A stretch of DNA of 62,049 nt from an uncultured Opitutales bacterium (lineage in GTDB: Bacteria; Verrucomicrobiota; Verrucomicrobiia; Opitutales; JABSRG01), in the NCBI GenBank assembly GCA_964417945.1, contig CAYQKH010000002.1, positions 372-62,420 of the forward strand, read 5' to 3'. The notes under the pieces were generated by a model. It had not been told where the DNA came from. It saw nothing but the letters and a program-made list of their open reading frames with translations, and did no database searches. How positions within the stretch are numbered: the first letter of the stretch is position 1; each line of letters starts with the position of its first letter. Shown one piece after another: positions 1-62,049 of this stretch. The translations under genes were made by a program, and so were the position numbers.

Positions 1-58
1 CGTTACCGCAGCTGGGATCACAAGCGATACCAATGAGGACTCGGCGTTTACTAGGCTT

Positions 59-94
59 TCGATCCCGATACCGATACCGATGCCGATGACGATG
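59..94. repeat. Imperfect hexanucleotide tandem repeat, six units (tcgatc ccgata ccgata ccgatg ccgatg acgatg)
   Basis: Read directly from the sequence. The stretch is open on both strands to the window edge, so coding strand and status are unresolved. Plus frame 2 ends at TGA 128-130 and gives ...SIPIPIPMPMTMASFNNFYSEND*. The minus strand gives (TTG)LKEAIVIGIGIGIGIESLV... and runs out of the window. Confidence 0.6.
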
Positions 95-316
95 GCTTCC
101 TTCAACAATTTCTATTCAGAGAACGATTGACGGGCACCGGTGGAGAGATTTGTCACGGTTGGACCCGTGGTAGGATACCCTTTAGCTGGAATGCTTTGCC
201 GCGATGCCCGCCTTCTCCAGGTATTGGTTTTCCGATTTTCAGGGGTTCGCCCGCCCAGTTTTGTGCAAAATCAAAGTATAACTTGATATTTACACAACTT
301 TTCCCAGGATAAAGGG

Positions 317-1474
317 ATGATTCAACGTCGCATGGCCGACACCCTGTTGGCTGCAGCCGGGGACTACCCGGTGGTCACCCTCACTGGACCCCGACAAGCG
401 GGAAAGACGACGCTGGTGCGGGCGGTGTTTCCGAACCACGGCTACTGCAATCTGGAAAACCCAGAAGTCCGGCGCTTGGCCAACGAGGATCCGAAGCAGT
501 TTTTCCACTTACACCGGGAGCCCATGATTCTGGACGAAATCCAGCGCGTGCCCGAATTGCTCTCGTGGATTCAAGTCCGCGTTGATGAGGAAAAACGCAA
601 TGGAGCCTTCATCCTTACCGGCAGCCACCAAATGCGCTTGCATGAAGCGGTCACGCAATCCCTTGCCGGTCGCACCGCCCTGCTCCGGCTCCTCCCGCTC
701 TCTATTCAGGAATTAGAGACGTCGGGCGCATCCATTGAAAAGAACGATCTCCTCTACAAGGGCTGCCTGCCCCGCATCTACGACAGTGCCCTGGACCCCT
801 CGACCGCGTATGCGAACTACTTCCGCACCTACGTCGAGCGTGACGTCCGGCAGTTGATGGAACTCCGCAACCAACAAATATTTGAAACCTTCATGCGCCT
901 GTTGGCGGGGCGTGTGGGCCAGCCCTTGAACTTGAGCAAGATGTCGGGGGATGTGGGGGTGAGTGCGACGACCCTCAAGCACTGGCTATCCATCCTCGAG
1001 GTATCTTTTGTGATATTCCGCCTGCCTCCCTACTATCGAAACTTTGGCAAGCGCCTCGTCAAGAGCCCGAAGATCTACTTTACCGAACCGGGTCTGGCCT
1101 GCTGGTTGCTGGGTATTGAATCCGCCGGGGAGGCCGCACGCGATCCCCTGCACGGCAATCTATTTGAAAATTTAGTCGTCGCGGAGGCCTTCAAGGCGCG
1201 GCTCAACGCCGGTCGGGAACCGCACCTGTATTTTTGGCAGGACAGTCACCGCAACGAGGTCGACCTGGTTTTCGAGCGTCAGCGCCAATTGATTCCCATC
1301 GAGATCAAATCCGCCATGACCTGGCATCGCGACCTGGCGGCGAACCTTCTGAAATTCCAGCGCGCGGTGCCCGATGCGCGGGCGGGTGCCGTGCTCTACG
1401 CCGGCGACCTTTTCCCGGAATTCGACTCCTACACCGTGCGCCATTTTAAAGACACCGGAGATTGCCTTTTGTAG
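317..1474 (+). CDS. AAA+ ATPase of the AAA_14/DUF4143 type (generic 'ATP-binding protein')
   Basis: Walker A GPRQAGKTTL near the N terminus. ILDEIQRVPELLSWIQ and FILTGSHQ motifs. C-terminal half has NEVDLVFE...IPIEIKS, typical of the DUF4143 restriction-endonuclease-like fold. Confidence 0.8.
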   Translation: MIQRRMADTLLAAAGDYPVVTLTGPRQAGKTTLVRAVFPNHGYCNLENPEVRRLANEDPKQFFHLHREPMILDEIQRVPELLSWIQVRVDEEKRNGAFILTGSHQMRLHEAVTQSLAGRTALLRLLPLSIQELETSGASIEKNDLLYKGCLPRIYDSALDPSTAYANYFRTYVERDVRQLMELRNQQIFETFMRLLAGRVGQPLNLSKMSGDVGVSATTLKHWLSILEVSFVIFRLPPYYRNFGKRLVKSPKIYFTEPGLACWLLGIESAGEAARDPLHGNLFENLVVAEAFKARLNAGREPHLYFWQDSHRNEVDLVFERQRQLIPIEIKSAMTWHRDLAANLLKFQRAVPDARAGAVLYAGDLFPEFDSYTVRHFKDTGDCLL

Positions 1475-1527
1475 ACCTCTTTTTACTCCCGGGCCATTGG
1501 TTCGAAGTGGCCAACCCCCTGGAACCC

Positions 1528-1782
1528 ATGTGGCAAGATGTGCAATTGCGTCCCCCTCTTTTGCCACTTCAAATTCTTAAATATATTTCTTGCTTCCTAG
1601 AAATTAAATCAACGATTACCTCAAAAGGGCAAATTACGATTCCAATCAAGGTGCGCCGACGGCTGAACTTAAAGCAGGGCGATCTCCGTGACCACCTGAT
1701 CCCCGATTTCCGAACAGAAAATGAGGCGGTGCATCCAGAGCAAATGGACATTCAAAATGAGGAAAGTGCAGTAGGATCATGA
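1528..1782 (+). CDS. ORF containing an AbrB/MazE/SpoVT-type swapped-hairpin motif; possible orphan antitoxin or remnant
   Basis: STITSKGQITIPIKVRRRLNLKQGD matches the SpoVT/AbrB signature, but the motif is not at the N terminus and has no adjacent ATG. In-frame starts are ATG 1528, TTG 1561 and ATT 1603. The stop overlaps the next gene's start (ATGA at 1779-1782). No toxin partner is present. Confidence 0.35.
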   Translation: MWQDVQLRPPLLPLQILKYISCFLEIKSTITSKGQITIPIKVRRRLNLKQGDLRDHLIPDFRTENEAVHPEQMDIQNEESAVGS

Positions 1783-2726
1783 AGCGACGAATTGCAGCCG
1801 TTACCGGAACGGGGAAGGTGGTTCTGGTGAAGGAACCTGTTCCGGAGTTAAAACCGGGTGAAGTCTTAATCCGGGTGAATTGCTCATTAATCAGCCCGGG
1901 CACGGAGGTGAGCGGGATCAAAGCAAAGCGGGAAAATCCGACCGAGGGGGCGGAACCCAAGCCGTTTGGCTACGCGAGTGCGGGCGAGGTTATTAAAGTT
2001 TGCCGGGTAGATGGGATCCAACCGGGGATGCGAGTGGCTGCGATGGGGGCTAATTACGCGATGCACACAGACTACGCTTGTGTGCCGGTGAACTTGGTGG
2101 TGCCGATTCCGGATGGATTGAGTTTTGAACAGGCCACCTATGCTTGCCTGGGTGCGACGGCCCTGCATTCGGTCCGAAGGACCGAACCACAACTCGGTGA
2201 ATACGGCGTGGTTTTGGGGATGGGCATCGTGGGAAACCTGGCAGCCCAGCTTTTGCAACTTAGTGGGGCTCGCATCCTTGGCTGGGAGTCACTGCCTAAT
2301 CGGGTGAAAATAGCCCGGGATTGCGGGATTCGTGATGTTTTGAACCTCGGGAAGGACGACCCGGTGGAATGCACTCGGCGGTTTTCCCACTTCCAGGGGC
2401 TGGATTTTGCGGTCTTCGCCTTTGGCGGAAATGGCGATGACGCCTGGAAGTCCGTGAACGCGTGTATGCAGGTCTCAGCCGATGGAAACCGGATGGGCCG
2501 GGTAACCCTATTGGGTGGAGCCCAGCTGCAGTTGATGGGCGCGGCCGGATGTGGGAACCTGGATATTCGCTCCTCGGCGCGAACGGGTCCTGGGTACCAT
2601 GACGAGGTTTATGAGCATGGGCAAGGCTACCCTGCTGGGTTCGTTCCTTTCACAACCCAACGGAATTTACGGGAAGTGATACGTTTGCTGGAAGAGAGGC
2701 GCTTGGGCGCGCACTCAAGTGCGTAA
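1779..2726 (+). CDS. Zinc-type medium-chain dehydrogenase/reductase (MDR), apparently lacking its C-terminal ~40-50 aa
   Basis: GroES-like N-terminal domain (PGEVLIRVNCSLISPGTE) and Rossmann motif (VLGMGIVGNLAAQLL). It ends abruptly at ...LLEERRLGAHSSA*, where relatives continue with a final beta-alpha unit. Confidence 0.7.
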   Translation: MKRRIAAVTGTGKVVLVKEPVPELKPGEVLIRVNCSLISPGTEVSGIKAKRENPTEGAEPKPFGYASAGEVIKVCRVDGIQPGMRVAAMGANYAMHTDYACVPVNLVVPIPDGLSFEQATYACLGATALHSVRRTEPQLGEYGVVLGMGIVGNLAAQLLQLSGARILGWESLPNRVKIARDCGIRDVLNLGKDDPVECTRRFSHFQGLDFAVFAFGGNGDDAWKSVNACMQVSADGNRMGRVTLLGGAQLQLMGAAGCGNLDIRSSARTGPGYHDEVYEHGQGYPAGFVPFTTQRNLREVIRLLEERRLGAHSSA

Positions 2727-2854
2727 CCAGGCGACTTCCAGCCCGACTACCGAGCCCGGAGGGCGACACCTCAACGAACGAAGTGAGAATAACACGCAGC
2801 AGATCGCGCATGTTGGCGAGAAGGGGAGAAATTGAAGGGATGCGGGATGGAGTC

Positions 2855-3991
2855 CTAGCGGTTGTTTGCCGTTCCCAATAAAATCATGCCCGCACCCTGG
2901 AAGACGAGGTTGGGAATCCAGAGCAGGAGGTCCGGGCGCCAGGCCGGGTTTCCCTCGACCCAGCTTGTTATGACCATTAGGAAGTTGAAGAAAAGCGCGA
3001 GGGAAAAGGCCAGTGCGAAGTTCGCATAGGTTTCCTTCCGGCCCACCTTGATCGCTAGTGGGATCGCCACCATCGCAAGCGAGAGAATCGAGAAGGAAGT
3101 CGCAAGGTTCTTATGAATTTGCGTCTGCAGACGGATGCGGAAAGGAAACTCCGCGTCGCCCGGTTCCATTCTCCGGACCCCGCTCCACTGCTCGAAGAGC
3201 TGCGCGGCGTGCAGCCGCTTGATTCGTATCTGAGAGTTCATCTGCCCAAGGATGCGATCTAGCGACAACCGGATCGGCAATTCCTCGAAAAATAGCGTCG
3301 GCATGCTCGGGTCCTTGAGGTTTTCGGGATCCTCCCCATCCCGTTGCTCGCCGGTCCCGTTGAAGAGGGTCAGAATTAAGGCGCGCTCCTCCTCCTCGAA
3401 CCGGAGAGCCCCCTCCTCCGCCCGCACGAACAATTCCACCTGGCGTTCCTCGTTGAGCTGCCAGATCCAGAAATCCCGCAATTCCGGCCCCTCCCGCCCG
3501 CCGATGTAAATCACAAAGCCGGGAAACTCCTTAATGAAAAGCCGGGGCTGAAGGTAGTTGAGCGGATTCTCCCGGATTACCTGCTCCCGGATCTGGTCAT
3601 ACTGCGCACGGGCCAGTGGCGTGTAGTAAAAATTGAAGGCCAGGGACAGCAACACTCCAAGGCCCGCGAGGGCGAAAACAGGAGCGCTCAGGTAGTAGAG
3701 GCTCAAGCCGCAGGAGCGCATCGCCGTCCATTCGTGGTTCGAGGATAAGCGGCCGAACGCGATCATGATGCCGGTCAACAAGCCCAGGGGAAGGGCGTAG
3801 GATACCGCATAGGGAACGGAGAGGAGGATCAGGCGAAAAAAGACCGGCAAGGTGACCCGACCCGCCGCCAGCAGCCCGAATAGATCCCGAAGGGCATTCA
3901 AGGCCAGAATGATGAAGACGAAGAGGGTTATCGCCAGAAGTGCCGCAAGTAAAACTTCCGAAAATATATAGCGATGCAGACGCGTCATCAC
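2855..3991 (-). CDS. LptF/LptG-family LPS export permease (YjgP/YjgQ)
   Basis: N terminus MMTRLHRYIFSEVLLAALLAITLFVFIILALNALRDL. Layout is three TM segments, a periplasmic beta-jellyroll-sized loop, then three TM segments. Confidence 0.85.
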   Translation of the reverse strand: MMTRLHRYIFSEVLLAALLAITLFVFIILALNALRDLFGLLAAGRVTLPVFFRLILLSVPYAVSYALPLGLLTGIMIAFGRLSSNHEWTAMRSCGLSLYYLSAPVFALAGLGVLLSLAFNFYYTPLARAQYDQIREQVIRENPLNYLQPRLFIKEFPGFVIYIGGREGPELRDFWIWQLNEERQVELFVRAEEGALRFEEEERALILTLFNGTGEQRDGEDPENLKDPSMPTLFFEELPIRLSLDRILGQMNSQIRIKRLHAAQLFEQWSGVRRMEPGDAEFPFRIRLQTQIHKNLATSFSILSLAMVAIPLAIKVGRKETYANFALAFSLALFFNFLMVITSWVEGNPAWRPDLLLWIPNLVFQGAGMILLGTANNR

Positions 3992-4096
3992 AAATTATTT
4001 CCTGCTACCACCGCGCGCCTGTCAATGCCCACCTCCACCGGGGGGTCCGCCGCTTCCGCTCTTGAGTTTTCGGGTCAATCCTCCGACCCTCGTCTT

Positions 4097-4672
4097 ATGC
4101 AAGACCCCCAGGATGAAGCCATTCAGATTTTTAAGGAATCCGGCGCCTTGCTTACCGGCCATTTCGTTTTACGGAGCGGCCTTCATAGCGGCCATTTTTT
4201 TCAATGCGCCCAAGTCTGCCAATACCTTGACCGGGTCACCCGCCTGGCCTCCCTCCTCATCGAAAAAGCAGGCTCGCGGGGCTTTTCCTTCCGGACAGTC
4301 ATCTCTCCCGCGATGGGGGGTCTCGTCATCGGCCAGGAGGTCGCCCGTCAGACCGGGTCCCGCTTTCTCTTTGTCGAGAAAACCGAGGACGGCCTCACCC
4401 TTCGCCGAGGCTTCAAATTGGAGCCGAACGAACCGGTCCTGATTGTCGAGGATGTCATCACCCGCGGGGGCCGCGTCGACGAAACCCTCGCCATCCTCAG
4501 GGCCAACCGCGCCGAGCCGGTCGGGATCTGGGTCCTCGTCGACCGGAGCGAGAAAAAGGCCGCTTTCGAGGCGCCCCTTGTATCCCTCGTCGAAATGAGC
4601 TACCCAACCTACCCACCCGATGCCTTGCCGGGAGAATTGGCTGCCATCCCCGTCACCAAGCCGGGCAGCTGA
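4097..4672 (+). CDS. pyrE: Orotate phosphoribosyltransferase
   Basis: GHFVLRSGLHSGHFFQC plus the PRPP-binding loop VLIVEDVITRGG. ATG 4097 is preferred over the ORF-track start at 3974, which would overlap the divergent lptF/G start. Confidence 0.88.
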   Translation: MQDPQDEAIQIFKESGALLTGHFVLRSGLHSGHFFQCAQVCQYLDRVTRLASLLIEKAGSRGFSFRTVISPAMGGLVIGQEVARQTGSRFLFVEKTEDGLTLRRGFKLEPNEPVLIVEDVITRGGRVDETLAILRANRAEPVGIWVLVDRSEKKAAFEAPLVSLVEMSYPTYPPDALPGELAAIPVTKPGS

Positions 4673-4695
4673 AAAGGACCGCAATACGCCCCGCC

Positions 4696-6180
4696 TCAGC
4701 GGTCCAGAGAGATGAATCGGTAGGCATTGCGATACCAGATGTAGGCGGTGTTGCGCCGTTCACGCAGCGCCGCTTCCACGTCCGTCAGCCGCGTTACCGG
4801 TTGCTTGTTGATCTCTACGATCACGGTGCCCGGTGCGAGCCGGTCCTGAAAATCAGAATCCTGCTCCACCGCCGTGATGAGAAGCCCTTCCACGGCCTCC
4901 GGAATGTCGAATTGCTCCCGCACGTCAGCGTTCAGAGGGGTCAACTCCACTCCTTCCAGGGGCGTTTCTGGAACCATCGCGGTAATACCCGCTTCCAAGT
5001 CCCCAAGCATGACCTCGGCCGTTCGCAGCTCTCCTTCACGGTAGTAGTCGATCAGGACTGTTGTTCCTGGGGCCGTTTGGGAAATCGTCAGGCGGAGGTC
5101 GTCCGCACCCGTTATCGGCTCACCATCCACCCCGACGATCACGTCGCCGTGCTGCAGACCCGCACGCGCGGCCGGGAGACTCGATTCAACCCGGTTGAGG
5201 ATCGCCCCTTCAAGGTTTGGCAGTTCAAAGGTCTCGGCCAGCTCGGGTGTCAGGTCCCCTGGAACCACACCCAGGAACCCGCGTTTCACCGTGCCGGTGG
5301 CGATTAAGCTGTTCATGACGTTGCGTGCCATGTTCACCGGGATCGCGAAACCGATCCCGATGTTTCCACCGCTTCGGGAGACAATCGCGGTATTAATTCC
5401 AATCAGGCGCCCCTCCGCATCGACGAGTGCGCCCCCCGAATTCCCCATATTGATCGAGGCGTCCGTCTGGATGAAGTCCTCGTAACCCCCGCCACGGATG
5501 ATGCCGAGATTCGTTCGGCCGGTTGCCGAAATGATGCCCTGTGTCACCGTCAACCCAACTTCCAGGGGATTTCCGATTGCAAAAGCGATATCTCCAACCC
5601 GGATGTCATCACTGTTCGTGGTTATGATCGACGGGAGGGGGGTCTCCGCCTCAACCTTCAAAACCGCGATGTCGGTGGCGGGATCACGGCCCACGATTCT
5701 CGCTTCGAGGCGCCGACCGTCCGCAAGACGGACTTCAATCTCATCGACCTCGCGGCCTCGGACCGTGACCACGTGGTTGTTGGTTAAAATAAATCCCCCC
5801 GAAGAGACGATCACACCTGAACCAACCCCGGAGGGCACACGGCGTTCTTCAGGCACACCTTCCGATTCTTCCTCACCCGAAGGCGGCAGGCCATAGTAAA
5901 AGCGGAGGATATCCTCCAGCGGATCTCCCGAACGTGCCATCGAGCGCTGCTCCACGATTTGTGTGGTATACACCGCGACGACCGCCGGTGTCGCCTGTTC
6001 CAGGACATCCGCATAGCTCGTCAACCGCTCACGGTTACTCCGGTCCATCGGGGAGTCGTCCACCCGGATGTCCGGAATCGCTTCGGAGGGCTCTACGGAT
6101 CCGCCCCGGTCCTGTGCGCAAAGAACAAAAGGGGCAGATAAGAGGACGGAGAGGAAAATTACTCGATGAAGGATTTGCAT
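4696..6180 (-). CDS. htrA: Do/DegP/HtrA-family periplasmic serine protease with two PDZ domains
   Basis: Signal peptide MQILHRVIFLSVLLSAPFVLCA. Catalytic motifs TNNHVV, DIAVLK and GNSGGALVD. Two PDZ-like segments. Confidence 0.93.
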   Translation of the reverse strand: MQILHRVIFLSVLLSAPFVLCAQDRGGSVEPSEAIPDIRVDDSPMDRSNRERLTSYADVLEQATPAVVAVYTTQIVEQRSMARSGDPLEDILRFYYGLPPSGEEESEGVPEERRVPSGVGSGVIVSSGGFILTNNHVVTVRGREVDEIEVRLADGRRLEARIVGRDPATDIAVLKVEAETPLPSIITTNSDDIRVGDIAFAIGNPLEVGLTVTQGIISATGRTNLGIIRGGGYEDFIQTDASINMGNSGGALVDAEGRLIGINTAIVSRSGGNIGIGFAIPVNMARNVMNSLIATGTVKRGFLGVVPGDLTPELAETFELPNLEGAILNRVESSLPAARAGLQHGDVIVGVDGEPITGADDLRLTISQTAPGTTVLIDYYREGELRTAEVMLGDLEAGITAMVPETPLEGVELTPLNADVREQFDIPEAVEGLLITAVEQDSDFQDRLAPGTVIVEINKQPVTRLTDVEAALRERRNTAYIWYRNAYRFISLDR

Positions 6181-6263
6181 GATTATTACTGGACAACTCG
6201 TCGTTGGGCGGGTTCCTCCTCCTACCGGGCATTCCGCTCCGGTGAAAAAGGGCTGTTTCGCGG

Positions 6264-7226
6264 TTAGAACCCCTTGACCTTGAATAAACCGGTCACGCTT
6301 TTGTTCCCGTGGATCCGCGCGATCGCCTCACCCAAGAGCGTTGCGACGCTCAAGACCGTAATCGGGAAATCACCGGTTTTCACCACTGTCGTGTTCGTTG
6401 TGATCAATTCGTTCAGAGAGGTTTCCGGATCGCTCAGGCGCTTACAGCCAACCGCGTTAAGCACCCCGTGCGTTACCGCCGCGGTCACGCTTTTGGCTCC
6501 TTTTTTCTTGAGAAGGTCCGCAGCCGCGCAAAGCGTCCCCGCCGTTTCCGTCATATCGTCGATCAGGAGGATGTCTTTACCCTGAACCTCCCCAACGATG
6601 TTGGAGGCCTCCACCGTTGAGGCGCTCGTCCGCCGCTTGGCCACGAACCCGAGTGGACAGTCAAGAAGATCGGCGTAAGCCGCCGCCATCTTCATCCCGC
6701 CCACATCGGGAGAAAACAGGGCGAGGTTGTCCGATCGACGGTCCTTCAGGTAGTCGAAAACGACCGGGGAGGCGTAGAGATGATCCACTGGAATGTCAAA
6801 AAAGCCCTGGATCTGTTGCGCATGCAAGTCGATCGTGAGAATGCGGTCCGCTCCGGAAGCCACGAGGAGATTGGCTACCAGCTTGGAGGTGATCGGAACC
6901 CGCGGTTGGTCCTTCCGGTCCTGCCGCGCGTATCCATAAAAGGGCAGGACTGTCGTGATCCGCGCGGCCGATGCACGGCGGGCCGCGTCAATCAGGATCA
7001 GGAGCTCCATCAGATTGTGATTGGCCGGGCTGCTCGTCGATTGAATCAGGAATACGTCCGCCCCGCGGATGTTTTCGTTGATTCGAACGAAGGTTTCCCC
7101 GTCCGGGAAACTCGTCACCGTGCATGCTCCCAACGAAATGTCGAGGTAGGTGCAGATTTCCTTTGCGAGGGGCAGGTTAGAGTTGCCCGAAAAGATCTTT
7201 AGAGGTGCTTGATGTATGGGTGTCAC
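6264..7226 (-). CDS. prs: Ribose-phosphate pyrophosphokinase
   Basis: LKIFSGNSNLPLAKEI..SFPDGETFVRINENIRGADVFLIQS and DLHAQQIQGFFDIPVDHL motifs. Confidence 0.96.
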   Translation of the reverse strand: MTPIHQAPLKIFSGNSNLPLAKEICTYLDISLGACTVTSFPDGETFVRINENIRGADVFLIQSTSSPANHNLMELLILIDAARRASAARITTVLPFYGYARQDRKDQPRVPITSKLVANLLVASGADRILTIDLHAQQIQGFFDIPVDHLYASPVVFDYLKDRRSDNLALFSPDVGGMKMAAAYADLLDCPLGFVAKRRTSASTVEASNIVGEVQGKDILLIDDMTETAGTLCAAADLLKKKGAKSVTAAVTHGVLNAVGCKRLSDPETSLNELITTNTTVVKTGDFPITVLSVATLLGEAIARIHGNKSVTGLFKVKGF

Positions 7227-7254
7227 GATATCCGCTGAATGAAGAAGGGGCCGA

Positions 7255-8307
7255 TCAGCCGCCCCCCCGAAGGCTTTCTAAAATTTCCTCCACCTTTTCA
7301 ATTCTTTTGACGAACTCGGGGAGTTTCCTTTGCAGTGCGGCAAGGCGGTTGTAGGCGTTCAGCTCCATGATCGGCATCCCCCGTACGACCTGGCCCGCCT
7401 TAACGTTTTTCGTCACATGGCTGCCCCCGGAGACCACCGCCCCATCCTCGATCGTCAGGTGGCCGGCCACCCCCGCCTGGCCGTAAATCAAGACCTTGTT
7501 CCCGACCCGCGAACTGCCGCTGACCCCCACTTGCGCGGCAATCGCTGAATGACGGCCCACCCGCACGTTGTGGGCAAGGTGCACCATGTTGTCGATTTTG
7601 GTCCCCTCCCCGATTCGGGTCTCGGAAAAACGCGCCCGGTCGATCGAACAGAGTGCACCGATTTCCACGTCCGATTCAAGGATCACCGTTCCAACCTGAG
7701 GAAGCTTCATCAGGGATTCGTCGACCGGTTCATATCCGAAGCCGTCCGAACCGATAACCACCCCACCATGCAGCCTACAGCGGTCACCCGCTTCACAATA
7801 ATCCCCGAAAACAACCTGCGGAGCGAGGTGGCAGTTCGCTCCGATTCGCGCCCACCGTCCCAAGCTGACGTGCGAAACCAGATAGGTTCCCGGCCCGACA
7901 CGGGCTTCCGGCCCAACCCAGCAAAGCGGGCCTATCGTGGCTTCAGGCGATACTTCCGCGGAGGCCTCGACCACCGCCGAGGGGTGGATTCCAGCCTCCG
8001 GCACGGGCCAAAGTCGGCTTTCGACAAGGCTGCAGATGCGGGCCAGCGCCACCGATGGCTGTTCCACCCGCGCCAGGAGCGGAACTTTCGAAGCTCCCCG
8101 CTCCATCTCCGGAGGCAGGAGGACAACCGACGCCTCACTCTGCTCAAAAGTCTCGCGGTAGCGCTCACCGGTGCAAAAGCTCAGGTCTCCTTCCCGGGCC
8201 TCCTCGATGGAAGCAATTCCTTGAAGGCCGCCCTCGTACGAACCCTCCTCACTCAATCCCTCGCCTAACAGGCTGCGGATATCCGAGAGGCTCAAGCAGA
8301 TCTTCAT
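7255..8307 (-). CDS. lpxD: UDP-3-O-acylglucosamine N-acyltransferase
   Basis: N-terminal LpxD domain followed by long hexapeptide (LbH) repeats. Conserved position next to skp and bamA. Confidence 0.92.
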   Translation of the reverse strand: MKICLSLSDIRSLLGEGLSEEGSYEGGLQGIASIEEAREGDLSFCTGERYRETFEQSEASVVLLPPEMERGASKVPLLARVEQPSVALARICSLVESRLWPVPEAGIHPSAVVEASAEVSPEATIGPLCWVGPEARVGPGTYLVSHVSLGRWARIGANCHLAPQVVFGDYCEAGDRCRLHGGVVIGSDGFGYEPVDESLMKLPQVGTVILESDVEIGALCSIDRARFSETRIGEGTKIDNMVHLAHNVRVGRHSAIAAQVGVSGSSRVGNKVLIYGQAGVAGHLTIEDGAVVSGGSHVTKNVKAGQVVRGMPIMELNAYNRLAALQRKLPEFVKRIEKVEEILESLRGGG

Positions 8308-8345
8308 AGGGCGAATGTGTGGGCCTCCTATGCCCTCGCCAAGAT

Positions 8346-8379
8346 AAAAAAATCCCGCGAAATCCGCGGGATTTTTTTT
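8346..8379. terminator. Strong bidirectional intrinsic terminator between skp and lpxD
   Basis: aaaaaaa-ATCCCGCG-aaatc-CGCGGGAT-tttttttt: a perfect 8-bp GC-rich stem and 5-nt loop, with an A7 tract on one side and a T8 tract on the other. Confidence 0.8.
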
Positions 8380-8391
8380 AAATACGGGGGC

Positions 8392-9018
8392 TTAGTCGGC
8401 GGAATCGGCGCCCGCTTCCGACTCCGGTGCGTCCGCATTAAGGATCTCCATCACCGCATCGGTGATATCCATCGATTCCACGGAATAAATCACTCCCTGG
8501 GTCGTGTTGACGACCAGGTCATAGCCCATTTCCTCGGCGTAGTCCGAAACTACCCCGCGGATAAAGATCAGGTGCCGCGTCAGGATGCTGTTCCGCCGCT
8601 CGTTGAGGTTGGCATCCGTGGTTTCCTGGTATTCGACCAACCGCCGACGCTTGGCTTCAAATTCCTGCTGGATCTGATTGAGCTGGGCCAGGGCTTCCTC
8701 GCCCGCGGAGATTACCGCCTCGTCCGAACGCGGAGTAGTGTTCTCGCCGCCCTCGATGATGGCTTGGGCCATTTCCACCTTCTGCCGCAGTTCCGGTGCC
8801 GGGGAGAGCAGGTCCTCCAACTCTTCCTGCATGATCTCGATCTCGCGGTTCGCGTTCGAGACCGAAATCGAGAATTCTTCCAGGTCCTGCTGGGCTTTGT
8901 AAAAGGCGCCAAGGAGATCGGTCATGTTCACGACCGCGATCGAGGGGCTTTGACCGGATGCGAAGGCAACCAGCCCAAGCAAGAGGAGGGAATTAAACAG
9001 ATATTTCTTCATCTTCAT
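8392..9018 (-). CDS. skp: OmpH/Skp-family periplasmic chaperone
   Basis: Signal peptide MKMKKYLFNSLLLLGLVAFASG followed by a long coiled-coil, Gln/Glu-rich body. Lies between bamA and lpxD. The ORF-track start at 9300 overlaps bamA and is rejected. Confidence 0.85.
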   Translation of the reverse strand: MKMKKYLFNSLLLLGLVAFASGQSPSIAVVNMTDLLGAFYKAQQDLEEFSISVSNANREIEIMQEELEDLLSPAPELRQKVEMAQAIIEGGENTTPRSDEAVISAGEEALAQLNQIQQEFEAKRRRLVEYQETTDANLNERRNSILTRHLIFIRGVVSDYAEEMGYDLVVNTTQGVIYSVESMDITDAVMEILNADAPESEAGADSAD

Positions 9019-9067
9019 AAGGGGTTCTTGGATTTTCATAAAAGAAATTGAGTTCACCTTGGGCATC

Positions 9068-11419
9068 TTAAAAGCGGCTGCCAAAGGAAAAGTTGAATTG
9101 CCCCCCCTTGTCGTTGAACTCGTCCGTCGAGAGCGGATAGCCGTAATCGAGGCGGACTGGCGAGCCCAACAATCGCATTCGGATCCCAAAACCGACGTTG
9201 TCGTTCCAATTATTTGGAGCAAAATCGTTTTCATCCGGATTGACGAACCCGCCATCGTAAAAAAGGGCCACCCGGAGGGGGTCCGCGATTTTGATAACAT
9301 ATTCGCCGCTCAAGAAGCCGTAGGAGTTCCCCCCGATCGGTTCCAGCGTCGTGGGGTCCTTCGGGCCGACCTCGCGAAACTCAAATCCACGCAGAGACTC
9401 CGGGCCCCCAAGAAAGAAGCGGTCGAAAAAGGGAACTTCGTCGGAGTCGCCGAAGGGAACGATCGTCCCCGCACGGGCGAGGATAAAAAAGGTTTGCTCG
9501 AGGGGCCAATCCGCCAGCAACCAGTATTTTGAAGTCCGCAGGTCTGTCCTCACGTAGTCGGTCTCGCCGCCAAAGATCCCTCCCGCGACGTCGATGTTTA
9601 AGCTCACGCGGTTGCCCCGGGTCGGATGAATCAGGTTGTTCCTCGTGTCGCGCAGAAAACCGACCCCGACCTTCGAAACCGTCCGCTCTCCGGATTCCTG
9701 TTGGATGATCGGAGAGGCGAACGGGCTCACGTCAAAGATGTCGACAACCTCCAGCCCGTAGGAGATTTGCCCTTCCACCAATTCAAAAAGTCGCCGCCGG
9801 AGGTAGACCTCGAATCCCGTCCGAAGCTCGTTGAACTGCGTCGAATTGAAATCCGTCTCCGAACGAAACGCTTCAAAGCCCGCCGCCAGCCGCTGCTCGA
9901 ATAACCAGGGCTCCTCGAAGGAAAGGTTAATCTGGTTGCTCTGCGATCCCAACTGGAACCCGAGGCGGAATTTCTGGCCGTCTCCCTGGAAAAAGGAACG
10001 GCGGTTGAAGAGATCGAAGTTCGCTTGGGTTAACTCGAGAAATAGCGTCGCTCGCTGCAGGCTGCTGAAGCCTGCGCCGAAGGAGAGGTTCCCGGTCCGC
10101 CCCTCCTGGACCGAAACCCGAAGGTTCCGGCGACCGGGTATATTGGTCGGTTCCGGGGACAAGTTCACCCCGTTCTGCTCGAAAAACCGCGTGTTCTCCA
10201 GACGGGATTGGCTCGTCTTCATCCGCACCAGGTCGAAGACATCACCCGGAGCCAGCGCCAGTTCTCGCAGAATAACCGTGCTCTTTGTCTTCGTGTTTCC
10301 TTGGATGTTGATCGATTCCACGAAGAATTTTTCACTCTCGCGTACCCGAAAATTGATGTCGATCGCACGCGTTTGGAGGTTCGGAACCCGCTCCACCCGA
10401 ACGACCGTGTCGAGAAACCCGCGACTGCCGTAGTAGTCCGTTAGGCTCTCCTCATCCTCCGACAGTTTTTCCGGGGAAAAGACGTCCCCTCGCTGCATCT
10501 CAAGGATCGGTCGCAGCTCATCATCGGTATAGATTGTGTTCCCGATAATGTCGATGTCCCCGACCCGATACCGCTGCCCCTCTTCCAGCGGAATGACGAT
10601 TCGCATCCGACGCTCGCCGGGGTATTCGAAGCGGATCTTATCCTCGTCGATATTGATGTCGAGGTAGCCCGCGTTCTTGTAAGTCACCCGCAGCTTGTCC
10701 AGGTCCTCCGCGAATTCCTTCTCGTCGAATTTTCCGGTGCCAGTCAGGAAGGAAAAGACCCACCAGGCCTTGTTCTTCATCTTGTTTCGCAGCTCTCCGG
10801 TGGCGAATGCTTCGTTGCCTTCAAATTTGACTTTGGCGATCCGAACTTTCCGTCCTTCGTCTATCGTGATGGTCAGCCGGGCGGTCCCCCGCAACTTGTC
10901 CCGGGCAACTTCATAATCAATCTCCACGTCACTGAAGCCCTTTTTGATGTAGAATTCCTTCAGCGCATCCACGTCATTCTTCACCTGCAATTCATCGAGG
11001 AAGCTTTCCGGCTGAGTCTGCATCTCCTTGAGGAGCCGGTTCCCCGTCACACGGGAATTCCCCACGAAGGAAATCAATTCTACCCGGAATCGCGGGCGGA
11101 CGAGGAACGTGATGTTCACAACCCCGGGCTGGACACGCTCTAATTGGACGTCGATAAACTCAAACAGCCCCGTGCCATAGAGAGTGCGGATCGATTGGTC
11201 GATCTCATCGCGGTCTAAGTCCTGCCCCGCCTTCACCCGGAGGTTGTTGCGCACGTATTGCTCACTGACCGCAGACACCCCTTCGAACTCAATGTTGACC
11301 TCCCCCACGGTATCCGCCTCCGTGGGCGCGGCGGAATCACCCGTCAACTGGGCAAATAACGGAGGTGAAAACCAGAACCCAAGATACAAAAGGGTCCCCA
11401 TGATGAAGAGTCGGCGCAT
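9068..11419 (-). CDS. bamA: Outer membrane protein assembly factor BamA (Omp85)
   Basis: 783 aa. Signal peptide, repeated POTRA-like units, and a C-terminal beta-barrel ending ...GGQFNFSFGSRF. Confidence 0.95.
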   Translation of the reverse strand: MRRLFIMGTLLYLGFWFSPPLFAQLTGDSAAPTEADTVGEVNIEFEGVSAVSEQYVRNNLRVKAGQDLDRDEIDQSIRTLYGTGLFEFIDVQLERVQPGVVNITFLVRPRFRVELISFVGNSRVTGNRLLKEMQTQPESFLDELQVKNDVDALKEFYIKKGFSDVEIDYEVARDKLRGTARLTITIDEGRKVRIAKVKFEGNEAFATGELRNKMKNKAWWVFSFLTGTGKFDEKEFAEDLDKLRVTYKNAGYLDINIDEDKIRFEYPGERRMRIVIPLEEGQRYRVGDIDIIGNTIYTDDELRPILEMQRGDVFSPEKLSEDEESLTDYYGSRGFLDTVVRVERVPNLQTRAIDINFRVRESEKFFVESINIQGNTKTKSTVILRELALAPGDVFDLVRMKTSQSRLENTRFFEQNGVNLSPEPTNIPGRRNLRVSVQEGRTGNLSFGAGFSSLQRATLFLELTQANFDLFNRRSFFQGDGQKFRLGFQLGSQSNQINLSFEEPWLFEQRLAAGFEAFRSETDFNSTQFNELRTGFEVYLRRRLFELVEGQISYGLEVVDIFDVSPFASPIIQQESGERTVSKVGVGFLRDTRNNLIHPTRGNRVSLNIDVAGGIFGGETDYVRTDLRTSKYWLLADWPLEQTFFILARAGTIVPFGDSDEVPFFDRFFLGGPESLRGFEFREVGPKDPTTLEPIGGNSYGFLSGEYVIKIADPLRVALFYDGGFVNPDENDFAPNNWNDNVGFGIRMRLLGSPVRLDYGYPLSTDEFNDKGGQFNFSFGSRF

Positions 11420-11434
11420 AAAAATTGTCCCGTT

Positions 11435-12889
11435 TTAATCGATACTGTTCTCGAAACGGGTGTAGTGACGTCGAAAAGTCAAAGCCACTTCTCCTACCGG
11501 TCCATTCCGCTGTTTGGCAATGATTAAATTGATACGCTCCACGTCTCCAGGGAGAGTCCCGTCCACCGGTTTTTCATCCTCCATCGCATCTCCCTGCGTT
11601 CCGGGGCGATGGAGCAGTAAGACCACGTCCGCGTCCTGCTCGATCGAGCCGGATTCGCGCAAGTCGGAGAGTCGGGGGCGGCGTTTTTCTTTTTCCGATT
11701 CACGATTGAGTTGGCTAAGGACAAGAACCGGCACATTCAGTTCCTTTGCCATGGCCTTTAAGCCGCGCGAAATTTCCGCGATTTGCTGCTCCCGCTGCAC
11801 TGCCGAATTGTTACCCTGGAGCAGCTGGAGGTAGTCGACCACGATCAACTGCAACGGGGTATCCTGCAACTTCGAGGCTAGCCGACGCGCCTTGGCGCGC
11901 AATTCCAAGATGCTCAGGCCGCCGGAGTCATCAATATAGAGTGGGGCTCCTTTCAATTCATTAGCCGCCGCGCCAAGGGCCTTTTGCTCCTCGGAATTGA
12001 GGATGCCGTCCATCACCCGCTTGCTGTCGACACGGGCACGACCGGTCAGCAACCGCAGAGCCAACTGGTCCGAGGTCATTTCCAGGCTGAAGACCATCGT
12101 CGCCGCCGACTCGCTGTGCAGGGATGGGGGCGGGGCCACCGCCGCTTCCGCGAAATTCATCGCCAGAGAGGTCTTCCCAACAGACGGTCGTGCCGCAAGG
12201 ACGATCATCTGTCCCGGATGGAAGCCCATTGTCATTTTATCAAGATCCGTCAACCCCGTCCGTATCCCGTAGCTCGAACCCTGATTATTAATGAGGTTGT
12301 AGACATGCTTGACCGCATCTTCAATAGGTCCCCGAATATGTTGGGCGGATTCCGTTACGCGGTCCTGACTGATCTGGAAAATGTCCTGCTCAACGGATTC
12401 GAGGAACTCCTCGATTGTTTCCTCCTGGCTGTAGCACTTTTCCACCGTATGGGTGGCGGTGCGGATCAGCCGCCGGATCATATCTTTCTCCCGCACGATT
12501 TCCAGCCAGTGCGCCGCGTGCAGCGACGTGTCCACCGCCTCCGCGATTTCAATGAGATGCGGCCGTCCCCCCGCCTCCTCAAGGTGCCCTTCCTTTTCCA
12601 GCTGTTCCGCCAGGACGATTTCATCCAGCGGGACGCCGCGCTCATACAGCTTGAGCATTGACTCATAGATGTATTGATGCGCCAACTTGAAAAACGAATC
12701 TGGGCGCAGCTTGGCGTCTACGCACAGGGTGAGGATCTCACTGCCACCTTCGAGGATGCAGGAGCAGAGTAAACCTCGTTCCGCCTCCTGGTTATGAGGC
12801 GGAACCCGGTCGGACGGGTGTCGGCCATTGGGGTTCCGGGGCCCGTCGCTTCGATCGCTTCCGTGGGTCGGACCTTTGGACGAAGGCAT
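11435..12889 (-). CDS. dnaB: Replicative DNA helicase
   Basis: PHNQEAERGLLCSCI N-domain, Walker A ARPSVGKTSLA, VVDYLQLL and SQLNRESE motifs. About 40 aa of low-complexity N-terminal lead. Confidence 0.96.
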   Translation of the reverse strand: MPSSKGPTHGSDRSDGPRNPNGRHPSDRVPPHNQEAERGLLCSCILEGGSEILTLCVDAKLRPDSFFKLAHQYIYESMLKLYERGVPLDEIVLAEQLEKEGHLEEAGGRPHLIEIAEAVDTSLHAAHWLEIVREKDMIRRLIRTATHTVEKCYSQEETIEEFLESVEQDIFQISQDRVTESAQHIRGPIEDAVKHVYNLINNQGSSYGIRTGLTDLDKMTMGFHPGQMIVLAARPSVGKTSLAMNFAEAAVAPPPSLHSESAATMVFSLEMTSDQLALRLLTGRARVDSKRVMDGILNSEEQKALGAAANELKGAPLYIDDSGGLSILELRAKARRLASKLQDTPLQLIVVDYLQLLQGNNSAVQREQQIAEISRGLKAMAKELNVPVLVLSQLNRESEKEKRRPRLSDLRESGSIEQDADVVLLLHRPGTQGDAMEDEKPVDGTLPGDVERINLIIAKQRNGPVGEVALTFRRHYTRFENSID

Positions 12890-12922
12890 CTACGCGATTC
12901 CTGACGAACAAGAAGGACGGGC

Positions 12923-13414
12923 CTATTCCGACGCCGGTTCTTCCGACGGCTCCGGGATCGGGTTCTCCGAAACAATCTCAAACTTTAAGGAGGCGGTCAC
13001 ACTCGGGTGCAGCTTCACCTCCGTGGTGTGCTGGCCGAGTTCCTTCACCGGGCTAGGAAGGCTGATCACCTTTTTGTCCACTTCGATCCCGGCCTCGGTC
13101 ACCTTTTCGTATAGGTCGTTGGCCGTTACCGCACCAAACATTTTCCCGGTTTCCCCGGTCTTTACTGCAATTCCAATGCTCAAAGCTTCCAGTTTGGCCG
13201 CCACTTCCTGCGCGATCGCCAGTTCTTTCGCCTCCCGCTCTTCGCGCCGCGCCTGCAGGGCTTCCACCTGCTTGCGGTTGGCCCGAGTCAAGGGGACCGC
13301 CAGTTTCCGTGGAAATAGATAATTGCGCGCATAGCCGGGCTTGACCGAGACTTCTTCTCCCTCGGTGCCGAGTCCTTTAATTCTGGTTAACAGTAAAACT
13401 TTATCGATGGGCAT
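12923..13414 (-). CDS. rplI: 50S ribosomal protein L9
   Basis: VLLLTRIKGLGTEGEEVSVKPGYARNYLFPRKLA; acidic C-terminal tail. Confidence 0.96.
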   Translation of the reverse strand: MPIDKVLLLTRIKGLGTEGEEVSVKPGYARNYLFPRKLAVPLTRANRKQVEALQARREEREAKELAIAQEVAAKLEALSIGIAVKTGETGKMFGAVTANDLYEKVTEAGIEVDKKVISLPSPVKELGQHTTEVKLHPSVTASLKFEIVSENPIPEPSEEPASE

Positions 13415-13483
13415 AGCTTATTCGAATGGTTGAATGGAAAAGTCATGGGAGCCAGAGCCACGCAGGCAACCGGCCTCGGGTTT

Positions 13484-13948
13484 TCAAAAGGGAACGTCGT
13501 CCTCCAGCTCGTCACTCCTGCTCTCCTCTGCGGGACGGGAGCGCTCACCGCCGCCCGAACGCTGGGGAGGTGAGCTCGATTCGTACCCCCCGCCTCCGCC
13601 GGAGCCGCCCTCTCCATCGCCGCGGCCCGCGAATTGAAAGTTCTCCACGATGACGTTTAGCTTGCTCCGCTTCTCGCCGGTCTGCGTTTCCCACTGGTCC
13701 AGCTTCAAACGGCCTTCCACGAGGATCCCGGACCCTTTGCTGCAATACTTGGCGATGACTTCCGCCTGCCGCCCAAACGCGGTCATGTCCACGAAAGTCG
13801 TTTCCTCTCGCTGCTCCTCTCCAACCCGGAATCGGCGGTTTACCGCCAGTCCAAAGTTGCAGAGCGGGTTGCCGGTCGAGGCCGGAACCCGGAGTTCGGG
13901 GTCGCGGGTTAGGTTCCCCATGAGGATAACTTTGTTGAAGGAGGCCAT
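13484..13948 (-). CDS. ssb: Single-stranded DNA-binding protein
   Basis: MASFNKVILMGNLTRDPELR OB fold, Gly-rich linker and acidic tip ...DDVPF. Confidence 0.96.
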   Translation of the reverse strand: MASFNKVILMGNLTRDPELRVPASTGNPLCNFGLAVNRRFRVGEEQREETTFVDMTAFGRQAEVIAKYCSKGSGILVEGRLKLDQWETQTGEKRSKLNVIVENFQFAGRGDGEGGSGGGGGYESSSPPQRSGGGERSRPAEESRSDELEDDVPF

Positions 13949-13970
13949 AAGGGTGTTTCGGGATCCGGGT

Positions 13971-14276
13971 TTAGTGCTCGCGCCGTTCGGAGAATATACG
14001 GTGGATGCGACGGTCTAAACGAAGCTTTTCGTTCAGCTCGTCATTGAAATCGGGGCCCGCTTCCACTTTTGCGGAAAGGTAGTGCCCACTCCGGAATCGC
14101 TGGTCTGGGACCCGGGCGAATTCTTTTAAACCGAGGTTCTCAAACGCGCTCACCTCCGCTCCCAGTTCGTTCATTGTTGAGGTCAGGGATTCGATCAAAG
14201 TCTCCACCGGTTCGTCGTATCCTCGGAGGTCGAGGATAAAGGTCACGTTGTATTTTCGTTTGTCAGTTACGCTCAT
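13971..14276 (-). CDS. rpsF: 30S ribosomal protein S6
   Basis: YNVTFILD...ENLGLKEFAR pattern; position upstream of ssb. Confidence 0.93.
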   Translation of the reverse strand: MSVTDKRKYNVTFILDLRGYDEPVETLIESLTSTMNELGAEVSAFENLGLKEFARVPDQRFRSGHYLSAKVEAGPDFNDELNEKLRLDRRIHRIFSERREH

Positions 14277-14868
14277 CGGGCGGTCTTTTTTGGTTGAATT
14301 GATTCATAGTAAGTGTGGGCCCCACTTTCACAAGGGAAATTAGCCCTTCGCAGAGATGCGGCAGCCGCGATCGGAGCATTTCCAGCTCTTCCGCCGGAGT
14401 TTTTCCCAAAACAAAGTCCGTCAAGCTCATTTCCGGGTGCGTTTTCGGCCCGATCCCCACTCGGTAACGGACGAATTCCCCGTCCAGGTGCTTCATCAGG
14501 TCGGCCACGCCGTTGTGCCCACCATCGCTCCCTCCGATCGAGATCTTCAGGCGCGCCGGTTCCAGGGTGATGTCATCGTAGACTACCCCCAGCTCTTCCG
14601 TCGGTTGTGCGAAGTAACGGCACCAGGAGCCGATCACTCGTCCACTGTGATTCATGAAATCCTGCGGCTTTAGCAAGTGCACGGTTTTCCCGTCTATCCG
14701 CACTTGGCAAACCTGGATAGGAGCTGCCTTCCGCTCGTCTTTCCACTCTCCTCCAAACCGGCTGGCTAGGGCATCTACCACCAGGAATCCCGCGTTATGG
14801 CGGGTGCCTTCGTAGTGTGGACCGGGGTTGCCCAGGCCTGCAATCATCGAAATCGACATCGGGAACAA
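14263..14868 (-). CDS. pth: Peptidyl-tRNA hydrolase
   Basis: IAGLGNPGPHYEGTRHNAGF and GGHNG motifs. The start could also be the Met at 14859 or 14847. The 3' end overlaps the rpsF start by 14 nt. Confidence 0.93.
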   Translation of the reverse strand: MFPMSISMIAGLGNPGPHYEGTRHNAGFLVVDALASRFGGEWKDERKAAPIQVCQVRIDGKTVHLLKPQDFMNHSGRVIGSWCRYFAQPTEELGVVYDDITLEPARLKISIGGSDGGHNGVADLMKHLDGEFVRYRVGIGPKTHPEMSLTDFVLGKTPAEELEMLRSRLPHLCEGLISLVKVGPTLTMNQFNQKRPPDERN

Positions 14869-14913
14869 CGGAACTCCGGAAGGTTGCTGGGGACGAGTCC
14901 TCGCGACCGCGCC

Positions 14914-15552
14914 TTACTCGTTTTCCGCTTCTGACTCATCCACCGTCGGCACATCGGCCGGATCGATCGTTTCGGTGGCCTCCAGATCTTCCTCTGAAAT
15001 CGGTGCTGCCACCGAAGCCAGGACCGTCTCCGAATCCAACGTGACTTCCACTCCTTCCGGAAGCTTCAGGTCACTGACGTGGAGGGATTCCCCGATGTGC
15101 AACGCGGAGACGTCCAATTCCAATTGCTCCGGCAGGTTCTTCGGAAAACATTGCACTTCCAGCTCATGCAGAGCCGTTTCCAGAATGCCGCCATCTTCCT
15201 GAACGCCCAATGGGGTCCCCACCGTTTGCAAGCGCACCGTCATCGTCATCGCTTCACCCGCATACACTTCGTTAAAATCGATGTGCAGGATCAAATCTTT
15301 GATTGGATCCATCTGGATATCTTTGATTGTGGTTAAACGGGTGTCCCCGCCATCGTCCGCAATCTCCACGAGAGAAGCCCCTCCGTCCATTTTCTTCCAG
15401 AGGGCCTGAAATTCTTTTTCACTAATCGCAAGAGGTTGATTGCCGCTTCGTCCATACACTACGGCCGGAATGTCTCCTGCCTTGCGAAGACGTCGCGAGC
15501 TTCCCCGTCCAGAGGCCTCTCGTTTTCTGACGCTGAGTTTTTGAAGTTCCAT
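14914..15552 (-). CDS. rplY: 50S ribosomal protein L25, general stress protein Ctc form
   Basis: RKAGDIPAVVYG..., two-domain length (212 aa), acidic tail. Confidence 0.92.
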   Translation of the reverse strand: MELQKLSVRKREASGRGSSRRLRKAGDIPAVVYGRSGNQPLAISEKEFQALWKKMDGGASLVEIADDGGDTRLTTIKDIQMDPIKDLILHIDFNEVYAGEAMTMTVRLQTVGTPLGVQEDGGILETALHELEVQCFPKNLPEQLELDVSALHIGESLHVSDLKLPEGVEVTLDSETVLASVAAPISEEDLEATETIDPADVPTVDESEAENE

Positions 15553-15562
15553 TTGTGTGCTA

Positions 15563-15590
15563 TAAATAGAAAAACCAAAAAACTTGCCAA
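15563..15590 (-). promoter_or_regulatory. Candidate sigma-70-type promoter for the rplY-pth-rpsF... array
   Basis: The minus strand reads TTGGCA-N16-TATTTA, with the -10-like hexamer only 10 nt from the rplY ATG. Confidence 0.35.
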
Positions 15591-15733
15591 GCGCGCCTTA
15601 GCGATGCAACTGAAAAAGTCATCCAACCCCCAAAAGTGCCCGATTTGCGGAAACCAACCCGTTTAGGGTTTCTCTTGAATCATATTTGATAATCAAAAAC
15701 TTTTTAATCTGGAAAACGACAATCTTGGTGCAG

Positions 15734-15755
15734 AAAAAAAGCCGGGCAAAGCCCA
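15734..15755 (-). terminator. Weak candidate intrinsic terminator downstream of rlmN
   Basis: The minus strand reads GTGGGC-TTT-GCCCGG-C-TTTTTTT: a 4-5 bp stem, a triloop and a T7 tract. Confidence 0.3.
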
Positions 15756-15881
15756 CTGGTTTTCTTCCCCGCTAATCTCTCCCTGGGCCATGGAAAATAT
15801 GGAGCAGATCCGGGGTCCGGACTTTTTTGTGTCGCCCCCTCCTGACAATAGCGGAAAGAAAACCGGAGGGGCCACGGACCG

Positions 15882-16976
15882 TTAGGAAACGGATGGTCGG
15901 CGCGCGCGCAGGACTTCTCGCGGGCTCAGGGCCAACTCACCTATACGTTTCGTCGCCAACTGTCCACAGGCTGCGCTTACGTCCTGTCCCCTGCTGTAGC
16001 GAATGGGGGCGGGGATCGAGCGTTCACTTAAATAACTCTGGAACGCGCGAAGCCGGTCTGCTTCGCTGGCCTGCATCGGATTGCCCGGATGAGCATTCAT
16101 CGGGATGAGGTTAACTTTGGCCTTCAAACCATGGACGAAATGCACCAGTTTCCGCGCATCCTGAAGGGAATCATTTTCCCCACGAATCATGACATACTCG
16201 AAAGTAATGCCATGACGCGTCTGAACCGGGTAGTCCAAAAGTGCCGCTTTCAGCACCTCCAGCGGGTATTTTCGGTTGATCGGCATCATCCGGCTGCGGT
16301 GGGCGTCATCTGCACTGTGCAGCGAGATCGCAAGGCTGACCGCCACCGTTTCTCCCAGTCGACGGATTTCCGGAACCAACCCGACGGTAGACACCGTGAC
16401 GCGATGCTTAGACAACCCGAAAAGCCGGGAATCCGTCAGGGTCCGGCAACTTTCCACCACCGCATCGAAATTATCCAGGGGCTCGCCCATTCCCATAAAA
16501 ACCACATTGGTGACCTGCCTTCGGGGATCACCGCTTTCCTTCAGCCTCCGGTTGGCCAGAAGGACCTGGCCGAGGATTTCTCCCGAACTTAAGTGGCGGC
16601 TCAACCCCATCTTCCCCGTCTGGCAGAAGGTGCAGCCGAAACGACACCCGACTTGGCTGCTCACACACAAGGTGACACGCTTCTCCGAGGGCATAAGAAC
16701 GCATTCCGCGAACAATTTGTCGGCGGTGCGAAAGAGGATCTTTTCACTTCCATCCCGAGAGGAAAGCACGGTGTCCACTTTGGGGAGGTCCCAGCTGAAT
16801 TCTGCCGCAAGCGCCGTCCGCAAGGCCCGGGAGAGGTTGCTGAAACCCCGGGGGTCGAACGATTCCCGGGAATACATCCATTCCCGGATCTGATCGCCCG
16901 CAAAAGGCTTTGCACCCTGCGCGACCGCCCAATCCCGCAACGCGTCCCGGCTGAGGTCGAACGCGGAGAAAGACAT
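15882..16976 (-). CDS. rlmN: 23S rRNA/tRNA (adenine-C2)-methyltransferase RlmN, radical SAM
   Basis: CVSSQVGCRFGCTFCQTG radical-SAM cluster, MGMGEPLDN, and ACGQL near the C terminus. The start is set at MSFSAFDL...; upstream Mets at 17003 and 17039 are possible. Confidence 0.93.
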   Translation of the reverse strand: MSFSAFDLSRDALRDWAVAQGAKPFAGDQIREWMYSRESFDPRGFSNLSRALRTALAAEFSWDLPKVDTVLSSRDGSEKILFRTADKLFAECVLMPSEKRVTLCVSSQVGCRFGCTFCQTGKMGLSRHLSSGEILGQVLLANRRLKESGDPRRQVTNVVFMGMGEPLDNFDAVVESCRTLTDSRLFGLSKHRVTVSTVGLVPEIRRLGETVAVSLAISLHSADDAHRSRMMPINRKYPLEVLKAALLDYPVQTRHGITFEYVMIRGENDSLQDARKLVHFVHGLKAKVNLIPMNAHPGNPMQASEADRLRAFQSYLSERSIPAPIRYSRGQDVSAACGQLATKRIGELALSPREVLRARRPSVS

Positions 16977-17143
16977 CGTGCTGTCGCTGGAGGAGGAAAC
17001 CATAACCAATACGCTGTGCAGATTCCTCCCATTTGACAACTTTTCCTCAAAGCGGGTCCTCAGGCGGACCTACCCTCGCGTGGCATCGAACCTTCCGATG
17101 GTTTGCCCTTTCGCCAATTGCGAACGCACACTAGGGTTGGGCT

Positions 17144-17818
17144 ATGACAGTTTCCGAAGCCCTTCATCAGAGGAAATCCACCCGGGCCTTTCTCCCGAAA
17201 CCGGTCGAACGCTCGACCCTTGAAACAATCCTCGAAGCCGCCCGTTGGGCGCCTTCCGGGGCCAATACCCAGCCCTGGTCCGTAGTCGTCTTGACCGGCT
17301 CCGCCAAGAGCGCCCTAGAGGATCGGCTCGTCGACGCTTTTCGGCAGGGCCATAAGGAAACTCACGACTATACCTATTACCCTGTCCAGTGGGAGGAACC
17401 TTATCTTGGGCGGCGACGCGCCACCGGTTTCCAGCTTTACCAAGCCCTCGGCATCGCCCGAGAAGACAAGGCCGGGCGCCTTGCCCAGTGGGCGGAAAAC
17501 TACCGCGCTTTCCGGGCCCCCGCTCTCCTCCTCTTCTTTCTCGACCCCCTTCTCGAAGCCGGCTCCTATCTCGATTATGGCATGTTCCTCCAGTCGATCA
17601 TGCTCCAGGCCCTCGAACTCGGTCTCGCTACCTGCCCCCAGGCCGCTTTCGCCGAATATCCGGTTTCCATAAAGGACCAGCTCGGGATCCCGCCCGAAAA
17701 GCGGCTCCTTTGCGGAATCGCCCTCGGTTATCCGGATCCCGACCATCCTATCAATCAATACCGCACGCCCAGGGTTCCGGTTGCAGACTTCTGCCGGTTC
17801 ATCGACCAGACCCCGTGA
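17144..17818 (+). CDS. Nitroreductase-family flavoprotein
   Basis: RKSTRAFLPKPV...ILEAARWAPSGANTQPW. Confidence 0.85.
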   Translation: MTVSEALHQRKSTRAFLPKPVERSTLETILEAARWAPSGANTQPWSVVVLTGSAKSALEDRLVDAFRQGHKETHDYTYYPVQWEEPYLGRRRATGFQLYQALGIAREDKAGRLAQWAENYRAFRAPALLLFFLDPLLEAGSYLDYGMFLQSIMLQALELGLATCPQAAFAEYPVSIKDQLGIPPEKRLLCGIALGYPDPDHPINQYRTPRVPVADFCRFIDQTP

Positions 17819-17887
17819 TTCCGCAATTTTTGTCTCGTTTTCCCGCCTTTCAGGAAATTGCCTTTTTCTTAAAACCCGAAACCAAAC

Positions 17888-18871
17888 ATGCCTGAACGGA
17901 AAACGATTGTTCTCGGCTGCGGAAAAATGGTCCAGCAGGTCCATTTCAAATCTTTCGCCGCCTACCCCAACACCCGCCTTGTTGCCCTTATCGAGCCGAG
18001 TGAAGCCGCCCGCGAATCCGCTGCGGACCGCCTCGAAGCCCTTGATCTGGAGCCGCCTCCCATGTTCCCCGACCTCGACGCCTACCGCGGTGCCGGGATC
18101 GAGGCCGATGTCGCTTTTATAGCCACCCCCCACAACGCCCATTGTCAGGGGATCCTCGACTGTCTCGACCTCGGCCTCAATGTTCTCGTCGAAAAACCCA
18201 TGGTCCTCAACGAGGTGGAAGCCCGCAGCGTCATCGCCAAGCGGGACGAAACCGGCAAGACGGTCGTCGTCGGCTTCCAAGGCGGTCTCTCCCCTGAAGT
18301 CCAGAAAGCCAGGGTGATGATCCGAAATGGTGCCATCGGCAGGCTCGTCAGCGTGGTCGGCACCGTCCACCAGAACTGGAAGGAGTTGGCTACCGGCACT
18401 TGGCGAATGGAACCGGAAATTAGCGGCGGCGGCTTCCTCTTCGATACCGGCTCCCACCTTATTAATACGATGGTCCACGTCGTTGAATCCGACGTCGCCG
18501 CTCTCGAAGGGAACCTTGACTACTGCGGAACAAGAGTGGAAATCAACGCCTCGCTCAGCGGGCGCTTTGCCAACGGAGTCCTCTTCACCGTCAGTATGAG
18601 CGGCGATTCCTATGGATGCGACGGCTACATCGACCTCGTCGGCAACAAGGGTATCATCCGCCTTGGCATGTGGGGCCATATCTTTAAGAAAACCGAGGGG
18701 AATCTCCGCGTCCCCATGGAAGACCTCGAACCGGCCGCCCCCGAGACCACCTGGAAGACCTTCAACGCCATCCTCGACGGAAAAACTGAGAATACCTCGC
18801 CTCCCGAAGTCGGCCTCCGGTTTGCCCACTTCATGGACCTCCTCCGTCGAAATTGCAGCGTCATCCCGTAA
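17888..18871 (+). CDS. Gfo/Idh/MocA-family NAD(P)-dependent oxidoreductase
   Basis: N-terminal Rossmann segment IVLGCGKMVQQVHF..., EKPM motif (VLVEKPMVL) and a C-terminal alpha/beta dimerisation domain. Confidence 0.85.
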   Translation: MPERKTIVLGCGKMVQQVHFKSFAAYPNTRLVALIEPSEAARESAADRLEALDLEPPPMFPDLDAYRGAGIEADVAFIATPHNAHCQGILDCLDLGLNVLVEKPMVLNEVEARSVIAKRDETGKTVVVGFQGGLSPEVQKARVMIRNGAIGRLVSVVGTVHQNWKELATGTWRMEPEISGGGFLFDTGSHLINTMVHVVESDVAALEGNLDYCGTRVEINASLSGRFANGVLFTVSMSGDSYGCDGYIDLVGNKGIIRLGMWGHIFKKTEGNLRVPMEDLEPAAPETTWKTFNAILDGKTENTSPPEVGLRFAHFMDLLRRNCSVIP

Positions 18872-18893
18872 CTTCGCAGGCGGCGGATCCGGG

Positions 18894-19553
18894 CTAAAAC
18901 AGCTCGCCCTGTAGCCAATCTTCCCGGGTGCTGCGCTTTGCCGCGCTGTTGAAAAGCAGCCACCAGAGATCGACCGTCTCGTATCCAGGGAGCCGATACA
19001 CCTGCTTCAAGAGAAGGGCCGAGGCCAGCGCGTCGTGCAAGGCGCAGTGATGCTTCCGTCTCGTTTCGGGACAATATTCCCCGGCCAGCCCGGACAATTC
19101 CTCCTCCAAATGAAAAAGGCGCACCAGGTCCATCAACTGGTGACTATCCAAGTCAGGAAAAAGATGGGCGTAGAGGCGTCGGGTGTCGATCCACGGGCCC
19201 CAATCATTCAGCATTTCTCCTCCGTTAAGGAAGTCCGGAACCGGACCCGGGTAGGGCCAGACTTTCCGGATCAGCGAATCCTCGACCGGAGCGTGATGGG
19301 CGCCAAGCGGCCCTGTCCGGCGCAAGCCGGAAAAGAATAGCCAGTCGCTTTCCACCGGTTCGTGGTCCAAAAGGTCGCGGTTGCGGATCCCGTGCAACCG
19401 GCTGTCCACCGGATCGATCGGCCCGTCCCCCCGGCAAAGTCGCGTTTGAACGTCCACGATCCGCCCCGCGACAAGGGTCACCACCCCATACTCTACGATC
19501 CCGCAACGGGTATTTCCCTCGAAATCCAGAATATGCAACGGTGTCTTCTCCAT
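18894..19553 (-). CDS. DEDDh 3'-5' exonuclease (DnaQ/epsilon-like domain protein)
   Basis: Exo I ILDFEGN, Exo II-like region, Exo III HHCALHDALASALLL. Only the 219 codons from ATG 19553 are credited. The rest of the 495-aa ORF is antisense to the next gene. Confidence 0.75.
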   Translation of the reverse strand: MEKTPLHILDFEGNTRCGIVEYGVVTLVAGRIVDVQTRLCRGDGPIDPVDSRLHGIRNRDLLDHEPVESDWLFFSGLRRTGPLGAHHAPVEDSLIRKVWPYPGPVPDFLNGGEMLNDWGPWIDTRRLYAHLFPDLDSHQLMDLVRLFHLEEELSGLAGEYCPETRRKHHCALHDALASALLLKQVYRLPGYETVDLWWLLFNSAAKRSTREDWLQGELF

Positions 19554-19619
19554 GGGCGGAACGAAAGGCGGGCGTTTTTTCCCCTGACAATCCTCGGGGT
19601 AGCACCAAAGCTGTAGTCC

Positions 19620-20384
19620 ATGGACTTGGACCCTTTTCGTCAATTCATAGAAGTGCTCGTGCGGGAAAGTGAGGCAGTGATCAATCCGCTTTTCCGGAAC
19701 GAATCCCTTGAGATCGTCCTCAAAGGGGATGATACCCCCGTCACCCAGGCGGACCGGGGCGCCGAGGAGGTCATTCGCCGCCTTATCAACCACACCTATC
19801 CCGATCACGGGATTATCGGTGAAGAATACGGTGAGGAAAATCCCGACGCCGACTTCGTTTGGGTCCTCGATCCCGTCGACGGCACCCTCAGCTTTACTTA
19901 CGGGATTCCTCTTTTCGGGACCCTCATTTCCCTTAAACACAAGGGCCAACCTGTGCTCGGTGCTATCCATCAGCCCTTTCTTCGCGAATTGGTGATCGGA
20001 TCGGCAAAAGGGACGACCTTGAACGGGAAACCGGTGCGCTGCTCCGCTGTCGACTCCCTCGACCGAGCCCTCCTCCTTACCACCGATCCTCGTCGGCCCG
20101 CTGAGCTCAAACCCGATTCCGCCTTTTCGGAGCTCGCCCGCCAATGCCGCCTTTTTCGAAGCTGGGGCGATGCCTACGGCTACCTTATGGTGGCCTGCGG
20201 ACGGGCCGAGATTATGACCGACCCTGTCGTCAAGGAGTGGGACTTCGTCGGGCACATCCCCATCATCCGGGGAGCCGGCGGCGTCATTACCGACTGGGAA
20301 GGCAACGACCCCGTCGGGGCGACTTCTGTCATTTGCGCGAACGCCGTCCTCCATCCCAAAGTTATGGAGATCCTTCATCAATGA
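19620..20384 (+). CDS. Inositol monophosphatase-family phosphatase (possible histidinol-phosphatase HisN type)
   Basis: TQADRGAEEVI, IIGEE and WVLDPVDGT metal-binding motifs. WDFVGHIPIIRGAGG near the C terminus. Confidence 0.85.
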   Translation: MDLDPFRQFIEVLVRESEAVINPLFRNESLEIVLKGDDTPVTQADRGAEEVIRRLINHTYPDHGIIGEEYGEENPDADFVWVLDPVDGTLSFTYGIPLFGTLISLKHKGQPVLGAIHQPFLRELVIGSAKGTTLNGKPVRCSAVDSLDRALLLTTDPRRPAELKPDSAFSELARQCRLFRSWGDAYGYLMVACGRAEIMTDPVVKEWDFVGHIPIIRGAGGVITDWEGNDPVGATSVICANAVLHPKVMEILHQ

Positions 20385-20459
20385 GGCGTCACAACCGTCG
20401 GCTTCCGGCGGACTGAAAGGGGAATCTCGTATCCGCCACGTAGATCCAACGAGCCAATG

Positions 20460-21155
20460 CTAAAGATCGCGCCGACGAACTCGCTGCGTGCTCTCCCGGC
20501 TGTAGGCCAGGGTTTCCGGCTCAAGAAAGCCATTGAAGACCATCCCCGTCATCACGACTGAACGCCGTCCCAGGACCGTCCCCGGTTGCAGCACCGCATT
20601 GCTGCCAATCTCCGCTCCGTCCCCGAGGATGGCTCCCAGTTTTCGTAAACCCGTCGGAACTTTTCCTTCGCGGGTCCAGGCCGCAACCTCCCGCCCGTCG
20701 AATCGCAGGTTCGAGAGAATGGATCCCGCTCCGAGATGCGCACCGTTCCCCAAAAGCGAATCGCCCACATAGGAAAAATGCGGAACCTCTGCGCCATCCA
20801 GCAACAGGCTATTCTTAAATTCGCAGGAATTCCCCAGGACACACGCCCGGGTGGCAATCACGTTCCCTCTGATGTAGAAACCTGGGCGAAGTTCGCAGCC
20901 TTCTCCGATAAAAGCGGGACCGATCAGGGTCCCCGTGTGCGGCAAGTCCACGCTCTCATGCACGTAGACCGGCCCTTCCGCGTGGATTCCCGGCGGAATC
21001 TCCCGCTCCGAGGAATGGCGATAACGCTTCCAGTCCAAACCCTCCAAAGCGGGACGAATCGCCGCAATCCATTCCCACGGAGCCGCCTCCGGAGGGAAAG
21101 CATCCCCGAATACCGCAAGGCCTTCAGGACGGTTAATTAAGGCTTTTGTTTTCAT
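20460..21155 (-). CDS. Left-handed beta-helix (hexapeptide-repeat) transferase, GlmU C-terminal-like
   Basis: Repeated [LIV]G-x4 hexapeptides (IGEGCELRPGFYIRGNVI...LGNSCEFKNSLL...VGDSLLGNGAHLGAGSIL). Confidence 0.65.
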   Translation of the reverse strand: MKTKALINRPEGLAVFGDAFPPEAAPWEWIAAIRPALEGLDWKRYRHSSEREIPPGIHAEGPVYVHESVDLPHTGTLIGPAFIGEGCELRPGFYIRGNVIATRACVLGNSCEFKNSLLLDGAEVPHFSYVGDSLLGNGAHLGAGSILSNLRFDGREVAAWTREGKVPTGLRKLGAILGDGAEIGSNAVLQPGTVLGRRSVVMTGMVFNGFLEPETLAYSRESTQRVRRRDL

Positions 21156-21346
21156 TGCCGTAGAATGGTCCTTCCCTATATTGTATTCAAGTTACCTTTC
21201 CTCAATCGCAACCCGTAAAGGCTTTGTAAAGAGAGCCTACAATTAAAGAATAAAACCAAGGATCATTGAAAATCTTTGTAAAAAGCGGGGGGTTCTTAAG
21301 GTTTTATTTTTTTTGTGACCGGAACCCCCTAAGGTTAAAAATAGAA

Positions 21347-21868
21347 ATGAAAAATTCGGCACTGGACAGAATACGATCATCCCTCCTGGGCATGACTTTG
21401 GTCGAGGTGATGGTCGCCATGGTCATCCTTTCGATGCTTTCGGTCGGCTTGCTTAACGGCGTGCTGCAATCGCGGAAAATTACCGAAGAAAACATCTATC
21501 ATTCCGCCGCCATGAACGCCACTGTGGGCTACCTCGAGCAATTAAAAAGCCTCCCGTATGGGGAAATTCGCCAAGCCATCAGTGATCCCTTTGGCTCCCC
21601 CCTAAAGACCGTCATCGATTCCACAACCGACGACCCGATTTATTTGAATACCTGGAATTATAAAAATTTGACCATCAATGTCGATGAGAACGGCAGCACG
21701 ATCGAAAATATGGACTTTTGGGTCTGGCCACAAGTTGAGGATCTGGCCACCGGCCATAATCAACCCGCGGTTGCCATTCGCATGGCCTATGCCTGGCGCT
21801 CGCCTGTCACAAATTCCTACCGTCTTGGGAACTTGAAAATCGTCCGGTCTTCCGTTGTCACCTATTAA
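21347..21868 (+). CDS. Prepilin-type minor pseudopilin, GspI-like (174 aa)
   Basis: Class III signal: MKNSALDRIRSSLLG|MTLVEVMVAMVILSMLSVGLL with Glu at +5. ATG 21347 is preferred to the TTG at 21266. Confidence 0.8.
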   Translation: MKNSALDRIRSSLLGMTLVEVMVAMVILSMLSVGLLNGVLQSRKITEENIYHSAAMNATVGYLEQLKSLPYGEIRQAISDPFGSPLKTVIDSTTDDPIYLNTWNYKNLTINVDENGSTIENMDFWVWPQVEDLATGHNQPAVAIRMAYAWRSPVTNSYRLGNLKIVRSSVVTY

Positions 21869-21881
21869 TTCTCGTCAGATC

Positions 21882-22538
21882 ATGCACAAAAAATCCTCCA
21901 GCCAGGCGGCCGGCTTTACGGTTACCGAAATCCTCTTTGTTATGACGATCCTCTCCATCGTCATGGTTGGCGTCTTCGGAGCTTTCACCCAAGCCCAGAT
22001 GGCCCTTTTTATCAGCACTCAGAAAGCGAATATCAACCGGGATATGCGCAACTTCACCGGCGAACTTACTGAGATCGCACGCAATGCAAACCACTTTTTC
22101 ATTTACGATGCTATCGCCACCTCTGACCGCAACGAGGCGAAAGACCGAAAAGTTCAGGGGCAAACCGGGGACTTGCTCGTTCTGATTTTCCAGGAGCCCT
22201 ACCCCAACCTCGACGATCCCCAGTATATTACCCGCCTTGTCGCCTATTACCGCGATGCTACCGCCACCACCCGGGGACCTATTCGCAAGTGGGAGGTGCA
22301 ATACGCCACCACCGACTACAAGCTCGCTTCCGATAATGCAGTCGAAACTCTCCTCCCCTCCGTCGCCAACTTCCAAAGTGCCAAAAAGGTCGTCGAACTT
22401 TCTGAGGGGCTCGCCAACGGCCAACTGTTTCTCAACTACGAAGACCGGAGCATTATGGTCAAAGGCCAAATCCTCCATGGCAATGAATTTAAACGCCTGA
22501 CCGATACCTACAACTTCACCATCACACCCCGCGGCTGA
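21882..22538 (+). CDS. Prepilin-type minor pseudopilin, GspJ-like (218 aa)
   Basis: MHKKSSSQAAG|FTVTEILFVMTILSIVMVGVFGAF with Glu at +5. Starts 13 nt after the previous gene. Confidence 0.8.
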   Translation: MHKKSSSQAAGFTVTEILFVMTILSIVMVGVFGAFTQAQMALFISTQKANINRDMRNFTGELTEIARNANHFFIYDAIATSDRNEAKDRKVQGQTGDLLVLIFQEPYPNLDDPQYITRLVAYYRDATATTRGPIRKWEVQYATTDYKLASDNAVETLLPSVANFQSAKKVVELSEGLANGQLFLNYEDRSIMVKGQILHGNEFKRLTDTYNFTITPRG

Positions 22539-22540
22539 TC

Positions 22541-24709
22541 ATGAATCCTTCCTTCTCCCAAACAAACCGGCGCCAGGGATCCGCCATCCCCATTGTCGTC
22601 ATCCTCCTTATCGGGACCTCCGTCATCCTCGGAAGCGTATTACGCTATTCCGTTTCCGAAACCCGCCTCAACCGTGGCCACAATATGTGGCTTGAGGCCA
22701 AATTTACTGCTGAAGCCATCTCCGAATATGGTTTTGCCGAGCTTCGCCGCCGGTTTGATTCCCAGAACGCCTTCCCCGAAGACGCCCTCATGCCCATTAC
22801 CGGTGGCAACCCCCTTGAGCTGCCCGCTCATTTCTACAACTTTTATGCCGATACCGGCTCCAACTTCCTTAATTCCAACGTTGTCAAACCGCCAAACCCC
22901 TACGACCCCTTCGAAGATTGGGGAACCTACCCTACTGAGATCATCGCCGGCATCATCCCCCGCGGGGAATGGGTTTACATCGATCCCAATATCCCCGGGA
23001 ACGAAACCGATAAACTCAAGGGACGTCGGGTCTTCGCCCGGGGAGTCGCGGTTTATGGGAAAGCTACCATCCGGGATCCCTTTAACGGGCGCGATTTTAT
23101 CGCCTACAGCAGTCAGGAACTCCAAGTTCGGGATGCCCCCCTCTTTTCCCACGCCATCTTCTACAATATGACGATGGAAATCGCCCCCGGTCCTGCAATG
23201 GACGTCACCGGCCCCGTTCACGTCAATGGCGCCGCCTACATTCAGGCCAACAGCAGCCTCGAGTTTTTCGGCCCTGTGACCATTTCCGGCGATCTTTTTC
23301 ACGGGCGCCATCCGGACAGCGGGAAAAGCAATAGCTATGGCACTGTCGCCTTTCTCGACGGCGATACCGAATTTTCTGTAACAAACATGCACAACGGCTC
23401 CGAGTGGCTCGACAGCACGGTCGACGATTTCGACCATATCGCCGCAGCTCGATGGCGTGGCAATCTCCTCACCCAGGACCACCAAGTTGAACAAAAGCCG
23501 ATGGTCGATATCCCCGATTATGTCGAAGATGATCCGGATACCGCCGCCGTCGACGACGCCCTCAACTACGCACACGAAATCGTCGGCCCCGCCCGGGCGA
23601 AGACCGACCCTGCCTACGCCCCGGAAACCGAAAAACAGAAATTTTCCTACAAGGCCGGTCTCACCATGCGGGTTGATACTTCCACGGGCACCTACGAACT
23701 CGTCACCTTCAAGCGCGATGCCAACGGGGACATCCTCTACGATGCCGGGACCGGGGAACCGCAGGAGGTTGTCCTCGATGATTCGGCCGATCCCATCGCC
23801 GATGTTGAATTTTTCTCCAGCACCGGTTCCGGTTCCGGAGAAACCGTGACCTCCGGCCTCCGCGACAAACGCCGCGGCAAAGCCGTCGACCTTGTCGAGG
23901 TCGACGTCGGCAAGCTTCGTACCCTCGTCCACAACAATAATGAGGGAGACTGGGGCGGAGCCATCGAACAACGCCCGGAAAACTGGTGGAACGGCGTCTT
24001 TTTCGTCGAATTCCCCGATGGCCCTACCGTTACCCGCAAGGATAACATTCAACCCAGTGAGGATGGCTGGGGCGTGAAGATCAAGAACGCCCAGCAAATT
24101 CCCAATCCCTCCTTCGCCCGGGCAAAAGACATTTACGGCACCACTTTCGCCACCAATAACGTCATGTATGTCCAGGGACACATGAACGCCGATGGCGACC
24201 CGGATACCGGCACTGCCACTGACCCGGATGTGAATGACGTTGCTATCGAGCCCCCCGCCGCCCTCGCCGCCGACGCCATCAATATCCTCAGCGACAACTG
24301 GAACGACGCCAACAGCGGTAAGTCAGCTGGGGACCGCAAAGGTTATTTCACCGAAGTCTCCGCCGCCATTCTCACCGGCTTGACGCCCTCCGGAAAATCC
24401 GGCAGCGGCAGATACTCCGGCGGGGTGGAGAATTTCCCTCGCTTCCTCGAGGACTGGGACGGAACCCTCCGCATGCGCGGCTCCATCGTCTCCCTCTTCG
24501 AAAGCGAGGTCGCCACCGAGCCCTGGGGCTCCGGCGATGTTTACGGCGCTCCTACGCGGGACTGGGGATTTCATACCAAGCTCGCTCAAGGATACTATCC
24601 TCCCGGCACTCCCAACACCCGCACCTATCGCCGGTTGGACTTCCGTGACCTTACGAAGCAGGAATATACGGCGGAGATTGCTGCCCTAAAAACCTACATT
24701 ACTCCATAA
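22541..24709 (+). CDS. Large (722 aa) GspK/PilX-like pseudopilin-tip protein
   Basis: N terminus RRQGSAIPIVVILLIGTSVILGSVL: a pilin-like hydrophobic helix without Glu5, as in GspK/PilX. Long Asp/Gly/Thr-rich body. Starts 2 nt after the previous stop. Confidence 0.7.
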   Translation: MNPSFSQTNRRQGSAIPIVVILLIGTSVILGSVLRYSVSETRLNRGHNMWLEAKFTAEAISEYGFAELRRRFDSQNAFPEDALMPITGGNPLELPAHFYNFYADTGSNFLNSNVVKPPNPYDPFEDWGTYPTEIIAGIIPRGEWVYIDPNIPGNETDKLKGRRVFARGVAVYGKATIRDPFNGRDFIAYSSQELQVRDAPLFSHAIFYNMTMEIAPGPAMDVTGPVHVNGAAYIQANSSLEFFGPVTISGDLFHGRHPDSGKSNSYGTVAFLDGDTEFSVTNMHNGSEWLDSTVDDFDHIAAARWRGNLLTQDHQVEQKPMVDIPDYVEDDPDTAAVDDALNYAHEIVGPARAKTDPAYAPETEKQKFSYKAGLTMRVDTSTGTYELVTFKRDANGDILYDAGTGEPQEVVLDDSADPIADVEFFSSTGSGSGETVTSGLRDKRRGKAVDLVEVDVGKLRTLVHNNNEGDWGGAIEQRPENWWNGVFFVEFPDGPTVTRKDNIQPSEDGWGVKIKNAQQIPNPSFARAKDIYGTTFATNNVMYVQGHMNADGDPDTGTATDPDVNDVAIEPPAALAADAINILSDNWNDANSGKSAGDRKGYFTEVSAAILTGLTPSGKSGSGRYSGGVENFPRFLEDWDGTLRMRGSIVSLFESEVATEPWGSGDVYGAPTRDWGFHTKLAQGYYPPGTPNTRTYRRLDFRDLTKQEYTAEIAALKTYITP

Positions 24710-25408
24710 ATGAAGATCCGTGCGCTTCCCCTGCCCTGCCTGCTCCTCCCTTTCCTCGCCGGTTTGCCTACCCTCGCCTGGTCACAGCCCGGCGATTCAG
24801 AACCGTCCACCAACGAGAAACTCATCCAGAACCGGGCCCTTGACTCCACTCCCAAACCCGGGCGGGCCTTTGCCCGCTTCACTTATAATCTGGTGCGGGA
24901 AGAGCTTGACGGCGTCACAATGCCACGCGCTCGGTTTCAGGGGCCTATCCGCTTCCAGACCGATCCTTTTCAAGGATGGGTCACCCTTCCGCCGCAACGC
25001 GATGCTTCGGAATCCCTCGTCATGGTCCGCGAGGTTAATCCCGAGGTGCGCCTCAGCTTTTTCTGGATCCCAAAAAACACCTTTGTCTCCGATCCTCCAT
25101 CCAACCTCTGGTCTTACGCCAAAAATCTCGCCGGGAACCGTCGCGGGGTCCTGCGTTACACTATTTTATCCGAATACCCTAAGGAACCCGTCCGCAAACC
25201 GCCGAATTTTCTTCAAAGAATTCCCTGGACCTTGAAGTATTCTGTTACCAACGAGAAAACTGAGGAGTCGACCTTCGCCTACGAAATTTTCCTCGAATTC
25301 CAGGAAGCTTGGCTCAACCTCAAACTAGAAACGCCGGAGTCATTTTTCGAACCGAATGTCCAGTTTCTCGAACAACGCCTCCGCTTCAGCCAAGTCCTTG
25401 AAAATTAG
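24710..25408 (+). CDS. Secreted hypothetical protein (232 aa) translationally coupled to the tip protein
   Basis: Sec signal MKIRALPLPCLLLPFLAGLPTLAWS|QP. The ATG directly abuts the upstream TAA. No recognisable motif. Confidence 0.65.
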   Translation: MKIRALPLPCLLLPFLAGLPTLAWSQPGDSEPSTNEKLIQNRALDSTPKPGRAFARFTYNLVREELDGVTMPRARFQGPIRFQTDPFQGWVTLPPQRDASESLVMVREVNPEVRLSFFWIPKNTFVSDPPSNLWSYAKNLAGNRRGVLRYTILSEYPKEPVRKPPNFLQRIPWTLKYSVTNEKTEESTFAYEIFLEFQEAWLNLKLETPESFFEPNVQFLEQRLRFSQVLEN

Positions 25409-25473
25409 AGCCTTTCAATGGGATTGAGTTTAGGTCCGTAAGGTGGGAGAAATTCGAAAACCCTCCTTGGCCT

Positions 25474-25769
25474 TCAATGGTATTTTCCGCACCCTATCCT
25501 TTGCGACTGGCCGTAGGACACATGATCCGCACAACGCTTTCCCTTTTGCGCACGCCCATAAAGCCGAGCCATTTTTGTGTTCAACCCGGTCTCATCGATA
25601 AAGACCCGTCGTCTGCTATCCTATTGCTGCTTAAGGATCTTCCACTTATTACGGCGAATCAAAACATCAGAGCGATTCTGCTCCCCCGCGCAGATCGTTT
25701 TTTTATAGCTTAGAAAATCCTTACTGACTCCCTCGACGCGGCAACGCCGTGGTTCAAATGCGCAAGGCG
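25474..25769 (-). mobile_element. IS630-family transposase internal fragment (pseudogene)
   Basis: The minus-strand translation is ...FLSYKKTICAGEQNRSDVLIRRNKWKILKQQ*DSRRRVFIDETGLNTKMARLYGRAQKGKRC.... It contains the diagnostic IS630 block VFIDETG.NTKM.R.YGRA.KG.R. There is an in-frame TAG at 25621-25623. Both the HTH N terminus and the DDE C terminus are missing. Confidence 0.8.
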
Positions 25770-26750
25770 TTAACTTGAAATTGTCTTGGCGGCCCGCAGC
25801 TTCCGAATGGTCTGGATCACGACCATCAATCCAAGCGCGATTCCTCCCGCTACCGTTGAGGGTTCCGGAACCGGGACAATTTCACTCCCCACCAGCTTGG
25901 CTCCCGTAATGTTCCGATCGGACCAATAAACATTGTCCAAAAAGATTTGACTCGGAGCACTCCCAAATTGGACCTGATCCGAACCCCCTCCGGATGTGGA
26001 ACCATCCCAGTTCGTCACCGTCAACTGACCCCCCGTGTAAGTCGCTCCGCTAAACGTCAATATGACGTTTCCCGTCCCAAGGTCGATCGTCGAATCACTG
26101 CTTAGGGTTAGATTTCCCACCGTGTCGCTGTTTCCGTTCAACGCAAGTGTTCCGCTGGATAAGACAACGTCCGAACTGTCCGATATGACATTGCTGTTCC
26201 CGAAAACCAGCGTCCCTCCCGATATTTGAGTCGTCCCTGTGTAGGTATTGGTCCCCCCCAGGGTTAGCGTTCCCGTGCCCGCTTTGGTTAATCCACCGGT
26301 TCCCGAGACCGTTCCGTCTAACGTGATCGGCGCACTGTTCCCGTTGCTCACCGTGATCGTGTTCGGCAGCTGGATTGCGTTGCTGATCGTCGCCGTGGAG
26401 ATAACCCCCGAGTGCGTGATTGACGTCTGGATCGTCAGGGTTTGCCCCGTAACCGTGTGCGTGCTCAGAAATCCGTTGAATTGCAACCGATTTAAATCCC
26501 ACGCTTGGTTCGCATTCGAACTCGAGTTGTTGAAAAAGAATCCCGACGCAAATGTAACGTCCGCCGTTCCGTCGTTTGCCGGCGTCCCATTCGGGCTCCA
26601 GTTGTTCGCCGTCGTCCAGTTATTCCCAGATCCTCCGTTGTCCCACGTTTGCCCTTCCGCTCCGGTCAGAAACAACAGTGACAGACTACTGTACACCAAC
26701 AACCCACGAAGTTTGAGCACTTGTTTTGCCGTTTTTATCCTGAAGGTCAT
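25770..26750 (-). CDS. PEP-CTERM-anchored surface protein made of autotransporter-associated beta-strand repeats
   Basis: Signal peptide. WDNGGSGNNWTTANNWSPNGTP. Repeats GTGTLTLGGTNTYTGTTQISGGTLVFG. C terminus VPVPEPSTVAGGIALGLMVVIQTIRKLR has the PEP motif, a TM helix and a basic cluster. Confidence 0.88.
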   Translation of the reverse strand: MTFRIKTAKQVLKLRGLLVYSSLSLLFLTGAEGQTWDNGGSGNNWTTANNWSPNGTPANDGTADVTFASGFFFNNSSSNANQAWDLNRLQFNGFLSTHTVTGQTLTIQTSITHSGVISTATISNAIQLPNTITVSNGNSAPITLDGTVSGTGGLTKAGTGTLTLGGTNTYTGTTQISGGTLVFGNSNVISDSSDVVLSSGTLALNGNSDTVGNLTLSSDSTIDLGTGNVILTFSGATYTGGQLTVTNWDGSTSGGGSDQVQFGSAPSQIFLDNVYWSDRNITGAKLVGSEIVPVPEPSTVAGGIALGLMVVIQTIRKLRAAKTISS

Positions 26751-26760
26751 ACCGTGATTA

Positions 26761-26777
26761 AAGCCTAATACGTGCCA
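26761..26777 (-). promoter_or_regulatory. Candidate sigma-54 (-24/-12) promoter for the PEP-CTERM gene
   Basis: The minus strand reads TGGCACG-TATT-AGGCT against consensus TGGCACG-N4-TTGCW, with correct GG-N10-GC spacing. The GC lies 12 nt before the ATG. Confidence 0.4.
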
Positions 26778-26956
26778 AAAATAAATAAAATTCTTTAAAT
26801 CACTAATTATCAGTGTTTTCCAAATTAATTAAAAATAATCTCGAGGGTGATACTCCATGTCTGCAAGCATACCCTGTAAAAATGCATTGCAAAGACATTC
26901 TAAATCGCAAAACAAAAACCTTTTATCTGTGAACAGATTGTTCGGCCACCCCAATC

Positions 26957-26977
26957 AAAAAAACGGTCACAAACCGG
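26957..26977 (-). terminator. Weak hairpin plus T7 tract just after the tRNA-Gly 3' end
   Basis: The minus strand reads CGGT-ttgtg-ACCG-TTTTTTT; the stem is only 4 bp. Confidence 0.3.
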
Positions 26978-26980
26978 GGA

Positions 26981-27056
26981 TGGAGCGGGCGATCGGGTTC
27001 GAACCGACGGCCTCGACCTTGGCAAGGTCGCGCTCTACCAACTGAGCTACGCCCGC
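26981..27056 (-). tRNA. tRNA-Gly (anticodon GCC), CCA encoded
   Basis: The minus strand reads GCGGGCG-TA-GCTC-AGTTGGTA-GAGC-G-CGACC-TTGCCAA-GGTCG-AGGCC-GTCGG-TTCGAAC-CCGAT-CGCCCGC-T-CCA. It folds as a full cloverleaf with a GCC anticodon in a 7-nt loop. Confidence 0.95.
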
Positions 27057-27062
27057 GGAAGT

Positions 27063-27095
27063 AATAAAATGTCGGAGAAAGAAGAGGGCTGTCAA
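27063..27095 (-). promoter_or_regulatory. Candidate promoter for tRNA-Gly
   Basis: A perfect TTGACA on the minus strand (27090-27095), then 17-19 nt, then an ACATTTTAT -10-like box that ends about 6 nt before the mature tRNA 5' end. Confidence 0.4.
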
Positions 27096-27125
27096 TTGCT
27101 TTTGAAGGAAAACCCGGGACACCGT

Positions 27126-27998
27126 CTATCTCTGCATCCGAAGGTCGAGAAGCGTCCGTTCCCGGAAATTCTTGGGCAGGGGAAGAATCCCGGAGGTGAC
27201 AAGTGCTTCGGCGAAAGCATCGGAGAGAAGGTATTCCATTAAAGGTCTCAGGACCGTTGTCCGGTCGACTCTGTAGTAGAGGTCAAGGGGCACTTTCAAG
27301 GGATAATCCCCGAAGTGGACACTGTCCGCATTGGGGCGGGTGGGAGTCTCAAGAATGTCGGAAGTCAAGGCGACCACCTTCAGTCCATCCAGACGTTTGT
27401 CGAGGAATCCTGTCAGTGCGATCGCGGTCGCTTCGCTGCGAATGACGTCGAGAGCCTGGTCGGGGGTGGCCGCTTCGCGGACATTCAATTTGTAACGTGG
27501 ATTTCCAAGGACTCGGAGCCGAAAAAACTCGGAAGAGAGGTCGACCTTGCTAGAGACCACATAGGGCAAGATAGGCCGGTTGACCCACTCCGATAACCCG
27601 AGGTCACCCCACAAGGCGAAATCGAACTCTTCCGTCTGGCCGAAAATGCCAGCGAGCCGGTTGAGCCGGATCGAATCGATGGGGTTGTCCTCATTAACGA
27701 CGACGGTCAGGATCTGATAGCCGAGAGGCAAACGCTCGTAACCTTTGAAGAAGGGGGCCTCCTCGGTATCCCGGAAAAGGAGCCCAATATCAATGGCGGC
27801 GCGGTCGAGGGAAAATCGTGCGGGCCGGGAACCACCCATTTCGAGGACGAATTCCAGCTCCTCACCGTAGAGAACGGACTCCTTGAAGGCGGCAACCCCG
27901 GACTCCAGGTAGTCAGTGCCACCCACCCGGATGGCTTCCCCGTCCAAAGCGGTCGAGATCAATCCGCAGCAAAGGAAATAAAGGAAAAGGTGACGCAT
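27126..27998 (-). CDS. PstS-family (PBP_like_2) periplasmic substrate-binding protein, no transporter partner nearby
   Basis: Signal peptide MRHLFLYFLCCGLISTA. IRVGGTDY... and VVVNEDNPIDSIRLNRLAGIFG resemble the phosphate-binding-protein fold motifs. The start is set at Met 27998. Confidence 0.6.
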   Translation of the reverse strand: MRHLFLYFLCCGLISTALDGEAIRVGGTDYLESGVAAFKESVLYGEELEFVLEMGGSRPARFSLDRAAIDIGLLFRDTEEAPFFKGYERLPLGYQILTVVVNEDNPIDSIRLNRLAGIFGQTEEFDFALWGDLGLSEWVNRPILPYVVSSKVDLSSEFFRLRVLGNPRYKLNVREAATPDQALDVIRSEATAIALTGFLDKRLDGLKVVALTSDILETPTRPNADSVHFGDYPLKVPLDLYYRVDRTTVLRPLMEYLLSDAFAEALVTSGILPLPKNFRERTLLDLRMQR

Positions 27999-28083
27999 GA
28001 GAGATCCGGGGAAGAGGTTTGCCATTCGCTATTTCACTATGATGAAATCGGATGTCTTGCCGGATAAAGCTTAAAACGCGGTG

Positions 28084-29457
28084 TCACGGCTTTGACACAT
28101 CAAGCTCCGGCCATTGAACCAGTTTGCGGTGAAGAGTTCGCCGACTGATCCCCATGAGCTCGGCCGCTTTCGTACGATTGCCCTGTGTCTGGAGAAGGGC
28201 GTTGCGCAACAGGCGCTTCTCGTTTTCCTCGCGGGAGAGCGCCCGGGATACTCGCTGCCCTTCCCCTTTGTCAGGTTCCTCCTCTTCCCCTCTGAGGAAG
28301 CGGGGATCCAGGTCGTATTCCGTCAGGGTTCCTCCCTGCCGTATCACGACTACGTTTTCACAGAAGTTGCGCAGCTCCCGGATATTTCCCGGCCATCGAT
28401 ACTGCATCAGGGCGTGTTTCGCTCCCTCCGTGAACTCTACCGGCTCCACCTCGTTCTCACGGCTGAAATCCTTCAAGTAGTGATCCAGCAGCAGCGGGAT
28501 GTCCTCAGGGCGGTCCCTCAAGGGCGGAAGCTGGATCGGCACCACGTTCAAACGGTAATAGAGGTCCTCCCGGAAGCGCCCCTTTTCCACCATTTCCTTC
28601 AAGTCGCGGTTCGTCGCGAAGATCAGCCGCACATCCACTTGCACAGGCTTGTTGCTCCCGAGACGTTCAAAATTCCGCTGCTCAAGGAAGCGGAGCAGCT
28701 TGATCTGGGTGGAAGCGTCGATCTCCCCGATTTCATCCAGGAAGAGGGTTCCTCCATCCGCGGATTCAAACCGTCCGAGCCGCCGTTCATTCGCACCTGT
28801 GAAGGCTCCTTTCTCATGGCCAAATAATTCACTTTCAAGGAGGCTTGGAGCCAAAACGGCACAGTGCACCGCCATGAAGGTCTTCCGACTGCGGGGACTG
28901 TTCTGGTGGATGGCCTGAGCAAAAAGCTCTTTCCCCGTTCCCGTTTCCCCGCGCAAGAGCACCGTCGCCTTCGTTTGGGCGACCCGCTTCACCGTCTCCA
29001 TCACGTTCTGGAGCGCCCGTGAATTTCCGATGATCCCCGAGAATTGATACTTCTGGTCCAGCCGCTCATGCAACGCCGTGTTCTCCGCCTCAAGGTGTCG
29101 GGATTCCAGCGCCCGCTTGATCAGAATTTCCAGCTTTTCGAGGTTCATCGGCTTCGTCAGGAAGTCATACGCCCCCCGCTTCATCGCCTGGACCGCCGTG
29201 TCCACATTCCCGTAAGCCGTCATCATGATGCAGATCGGGCGCTTTGGCAGGCGCAGCGCTTTGTCGATTACCAGCATGCCGCTTTTTCCCGCCATCCGCA
29301 GATCCGTCAGGACCACGTCGAAATCCTCCGCCTCCATCAGGTTGAAGGCCTCATCCGCACTCTGTGCAAGGTAGACATCGTAGGTCTCCTCAAGGGCCAT
29401 CTGCAGCCCTTCACGAGTGTGCTTCTCATCATCGACGATTAAAATACTCTCAGGCAT
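28084..29457 (-). CDS. Sigma-54-dependent response regulator (NtrC family: REC, AAA+, Fis-type HTH)
   Basis: ILIVDDE...DVVLTDLRMAG receiver, Walker A GETGTGKE, the GAFTGA loop, and C-terminal AAELMGISRRTLHRKL. Confidence 0.95.
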   Translation of the reverse strand: MPESILIVDDEKHTREGLQMALEETYDVYLAQSADEAFNLMEAEDFDVVLTDLRMAGKSGMLVIDKALRLPKRPICIMMTAYGNVDTAVQAMKRGAYDFLTKPMNLEKLEILIKRALESRHLEAENTALHERLDQKYQFSGIIGNSRALQNVMETVKRVAQTKATVLLRGETGTGKELFAQAIHQNSPRSRKTFMAVHCAVLAPSLLESELFGHEKGAFTGANERRLGRFESADGGTLFLDEIGEIDASTQIKLLRFLEQRNFERLGSNKPVQVDVRLIFATNRDLKEMVEKGRFREDLYYRLNVVPIQLPPLRDRPEDIPLLLDHYLKDFSRENEVEPVEFTEGAKHALMQYRWPGNIRELRNFCENVVVIRQGGTLTEYDLDPRFLRGEEEEPDKGEGQRVSRALSREENEKRLLRNALLQTQGNRTKAAELMGISRRTLHRKLVQWPELDVSKP

Positions 29458-29476
29458 CCCCTAAACTGTAACTGCG

Positions 29477-30718
29477 TCATTTCGTCCCGCAAGGAGGATC
29501 GCTACAATTCTCAAAGGCTTCATGGTTGCTTGAGGACTCGATCATCCGAGCTCGCTGATCCTGGCGTGGGAAACGCAGGGTGATCCGGGTGCCCTTTCCC
29601 GGGCGGCTTTCAATCCCGATATCCCCGCCATGGTCCCGCATGATTCGTTGGACAATCATCATGCCGAGGCCATGCCCCTCCTTTTTGGTCGTGAAGTAGG
29701 GTTGAAAGACCTTTGGCATTACCTCCGGGGGAATTCCCGGACCGTTGTCGATGATGAAGAGCGAAACGGTCTGGGCATCACTCTGGCTGCGAATCTCGAT
29801 CCTTCCACCGGGGGAAAGTGCCTCCATCGCATTCTTGATCAGGTTGAACAGCACCTGGTGGATCTGGTTTCGGTCGGCTCGGATCCGCGGCAGGTTGGGC
29901 GTCACCTCTACATCCACTTCGATTTCCTTATCCTCCAACTCGCTGCCTTGCACCTTCAGGACTTCGGCGAGGCCCGCCTGCAGGTCAAAATCGTCCCCGA
30001 GGTCCGGGGTTTCAGGCCGGACGGCCTCGAGAAAATGTTCGATAATCCCGTCCAGGCGAGCCACCTCCCCGCAGCAGATCTCCAACTGGGCCTTCAGTTT
30101 CCCCGCCGAGGCGTCATCTTTCAACGTGTCCGTCTGACGCTGCATTAATTGAAGGTGAATCGTCAGCGAATTCAGGGGATTGCCAAGCTCGTGCGCTACC
30201 CCCGCAGCGAGATTCATGATCGAATTGATCTTCTCGTTCTCAATCAGTTCCTGGGTACTCGTCTTCTCCTCGGTGATATCGGTCAGGACGACTGCATATC
30301 CCCGGTCCTGGGCGGAGCCGATCCGCTCGTTCAGGGGCACCATGTAAAAACGAACGTAGCGGCGCTCCGGATAGGTCAATTCCATCTCCTGGCTCACGAC
30401 CCGGTCCGGGGCGTCGATCCCGTCCTCCGTGTAATGGAAATCCACCGTCCGCGCGAGGTCCGGGACAACTTTCCAGAGGACCGCGCTTCCCACCGAACCC
30501 CCTCTTAGCCCGATCAGGCGGAGGGCCACCGAGTTGGCATACTGAATGATCCCGTTCTCATCGATTACGAGGATGCCGTCTTGCATCGTATTGATCACCG
30601 TCTCGAGGAGTCGGCGCTCCCGAGCCAGCCGCTGCACCAAATTGGTCAGGTTGACGGAATCCAAATCGTCCAGCCGGCCGAGGATCTTATCCAGTGCACT
30701 GTTCCGATGCTTGGTCAT
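29477..30718 (-). CDS. Cytoplasmic PAS-domain sensor histidine kinase
   Basis: No TM segment. PAS ([18 protein letters not shown]), H box [10 protein letters not shown] box LIKNAMEA and G boxes DNGPGI/GHGLGM. Confidence 0.93.
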
Positions 30719-30821
30719 AGCGGGTTTCGAGGGTTTACGGTAGGGACAGAATCGGATCCCCGCCGATATCGAGGAGAATCACTCTTGCCAACCCGCTCAT
30801 CCTGTTCAATCCCTAAGCCCC

Positions 30822-31565
30822 ATGCAAGGTCGCGAACCCAAACGCCCGTCCACCCCTCCGCCCAATCGCGAAAACCCATGGCTCAACCTCGGGTTCAATA
30901 TTCTTATCCCCATCCTTCTCCTCACCAAGGGAGACGATTGGTTCGGGTTTTCCCCGGCTCTTAATCTCTGCGTGGCCCTTGCCTTCCCCCTCGGCTATGG
31001 AATTTTCGATTTCTTCACACGGCGAAAATTCAACTTCTTTTCCGTCCTCGGTATCATCAGCGTGGTTCTGACCGGCGGAATTGGCCTTCTCCGTCTCCCC
31101 AATGAATGGATCGCGATCAAAGAAGCCGCCATCCCGCTGGTCATCGGCTTTCTCGTCGTTCTCTCCCAGTATACCCCGATGCCGCTCGTGCGGACGCTCC
31201 TCCTCAACCCTGAATTGGTCGACCTGCCCCGGATCGAGGAAGCAGTTCGTCAGCGAAACAGTCGACCTGCTTTTCAGTCCCTCATTCAAAGCTGCACCTG
31301 GCTGGTCGGCGCTTCCTTCCTTGTCAGCGCCGTCCTCAATTACGTCCTCGCACGGATTGTTGTGACCAGCCCTTCCGGCACCCCGGAGTTTAATGATGAA
31401 CTCGGGCGGATGCAGGGCCTCAGCTACATCGTTATCTTTATCCCCAGCATGGCTATTATGATTGTCGCCCTTTTCCGGCTTTATAACGGAATCGCGCGCC
31501 TTACCGGCCTCTCTTGGGAGGATTTTATTCTCGGAGCGGAAAAGAATCCCAAAACCGGAAAGTAA
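30822..31565 (+). CDS. Polytopic inner-membrane protein (septation-protein-A/VC0807-like; family recalled, not verified)
   Basis: NPWLNLGFNILIPILLL...LAFPLGYGIFDFFTRRKFNFFSVLGIISVVLTGGIGLL; about 6 hydrophobic helices. Confidence 0.5.
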   Translation: MQGREPKRPSTPPPNRENPWLNLGFNILIPILLLTKGDDWFGFSPALNLCVALAFPLGYGIFDFFTRRKFNFFSVLGIISVVLTGGIGLLRLPNEWIAIKEAAIPLVIGFLVVLSQYTPMPLVRTLLLNPELVDLPRIEEAVRQRNSRPAFQSLIQSCTWLVGASFLVSAVLNYVLARIVVTSPSGTPEFNDELGRMQGLSYIVIFIPSMAIMIVALFRLYNGIARLTGLSWEDFILGAEKNPKTGK

Positions 31566-31571
31566 GTTGGC

Positions 31572-32870
31572 CTATCGCTCCTCGATAGGGACAAATTTTC
31601 GTGCTGCCGGACCGGTGTAAATCTGCCGCGGCCGATGAATTCTTCCGCTCGCCGAAGTGGCGATCTCCCGCCAGTTCGCCAACCATCCGGGCAGTCGACC
31701 GATTGCAAACATTACCGTGAAAAGCTCTGTCGGCACCCCGATCGCCTGCAGGAGAATTCCACTGTAGAAGTCCACGTTGGGATAGAGTTTTCGCGAGGTA
31801 AAATACTCATCCTCCAGCGCCGCCTCCTCCAACTTCTTCGCGATGTCGAGAAGCGGATTATTCTCTCCTTGCAGCTCCGCCAAGACCTCCGCACAGGCCT
31901 TGCCGAGGATCTTGGCCCGGGGATCGAAGTTCTTGTAGACCCGGTGCCCGAATCCCATCAGGCGCGCCTCCTTGTTTTTCGCCGCCTTGATGAACCGGGA
32001 TCCGTCATCCCCGTCCTTGTGGATTGCTTCCAGCATTCCGATCACCGCCATGTTCGCCCCTCCGTGGAGCGGCCCCCAGAGCGCGCACACCCCGGCCGAG
32101 ACCGAGGCGAAGAGATTGGCACCACCCGACGCCACCATCCGTACCGTGGAAGTCGAACAATTCTGCTCGTGGTCGGCGTGCAACATCAGGAAGAGATCCA
32201 GGGCACGCTTGACTGTTTCCGACGCCTCATACTTCCGATAGGGCTCCGAAAACATCATGTGCAGGAAGTTTCCGGTGTAATTCAGGTGCGGATCCGGATA
32301 AACAAAAGGCATACCCTTTCGCATCCGGTAGGTCATCGCCGCCAGGTTCCGGATCTTTGAGATCGCCAGCGCCGCCGCCTCGTCAAAGTTTACCACGTCT
32401 TGATCACGGTCATTGGTCGCCAGGTATGGGTAATAACAACCAAGGGAGTTCAACAGCGCCGACAAGATCGCCATCGGATGCGAATCGGATGGAAACCCGT
32501 CGAAATGCCTCTCCAGATCGACATGGATCTGGGCGTTGTTATGGATCAGGTTACGGAAATCCTCCAGATCTTTCCCGGAGGGCAAGTCCCCGTAGATGAT
32601 GAGGTAGGCCACCTCCAGAAAAGTTGAGTGATCCGCCAACTCCTCGACGGCGTATCCGCGGTGCCGTAGGATTCCTTTCTCCCCGTTGATGAAGGAAATG
32701 CCACTCAGGCAGGATCCCGTGTTTCCGTAGCCATCATCATACGTGATAATACCGGTGTCTTTTCGCAAATTCCGGATATCGAGGGCTGTTTCTCCCTCCG
32801 TGCCGGTAATGACGGGGAGATCAATTGCTTGATCGCCTAAGTTGAGTTTTGCGGAGTCTGCCATGTTCAT
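31572..32870 (-). CDS. gltA: Citrate synthase (type II, hexameric class)
   Basis: [22 protein letters not shown] and [14 protein letters not shown] motifs. Confidence 0.96.
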
Positions 32871-32901
32871 TCAGGTTGGTGTGGAAAGCTGCAAAACACG
32901 A

Positions 32902-33564
32902 TCATAGTGCGCGATTGTGCTGCCGGGTCAACTCGAGGAAGTTTCGATACAACTGTAATCCACCTCGCTGGCTTTTTTCCGGGTGAAATTGGCTGGCAAA
33001 ACAATTGCCTTTTGAAATCCCCGCGCAAAACCAGCCCCCGTAATCCGCCTCGCACCAGAGGAGGTCCTTTTCGACCGGATCCACGTAATAGGAGTGGACG
33101 AAATAGAAGGCCTCCGTGTCCGCGCTCAATTCCTCAACCAGGCCAAAACCCGGCCGAAAGCGGACCGCGTTCCATCCCATGTGCGGGATCTTCAACTCCG
33201 GGGGTAGCTGGAAACGGCGGACCCTTCCCTCAAAGATCGAAAGCCCCTCCGTCTCTCCTTCTTCCGAAAATTCAAAAAGGGCCTGAAGCCCCAGGCAAAT
33301 CCCGTAAAAGGGGCGGTCCGCCGCCACCCACTCCCGGATGACCCCATCCAAGCCAGTCTCCCGGAGGCGCCGCATGCAATCCACGATCGCGCCCTGTCCG
33401 GGGAAAACAAGCGCCTCCGCGCCGTCCAACTCGTCGGAGGATTCGGCGAGGACCACCTCCGCGCCCACAAAGCGAAAGGCGTTCACAACGCTCCGCAAGT
33501 TACCCATCCCGTAATCGAGAACGGCAATCCTGGGAGGGGGGTCGATCGGGAAGAAAGGCTCCAT
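32902..33564 (-). CDS. hisH: Imidazole glycerol phosphate synthase, glutamine amidotransferase subunit
   Basis: [21 protein letters not shown] (catalytic Cys), FYFVHSY. Confidence 0.95.
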
Positions 33565-33569
33565 ACCGG

Positions 33570-34172
33570 TTATAGAGATCCTTTGGTGCTCATCAAAGAG
33601 TCTCCGAGGCGGGGGTCCAGGGCAGTCGCACGGTCCAAAGCCCGGCCGAAAGCCTTAATTACTCCCTCCGCCACGTGGTGGGGCTCCTCCCCATACTCCA
33701 CCAGGCAGTGAAGATTGCAGCCTGCCTCGTTCGCGAAAGCCTGAAAGAATTCCTTCATCAGGTGGATATTGAAGTCCCGCACCATCGGAGTATCGAGCGA
33801 GACGTCCAACTTGTAAACCAGGTAGGACCGGTTGCTGAGGTCGATCACCACCCGGGCAAGGGCTTCATCCATCGGCAACAGGAAAAAACCGTAGCGGGCC
33901 ATTCCCCGCTTCTCGCCAACCGCATCCGCCACTGCCCGCCCCAGCACCAGGCCGACATCCTCCACGGTGTGGTGGTAGTCCACGTCGATGTCGCCCTCCG
34001 CCTTGAGTTCCAGATCGAAGAAACCATGCCGGGCGAAGAGCGTCAGCATATGATCGAAGAAAGGGATCCCGGTGTCGATCGATGCCCGCCCCGATCCATC
34101 CAGATTGAGATTCACTGAAATGGTTGTTTCCTTCGTCTCACGGGAAACCGTTGCCGTGCGCTTTTTTTCCAT
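33570..34172 (-). CDS. hisB: Imidazoleglycerol-phosphate dehydratase
   Basis: [48 protein letters not shown]. The start is set at MEKKRTA (34172). Confidence 0.95.
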
Positions 34173-34242
34173 ATCCGGTTCAGAAAAACGTATCAAACCG
34201 GCGAGGGCAACCTGAAGCTTCAGGAGAACGGCTCTCTCGGAA

Positions 34243-35349
34243 TCAGGCTTTTTCCGATTTGATCCAAGCCTCGACCGCCTCTTCCAGTGCTTCCATCTGG
34301 TCCTCGTCGCCCACCGAAATCCGCAGGCATTCACGGATCAGCGGGCTCTGCGGGAAATGTCGGACAAGGACCTTCCGGCTCTTCAAGAACGCGAAGCACG
34401 ATTCCGCCACTTCCACTCCGACCTCACCCTTGCCGCTGACGGGGCGGGTCGTAATGAAATTTGCCTGGCTGGGGAACGTATCCCAGCCAAGATCCCGAAA
34501 CCAGCCGAGGTAATAGTTGCGGATATTCTTAATCTTCCCGATGGTCGCGCGGTAGTAATCAGGGTCGGACAGGGCGGCCACCAACCCTGCCTGAGCGAGG
34601 GCATCTACATTGTAGGAATCCCGCACCTTGTCCAGCTCCCCGATCACTTCCGGATGACCAAGAAGGTAGCCGATCCGCAGCCCGGCAAGGCTGTGGCTTT
34701 TCGAAAAAGAACGGGTCACGACCAACCGGGGATGGTGCTCGAGAAGGGTTTGCGCACTTTCCTTGGCAAAAGCCCCGTAAGCTTCGTCCACAACCAGCAA
34801 CCCCTCATATATCTCCGCAAGGGCCCGGATCTCCGCGTTGGAGAAACCAATCCCAAGCGGCGCGTTCGGAGAGGTTAAAAAGAATACCCGGGTCCCGCTC
34901 TCCGCGATCGCGGTTGCAGGGAATTCAAGGTCGGGCGGGAGTGGCACGCGAACAAACGGCGTCCCCTGGATACCCGCGAGAATCGGATACAGCGAATAGC
35001 TCGGATCCAGCGCTCCCGCCGCCGCTTCCGGCCCCGTAAAGGCACGGAAAACCAGATTTAAGACATCGTCGGACCCGTTGCCGACGAGGACGTGCTCAGG
35101 GCCCAAGCCCGAATCCCGCGCGATCGCCTTACGGGCCGCCTGGGCTTTGGGGTTGGGGTAACGTTCAAGGCCCGGAATCGCCTCCTTTATCGCCTGTTCC
35201 ACTCGAGGGCTCGGAGGATAGGGGTTTTCATTGGTGTTGAGCTTGATCCAGTCACGCCCCCTTGGTTGCTCGCCGGGCACATACCCTTTAAGTTCTCGGA
35301 TGAACTCCCGCGCCAGCGAATCCGGCCCGGACTGCGGCTCAGCGGTCAT
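34243..35349 (-). CDS. hisC: Histidinol-phosphate aminotransferase
   Basis: [16 protein letters not shown] and [15 protein letters not shown] (PLP lysine). The start at Met 35349 overlaps the hisD 3' end by 11 nt. Confidence 0.94.
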
Positions 35350-36664
35350 TGAGCGCACCTTTCTCCAGCCGAATTTCAAGGGAACGCCCGTGCGCATCGA
35401 GGGCCTCTATCTCGCTGAAGGTGCGAACTGCAGGCGCAGCCGCTGCCAGGGACTTTGCGTCGTACTCGATCGTGCTGGTGCGCCTGAGAAAATCAACTGC
35501 ACGCAGCCCGCTGAAAAAACGGCTGGTCCGTCCGGTCGGCAGTGTGTGGGAAGGACCCGCCACGAAATCACCCAATACCGTCGGGGTGGAATAGCCTTGG
35601 AGGATCGCCCCCGCCGTCGTGATTCCCCGGACCAGCACCGGGATGGCCTTGCGGGCCACCTGAAGTTCGAGGTGCTCCGGCGCGACCGCGTTCGCGACCG
35701 CTATTGCCCCTTCGAGAGACTCCACTTCCACAACGAAGAAACGGCCTTTCAGCACCCGCTCGATCGCCTTCGCATGGCTTAGGCGCGGCAGCTGGAATCC
35801 GATTGCGCCTTGGACCGCAGCTGTCATTTCCTTCGAAAACGTCACGAGGAAAACTTTCTCCTTCCCGGTTCCATGCTCCGCCTGGGCGAGGAGGTCCGCG
35901 GCCACGTGCGCCGGATCCGCTCCATCATCCGCGATCACCATCACCTCGCTAGGTCCCGGCTGCAGGTCAATGCCAACCCGCCCAAAGACCTGCCGCTTCG
36001 CCTCGTTGACGTAGGCGTTCCCAGGGCCGAAAATCTTATCCACCGAGGGGATTGTCCGAGTGCCGTAGGCAGCCGCCCCGATCGCTTGTACTCCTCCCAA
36101 TGTATAGACCTCATCGACGCCGCAGAGATCAAGCGCACCCAGCAGGGACGGGTTGGGACGACCGCCGGGTTGCCCAGCCGAAGGCGGGGTGAATACCGCA
36201 ATTTGAGGGACCCTGGCCACCAGGGCCGGCACCACCGTCATCACCACACTGGAAACAAGGGGAACCTGCCCTCCTGGAATATAAATCCCCACGCGTTCGA
36301 TTGGATAATAGCGCTCACCAACCGTCGCCCCGTGTGCGTTCTTCCCCGTCCAGGACTTAGGCAAGGTCGGACGGTGGTAATCGCGGACCGAACGAATGGA
36401 TTCCCGGATCGCTTTCCGGACCCGAGTGGGTAGCGCCTTCCCTGCGGCATGGATCTCCTCCGAGTCCAGCCGAAGCTTTCCCGGGCTCAGTTTCACGCCG
36501 TCAAACTTTATCGTCAGGTCGATCAGCGCCCGATTGCCCCCCGTCCGAATCTTCTCGAGGAGCTCCGCCACCGTCCCCGAGAGATCGCTTACCGAGTTCG
36601 CTCGGTCGACCGCACGGAGGAATCGTTTGAATTCGCTTGGATCCTTGTAGGCGTAACGCTTCAT
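35339..36664 (-). CDS. hisD: Histidinol dehydrogenase
   Basis: IYIPGG, QAEHG, APEHLEL and GDFVAGPSHTLPT motifs. Confidence 0.96.
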   Translation of the reverse strand: MKRYAYKDPSEFKRFLRAVDRANSVSDLSGTVAELLEKIRTGGNRALIDLTIKFDGVKLSPGKLRLDSEEIHAAGKALPTRVRKAIRESIRSVRDYHRPTLPKSWTGKNAHGATVGERYYPIERVGIYIPGGQVPLVSSVVMTVVPALVARVPQIAVFTPPSAGQPGGRPNPSLLGALDLCGVDEVYTLGGVQAIGAAAYGTRTIPSVDKIFGPGNAYVNEAKRQVFGRVGIDLQPGPSEVMVIADDGADPAHVAADLLAQAEHGTGKEKVFLVTFSKEMTAAVQGAIGFQLPRLSHAKAIERVLKGRFFVVEVESLEGAIAVANAVAPEHLELQVARKAIPVLVRGITTAGAILQGYSTPTVLGDFVAGPSHTLPTGRTSRFFSGLRAVDFLRRTSTIEYDAKSLAAAAPAVRTFSEIEALDAHGRSLEIRLEKGALNDR

Positions 36665-37446
36665 TTCCGGTAATCGTCCAGGCTGGGAAGAGGCTTGGCT
36701 ACCTGAACATTACTCGGAAATTCAAAAAGTTCATCATCGAGCGGCGGATTGACCTCTATTTCCTCAAATGTAATTATGTGTATTCGGCGCTCACCCCGCA
36801 AGGCCTCGATCTTACGCGGAAACTGAATGCCGTCCACCAGGATCATCCCAGACTCGATAAACTCCAGTCCGTCGTCCGTCCGCGATCCGACGAGTTCGCC
36901 GGTATGGCGGTCGAAGAAGCGGACGTAGGTCGGGGTTCCTCCAGGGTAAACTACGTGCAGCTCATAAACTGGACGGCCGCGGTATTCAGTCTCACCCCGG
37001 TGATGAATCTTCCCATGGTAGGCCACCGGCTTCGCGAAAAAGTGCAGGTTTTCCCAAGTACTAACCAGCATCCGGTTCAGGTTCTGGGGATCCATCACCT
37101 TTACCTCGGAAAGGCGCTCGTCGATGCCACGGATCAGGATCCAACCCTCATAGCCATTCACCGCCGTGATCTCGCCCATTCCACTCTCCGTTTCGATCTC
37201 AATCCGCTGTTGTAACGGTTTTTTCAGGTAAAGCGTGATGGTTCCGACACGGTCCCGGTCCGGGCTGTCGATCGTCCCGACATACTTCAGGCTTTGAATC
37301 GACTCCAGCTTCTCGTCCCCGCCTAAATGTTCCCTTGCCATTCGGATCAACGCCTCCGCTTCGGCCCCTTCCGGCAACTCCGCACCGGAAACCGAAAGGA
37401 CCGGGATGATGCAGGCGAGGAGGGCAATCAGGAGGTTACGGTTCAT
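36661..37446 (-). CDS. Exported LolA-like/outer-membrane lipoprotein-sorting-domain protein (tentative)
   Basis: Signal peptide MNRNLLIALLACIIPVLSVSGA. Beta-rich body with ...LYLKKPLQQRIEIE...AVNGYEGWIL... The stop overlaps the hisD start (ATGA at 36661-36664). Confidence 0.45.
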   Translation of the reverse strand: MNRNLLIALLACIIPVLSVSGAELPEGAEAEALIRMAREHLGGDEKLESIQSLKYVGTIDSPDRDRVGTITLYLKKPLQQRIEIETESGMGEITAVNGYEGWILIRGIDERLSEVKVMDPQNLNRMLVSTWENLHFFAKPVAYHGKIHHRGETEYRGRPVYELHVVYPGGTPTYVRFFDRHTGELVGSRTDDGLEFIESGMILVDGIQFPRKIEALRGERRIHIITFEEIEVNPPLDDELFEFPSNVQVAKPLPSLDDYRK

Positions 37447-37511
37447 CGCAGGTCGAAGGTATTCCATATAAGAAAATACATGTCGTGCCCGGTCAAGGTT
37501 CCGCAATCCCT

Positions 37512-39059
37512 TTATTCCCATTCGATCGTGCTCGGGGGCTTGGAACTGATATCCAGCACCACCCGGTTGACCCCGGACACTTCGTTGATGATCCGGGTGC
37601 TGATCGTTCGAAGAAGGTCGTGGGGCAACCGCGCCCAATCCGCCGTCATCGCATCGACACTCTCCACCACGCGGAGCGCGATGACGTTCTCGTAGGTGCG
37701 TTCGTCACCCATCACTCCGACCGTCTTCACCGGAAGGAAAACGCAAAAACTTTGCCAGACCTTGTAATAAAAACCCGATTTCATCATTTCCTCATGCAAG
37801 ATGGCGTCCGCCAGACGGAGGATTTTCAGATTCCGCCGCGTGATCGGCCCGATGATACGCACACCCAGACCCGGGCCGGGAAACGGCTGTCGCATCAGGA
37901 CCTCCTTCGGCAGCCCGAGGGCTGCCCCCACCTTGCGAACCTCATCCTTAAAAAGCTGGCTTACCGGTTCCAGCACCTTCAGTTTCATCCGCTTCGGAAG
38001 CCCGCCCACGTTGTGGTGGCTCTTGATCAAGGAAGCGGGATTCCCGCCGATGGGAATACTTTCGATGATATCCGGGTAAAGGGTTCCCTGCGCTAACCAG
38101 GCGTAATTTCCCTTCTGCTTCAACTTCAATACGGTGTCCTCGAAAACCTCGATAAAGACCTTGCCGATAATCTTCCGTTTCCGCTCCGGGTCCGTGACCT
38201 CTTTCAACGCCCCGAGAAAACGCTGGGCCGCCCGAACCACCTGGAGATCCAAGTGGAAGTGCTCCCCGTAAAGCCGTCGCACCTGTTCCCGTTCATTCAG
38301 GCGGAGCAACCCATTGTCCACAAAAACGCAGGTCAATTGCCTGCCCAGCGCACGGTGGAGCAATGCCGCCGTAACTGAGCTGTCCACCCCGCCGCTCAAG
38401 CCGAGGACGACCCGTTCCTTCCCCACCGTTTCCCTGATTAATTCCACCGCCTCTTCAATAAAATCCGCCATCGACCAGTCACCCTTGCACCCGCATATGC
38501 TGTAGAGGAAGTTCTGGATTACTTCATTGCCACGCTCGCTGTGGTGAACTTCCGGGTGGAACTGCAATCCGTAAAAGTGCCGTTTCGGATCCTGAATCAC
38601 CGCATAGCTGCTGTTTTCCGTCGTTCCGATCGCCTCGAATCCACTGGGCAAGCGGGTCAATCGGTCACCGTGCGAATTCCACACCCGCAGCTCCTTTGGT
38701 AGACGCTGAAAGAGACGGCCTTTCTTCCGCACGGTCAGCTGCCCATGCCCGAACTCACGCTGACTGCTTTTTTCCACTTTCCCTCCGAGCAGGTGTCCCA
38801 TCAACTGCAACCCGTAGCAAATGCCCAACACCGGCACCCCGAGTTTGTAAAGCTCTCGGTCTGGCATCGGTGCCTTCGAGGAAAGCACGCTCGCCGGCCC
38901 CCCCGAGCAGATGATGCCCATGACCCCGTCTTTCTTCAGCTCCGCCGCCGATACATCGTATGGGACTATCTTGGAATAGACGCTGCATTCGCGAATTCGG
39001 CGGGCGATTACCTGCGTATACTGGGAACCAAAATCTAGAACGGCTACGGTCTGGTGCAT
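37512..39059 (-). CDS. guaA: GMP synthase (glutamine-hydrolysing)
   Basis: [34 protein letters not shown]-loop, and C-terminal ...KPPSTIEWE. Confidence 0.97.
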
Positions 39060-39093
39060 GGATTCTCGGTGAGAAGATTGCCCCCGCCAGGCA

Positions 39094-39327
39094 TTAAAAG
39101 CGCAGCGGAATATTCACGTGTCTACAATCGGGACAGGCCGCTGTGCGCGTCCCATCTTTGAAGGAATAGATACGGTTGCATCGAACACAAACAAAGACCG
39201 TCGGATTGCGCAGGTTTTCATACTGCCTCCGGTCCCGTCGATCGTAATACAGCCAAAGCCCGAAGATCAGGAACAGGCCTGTTGTCAGGTAAAGGGTCGC
39301 CAACAAGCTGATGTCTATGAAAATCAT
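39094..39327 (-). CDS. Small membrane-anchored zinc-ribbon protein (77 aa), hypothetical
   Basis: TM helix [23 protein letters not shown] followed by CVRC-x16-CPDC. The start is set at MIFIDI (39327). Confidence 0.5.
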
Positions 39328-39489
39328 TACTTTAATCTGAGTGCACACCCCTTGTCGGACAACTCCAATCCAGGGAATCCTCGTCGTCGCCCCCCCCCTG
39401 CTACAAACTAGCGTAACAACTTTACCGGTTACCGATCCGGTCAACCCCGAAAGTCGCCTCCGGAATAAGCCCGAAAGTTTTTTCCGACC

Positions 39490-40086
39490 TCAACTCTCCT
39501 TTGAATCGTCCGACTCCGGATTTTTCGCATCAGACGTGTCGCTTCCTTCAGGGGTATCCATCTCTTCGGCCTCCGCCTTCGGCTCTTCCGATTCCGGCTC
39601 GGATTCGGGGGCTTCTTTTGCGGAAGCTCCTGCACCCGCGGGGGCCGTCGCCGTGGCCTTCGCCTTCTTCCGGGAAGGTTTACGCCGCTTTGAATAACCC
39701 TCGTCAGAGGCAGAAATTAATTCGATCAAGGCCATTTCTGCGCCGTCACCGGTCCGGGGAATCAGCTTGTAAATCCGAGTGTAGCCCCCTTCGCGGTTCA
39801 GGAATTGGTCGACCAGCTCGTTGAATAGATACTGCACAACCTCCGGGCTGCGGACCTTGGTTAGGGCCTGACGACGGTAGTGCAGCGCTTTTTGCGGATC
39901 ATTCGCCTTTCGGGCCTTCTTCGCCGTGGTGATCACCTTTTCCGTAAAAGGACGCAGCGCTTTGGCCTTTGCGAGGGTTGTTCGGATCCGGCCGTGCCTC
40001 AACAGGGACGCTGCCATGTTCGAGAGGAGAGCCGCTCGATGGGCCGTTTTTACTCCCAGTTGGTGTCTGTGCTTTGCGTGGCGCAT
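39490..40086 (-). CDS. rplQ: 50S ribosomal protein L17 with an acidic/Lys/Ala-rich C-terminal extension of about 70 aa
   Basis: [46 protein letters not shown]. Confidence 0.96.
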
Positions 40087-40106
40087 GAAAGGAATGAGGT
40101 AGAGGT

Positions 40107-41105
40107 TCAGTCGGCAATCTTTTCCAGCAGCCGCTCGTCGATCTTCATCCCGAGTGAGAGTCCGAGCTGCTCTAGTTTCGCCTTGATTTCGTTGAGCGAC
40201 TTCTTCCCGAAGTTTCTGTATTTTAGCATCTCCTGCTCGCTCTTCATCGCCAATTCACCAACGGTTGTGATGTTGGCGTTGTTGAGACAATTCGCCGCCC
40301 GAACCGATAGTTCGATCTCGTTTACGCTCATGTTCAAAAGCTTGCGCAAGCGGTTCTGTTCCTCGCTAATTTCTTTGGACTCGCTCTCAAATTCGATGTC
40401 TTCTTCAGAGATCTGCTCGAAAATGTCCACATGATGCTTGAGGATCGCGCCCGACTGCTTCAGTGCTTCATCGGGTGTAATGCGCCCGTCCGTCCAGATT
40501 TCCAGAATCAGTCGATCGTAGTCTGTCATTTGACCCACCCGCGTGTTTTCCACTGAATACTTTACCAATTTTACCGGGCTGAACAGCGAATCGATCGGGA
40601 TCACTCCGATGGCCTGTTCCTCTTTTTTGTTCAATTCCCCGGGGCAATATCCGCGGCCGGTCCGGATTTCCAATTCCGCGAGAAAACGCATCGACTTGTT
40701 CAGCGTGCAGATCACCTGGTCCGGGTTGATGACTTCCACGTTTGCGTCCTGCTGAATATCCGCCGCGGTGACCTCACCCTCTTTGTTCACATCGATCAGG
40801 AGTTTGATTTCGTTCCGCTTGTGGGACACGAAGAGCACTTTCTTCAGGTTCAGAACAATGTCTGTGACATCCTCCATGATCCCTTCCACGCTCTGAAACT
40901 CGTGGTCCACCCCGTCGATTTTAATCGAAGAAATAGCCGTTCCTTCGATTGAGCTCAGCAGAACCCGGCGAAGGGTGTTCCCCAAGGTGTGCCCATATCC
41001 CGTCTCAAATGGCTCGGCGACAAATTTGGCGTATACATCGGTAGCTGATTCTTCGTCTTTAATCAGCCGGTTGGGTAATTCGAACTTTCCTAGGCGCTTC
41101 GGCAT
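40107..41105 (-). CDS. rpoA: DNA-directed RNA polymerase subunit alpha
   Basis: [25 protein letters not shown]; C-terminal domain [21 protein letters not shown]. Confidence 0.97.
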
Positions 41106-41168
41106 GGTATGGCTTCTCTGTTCAAGGATTGGATGTGAAAGGAATTTCGGTCGACTGCTCGCTGCCGT

Positions 41169-41777
41169 TTAGCGCGAGTAAAACTCAACGATCAACTGGA
41201 TGTTGATCCCGGTTTCCAGCTCTTCATGTTCCGGGGTCCGGCTGATCGTTCCTTTGAGTTGGTCGGCGTCGAGGGTCAACCAGGTCGGAGGGGTGCGATA
41301 CTGGTTGTCTTCCAGGTTACGGGTTGCCACTTGGCGGCTGGAACTGCGTCCGCGCACCTGAATTTCGTCCCCGGGAGAAACCTGATAGCTCGCAATGTCG
41401 ACCTTCTGCCCGTTGACCGCAATGTGGCCGTGGTTCACGAATTGACGAGCGGCCGCACGGGTCTTTGTGAACCCGAGAAGATAGGTGGCGTTATCCAGTC
41501 GTGTTTCCAGCAGTTGGAGGAAAATTTCACCGGTGACCCCCCGTTGGCGTTTTGCACGCTCGAACGTAAGCCGGAACTGCTTTTCCGTCAGCCCATACAT
41601 GAAACGAAGCTTTTGCTTTTCGTTTAAACCGAGCGCGTAATCGCTCAGCTTGCGGCGCAGACGAGGCCCGTGCTGCCCGGGAGGATGTGGACGGCGCTCG
41701 AAGGATTTGTTCGGCGGGAAAATGGCTTGGCCGAAACGGCGGTTGATGCGGGTAGTCGGTCCGGTATAACGAGACAT
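41169..41777 (-). CDS. rpsD: 30S ribosomal protein S4
   Basis: MSRYTGPTTRINRRFG...; S4 RNA-binding domain RLDNATYLLGF. Confidence 0.97.
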   Translation of the reverse strand: MSRYTGPTTRINRRFGQAIFPPNKSFERRPHPPGQHGPRLRRKLSDYALGLNEKQKLRFMYGLTEKQFRLTFERAKRQRGVTGEIFLQLLETRLDNATYLLGFTKTRAAARQFVNHGHIAVNGQKVDIASYQVSPGDEIQVRGRSSSRQVATRNLEDNQYRTPPTWLTLDADQLKGTISRTPEHEELETGINIQLIVEFYSR

Positions 41778-41822
41778 CTTTTAAGGAAGCGGAAGGTTTG
41801 GGGGGGAAGTTCAGGTTCGAAT

Positions 41823-42365
41823 TTAGACGCGGCGGCGTTTTGGGGGACGGCAGCCGTTGTGCGGTACCGGGGTAACATCCACGATCGATAGGACATTCAG
41901 GCCGAGGTTTTGCAGTGCGCGGATGGCGGAATCCCGCCCCATCCCCGGTCCTTTTACCTTCACGACGATATCTTTCATCCCGTGCGACATTGCAACCCGG
42001 CCGGCATCCTGCGTCACGATTTGCGCCGCGTAAGCAGTCGACTTCCGCGACCCGCGGAAATTACACTTTCCGGCGCTCGACCAGGAGATCACGTTCCCTT
42101 TCTCATCGCTGAACGTTACCTTGGTGTTGTTGAAGGTGGCCAGTATGTTGACGATTCCGCTTGTTATGTTTTTGCTCCCTTTTGCTCGGCGGATCTTGAT
42201 TTCCCCAAGATCGCTCTTCAGGAGATCGGCCGCCGTCTCCTCCTTTTTTTCCGGCTGAGCCTCATTCGCTTCCGGGACGGAATTGGCGGATTTCGGAGCC
42301 TCCGCTTGCGCGGTGACGGCTTCTTCCGTTTTGTTTTCTTCGGGGGCGGGTTTTTCGTCGCTCAT
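41823..42365 (-). CDS. rpsK: 30S ribosomal protein S11 with a Glu/Ala/Lys-rich N-terminal extension of about 50 aa
   Basis: [30 protein letters not shown]...[13 protein letters not shown]. Confidence 0.96.
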
Positions 42366-42386
42366 GGGTGCTGATAAAGGTAAAGT

Positions 42387-42761
42387 TTATTTCTTCCGAA
42401 CCACTCCGACTGTTTTCTTGGCGCCCTTTCGAGTTCGGGCGTTTGTGTTTGTCCGCTGACCCCGCACCGGCAGGCTTCGCTGGTGCCGGATCCCGCGGTA
42501 ACAACGGATCGCCATTAAACGCTTCAGGTTCCCGGTAATCTCCCGCCGCAAGTCCCCTTCGATCGCGAACTTTTCTTCCGTGATCAAATGGGTAATCTTG
42601 TTTAATTCCGACTCGGAGAGGTTGTCCGCACGGGTATTCGGATCGATTTCGCTCTTCGCCACAATTTCGCGGGCGCGAGTGGGCCCAACCCCGTAAATGT
42701 AGCGAAGGGAGTATTCGATTTTTTTATTGCCGGGGATGTCGACACCAAGAATTCGTGGCAT
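42387..42761 (-). CDS. rpsM: 30S ribosomal protein S13
   Basis: MPRILGVDIPGNKKIEYSLRYIYGVGPTRA. Confidence 0.97.
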   Translation of the reverse strand: MPRILGVDIPGNKKIEYSLRYIYGVGPTRAREIVAKSEIDPNTRADNLSESELNKITHLITEEKFAIEGDLRREITGNLKRLMAIRCYRGIRHQRSLPVRGQRTNTNARTRKGAKKTVGVVRKK

Positions 42762-42835
42762 AGTCAGAAATTGGTTTAAGTCCTTTAATAGGGAGAAACA
42801 GATTAAAATAAGGAAGTTGACGGTTTTGAAAAGAA

Positions 42836-43651
42836 TTATTTTTCCGGAAACGTTAAAATTTCAGCTTTTCTGGGCTGGATAAGAACGGTGTGTTCGAAAT
42901 GCGCGGTCGGCAGGCGATCCCTTGAGACGGCCGTCCAACCGTCCGCAAGGACATCTACTTCGGGGCCGCCCATGTTGACCATTGGCTCGATCGCAAGGGT
43001 CATCCCCGTCTTCAGCTTCGGGCCGGTTCCCCGGCGGCCGAAGTTGGGAATCTGAGGTTCCTCATGCATCGACTTCCCAACGCCATGGCCTACGAAGTCG
43101 CGCACGACGCTGTAACCACGTTTTTCAACAAATTGCTGGATGGCCGCGGAAACATCACCGACCCGGTTCGAGGCGGTCGCCTTTTGAATTCCCGCAAAGA
43201 GGGCTCGCTCCGTCGTTTCAACCAGCTTCCGGGTTTCCTCGGCCAACTCCCCCACCCCGACCGTTTTGGCATTATCTCCAACAAAGCCTTCGTAGACGAT
43301 ATTCACGTCCAGAGTTACGATATCCCCATTTTTTAGGGTGTGCTTCAGACTGCCGATGCCGTGAACGACTTCCTCGTTGACGGAGATGCAACTGTAAGCC
43401 GGGAAAACTCGGGAGCCGACACGGTAATTAAAGCAGGCACTGACCGCCCCGTAGGCATCCATCAGCTTTTTCGATTCCTGGTCGAGATCGTAGGTCGTCA
43501 CGCCGGGTTCCACCATCGATTCGAGGCGGTCCAGGATGGTCGCCGCCACCGTGCAGGCCTGGCGCATCCGGCCCAGTTCGTCTCCGGTCTTAATCGGAAT
43601 GGTGGCGGATCGGCGAAGCATCTCGGAGTTCAGGCTCGGTAAATTTTTCAA
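42836..43651 (-). CDS. map: Type I methionine aminopeptidase
   Basis: VCFNYR.., VHGI, DVNIVYEGFVGD, FVGHGVG and AHFEHTVLI metal ligands. The start may be the Met at 43621. Confidence 0.94.
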   Translation of the reverse strand: MKNLPSLNSEMLRRSATIPIKTGDELGRMRQACTVAATILDRLESMVEPGVTTYDLDQESKKLMDAYGAVSACFNYRVGSRVFPAYSCISVNEEVVHGIGSLKHTLKNGDIVTLDVNIVYEGFVGDNAKTVGVGELAEETRKLVETTERALFAGIQKATASNRVGDVSAAIQQFVEKRGYSVVRDFVGHGVGKSMHEEPQIPNFGRRGTGPKLKTGMTLAIEPMVNMGGPEVDVLADGWTAVSRDRLPTAHFEHTVLIQPRKAEILTFPEK

Positions 43652-43667
43652 GAACGGGTAGCCGGAC

Positions 43668-45179
43668 TCAGGTGTTGAAAAACGAGAGGATCAGACCGAG
43701 CGAAAGAAGGACGCCGGCAATCAGGATGAACGGTTTCCAGAGGTCGAGGGACTCCTTCCAGTTCTGGTCGGGAAGCGCCTGACGGGAACGGGACGAGCGG
43801 CCCCGGATCCGCCCCTTCTTTAGAAAACCGTCGTAATGGCGCTGCAAGAGGTAGGTCTCCACCTGCCGCATCGTATCGAGAACGACCCCCACCGTGATCA
43901 ACATGCCGGTTCCCCCAAAAAAGAGGGCAACACGGAAGGGGATTTTGTAAAAGTTCAACAGCATGTCCGGAAAGACCGCGATAATCGTAAGGAAGGTCGC
44001 GCCCGCGAAGGTCAAACGGGTCATCGTGTAGTCCAGAAAGCGTGCCGTCGGCTCGCCAGGACGCACCCCGGGGACATACCCCCCATACTTTTTCAGATCA
44101 TCCGCAATCTGGATCGGTTTAAACATGATCGAGACCCAGAAGTAACTGAATATGAAGATGAGGAGACCGTAGGTCGTATAATAACCCCAAGTCCCCCAAG
44201 CGATGAATTCCGCCATCCGCTGGAAAAAAACCACTCCTGTCGCGCCATAGAGAAAGGTCAGGATCTGATTTGGAAACATCAGGATGGCACTCGCGAAAAT
44301 AACCGGCATCACGCCCGAGTAATTGACTTTTAGCGGTAGAAAGGAACTCTGCCCGCCATAGACCTTCCGCCCAACCACTCGCTTCGCGTATTGGACGGGG
44401 ATTTTCCGTTGCCCTTGCGTCACCGCCACCAGCCCCGCGACCACCACGAAGAAAAGCACCCCCATCAGGATCCCCTGCGGCAATCCGAGGGATTGCGTTT
44501 CCGCACCCACCGGAGTGTTGAACATCGTGATCAGCTGCGAGACTGCGCCCGGGAGGTCCGCCAGAATACTGACCGTGATCAGCAGCGAAATTCCGTTACC
44601 AATGCCCCGCTGGGTAATCTGCTCTCCCAACCAAACGAGGATCATCGCCCCGGAGGTCAGGAAGAGGGTCGAGGTGATCATGAACCACGTCGCGTTCACG
44701 ATAATGATCGGACCATAGACATTCGGGTCGAATCCCTGAATTAGCGCGCCAGGGTTCCGGGTCAGGGCCGATAAGAGAAGAATCGATTGCACCAGGCAAA
44801 TCGCAATCGTCAGGTAGCGGGTAAACTGGTTGATCTTCTGGCGACCGATGTCCCCCTCCTGCTGGAGACGGGCAATCGTCGGGAAAACCGCTCCCATCAA
44901 CTGCATGATGATCGACGCAGAAATATAGGGCATAATTCCCAGTGCGAAGATTGCCCCGTTCAGCAGGGCTCCGCCCGTAAACATATTGTAGAGCCCGAGG
45001 AGACCGCCCCCCGCCCCGGTATTCGCGACATCGGCGAAAAAATCACGAATCGGCGAAGGATCAAATCCCGGCAGGGGGATATTGGCTCCCACCCGGGCGA
45101 TGAAGAGCATCGCGATCGTGAAGATGATCCGTTGCCGAAGCTCGGGTATCTTCAGGCTGTTGGTGAACGCGGAAAGCAT
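43668..45179 (-). CDS. secY: Preprotein translocase SecY with a C-terminal tail of about 42 aa containing an extra hydrophobic helix
   Basis: GIMPYISASIIMQLM and the 10-TM core end at ...YDGFLKKGRIRGR. The protein then continues SSRSRQALPDQNWKESLDLWKPFILIAGVLLSLGLILSFFNT. Confidence 0.95.
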   Translation of the reverse strand: MLSAFTNSLKIPELRQRIIFTIAMLFIARVGANIPLPGFDPSPIRDFFADVANTGAGGGLLGLYNMFTGGALLNGAIFALGIMPYISASIIMQLMGAVFPTIARLQQEGDIGRQKINQFTRYLTIAICLVQSILLLSALTRNPGALIQGFDPNVYGPIIIVNATWFMITSTLFLTSGAMILVWLGEQITQRGIGNGISLLITVSILADLPGAVSQLITMFNTPVGAETQSLGLPQGILMGVLFFVVVAGLVAVTQGQRKIPVQYAKRVVGRKVYGGQSSFLPLKVNYSGVMPVIFASAILMFPNQILTFLYGATGVVFFQRMAEFIAWGTWGYYTTYGLLIFIFSYFWVSIMFKPIQIADDLKKYGGYVPGVRPGEPTARFLDYTMTRLTFAGATFLTIIAVFPDMLLNFYKIPFRVALFFGGTGMLITVGVVLDTMRQVETYLLQRHYDGFLKKGRIRGRSSRSRQALPDQNWKESLDLWKPFILIAGVLLSLGLILSFFNT

Positions 45180-45221
45180 GAAAGGTTAAAAGGCGGGCAG
45201 GTTTTGGAGTTCGGGCAGGAA

Positions 45222-45716
45222 TCAGGAGGATTCGGAATCAGGGGAGTCGGCTTCTTCGGCTTTCGCCTCAGCGGTCTCCGCTTCCAGGGTGATCACCGTT
45301 CCGCCCGCTTTTTCAATCTTCCTGACGGCAGAGGAGGAAAACTTATGGGCATGCACAACCAGGGCACGATCCAGCTCCCCATCTCCAAGGATCTTAACCC
45401 GCATACTTCCCTTCCGGATCAGCCCGGCCGCTTCAAGCGCGCTCGGATCGATCGTGTCGGCTTCCACCCGGGCGAGGTCGCCAAGGTTGACCACCGCATA
45501 TTGCGTCCGGAAGTTCTTGTTGTTGAATCCACGTCGGGGTAGTCGGCGGTAGAGAGGGATGTGCCCCGACTCAAAACCGGGGCGCTGGCTGAAGCCGGAG
45601 CGGCTCTTCTGTCCTTTTTGCCCGCGCCCGGAGGTCTTTCCGTGGCCGCTCCCCTCGCCCTTTCCAACCCGCTTTCTCGGGCGGTTCGGGCCTTTCGGTA
45701 ATTGATTTAAACGCAT
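45222..45716 (-). CDS. rplO: 50S ribosomal protein L15
   Basis: MRLNQLPKGPNRPRKRVGKGEGSGHGKTSGRGQKGQ. Confidence 0.96.
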   Translation of the reverse strand: MRLNQLPKGPNRPRKRVGKGEGSGHGKTSGRGQKGQKSRSGFSQRPGFESGHIPLYRRLPRRGFNNKNFRTQYAVVNLGDLARVEADTIDPSALEAAGLIRKGSMRVKILGDGELDRALVVHAHKFSSSAVRKIEKAGGTVITLEAETAEAKAEEADSPDSESS

Positions 45717-45736
45717 CGTATCAGGAGGTTAAAAGT

Positions 45737-46315
45737 TTAGGATTCTTCGCCGGCCTCGTGGGCGTTAGCTTTAATGTCTTCCAGGGTTTCTTCGATGTCC
45801 GCGTCGTTGACCGACCGGCGTAATTCCCGCACAGCATCGTGTGAGCGAAGCTGTTTCAGTCCGTCAAGCGTCGCATTTACCACTGCGAGGTGGTTGTTCG
45901 ATCCGAGGGACTTGGAGAGGACGTTCTTTATCCCCACCGATTCCAGGACGGCGCGCACCCCACCTCCCGCGATGACTCCCGTCCCTTCAGATGCAGGACG
46001 CAGCAGAACCTTCCCGCCGTCGGCCTCGCCAAGAACCTGGTGGGGAATCGTGTCCCCGTTCAGCTGGATCTCGATCAATTGCTTCTGGGCTCTCTCGGTG
46101 CCCTTTCGGATGGCTTCGGGTACTTCTTTGGCCTTTCCGTATCCGACACCAACTTTGCCATTTTGGTCTCCGCTGACGACAAGGGCGGAAAAACTAAAGC
46201 GGCGGCCGCCTTTCACGACCTTGGCGCAGCGATTGATAAAGACGACTTTGTCGACGTAGGTGGGCCCCTCAGATTCGGCTGCAGCCGACGGGTAGTTGCG
46301 ATTCGCATTACTCAT
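45737..46315 (-). CDS. rpsE: 30S ribosomal protein S5
   Basis: [39 protein letters not shown]. The start at Met 46315 avoids overlap with rplR. Confidence 0.96.
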
Positions 46316-46326
46316 ACTAAATAAGA

Positions 46327-46689
46327 TTAAAAGTTTAGGCCGGCCTCCCGGGCCGCGTCGGCAAAGGCCTTGACACATCCATGGTAGCGACGCCCCCCAC
46401 GATCGAAAACTACCCGCTCGGTTCCTGCCGCCTTCGCGCGTTCACCGATCATCTTCCCCAGCTCCGTCGCCCCGGTTACCGTCGCCCGCAGGTTTTGGTC
46501 CCGAAGATCTTTGTCCAGGGAGGATACGTAAAGCAAGGTTTTGCCTGCTTCATCGTCAATGCACTGTGCGTAAATGTGCTTGTTACTAAAATGCACGGAG
46601 AGTCGCGGACGCTCCGTCGTCCCGGAGACTTTTTTGCGAATCCGCCAGCGGCGCTTTTGCAGAAGTTCTTTTTTCTTGTCCAGTTTCAT
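46327..46689 (-). CDS. rplR: 50S ribosomal protein L18
   Basis: [30 protein letters not shown]. Confidence 0.96.
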
Positions 46690-46706
46690 GATCTTGCCTC
46701 CCGAAA

Positions 46707-47243
46707 TTAAGCGGTTTTCTTACCTTCCTTGCGGCGGACAAAGTCACCGACCACCCGGACTCCCTTACCTTTGTAAGGTTCCACCGGATAGTAGGACTTG
46801 ATCGCGGCGGTCACCTGACCGACCAGCTGCTTGTCCGCACCCTCCACCTTTACTTTGGTGTTTTCCGCCACCGTGACCGTGATCCCGTCCGGGATCGGGT
46901 GCTGGATCGGGTGCGAATACCCGAGGGAGAGATCCAAAACCTTCCCCTGCACGGAGGCGCGAAAACCAACACCATGGATTTCCAGGTCCTTGGAATAGCC
47001 TGTCAGGACACCCTCCACCATGTTGTTGATGATTGAGCGCGCCGTTCCCTGCATGGAACGGGCGAGACGGCTCCGATTGGCCGGCTCGACCTTGATCTGG
47101 CCTTCGGTTTCCTCAATCGCCACACAACGGTGGAATGTCTTTTCCAGTTTTCCTTTGGGTCCCTCGACACGGATCGTGTTCCCATTAAGTTCCACCTTTA
47201 CCTTATCTGGTAGGGTGACGGGCAGTTTTCCAATTCTACTCAT
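46707..47243 (-). CDS. rplF: 50S ribosomal protein L6
   Basis: [19 protein letters not shown]...GYSHPI. Confidence 0.97.
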
Positions 47244-47332
47244 GATGTCTCGAATTATGGAACGGGACGGCCGGTCTAACGCGCCTTGGGGCCCCGCCCT
47301 GCATTCTTATGTTGGTTGCGTGTGCGTAAAAA

Positions 47333-47728
47333 TTACCAAATGTTGCAGATGAGTTCTCCACCCACCTTGTTTTTTCGGGCCTCGCGGGCGCGCATCACCC
47401 CTTTGGATGTCGTCAGGATCGCGATCCCGAGGCCTCCAAGAACCCGCGGAATATCCTGGTATCCGTAGTAAACGCGACGCCCGGGCTTGCTCTTTCGTTC
47501 CAAGCCGGTGATCGCGGGGGTCTCGTTGACGTATTTCAGGGAAACCTCCAACTGTTTGAACGAACCTTCCTCGACGGGCCGATAATCGGTGATGTAGCCT
47601 TCGTCTTTAAAAATCTGGCAGAGACTTTCGCGAATCTTTGAATGCGGACAGGTCACCGTCTCCCGGTTAGCGTTGCTGCCGTTACGGATGATCGTGAGGA
47701 AGTCCCCAATTGGGTCATGGATAGCCAT
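47333..47728 (-). CDS. rpsH: 30S ribosomal protein S8
   Basis: DPIGDFLTIIRNG...GGELICNIW. Confidence 0.97.
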   Translation of the reverse strand: MAIHDPIGDFLTIIRNGSNANRETVTCPHSKIRESLCQIFKDEGYITDYRPVEEGSFKQLEVSLKYVNETPAITGLERKSKPGRRVYYGYQDIPRVLGGLGIAILTTSKGVMRAREARKNKVGGELICNIW

Positions 47729-47746
47729 AGGATCAAATGCTAAAGG

Positions 47747-48052
47747 TTACCAGCTCGACTTGGTCACGCCTGGGATGTGGCCGCCGGTTGCCAGTTCTCG
47801 GAAGGTGAGGCGGGAGAGACCAAACTTGCGCAGGTAGGCGCGCGGACGTCCGGTTACATTGCAACGGTTGCGCAAGCGCACCGGGCTGGAGTTGCGGGGG
47901 AGCTTGGTCAGCTTGCGCTGCGCTTCGTAGAAGGCCTCGTCGTCGGTTTCGGGATCGGCGAGGATGGCCTTCAGCTCAGCGCGCGTTTTAGCGAATTTGG
48001 CGACCAGGCGTTCCCGCTTCTTGTTGCGGGCGATGGAGGATTTTTTAGCCAT
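47747..48052 (-). CDS. rpsN: 30S ribosomal protein S14 (long, non-zinc form)
   Basis: [17 protein letters not shown]...[23 protein letters not shown]. Confidence 0.96.
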
Positions 48053-48075
48053 AGTAAATAATTTTTGAGAAAGGA

Positions 48076-48657
48076 TTATGCGGAGACCGCGGCCTCTGTT
48101 TCGCTGGATTGGGCGGAGCCGGATTTGCGGAAGGGCATCCCGAGCAGCTTCAGTAGCTCGGTCCCCTCTTTATCCGTCCCTGCGGTGGTGACAAAGGTGA
48201 TGTCCAGACCGGTGGTCCGCTTCTGTTGATCGACGTTGATCTCGGGAAAAATCGTGATGTCCGAGATCCCCAACGTGTAATTGCCGCGCCCGTCCAACTT
48301 CCCGGGAACGCCACGGAAGTCCCGGATCGCGGGTAAGGCGATATTGATCAGGCGGTAGACAAAGTCCCACATCGCGTTGCCCCGCAGGTCCACCTTCGCC
48401 CCGATCGGCATGCCCGCCCGCAGCTTGAAGTTCGAAACTGAGATGCGCGCCTTTGTGATCACCGCTTTCTGTCCTGCGATGTTGCTCACCTGGTCGGCGA
48501 TCTCCTGGACAACCCCGCGGTCCTGCACGCCAAACCCGGTATTGACCACGACCCGATCCAGCGTTGGAACCTGATGTAGGTTCTTGTAGCCCTGGGTCTT
48601 CATCAAATCGGGGACGATCTTGTCTTTATAAAATTGCTTTAATGCTGGTGTATCCAT
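48076..48657 (-). CDS. rplE: 50S ribosomal protein L5
   Basis: [15 protein letters not shown]...NYTLGI. Confidence 0.96.
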
Positions 48658-48677
48658 GGTTCTTCCTCGTGGGGGAT

Positions 48678-48941
48678 TCAGGCACCCTCACCTCGCTTTG
48701 TTGCCCGAGCGTTATAAGTTTCCGCGAGCATCACGTTGGAGCGGTGCAGGGAGGCTTCCCGTTCCGTAATTGCGCCTTCCGGATTCTCCTGCGACTTCCG
48801 CTCGTGTTTCTTGCGGAGGTTTACCCCCTCCACCAGGACTCGGTTTTTCGACGGAATGAACGAGAGGACCCGCCCGCGCTTGCCCTTGTGGGCTCCCGCA
48901 ATGACGACCACTTCGTCGCCGGATTTCAGTCGTGTTGCCAT
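48678..48941 (-). CDS. rplX: 50S ribosomal protein L24
   Basis: KOW motif LKSGDEVVVIAGAHKGKRGRV. Confidence 0.94.
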   Translation of the reverse strand: MATRLKSGDEVVVIAGAHKGKRGRVLSFIPSKNRVLVEGVNLRKKHERKSQENPEGAITEREASLHRSNVMLAETYNARATKRGEGA

Positions 48942-48943
48942 AA

Positions 48944-49309
48944 TTATAATACCTCCGGTGCCAGGGAAATGATCTTCATAAATTTTGCCCGCAGCTCACG
49001 TGCAACCGGTCCGAAAATGCGAGTCCCTCTCGGATTCGTTCCATCGCTACCAAGGATGACGCAGGCGTTCTCGTCAAAACGGAGATAGCTGCCGTCGGCA
49101 CGATGGATCGGGGCCTTGGTGCGAACCACGACCGCCTTCACAACTTCGCCTTTCTTCACCGTGGCATCCGTCGAACTGTCACGAACGTGAACCACGACAA
49201 TATCGCCGATTCCTGCGGAGCGCTTCTTCTGCCCCAGTCGGCGAATCATCATCGCGGACTTGGCCCCCGTGTTATCGGCCACTTCTAAACGGCTGTTCAT
49301 CTGAATCAT
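48944..49309 (-). CDS. rplN: 50S ribosomal protein L14
   Basis: [17 protein letters not shown]. Confidence 0.97.
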
Positions 49310-49348
49310 CGGATTTCCTCTTGCTGAAAAATGTAGGTGGGCTCCTGC

Positions 49349-49633
49349 TTAGACCCCAAGGGCTGGTGCCTTTTCAAGGATTTCGACCAGCCGCCAGCGT
49401 TTCATCTTGCTCAGGGGGCGGGTCTCCATGATGGACACCTTGTCCCCAACTTTTGCCTCGTTTTTCTCGTCATGGGTGTGCACCACGGTCTTGCGTTTCA
49501 CCTCCTTGTGATAGGCGGGGTGAGCAATCTTGTATTCGTAGGCAACCTTGATGGTTTTCTGGCCGCTGACGCTGACAACGACGCCAATCAGTTCCTTTCG
49601 GCGGTTGCGTTCAACTTTTAATGTATCGGTCAT
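49349..49633 (-). CDS. rpsQ: 30S ribosomal protein S17
   Basis: [40 protein letters not shown]. Met 49633 is preferred to 49663, which overlaps rpmC. Confidence 0.95.
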
Positions 49634-49646
49634 GATGGTTTTAAGT

Positions 49647-49850
49647 TTAAGAGCGGTTTTCAACCGGCTGTTGCTCCCGGAGGAGGGTTTGGATACGGGC
49701 CACTTCCCGGCGTAGCTCCTTTAAGCGGTGGGAGTGCTCCACTTGGCCGGTCTGCTTCCGCAACCGAAGATTTAGTAGCTCGTCCCGGGTGTCCCGCAGG
49801 GCTTTCTGTAGTTCGGGGAGGGATTTTTCTCGGAGTTCTTTCGCTTTCAT
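49647..49850 (-). CDS. rpmC: 50S ribosomal protein L29
   Basis: [18 protein letters not shown]...[11 protein letters not shown]. Confidence 0.95.
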
Positions 49851-49873
49851 GTGCTGTGAAGGGAAGTTGGGCG

Positions 49874-50290
49874 TTAAAGATCCTCGCGGGAAACGAAGCG
49901 GGTACGGATCCCCAATTTGGCGTCGGCTTTGCGCATCGCTTCACGGGCGACGGTTGCCGAACAACCCGAAATTTCAAAGAGAACAAGGCCTGGTTTAATC
50001 ACCGCGCACCAGTACTCGACGTTTCCTTTTCCCTTACCCTGGCGGGTTTCCGCAGGCTTTTTCGTCACTGGTTTTTGCGGAAAGACACGGATCCACACTT
50101 TTCCCCGGCGTTTCAAAGTCCGGGTGATCGCAACCCGCGCCGCTTCGATCTGGCGGGCCGTCATACGTCCACGTGTCAGGGCTTGGATGCCGAAATCCCC
50201 GAAAGCCAGAGTGTTTCCGCCCTTCGCATTCCCGCGGTTCCGGCCCTTGTGGACCTTGCGGTATTTTGTTCTCGATGGTAGTAGAGGCAT
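49874..50290 (-). CDS. rplP: 50S ribosomal protein L16
   Basis: [20 protein letters not shown]. Confidence 0.97.
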
Positions 50291-50301
50291 GGTCCGTCAG
50301 T

Positions 50302-50931
50302 TTAAAATTCCGGTTCATCGAGGCAGATCCAACACTTCACGCCGATCACCCCGTAGGTCGTCCTTGCTTCACAGAAGCCGTAGTCAATATGTTCCCGGAG
50401 CGTATGCAAGGGCACCCGACCGGAACGCTGCTGCTCGGTGCGGGCGATATCCGCACCACCCAGTCGGCCTGATACCTGCAAGCGAATTCCATTCGCACCC
50501 ATCGAAATCGTCGTCTGGACCGCTTTTTTCATCGCCCGGCGGAAGGAAATCCGACGCTCCAGTTGCAGGGCCACCGATTCCGCCACCAGCTGCGCACAGA
50601 GGTCCTGACGCTTGATCTCGTGAATATCCACCAGGACCTCGCGATCAACGATTTTACCCAGCTCCTCTTTGATCTTATCCATCTCGGAGCCCTTCTTTCC
50701 AATAACGATCCCTGGCCGTGCAGTGAAGATCTTGACCCGGATACGGTTGCTCGCGCGCTCGATAAAAATCCGCGGAACGGAGGCGTAGCGCAGCTTCTCC
50801 GTGAGGTAGCTCCGGATTTTTTGATCGTCTGCAATATATTTCGGGAAATCCTGTTTCGTTGCGTACCAACGGGAATCCCAGTTGCGGTTTACTGAAAGGC
50901 GGAAGCCGATTGGATTTACTTTTTGACCCAT
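50302..50931 (-). CDS. rpsC: 30S ribosomal protein S3
   Basis: MGQKVNPIGFRL; KH domain. Confidence 0.97.
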   Translation of the reverse strand: MGQKVNPIGFRLSVNRNWDSRWYATKQDFPKYIADDQKIRSYLTEKLRYASVPRIFIERASNRIRVKIFTARPGIVIGKKGSEMDKIKEELGKIVDREVLVDIHEIKRQDLCAQLVAESVALQLERRISFRRAMKKAVQTTISMGANGIRLQVSGRLGGADIARTEQQRSGRVPLHTLREHIDYGFCEARTTYGVIGVKCWICLDEPEF

Positions 50932-50948
50932 GATGAAAAAAATCGAAG

Positions 50949-51299
50949 TTAGGTTTTGGCGGTCGGCAATTCGTCCGTCAGGACAATACGGATGTGACTG
51001 GTTCGCTTTTTAAAGGGGTGGGCCATCCCGCGGGAGACCGGACGGAATCGACGAAAGGCGGGACCATCTTCAACGATGGCCTTTTCGATCGTCAGCACAT
51101 CCCCGGTGATGTTATTGTTATTTTCCGCATTGGCGATGGCGCTCTGCAGGGTTTTTGCGAGAAGACGGGCGCTCTTGCGCGGAATGAACTTGAGCAACTC
51201 AAGCGCGTCGGCCGCGTTTCGTCCCTGAATCTCCCGGGCAATTTCCCGAACCTTCTTCGGCGACATTCTGGCAAATTTGGTGTAAGCTTGGACTTGCAT
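50949..51299 (-). CDS. rplV: 50S ribosomal protein L22
   Basis: KFARMSPKKVREIAREIQG...HIRIVL. Confidence 0.96.
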   Translation of the reverse strand: MQVQAYTKFARMSPKKVREIAREIQGRNAADALELLKFIPRKSARLLAKTLQSAIANAENNNNITGDVLTIEKAIVEDGPAFRRFRPVSRGMAHPFKKRTSHIRIVLTDELPTAKT

Positions 51300-51310
51300 G
51301 ACGGGGACGT

Positions 51311-51679
51311 TTAAAGGATTGATGCGTTTCGGGATTTGACTCGGACAGGATCCCCCTTGATCAGATCGCGACCCGCGGATATCCGAGTTATAAGGGCGGC
51401 GGTTTCATTGCGACGGGTTGCGATCACAATCAGTTCCGCCACTGGAACTCCATTCGGCTCCACCACGAGGATCATTCCGGGACGAAATCCCGATGCAGAG
51501 CCCCCCCGGCAAAGGACCAGGTCCGGTCCTTCGCTAACTTCGATGGCGCCTACCTTTCCGCTGAACCGCTCCATCGGCGCATCCTCGGCGACTGCGGAGA
51601 GAACCAGCGCCATCAATGCAATCAGAAACGATGTTAACCGGGACCACGGACGGAACGCAACTGGGAAGGAAGAAGGCAT
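51311..51679 (-). CDS. Hypothetical exported protein (122 aa) inserted between rpsS and rplV
   Basis: Fills a 401-nt gap on the same strand, leaving spacers of 21 and 11 nt. Sec-type signal MPSSFPVAFRPWSR-LTSFLIALMALVLSAVA|ED. Beta-rich mature part ending LIKGDPVRVK. The antisense ORF is Arg/Ser-rich junk. Confidence 0.6.
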   Translation of the reverse strand: MPSSFPVAFRPWSRLTSFLIALMALVLSAVAEDAPMERFSGKVGAIEVSEGPDLVLCRGGSASGFRPGMILVVEPNGVPVAELIVIATRRNETAALITRISAGRDLIKGDPVRVKSRNASIL

Positions 51680-51700
51680 GGCGAAATGGCGGATAAAAAG

Positions 51701-51970
51701 TTATTTCTGGGTGTGAGCGCTGTGGCCCTTAAAAGTTCGGGTCGGGGCGAATTCCCCGAGCTTGTGCCCGACCATGTTTTCCGTTACGTAGACCGGGACG
51801 AAGCCTTTACCGTTATGAACACTCAGGTTCAGACCAACGAAGTCGGGCGTGATCGTGGAACGCCGCGACCAAGTCTGAATCGGTCGGCGGTCATCGGTTT
51901 GCTGGGCCTTCTGAATCTTATTCATGAGGCCGGGATCGACGAAGAAACCTTTTTTAATTGAACGTGCCAT
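51701..51970 (-). CDS. rpsS: 30S ribosomal protein S19
   Basis: [12 protein letters not shown]...[16 protein letters not shown]. Confidence 0.97.
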
Positions 51971-51982
51971 GGTCGGAAAACG

Positions 51983-52828
51983 TTAACCTTGTTTAACTTT
52001 GCGTCCGTTGCGGCGCACCAGAATGTCTTTGTTGGAGCGCTTGGACTTTGGCCGGGTCGGGAAGCCCTTGGAGAGCTGACCCCAAGGGGACATTGGGTGG
52101 CCACCACCGGAGGTCCGGCCTTCCCCACCGCCCATCGGGTGGTCTACCGGGTTCATCGCCACACCGCGGACCCGCGGACGACGTCCTTTCCAACGGTTGC
52201 GCCCCGCCTTGCCCATACTTTCCTTCTGGTGGTCGCCGTTTCCTACCATCCCGATCGTCGCCCGACATTTCGAGTTCAGCAGGCGGATTTCACCCGAGGG
52301 CATGCGGACCGTCGCCTTTTTTTTATCGACGCCGACTAACTGGGCGGCGTTGCCCGCCGAGCGGACCAGTTTTGCCCCTTTTCCGGGCTCCATCTCAATG
52401 GCGTGGATACGCGTCGAGGGCGGAATAATCGAAAGCGGCATCGACCAACCTACATTGAATTCCGTGGCCCTTTCCACGTTGCCGATGCTGTCCCCGACAT
52501 TGAGGCCGCGGGGCGCCAGGATGTAACGCTTTTCCCCGTCTTGGTAGCAGATCAGAGCGATCAAAGCGGTGCGGTTTGGATCATACTCAATCGCTTCTAC
52601 TTTCGCCGATACATTCAGCTTTTCGCGATGAAAGTCGATCGCGCGGTAGAGACGCTTGTGTCCACCGCCACGGCGGCGGGAGGTGATCCGGCCATAGGCA
52701 TTGCGGCCTTTTTTGCGGTGGCGGCTGGAGGTCAGTTTCCGTTCCGGGCGTTTCCCTGAGAGCGTTTTCTTATTCCGCTCGAGGTAGCGCTGTCCGGGCG
52801 TGACGGGTTTGCTGGCGACAATAGGCAT
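51983..52828 (-). CDS. rplB: 50S ribosomal protein L2
   Basis: GGGHKRLYRAIDF, NPVDHPMGGGEGRTSGG. Confidence 0.97.
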   Translation of the reverse strand: MPIVASKPVTPGQRYLERNKKTLSGKRPERKLTSSRHRKKGRNAYGRITSRRRGGGHKRLYRAIDFHREKLNVSAKVEAIEYDPNRTALIALICYQDGEKRYILAPRGLNVGDSIGNVERATEFNVGWSMPLSIIPPSTRIHAIEMEPGKGAKLVRSAGNAAQLVGVDKKKATVRMPSGEIRLLNSKCRATIGMVGNGDHQKESMGKAGRNRWKGRRPRVRGVAMNPVDHPMGGGEGRTSGGGHPMSPWGQLSKGFPTRPKSKRSNKDILVRRNGRKVKQG

Positions 52829-52849
52829 GAGATTTTTTTCCTCTCTGGT

Positions 52850-53140
52850 TTATACCATCTCGATCGTTTCGCCCTCCTTGAGGGTGACAATCGCTTTTTT
52901 GTAGCCGCTCTTCCGCCCGGTATTTTGCCGACGGGTGCGGTCCAGGGTGAATTTCGGCTTCACGTTCAAAATGTTGACCCGTGCCACGGACACCCCGAAG
53001 GTTTGCTCCACCGCCTGCTGCACCTGCTTCCGGCCAGCGGATTTCGCCACCTCGAAGGTATACTGGTTGAGATTCGCAGTCAGCTCCGAGGCCTTTTCCG
53101 TTACCCGGTATTCAAGTAGGACTTTATTTGCGTCAATCAT
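52850..53140 (-). CDS. rplW: 50S ribosomal protein L23
   Basis: YRVTEKASELT...YTFEVAKSAGRKQVQQAVEQTFGV..V. Confidence 0.94.
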   Translation of the reverse strand: MIDANKVLLEYRVTEKASELTANLNQYTFEVAKSAGRKQVQQAVEQTFGVSVARVNILNVKPKFTLDRTRRQNTGRKSGYKKAIVTLKEGETIEMV

Positions 53141-53775
53141 CCTTCTGATTCTCCATTCAACCGAGTCAGGACCGTATCGAGACCTTTTTCCGTTAGGATG
53201 ATCTGGTCGTAAAAAACCAGATCATAACTGTTTAAGGTGCTTGAGCGGGTGACCGCAACCCGTGGGAGGTTCCGCGTGGCAAGGGCGGCATTGTCACCGA
53301 AATGGTCGTCCACCAATAGGACCTTCCCGGTCGGCGCGATCTGTCCGACAATTGAGTTCATCATTCGCGTCTTCGGTTCGGAGAGGTTGAAATTCTCGAT
53401 CAGGGAGAGATCCCCTTCCGAAGCACGTTCGAAAAGCGCGCGGTTGAAGGCCAGATCCCGCATCTTGCGATTTAATTTCTGGGAATAGTCGCGGGGCTTC
53501 GGCCCGAAAGCGATCCCTCCACCGCGATGCTGCGTACTCCTCCGAGTTCCCTGGCGGGCCATCCCCGTTCCTTTCTGCCGAAAAGGTTTTTTCCCGGTCC
53601 CGGATACTTCGGCGCGGGTTTTCGTGCTTGCTGTTCCCTGGCGCTGGTTTGCGCGGTAGGCCAGGATGACCTGACGCAAGGCGTCTACTCCCTTCTCCCC
53701 ATCAAAAGCGGGAAAATGGGAGACTTCCTTCTCGGAACTCTGGGTTCCGTCCGCGGTGTAAAGTTTCAATTTCAT
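53137..53775 (-). CDS. rplD: 50S ribosomal protein L4
   Basis: GTGKKPFRQKGTGMARQGTRRSTQHRGGGIAFGPKPRDY. The stop overlaps the rplW start by 4 nt. Confidence 0.96.
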   Translation of the reverse strand: MKLKLYTADGTQSSEKEVSHFPAFDGEKGVDALRQVILAYRANQRQGTASTKTRAEVSGTGKKPFRQKGTGMARQGTRRSTQHRGGGIAFGPKPRDYSQKLNRKMRDLAFNRALFERASEGDLSLIENFNLSEPKTRMMNSIVGQIAPTGKVLLVDDHFGDNAALATRNLPRVAVTRSSTLNSYDLVFYDQIILTEKGLDTVLTRLNGESEG

Positions 53776-53776
53776 C

Positions 53777-54424
53777 TTAGGCGGCTCCTCTGCGTTTCTT
53801 GATGGCGGGCCGGACGGATACTATCGATCCGTTGTAGCCTGGAAAACTCCCCTTTACCAGCAACAGGTTCTTCTCCGGAATGACCTTTACCACTTTGAGA
53901 TTCTGGGTCGTGCGGTTTCCCCCACCCATGCGCCCGGGCATCTTTTTCCCTTTCAGAATTTCACCCGGCCATTGGCACATCCCATAGGATCCACCGCGCC
54001 GGTGAAACATCGATCCGTGGGACGCCGGCCCACCACTAAATCCCCAGCGTTTGACCACGCCTTGGAATCCCCGACCTTTCGCCGTCGCGATCACGTCCAC
54101 CTTCTCGATTTCGCTGAAGGCGTCTATCGTCAGTTTCTCTCCGACTTCATAGGTCTTTGAAGAATCATCAGTGCGGAATTCCTTCAGGCAGCGGACCGGG
54201 TCTACACCAGCTTTCTTCAGATGACCGAGCACAGGTTGGCTCAAACGGCTTTCCTTCTGAGGGCCGAAACCGATCTGGACCGCTTGATAGCCGTCTTTTT
54301 CCTCGGTCTTAATCTGGGTCACCGAGCAGGGACCCACTTCGATGACCGTCACGGGTATTAGACGATTGTTTTCGTCAAATACTTGGGTCATCCCTAGTTT
54401 TTTTCCTGTTAGTGTAAAACTCAT
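53777..54424 (-). CDS. rplC: 50S ribosomal protein L3
   Basis: LTGKKLGMTQVFDE...KGRGFQGVVKRW. Confidence 0.97.
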   Translation of the reverse strand: MSFTLTGKKLGMTQVFDENNRLIPVTVIEVGPCSVTQIKTEEKDGYQAVQIGFGPQKESRLSQPVLGHLKKAGVDPVRCLKEFRTDDSSKTYEVGEKLTIDAFSEIEKVDVIATAKGRGFQGVVKRWGFSGGPASHGSMFHRRGGSYGMCQWPGEILKGKKMPGRMGGGNRTTQNLKVVKVIPEKNLLLVKGSFPGYNGSIVSVRPAIKKRRGAA

Positions 54425-54621
54425 GGTGCTAAGCGGCAGGTGGGATCGGCTCCCGTTTAAAGACCTGCTTTAGTCTTCGGGTTGGTTACTTTGAGGGATT
54501 CGGTTAAAATAATGAGGTTGCGGAAAGAAATCGATCGGGTCCTGACTCAGCGCTGGGTTTCGGAGATTTTAAAAACTAGTTCGCCGAGGATTGACCGGGG
54601 AAGATTGGTTTCGAGTTAGAC

Positions 54622-54930
54622 TTAAACGTTGATCGTGATGTCGACGCCTGCGGGGAGATTAAGCTTTTTGAGCTCGTCCACCGTTGCTGCGGTCGGCTCG
54701 AGGATGTCGATCAGACGCTTGTGCGTCCGGACTTCAAATTGATCCATGGACTTTTTGTCGACATGCGGCGATCGGTTCACCGTGAAGATTTCGATTCGCG
54801 TCGGCAGGGGCACCGGGCCAGCAACCCGTGCGCCGGAGCGCTTCGCGGTTTCCACGATATCCGATGCGGACTGATCGATGATTCGGTAATCAAAGCCTTT
54901 TAGGCGAATACGAATGCGTTGAGTAGCCAT
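54622..54930 (-). CDS. rpsJ: 30S ribosomal protein S10
   Basis: [41 protein letters not shown]. Confidence 0.97.
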
Positions 54931-54966
54931 GGATGGAAAAGAACAGAAATGAGTGGGTAAAAACGA

Positions 54967-57114
54967 TCAGGTGCGGGCAGGTTCGCGGGAGGAAGTCTCG
55001 ACGATTTTGCTCAGGATGGAGGACGGAACCTGCTCGAAGTGCGACGGGGTCATCGAATAAGAGGCCCGGCCCTTCGAGAGCGAACGCACGTCCGTGGCAT
55101 ATCCGAACATCTGTTCAAGCGGCACGTGGGCCGTGATGATGGTCATGTTCGTCTTCGACTCCATGCCTTGGATCTGGCCACGGCGGCGGTTGAGGTCGCC
55201 CATAATGTCCCCTTGATACTCGTCCGGAGTCGTCACTTCCACTTCCATAACCGGTTCCAGCAGGATTGGTTGGGCTTTGTTCATCGCATCCTTAAAGGCG
55301 AAGATTCCCGCCATCTTGAACGCCATTTCGGAAGAGTCTACGTCGTGAAAACTGCCATCGAAGAGTTCTACCCGGAAGTCGACTACCGGATACCCGGCCA
55401 CCACCCCGTTGTTCGCTGCCTCAAGGATGCCGTCGAAAGTCGGCTTGATGAATTCTTTCGGAATCGTCCCGCCGACAATCTTATTGTCGAGATCGACTCC
55501 CTTGCTCTTCTCGTTCGGGGAAAGCCGGATTTCGCAATGCCCATACTGTCCGCGACCGCCCGATTGACGGACAAATTTCCCGGTTCCTTCGGAGTTGCCA
55601 AGGATGGTTTCCCGGTAGGCGATTTGCGGCTTTCCAGCTTCCGCCTCAACTTTAAATTCGCGGAAGAGCCGATCCCGGATGATTTCCAGGTGGAGTTCGC
55701 CCATCCCTGCGATCAATGTCTGCCCGGTTTCCTCGTCGGAGCGGACCACGAAGGTGGGATCCTCTTCTGCAAGACGCTGGAGGGCGAGGGACATTTTTTC
55801 TTGGTCGGCTTTGGTATTGGGCTCGATTGACATCGAGATAACCGGGTCCGGGAAGGAGGGCGGCTCCAATTGAATGTCCAGTTCCTTATCGCAAATAGTA
55901 TCCCCTGTCACCACATCCTTGACGCCGATCAGCGCGCAGATATCCCCGGAATAGGCGACTTCGATATCCTCTCGGGTATCCGCCTTCATAATCATCAATC
56001 GGCTGATTCGCTCGGTCTTGCGGGTACGGGGGTTGTAAAGGGCCGAACCTTTTTTCAAGGTCCCTTGATAGACCCGGTAGAAGACCAGTTTTCCAACATA
56101 GGGGTCGGTCATTAATTTGAAGGCCAAACCGGCCACCGGAGCTTTATCGTCCGGACGAATCAACACCTCTTCGCCATCATCATTTTCTCCCCGCATTGCT
56201 GGCAGCTCAAGGGGGTTCGGGAGGTAATCGACCACCGCATCCATCAACATCTGGACGCCCTTGTTCTTAAAGGCAGAACCGGGGATTACTCCAACAAAAT
56301 TGAGACTCGTTGTCGCCGCCCGGATCGCCGTCCGCAGCTCATCCACCGAAATCTCTTCGCCTTCGAGAAATTTCATTGCGAGGTCGTCGTCAAAATCGGC
56401 TACAGCCTCAATCAACTTTTCCCGTGCAGCAGACGCTTCTTCCACATACTCCGCGGGAATGTCTGTGGTGTCGAACTTGATTCCCGCCTCATCGCTTTCG
56501 TCGTAGAGAAAGGCCACCATCCGCACGAGGTCGATCATTCCCCGGAAATTTTCCTCCGCTCCGATCGGAAGATAAAGCGGGTGGGCATTGCCCCCGAGCT
56601 TCTCACGGATTGTTTTACAAGCATACTCAAAATCGGATCCGGTCCTATCCATCTTGTTGATGAACGCGATGCGGGGTACATGATACTTGTCCATTTGCCG
56701 CCACACCGTTTCGGATTGAGGTTGCACTCCTTCCACTGACGTAAAGACCGCTACTGCGCCGTCGAGGACCCGTAGCGAGCGCTCTACTTCGGCCGTAAAG
56801 TCTACGTGGCCGGGGGTGTCGATGATGTTAATCTGGTGCTCTATCCCCACAAAGGGTCCGTCGGATGTCGTCCAGCGGCAGGAAATCGCGGCAGAGGTAA
56901 TCGTAATCCCCCGTTCCCGCTCCTGTTCCATCCAGTCGGTTACCGCGCTGCCTTCGTGCACCTCGCCCATTTTGTGGACGACGCCGGAATAGAAAAGAAC
57001 GCGTTCGGTCGTGGTCGTCTTCCCAGCGTCAATATGGGCGGCAATCCCGATGTTCCGCGTATATTCAAGCGGGAATTTCCGTCCGGAAGAGTTTACTTCT
57101 GAGAGGTTAGCCAT
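54967..57114 (-). CDS. fusA: Elongation factor G
   Basis: [35 protein letters not shown]; 715 aa. Confidence 0.97.
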
Positions 57115-57152
57115 GGTCGGTCAGTTTGCAGTCAGCTTTAAATCAAAGGGGA

Positions 57153-57626
57153 TCACCAGCGGAGGTGAGCGAAGGCCCGGTTTGCCTGAGCCATCTTGTG
57201 CGTTTCTTCTTTCTTTTTCACGACCGCACCCGTGTTGTTGTAGGCATCGAGAATTTCCTGTGCCAAAGCTTCCCGCATCGGCATTCCACCACGGCTGCGG
57301 GCGGTATTTACCATCCAGCGAAGCGCGAGGCTTTGCTGCCTTTCGAAAGAGATTTCGACTGGGACTTGGTAGGTTGCCCCGCCGACCCGTCGGCTCTTCA
57401 CTTCGAGTTTGGGCCGAGCATTCTCCAGCGCTCCAAGGAGAATTTCCGTGGGGTCTCCCTTCTCCAGTTTTTCGGATACCCGTTCGATCGCACCGTAAAC
57501 GATTCGTTGCGCGAGGGATTTTTTTCCGCGCTCCATTACGGTATTGACCAGGGAGGCCACTAGGAGATTGTTGTAGCGGGGATCAGGAATGGCTTCCCGT
57601 TTGTCGGCTCTGTGTCTGCGGGACAT
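57153..57626 (-). CDS. rpsG: 30S ribosomal protein S7
   Basis: [18 protein letters not shown]...AFAHLRW. Confidence 0.97.
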
Positions 57627-57638
57627 GATAGAAACTCC

Positions 57639-58019
57639 TTACTTTGCGGCTTTCGGCCGTTTTACCCCGTATTTGGAGCGGCTGCGGCGACGTTTCTCCA
57701 CCCCAACTGCGTCGAGAGTTCCACGGACGACATGGTAACGCACTCCCGGAAGGTCTTTTACACGGCCTCCACGAACCAATACAATACTGTGTTCCTGGAG
57801 ATTGTGCCCTTCGTCTGGAATGTAGGCGATTACCTCGTAGCCCGAAGTCAGGCGCACCTTGGCCACCTTGCGAATAGCGGAGTTCGGTTTCTTCGGAGTC
57901 CGCGTCATCACTTGAACACAGACGCCCCGACGAAAGGGACAACGCCGAAGGGCGGGGGATTTCGACTTCCCTTTGACAAGCTTCCGGGGCGATCGGACGA
58001 GTTGATTAATGGTGGGCAT
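57639..58019 (-). CDS. rpsL: 30S ribosomal protein S12
   Basis: [13 protein letters not shown]...PKKPNSA(I)RK...GVRYH. Confidence 0.97.
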
Positions 58020-58234
58020 TGTTTAAAGATATAAATGCTTTCCTGCTCCCATCATGTCATCTTGAAGAAAAGGACGGAGGCGGAAAGGGAACTTGATTGA
58101 TTAGCTCTATTGAAATTCAGGCAAATTAGAGCGAAAGAGGATCAAAGTACTACTCAAAATTTTGGAAGCAAGGATTTTTCAAAAAAATTTCATACCTCTG
58201 CCGGGATCCGGGCAGTGAAGCATAGGATTCAGAC

Positions 58235-58272
58235 GAAAAAAAGCCGGGACGATCAAGGCTCCCGGCTTTTTC
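58235..58272 (-). terminator. Intrinsic terminator after rpoC
   Basis: The minus strand reads AGCCGGGA-gccttgatcg-TCCCGGCT followed by T7. The plus strand also has a T tract after the 8-bp stem, so it is bidirectional in form. Confidence 0.7.
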
Positions 58273-58287
58273 TGAAGGGACTCAAGG

Positions 58288-61200
58288 TCAACCCGCGTCG
58301 GCGGTAAAGGACTCCTCATCCTCATCCCCAAAATCCACCCCGAGGGTGTCTATTTTCAGGTGCCGGTATTTGGGGAGGCCGGTTCCAGCGGGGATCAGAT
58401 GACCCATGATGACATTCTCCTTGAAGCCGGTAAGACGGTCGATTTTGCCGAGGGTGGAGGCCTCGGTCAGAACCCTCGTGGTTTCTTGAAAGGATGCCGC
58501 GCTGATGAAGGATTCTGTTTCCAGGGAGGCCTTTGTGATCCCGAGAAGGATCGGTTCACCCTCCGCTGGCTTACCACCTGCCTCGACTATCCGGTCATTC
58601 TGCTCAAGAAACAGAAAACGATCAATTTGCTCACCCCAGAAAAATTCGCTGTCGCCCGGATCGGTGATGCGGACCTTTTTCAGCATCTGGCTGATGATCA
58701 CTTCGATGTGCTTATCGTTAATCGTGACTCCTTGCAGGCGGTAAACCTTTTGAATCTCGCCGAGGAGGTATTCCTGGCAGGCGTTTGCGCCAAGGATGTC
58801 GAGGATCTCGTGAGGGTCCCTCGCACCTTCCGTGAGGTGTTGCGCCTTTTGCACAATATCGCCCGGCTGGACAATGATGTGCTTGCCGTGAGGTATCAGG
58901 TGTTCCTCGCTGTTTCCTTCCTCATCGGTGACGACCAGCTTTTTCTTGCCGCGAATGGTCCCTTGGAGGGAAACCTCCCCGTCATTCTTGGCCATCTCTG
59001 CGGCATCCTTCGGGCGGCGGGCTTCGAAAAGCTCGGCAATTCGGGGCAAACCCCCGGTGATATCCTGAGTTTTAGAAACTTGTCGGGGAGTCTTCGCCAG
59101 CATCGCGCCGGGGGTGATCGTATCTCCTTCGTTGACGACGACCTGCGCACCCACCGGGATGGAATAGCTTGCCATGACCTTACCGCTTTCATCGCGGATG
59201 TCCACCTGCGGATTTAGATCCTCCTTGTGCTCGGTCACTGCGGTGGCGATCGAACCGGTGGCCTCATCGAGTTCGCGCTTTACCGTAACCCCGGGAATCA
59301 TGTCCCGGAAAACGATTTCTCCTGCCCGCTCCGAAAGGATCGGAATATTGTGCGGATCCCACCGAGCCAGGTAGTCGTTCTTGTTAATCGCGTCTCCGTC
59401 GCCCTTGAAAAGGACCGAGCCGGCCGGAATCTGATGGCTCTCAAGCTCGCGATCATCTTCATCCGTAATCAGAATCATCCCGGTTTTATTGAGGACGATA
59501 TTCGCACCCTCTGCCGTCTGCACCAACCGGAGGCCGCGATACTTGACCAACCCTTCGTGCCGAACCTGGATTTCCGGGCGTTTGGAAATCTGCGAGGCGA
59601 TCCCACCGATGTGGAAGGTTCGCATCGTCAATTGAGTACCGGGCTCCCCGATTGATTGCGCCGCGATGATCCCCACCGCGGTTCCAGTGTCCACCAACAC
59701 GTTAGTCGCCGGATCCAGCCCGTATTCATCGGCCGTGATCCCGATCCGTTTACGACTGGTCAGGGCCGACATGACTTTCACCCGCTCGATGTTCAGCTCT
59801 TCGATCATCCGCGCCTTTGCCTCGGAGATCAGTTCGCCGTTCTTCACGAGGATCTCCTCCGGGTTCAGAGGATTATGGATGTCCAAGGAGGAGCAGCGGC
59901 CCACAATCCGGTCGTAGAGGGAAACAATCTCGTCGTCGCCTTCAATGATCGCGTGCTTCCAGATACCGTCGCGGCGGCCATCGTCTTCCTCGTGAATGAT
60001 GCAGTCCATCGCCACGTCGCAGAGTTTACGGGTGAGGTAACCGGCGTCCGCGGTTTTCAGCGCGGTGTCCGCAAGGCCCTTCCGCGCACCGTGCGTCGAA
60101 ATAAAGTATTCCAGGACGCTCAGCCCTTCACGAAAGCTTGAAAGGATCGGACGCTCGATGATCTCGCCGGAAGGCTTGGCCATCAACCCACGGGTCCCGC
60201 AGAGCTGGCGCACCTGCTGCCGGTTGCCCCGCGCACCGGAATCCATCATGAGGAAGACTGGGTTAACGTAGCTCTTGCCTTCGTTCTCCTTGAGGTTTTC
60301 GAAAACCAATTTCGCGATCTCGTCGGTTGCCCCGGTCCAAATGTCGATAATCTTGTTGTAACGCTCACCCGTCGTGATCAGTCCTTTGCGGTATTGACCT
60401 TCGACCTCGTCGATCTTTTTCCGTGCGCTCTTCACGACCGCGGGTTTGTCCTCGGGGATGATCATGTCATCGATCCCAATGGAGATCCCCGCTTGGGTCG
60501 CGGTTTGGAAACCCAGGTCTTTCAGGCGGTCGAGCATCTCGATCGTCGTCTCTTTTCCGGCCTGCTTGTAGCAGTCGAGGATGAGGTCCCCCAGCTTTGC
60601 TTTCGCACAGGGAAAGTTGACAAAGCCAATCGACTCTGGCCAGAGAGAGTTGAACAGAATCCGACCCATCGTTGTGCGGATCACCTTCTTCTCCTTGTTT
60701 CCGTAGAGCGTGTCTCTTCCGTAATCCGGATTGATAAAATCGATCCAGGAGTGCTTCCCGAACTCCCCTTCGATTTCACCAGCCAACGCCTCGTCGAGTT
60801 CGGAAACCAGAGGTACCCGCGTTCCCGCGGCCGGCTTTTCACGGGGCTCGAGGGTTAAGTAATACATCCCCAGAACGATGTCCTGCGAGGGCGTCAGGAT
60901 CGGCTTCCCCGAGGACGGGGAGAAAATATTGTGGGTGGCCATCATGAGCAGCTTCGCCTCCATGATCGCCTCCATCGACAGCGGGACGTGAACCGCCATC
61001 TGGTCACCGTCGAAGTCCGCATTGTAAGCCGTGCAGACAAGCGGGTGCACCCGGATCGCGTCCCCTTCAATCAGCACCGGCTCGAAGGCTTGGATGGACA
61101 GGCGGTGAAGGGTCGGTGCCCGGTTTAAAAGAACCGGATGCCCTTTCGTAACTTCTTCAAGAATGTCCCAGACCTCGGGCGAGCGTTTTTCGATCATTTT

Positions 61201-62049
61201 TCGTGCGCCACGTACTGTATGGACGAAACCAAGCTCCTTCAAACGACGAATGATAAAGGGCTCGAAAAGGATCAGAGCCATCTTTTTCGGAAGACCGCAC
61301 TGATTCAACTTCAACTCGGGCCCAATCACAATTACCGAGCGGCCCGAGTAATCGACACGCTTTCCGAGCAGGTTCTGCCGGAACCGGCCCTGCTTGCCCT
61401 TCAACATGTCGCTCAGGGATTTTAGCGGACGGTTCCCCGCTCCGGTCACCGCACGGCCGTGGCGACCGTTATCGAACATGGCATCCACCGCTTCCTGCAA
61501 CATCCGTTTCTCGTTGTGGATGATGACGTCGGGCGTTTTCAGCTGAAGGAGGTTCTTCAGACGGTTGTTCCGGTTGATAACCCGGCGGTAGAGATCGTTC
61601 AAGTCACTCGTCGCGAAGCGTCCACCTTCTAGAGGAACCAGCGGGCGGAGGTCCGGCGGAAGGACCGGGAGTGCTTCCAGAATCATCCACTCCGGGCGGG
61701 TGTTGCTATCGATGAAGCCCTGGATGACTTTCAGGCGTTTCGCCAGTTTCTTTTTGATCTGCTTCGATCGCGTGGCGTGCATCTGCTCCTGCAGTTCGCC
61801 CACCAATGGCTCCAGTTCCATTTTGCGCAGCACCTCCCGCAGGGCTTCTGCCCCCATGCGGGCTTCGAAGGCGTCCTCACCGTATTCGTCCTGGGCCTGG
61901 AGGTATTCCTGCTCGGTTAGTAGTTGTTTCTCCTCCAGCGGGGTTTTGCCGGGATCGACCACCATGTAGTTCTCATAATACACGACCCGCTCGAGATTGC
62001 GGGCGGTCATGTCGAGGAGGAGACCGAGACGGCTCGGCATGCTCTTCAG
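58288..62049 (-). CDS. rpoC: DNA-directed RNA polymerase subunit beta' (5' end lies beyond the window)
   Basis: The frame is open to the window edge. [12 protein letters not shown] catalytic loop; trigger-loop and clamp segments. Only the C-terminal ~1250 codons are present. Confidence 0.97.

Follow-up and report, generated by a model that had tools for sequence, protein, structure and literature searches.

The gene order of the S10 operon is among the most stable in bacteria, and the S10-spc-alpha cluster is also known for its non-ribosomal passengers, namely secY, adk, map, infA and rpoA, which have long been kept in ribosomal protein transcription units. These passengers are near-universal genes of known function that belong to the spc or alpha operons, and the product of one of them, secY, is targeted to the membrane. 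A detailed survey of the cluster, covering Gammaproteobacteria and Bacilli, emphasises how stable it is over the long term. The gene that we describe here, which we call gene X, resembles these passengers as a non-ribosomal gene long kept among ribosomal protein genes, and its predicted export is a trait shared with the product of secY, but it is known from Opitutia and lies inside the S10 operon proper.

Several described proteins contain domains comparable to the one predicted for gene X. FlgT is periplasmic and has a signal peptide, and its C-domain (PF16538; 3w1e; 8z5n) has the same beta-roll or barrel fold and provided the top Foldseek matches. However, FlgT has three domains (about 350 aa), belongs to the flagellar H-ring and is encoded in a flagellar gene neighbourhood, whereas gene X, in the S10 operon, would encode a single barrel of about 80 aa. 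In the FlgT C-domain, an extruding finger subdomain mediates ring contacts, and the FlgT-like domains of TsaP oligomerise in the periplasm as a heptameric belt that surrounds the PilQ secretin (10.1101/2020.05.29.123786). The CI and CII domains of TsaP (6ve2) are FlgT-C-like barrels, the first two strands of which share D-V-V-x-L-x-x-G-x-x-x-G-L-x-x-G with X, in a match that is not significant (E = 0.2-0.6). TsaP combines LysM with two tandem barrels, whereas X has one barrel, no LysM Pfam match and no T4P gene context. The N-terminal barrel of the F1/V1-ATPase alpha and beta subunits and of FliI (ATP-synt_ab_N; HAS-barrel) is a six-stranded closed barrel like that of X, and in the F1/V1-ATPases these barrels pack side by side in a ring, the crown. 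They are, however, cytoplasmic N-terminal domains of P-loop ATPases, while X is free-standing, carries a predicted signal peptide and has no ATPase domain; the window protein has no Pfam match to either model, and one member of its family matches HAS-barrel with E = 0.012. Finally, SecM, VemP and MifM are, like X, encoded by small ORFs that carry an export signal and lie directly upstream of a coupled gene, but they are unfolded arrest peptides acting via an mRNA hairpin, whereas X has a folded domain under selection and an unstructured junction.

In the window, that is, the whole stretch of 62,049 nucleotides analysed here, rpsS and rplV are separated by a gap of 401 nt on the minus strand (51300-51700), which is occupied by gene X, a same-strand ORF that begins with ATG and ends with TAA (Table 1). 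Pfam identifies the flanking genes as those for S10, L3, L4, L23, L2 and S19 on one side and L22, S3, L16 and S17 on the other, in the canonical order S10-L3-L4-L23-L2-S19-[X]-L22-S3-L16-(L29)-S17. Judging by ORF sizes, genes of the str, spc and alpha operons follow downstream on the same strand, including secY (43668-45179), which lies in the same co-oriented cluster about 6 kb downstream of gene X. A preliminary description of this DNA, made from its letters, had placed the gap, the ORF and spacers of 21 and 11 nt at coordinates that are exact, had quoted the peptide correctly (MPSSFPVAFRPWSR, then LTSFLIALMALVLSAVA, then EDAP...) and had regarded the S10 gene order as intact apart from the insertion, as the Pfam assignments confirm. 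It had also set aside an antisense ORF (51336-51716, plus strand, 126 aa) as the wrong strand. That ORF is present, but its frame is not conserved among the 76 aligned genomes.

Table 1. Features in and around the rpsS-rplV gap (positions in the window)
Feature	Position	Strand	Evidence and remarks
rpsS (uS19), upstream neighbour	51701..51970	-	Pfam Ribosomal_S19, E = 1.2e-35
rpsS-X spacer	51680..51700	-	21 nt; no SD motif; unstructured, fold z = +1.64; about 19-30 nt in relatives
gene X	51311..51679	-	122 codons plus TAA; ORF, same-slot orthologues, coding signature, dN/dS; member of an Opitutia family that has no annotation and is fixed in the rpsS-rplV slot
Predicted Sec (type I) signal peptide, residues 1-31	51587..51679	-	R10 and R14 in n-region; h-region LTSFLIALMALVLSAVA; AVA, then EDAP
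Internal ATG (Met36)	51572..51574	-	Start of database copy P0001; GAGGA motif upstream; most orthologues lack an equivalent Met
Predicted six-stranded beta-barrel domain, residues 40-116	51332..51562	-	AlphaFold2 and Foldseek; FlgT-C / F1-ATPase N-terminal barrel fold
X-rplV spacer	51300..51310	-	11 nt; 5 nt in most relatives; fold z = +2.17
rplV (uL22), downstream neighbour	50949..51299	-	Pfam Ribosomal_L22, E = 2e-33

Gene X is a real coding gene under purifying selection, as the preliminary description had proposed. Its sense frame is open and encodes a homologous product in all 76 aligned genes, while any other frame is open in at most 6 of them, and nucleotide entropy is 1.07, 0.80 and 1.60 at the first, second and third codon position, the third being the most variable. 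By comparison with locus L001, dN/dS is 0.165 for the whole gene, 0.13 for the mature part and 0.47 for the N-terminal 35 residues, and the flanking ribosomal protein genes give values of 0.01-0.04. Over the 740 pairs with unsaturated dS, the median dN/dS is 0.16 for the domain and 0.38 for the N-region. We estimate the chance of a random open frame of 122 codons at the local GC content at about 1%.

The gene belongs to a family that occupies a single site. We probed one genome per GTDB species with uL22 and obtained 80 loci, each of them labelled Opitutales, Puniceicoccaceae, Coraliomargaritaceae or similar. In 75 of these, the rpsS-rplV gap measures 350-490 nt and contains a homologue of 110-151 aa that is in frame. 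Thus, the survey of rpsS-rplV spacing suggested in the preliminary description finds that relatives with comparable gaps keep the reading frame. The remaining five loci (L025, L069, L073, L074 and L076) have no insert and a gap of only 21-61 nt; these five relatives manage without gene X at this site. The named carriers belong to the Puniceicoccales (Coraliomargarita, Lentimonas and Thalassobacterium) and the Opitutales (Candidatus Merdousia), NCBI orders of the class Opitutia, to which, within the Verrucomicrobiota, our survey of carriers was confined.

Protein searches led to the same slot. The closest database relative, P0002 (66% identity, 121 aa), is encoded in the rpsS-X-rplV slot of a 96-kb metagenome contig. 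A word-indexed search with the single sequence returned the protein itself and one homologue, and the same search with an alignment returned 15; the family became visible only when HMMER was run exhaustively over 1.84 billion cluster representatives, which yielded 135 of them at E <= 1e-3, nearly all of 100-150 aa. Five distant members were located by exact sequence (P0002, P0008, which is a long form of 194 aa, P0026, P0045 and P0093), and all five are encoded directly downstream of rpsS, with rplV as the next gene in four; the 1.1-kb contig of P0045 stops right after the gene. JGI metagenome contigs were searched from the protein itself with a narrow alignment, which gives a sample free of ribosomal-gene bias, and all 62 loci found were again in this slot, 61 with S19 upstream and L22 downstream and one cut by the contig end. 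No paralogue of gene X was found within the 62-kb window.

Pairwise distances between X proteins follow those between the concatenated S19 and L22 (Mantel r = 0.89, a value reached in 0 of 999 permutations), which fits vertical inheritance of the gene in place. The rate at which gene X evolves is about 3.2 times that of S19 and L22, so the gene is not under the kind of constraint that acts on its ribosomal protein neighbours. In a crude NJ tree of S19 and L22 (about 200 aa), the genomes without the insert are scattered, which suggests an old gain followed by several losses, in a tree too weak to choose between histories. The arrangement probably arose early in the class Opitutia, was passed down vertically and was lost in a few lineages.

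The database copy of the protein (P0001, in NCBI and Logan) has 87 aa and begins at Met36, so it lacks the signal peptide. A GAGGA motif is found 7 nt upstream of Met36, whereas the ATG at 51679 has no SD, and this motif probably drove the choice of start in the database. About half of the genes of the operon have no SD, however, so its presence is not diagnostic of a start here. All 75 orthologues have an ATG 1-76 nt past the rpsS stop and, after it, a hydrophobic segment that is conserved, and the same N-terminus is found in nearly all of the approximately 133 family representatives that are full length. In a heuristic scan, the best 11-mer Kyte-Doolittle score was 1.94-3.18 in all 76 proteins versus at most 1.60 in 19 cytoplasmic ribosomal proteins, the n-region contained K or R in 73 of the 76, and a site with small residues at -3 and -1 was present in every one, for instance AVA|EDAP here and VRA|EVPAFV in most relatives. 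Thus, the basic n-region, hydrophobic core and AxA-type site that had been noticed in this one sequence are conserved features of the family. Residues 13-29 are modelled as a helix when AlphaFold2 is given the full-length protein. Because the upstream ATG and the signal features are conserved and Met36 is absent from most orthologues, the evidence favours the long form starting at 51679, with a Sec-type signal peptide, as the conserved product. At least in this genome, then, annotation has chosen the wrong start codon and thereby dropped the signal peptide.

The most likely fate of this N-terminus, as far as the sequences indicate, would be export by Sec and cleavage by signal peptidase I after Ala31. 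We also considered a lipoprotein processed by SPase II and rejected it, given that residues 1-56 contain no Cys and no lipobox; the Cys of some relatives sits outside a lipobox context. It is conceivable, although we regard it as unlikely, that the segment is not cleaved and acts as a signal anchor, so that X would be a bitopic inner-membrane protein with a periplasmic barrel, perhaps an accessory of Sec/YidC. The uncharged stretch has a median length of 18.5 residues and reaches 39, lengths that are borderline for either a signal peptide or a TM helix, and the K/R-rich n-region would suit an N-in/C-out orientation. Moreover, secY, the core gene of that machinery, lies in the same co-oriented cluster, and MreC, a bitopic protein with periplasmic barrels, is weakly matched by 2 of the 133 members. 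Nevertheless, the small residues at -3 and -1 are followed in all 76 proteins by an acidic or Pro-containing c-region, as is typical of cleaved signal peptides, and the hydrophobic region evolves fast, unlike a TM segment that makes specific contacts: the dN/dS of the signal-peptide region (0.38-0.47) is higher than that of the domain, while still indicating constraint.

If the signal peptide is removed, the predicted mature protein has 91 aa, a mass of 9.6 kDa and a pI of 8.3. The preliminary description had called this part rich in beta-formers, and AlphaFold2 indeed models it as a barrel of six strands with two short helical turns (pLDDT 86.7, pTM 0.75 for the mature part alone), while the full-length model, built from a 15-sequence alignment, gives the beta domain a pLDDT of 71-91. 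In a Foldseek search of the PDB, the mature model matched 8z5n_0 (E = 1.1e-3, TMq 0.62) and FlgT (3w1e; E = 2.6e-3, TMq 0.64); we assume this 352-residue chain of the Vibrio LPHT flagellar ring (8z5n_0) to be FlgT, since its length fits and it resembles 3w1e. The N-terminal barrel of the F1/V1-ATPase alpha and beta subunits gave TMq values of 0.55-0.64 and an rmsd of 3.0-3.4 A over 78-82 columns, and the full-length model produced a similar set of matches, FliI (5b0o) appearing with that model only. These E-values are modest (about 1e-3), and the rmsd between the X model and FlgT is 6.6-6.8 A over about 91 columns, which suggests that their elaborations outside the core differ. Within these bounds, the domain models confidently as a member of the FlgT-C / F1-V1-ATPase N-terminal barrel class.

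No Pfam or NCBIfam family covers this domain. Searching the ORF against Pfam and NCBIfam gave only noise (DUF6725, E = 0.19, and PRK10040, E = 0.029, both over the signal-peptide region), and a search of PDB sequences gave no significant match (TsaP, E = 0.2-0.6; S1, E = 2.1). Among the 133 members, Pfam echoes were limited to FlgT_C in six (E = 0.03-0.1), the MreC barrel in two, HAS-barrel in one and KOW in one (E = 0.019). Similarity to FlgT_C is far below the Pfam threshold throughout the family, and the window protein has no match to it; a distant multi-barrel relative, P0088, scores 16 bits, the gathering score being 27 bits. The sources that name family members use "hypothetical protein". 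Thus, the family, which had not been recognised from the letters either, is a new one by its sequences, with no Pfam or NCBIfam model covering it and no model matched above threshold, and the structure prediction that had been called for returned a confident beta-barrel where profile and PDB sequence searches gave nothing significant.

The conserved residues of the family (D53, G59, G60, G64, R66, G68, M69, E82, A94, L96, I97, G109, D110 and R113) are mostly Gly and core hydrophobics, together with D53, R66, E82, D110 and R113. They include no catalytic-type constellation, and we rejected the possibility of an enzyme. A flagellar or T4P component was also rejected: the neighbours at the insert loci are rpsS and rplV, with no flagellar or T4P gene context. 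Considering that the fold is one used to build rings and that no catalytic residues are conserved, we infer by analogy that X may have a scaffold role, as a non-enzymatic protein-binding or self-associating module.

Our preferred reading, to which we give a probability of about 0.62, combines these elements. Gene X would make a 122-aa precursor that the Sec pathway exports and that signal peptidase I cuts after Ala31, releasing into the periplasm a single-domain, six-stranded beta-barrel of about 9.6 kDa. This barrel would have the fold that FlgT and TsaP use for periplasmic rings encircling envelope machines and F1/V1-ATPase for its crown, and X would act as a binding or self-associating module of the envelope, without enzymatic activity. 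As a cistron transcribed within the S10 operon, it would be one step in a coupling chain, rpsS -> X -> rplV, the junctions of which are short, unstructured and SD-less, and its output would thus be linked to growth rate and to the synthesis of ribosomes. The precedents would be secY, adk, map and infA, which travel in the spc and alpha operons.

The operon part of this reading draws on the junctions. Since gene X is on the same strand as its neighbours, is separated from them by short spacers and shows no match to an internal promoter or terminator, it would be co-transcribed with the rest of the S10 operon. A scan of 10 kb found no sigma-70-like promoter, where 4.6 would be expected from shuffles, and no terminator-like site in or beside gene X, nor in either spacer. 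Both junctions are less structured than most of their shuffled counterparts, namely 194 of 200 for the rpsS-X junction (51650-51740; z = +1.64) and 198 of 200 for the X-rplV junction (51270-51370; z = +2.17), as is characteristic of regions that are open for translation initiation. In most relatives, exactly 5 nt separate the end of X from the rplV ATG, so that translational coupling is likely, and the final codons of X are A-rich and, beside the rplV ATG, conserved at the nucleotide level, the junction reading ...AAAACAYTTCAAAACAGC TGA ATCTC ATG. From these features, we infer that X may be a link in a chain of translationally coupled cistrons, its 3' end doubling as the initiation region of rplV. 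The codon-adaptation score of gene X (0.626) is the lowest of the 64 genes scored in the window and speaks mildly against very strong expression-level selection, but the index cannot demonstrate high expression here, since it barely separates ribosomal proteins from other genes (medians of 0.739 and 0.726).

The junctions also invite the idea that gene X is a secretion-monitoring leader like SecM, VemP or MifM, in which the state of its translation or export would control rplV and the genes downstream, possibly as far as secY, with the protein itself being secondary. This would agree with a small ORF that carries a predicted export signal, is directly upstream of the next gene and coupled to it, and has C-terminal codons and a junction conserved at the nucleotide level. 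The ribosomal exit tunnel, moreover, is lined by uL22, the product of that next gene. We find such a function very unlikely nonetheless, as an arrest peptide needs neither a confidently folded 80-residue barrel nor purifying selection over all of it. Furthermore, the conserved C-terminal residues form the last strand of the barrel, no known arrest motif was recognised, and the X-rplV junction, being less stable than nearly all of its shuffles, offers no hairpin to sequester the ribosome binding site.

Harder still to credit is a cytoplasmic, ribosome-associated protein, that is, a lineage-specific ribosomal protein or assembly factor consisting of an 87-aa barrel translated from Met36. The start of P0001 and the GAGGA motif would be in line with it, small beta-barrels are common in ribosomal proteins, with weak KOW or S1-like echoes in single members of the family, and it would explain why the gene sits inside the S10 operon. 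Yet most orthologues have no equivalent of Met36 and all keep the upstream ATG and the hydrophobic segment, while the SD-like motif upstream of Met36 carries little weight in an operon where about half of the genes have none. No ribosomal protein family gave a significant Pfam or NCBIfam match to gene X, there is no ribosomal protein among the top 50 Foldseek matches, and a gene that evolves about three times faster than S19 and L22 does not behave like one of them. As for the notion that gene X is not a gene, but a structured regulatory RNA or a chance ORF of GC-rich spacer DNA, the long ORFs on both strands, as GC-rich DNA gives, and the absence of protein-family matches might suggest it, but its probability is negligible, as it is excluded by variation that tracks codon positions, a single frame open in all 76 genes and a dN/dS of 0.16, besides the confident predicted fold, the absence of any Rfam match in the region and the lack of surplus RNA structure at both junctions.

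A non-coding element having been dismissed and a periplasmic barrel being preferred, it is worth separating what is familiar in this locus from what is new. The barrel fold is already known, and so are non-ribosomal passengers in ribosomal protein operons (secY, adk, map and infA). The novelty lies in the family itself, in a location at the heart of the S10 operon, in fixation across the class at this one site and in a product that is apparently exported. In the literature that we searched, there was nothing on an rpsS-rplV insertion or on any peculiarity of the S10 operon in Verrucomicrobia, in agreement with the initial impression that no insertion had been described at this position. A previously unannotated family thereby gains a predicted fold and a clean definition based on synteny, gene X offers a simple marker by which to assign genomes and MAGs to the Opitutia lineage, and the annotated start codon of X can be corrected in at least this genome.

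A more speculative proposal, which we consider doubtful, is that X links the status of the envelope or of secretion to ribosome production, either through an export-dependent translation that gates rplV and about 20 downstream cistrons, including secY, or as an envelope component made in fixed proportion to ribosomes. Either form of such a link would explain that no copy of X was found outside the rpsS-rplV slot in the class Opitutia. The marine Coraliomargaritaceae and Puniceicoccaceae and the gut Merdousia and CAG:312 are among the members of this lineage, which has kept X in the middle of the S10 operon, with no ectopic copy detected. The family is a natural test case for asking why selection has an apparently secreted protein made in step with ribosomal proteins, both in amount and in time, and if its position reflects regulation and not convenience, envelope biogenesis would be connected to ribosome synthesis in a new way.

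In many Coraliomargaritaceae-type genomes, the 3′ end of X (in the window, the 122-codon ORF between rpsS and rplV) runs into the following gene through a stretch that is kept at the nucleotide level, AAAACAYTTCAAAACAGC TGA ATCTC ATG (end of X, 5-nt spacer and rplV start). Synonymous sites are also conserved there (last 18 nt plus the spacer), and the segment probably doubles as the translation-initiation region of rplV. When we surveyed the str-S10-spc cluster (minus strand, 43668-58019 of the window), we could recognise no Shine-Dalgarno (SD) motif at 30 nt or less from the start codon in roughly half of its genes, namely fusA, rpsJ, rpsS, X, rplV, rpsC, rplP, rpmC, rpsN, rpsH, rplF, rpsE, rplO and secY, which suggests that SD-independent or coupled initiation is widespread in this organism. 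In five related Opitutia genomes (L025, L069, L073, L074 and L076), the rpsS-rplV spacer is of normal size, at 21 to 61 nt, and within these 5-kb loci the junction (about 2440-2500) holds no trace of X.

In the database copy of the window's X (P0001, 87 aa; NCBI and Logan), Met36 serves as the start; it is an internal codon that follows an SD-like GAGGA, and the conserved signal peptide is therefore missing from P0001. The start codon has probably been mis-called, although a minor isoform may also be produced from the internal start. Among all genes scored in the 62-kb window, X (51311-51679) ranks last in codon adaptation, with 0.626 on an r-protein-based index that hardly separates gene classes in this genome, and its GC3 (0.585) is also the lowest.

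The spacer between rpsJ and rplC, which is unusually long, contains no sense-strand ORF of at least 20 aa and has no match in Rfam, and its RNA is not more stable than expected (z = -0.68). This region may act as a leader or regulatory element that has not been described before, or it may just be a spacer that is tolerated.

Positions of the features discussed; L-numbers denote loci from other genomes or contigs, with coordinates within each locus
Feature	Sequence	Position	Strand	Remark
Met36 of X, internal ATG	window	51572-51574	(-)	start in P0001
SD-like GAGGA upstream of Met36	window	about 51582-51586		
Mature N-terminus motif of X orthologues	L036 (example)	residues 30-45		
Conserved X 3′ end and spacer	L036 (example)	2475-2500		L027-L038 and many others
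P0088 gene	L083	6001-7635		
P0088 gene	L084	2658-4292		
rpsJ-rplC spacer	window	54425-54621	(-)	197 nt, unusually long
rpsJ-rplC spacer	L001	2069-2296		228 nt
rpsJ-rplC spacer	L085	1042-1235		about 195 nt

Directly after the predicted cleavage site, most members of the X family carry the conserved motif (E/D)VPAFV-x-E-S-(L/I)-Y-S-P-N-A-A, reduced to APMERFSG in the window's X and its closest relative, and this segment may function as a peptide for docking or supply an additional strand. A distant relative from another lineage, P0088 (544 aa; E = 2.9e-5), has a signal peptide and, by eye, apparently several tandem copies of the X-type barrel motif, with two stretches of the protein matched by the profile. 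Its gene adjoins that of a family-9 glycosyltransferase (LPS heptosyltransferase type), and MurJ is encoded some 2.4 kb further downstream, on the other strand. These features of P0088 hint that X-type barrels work in the cell envelope.
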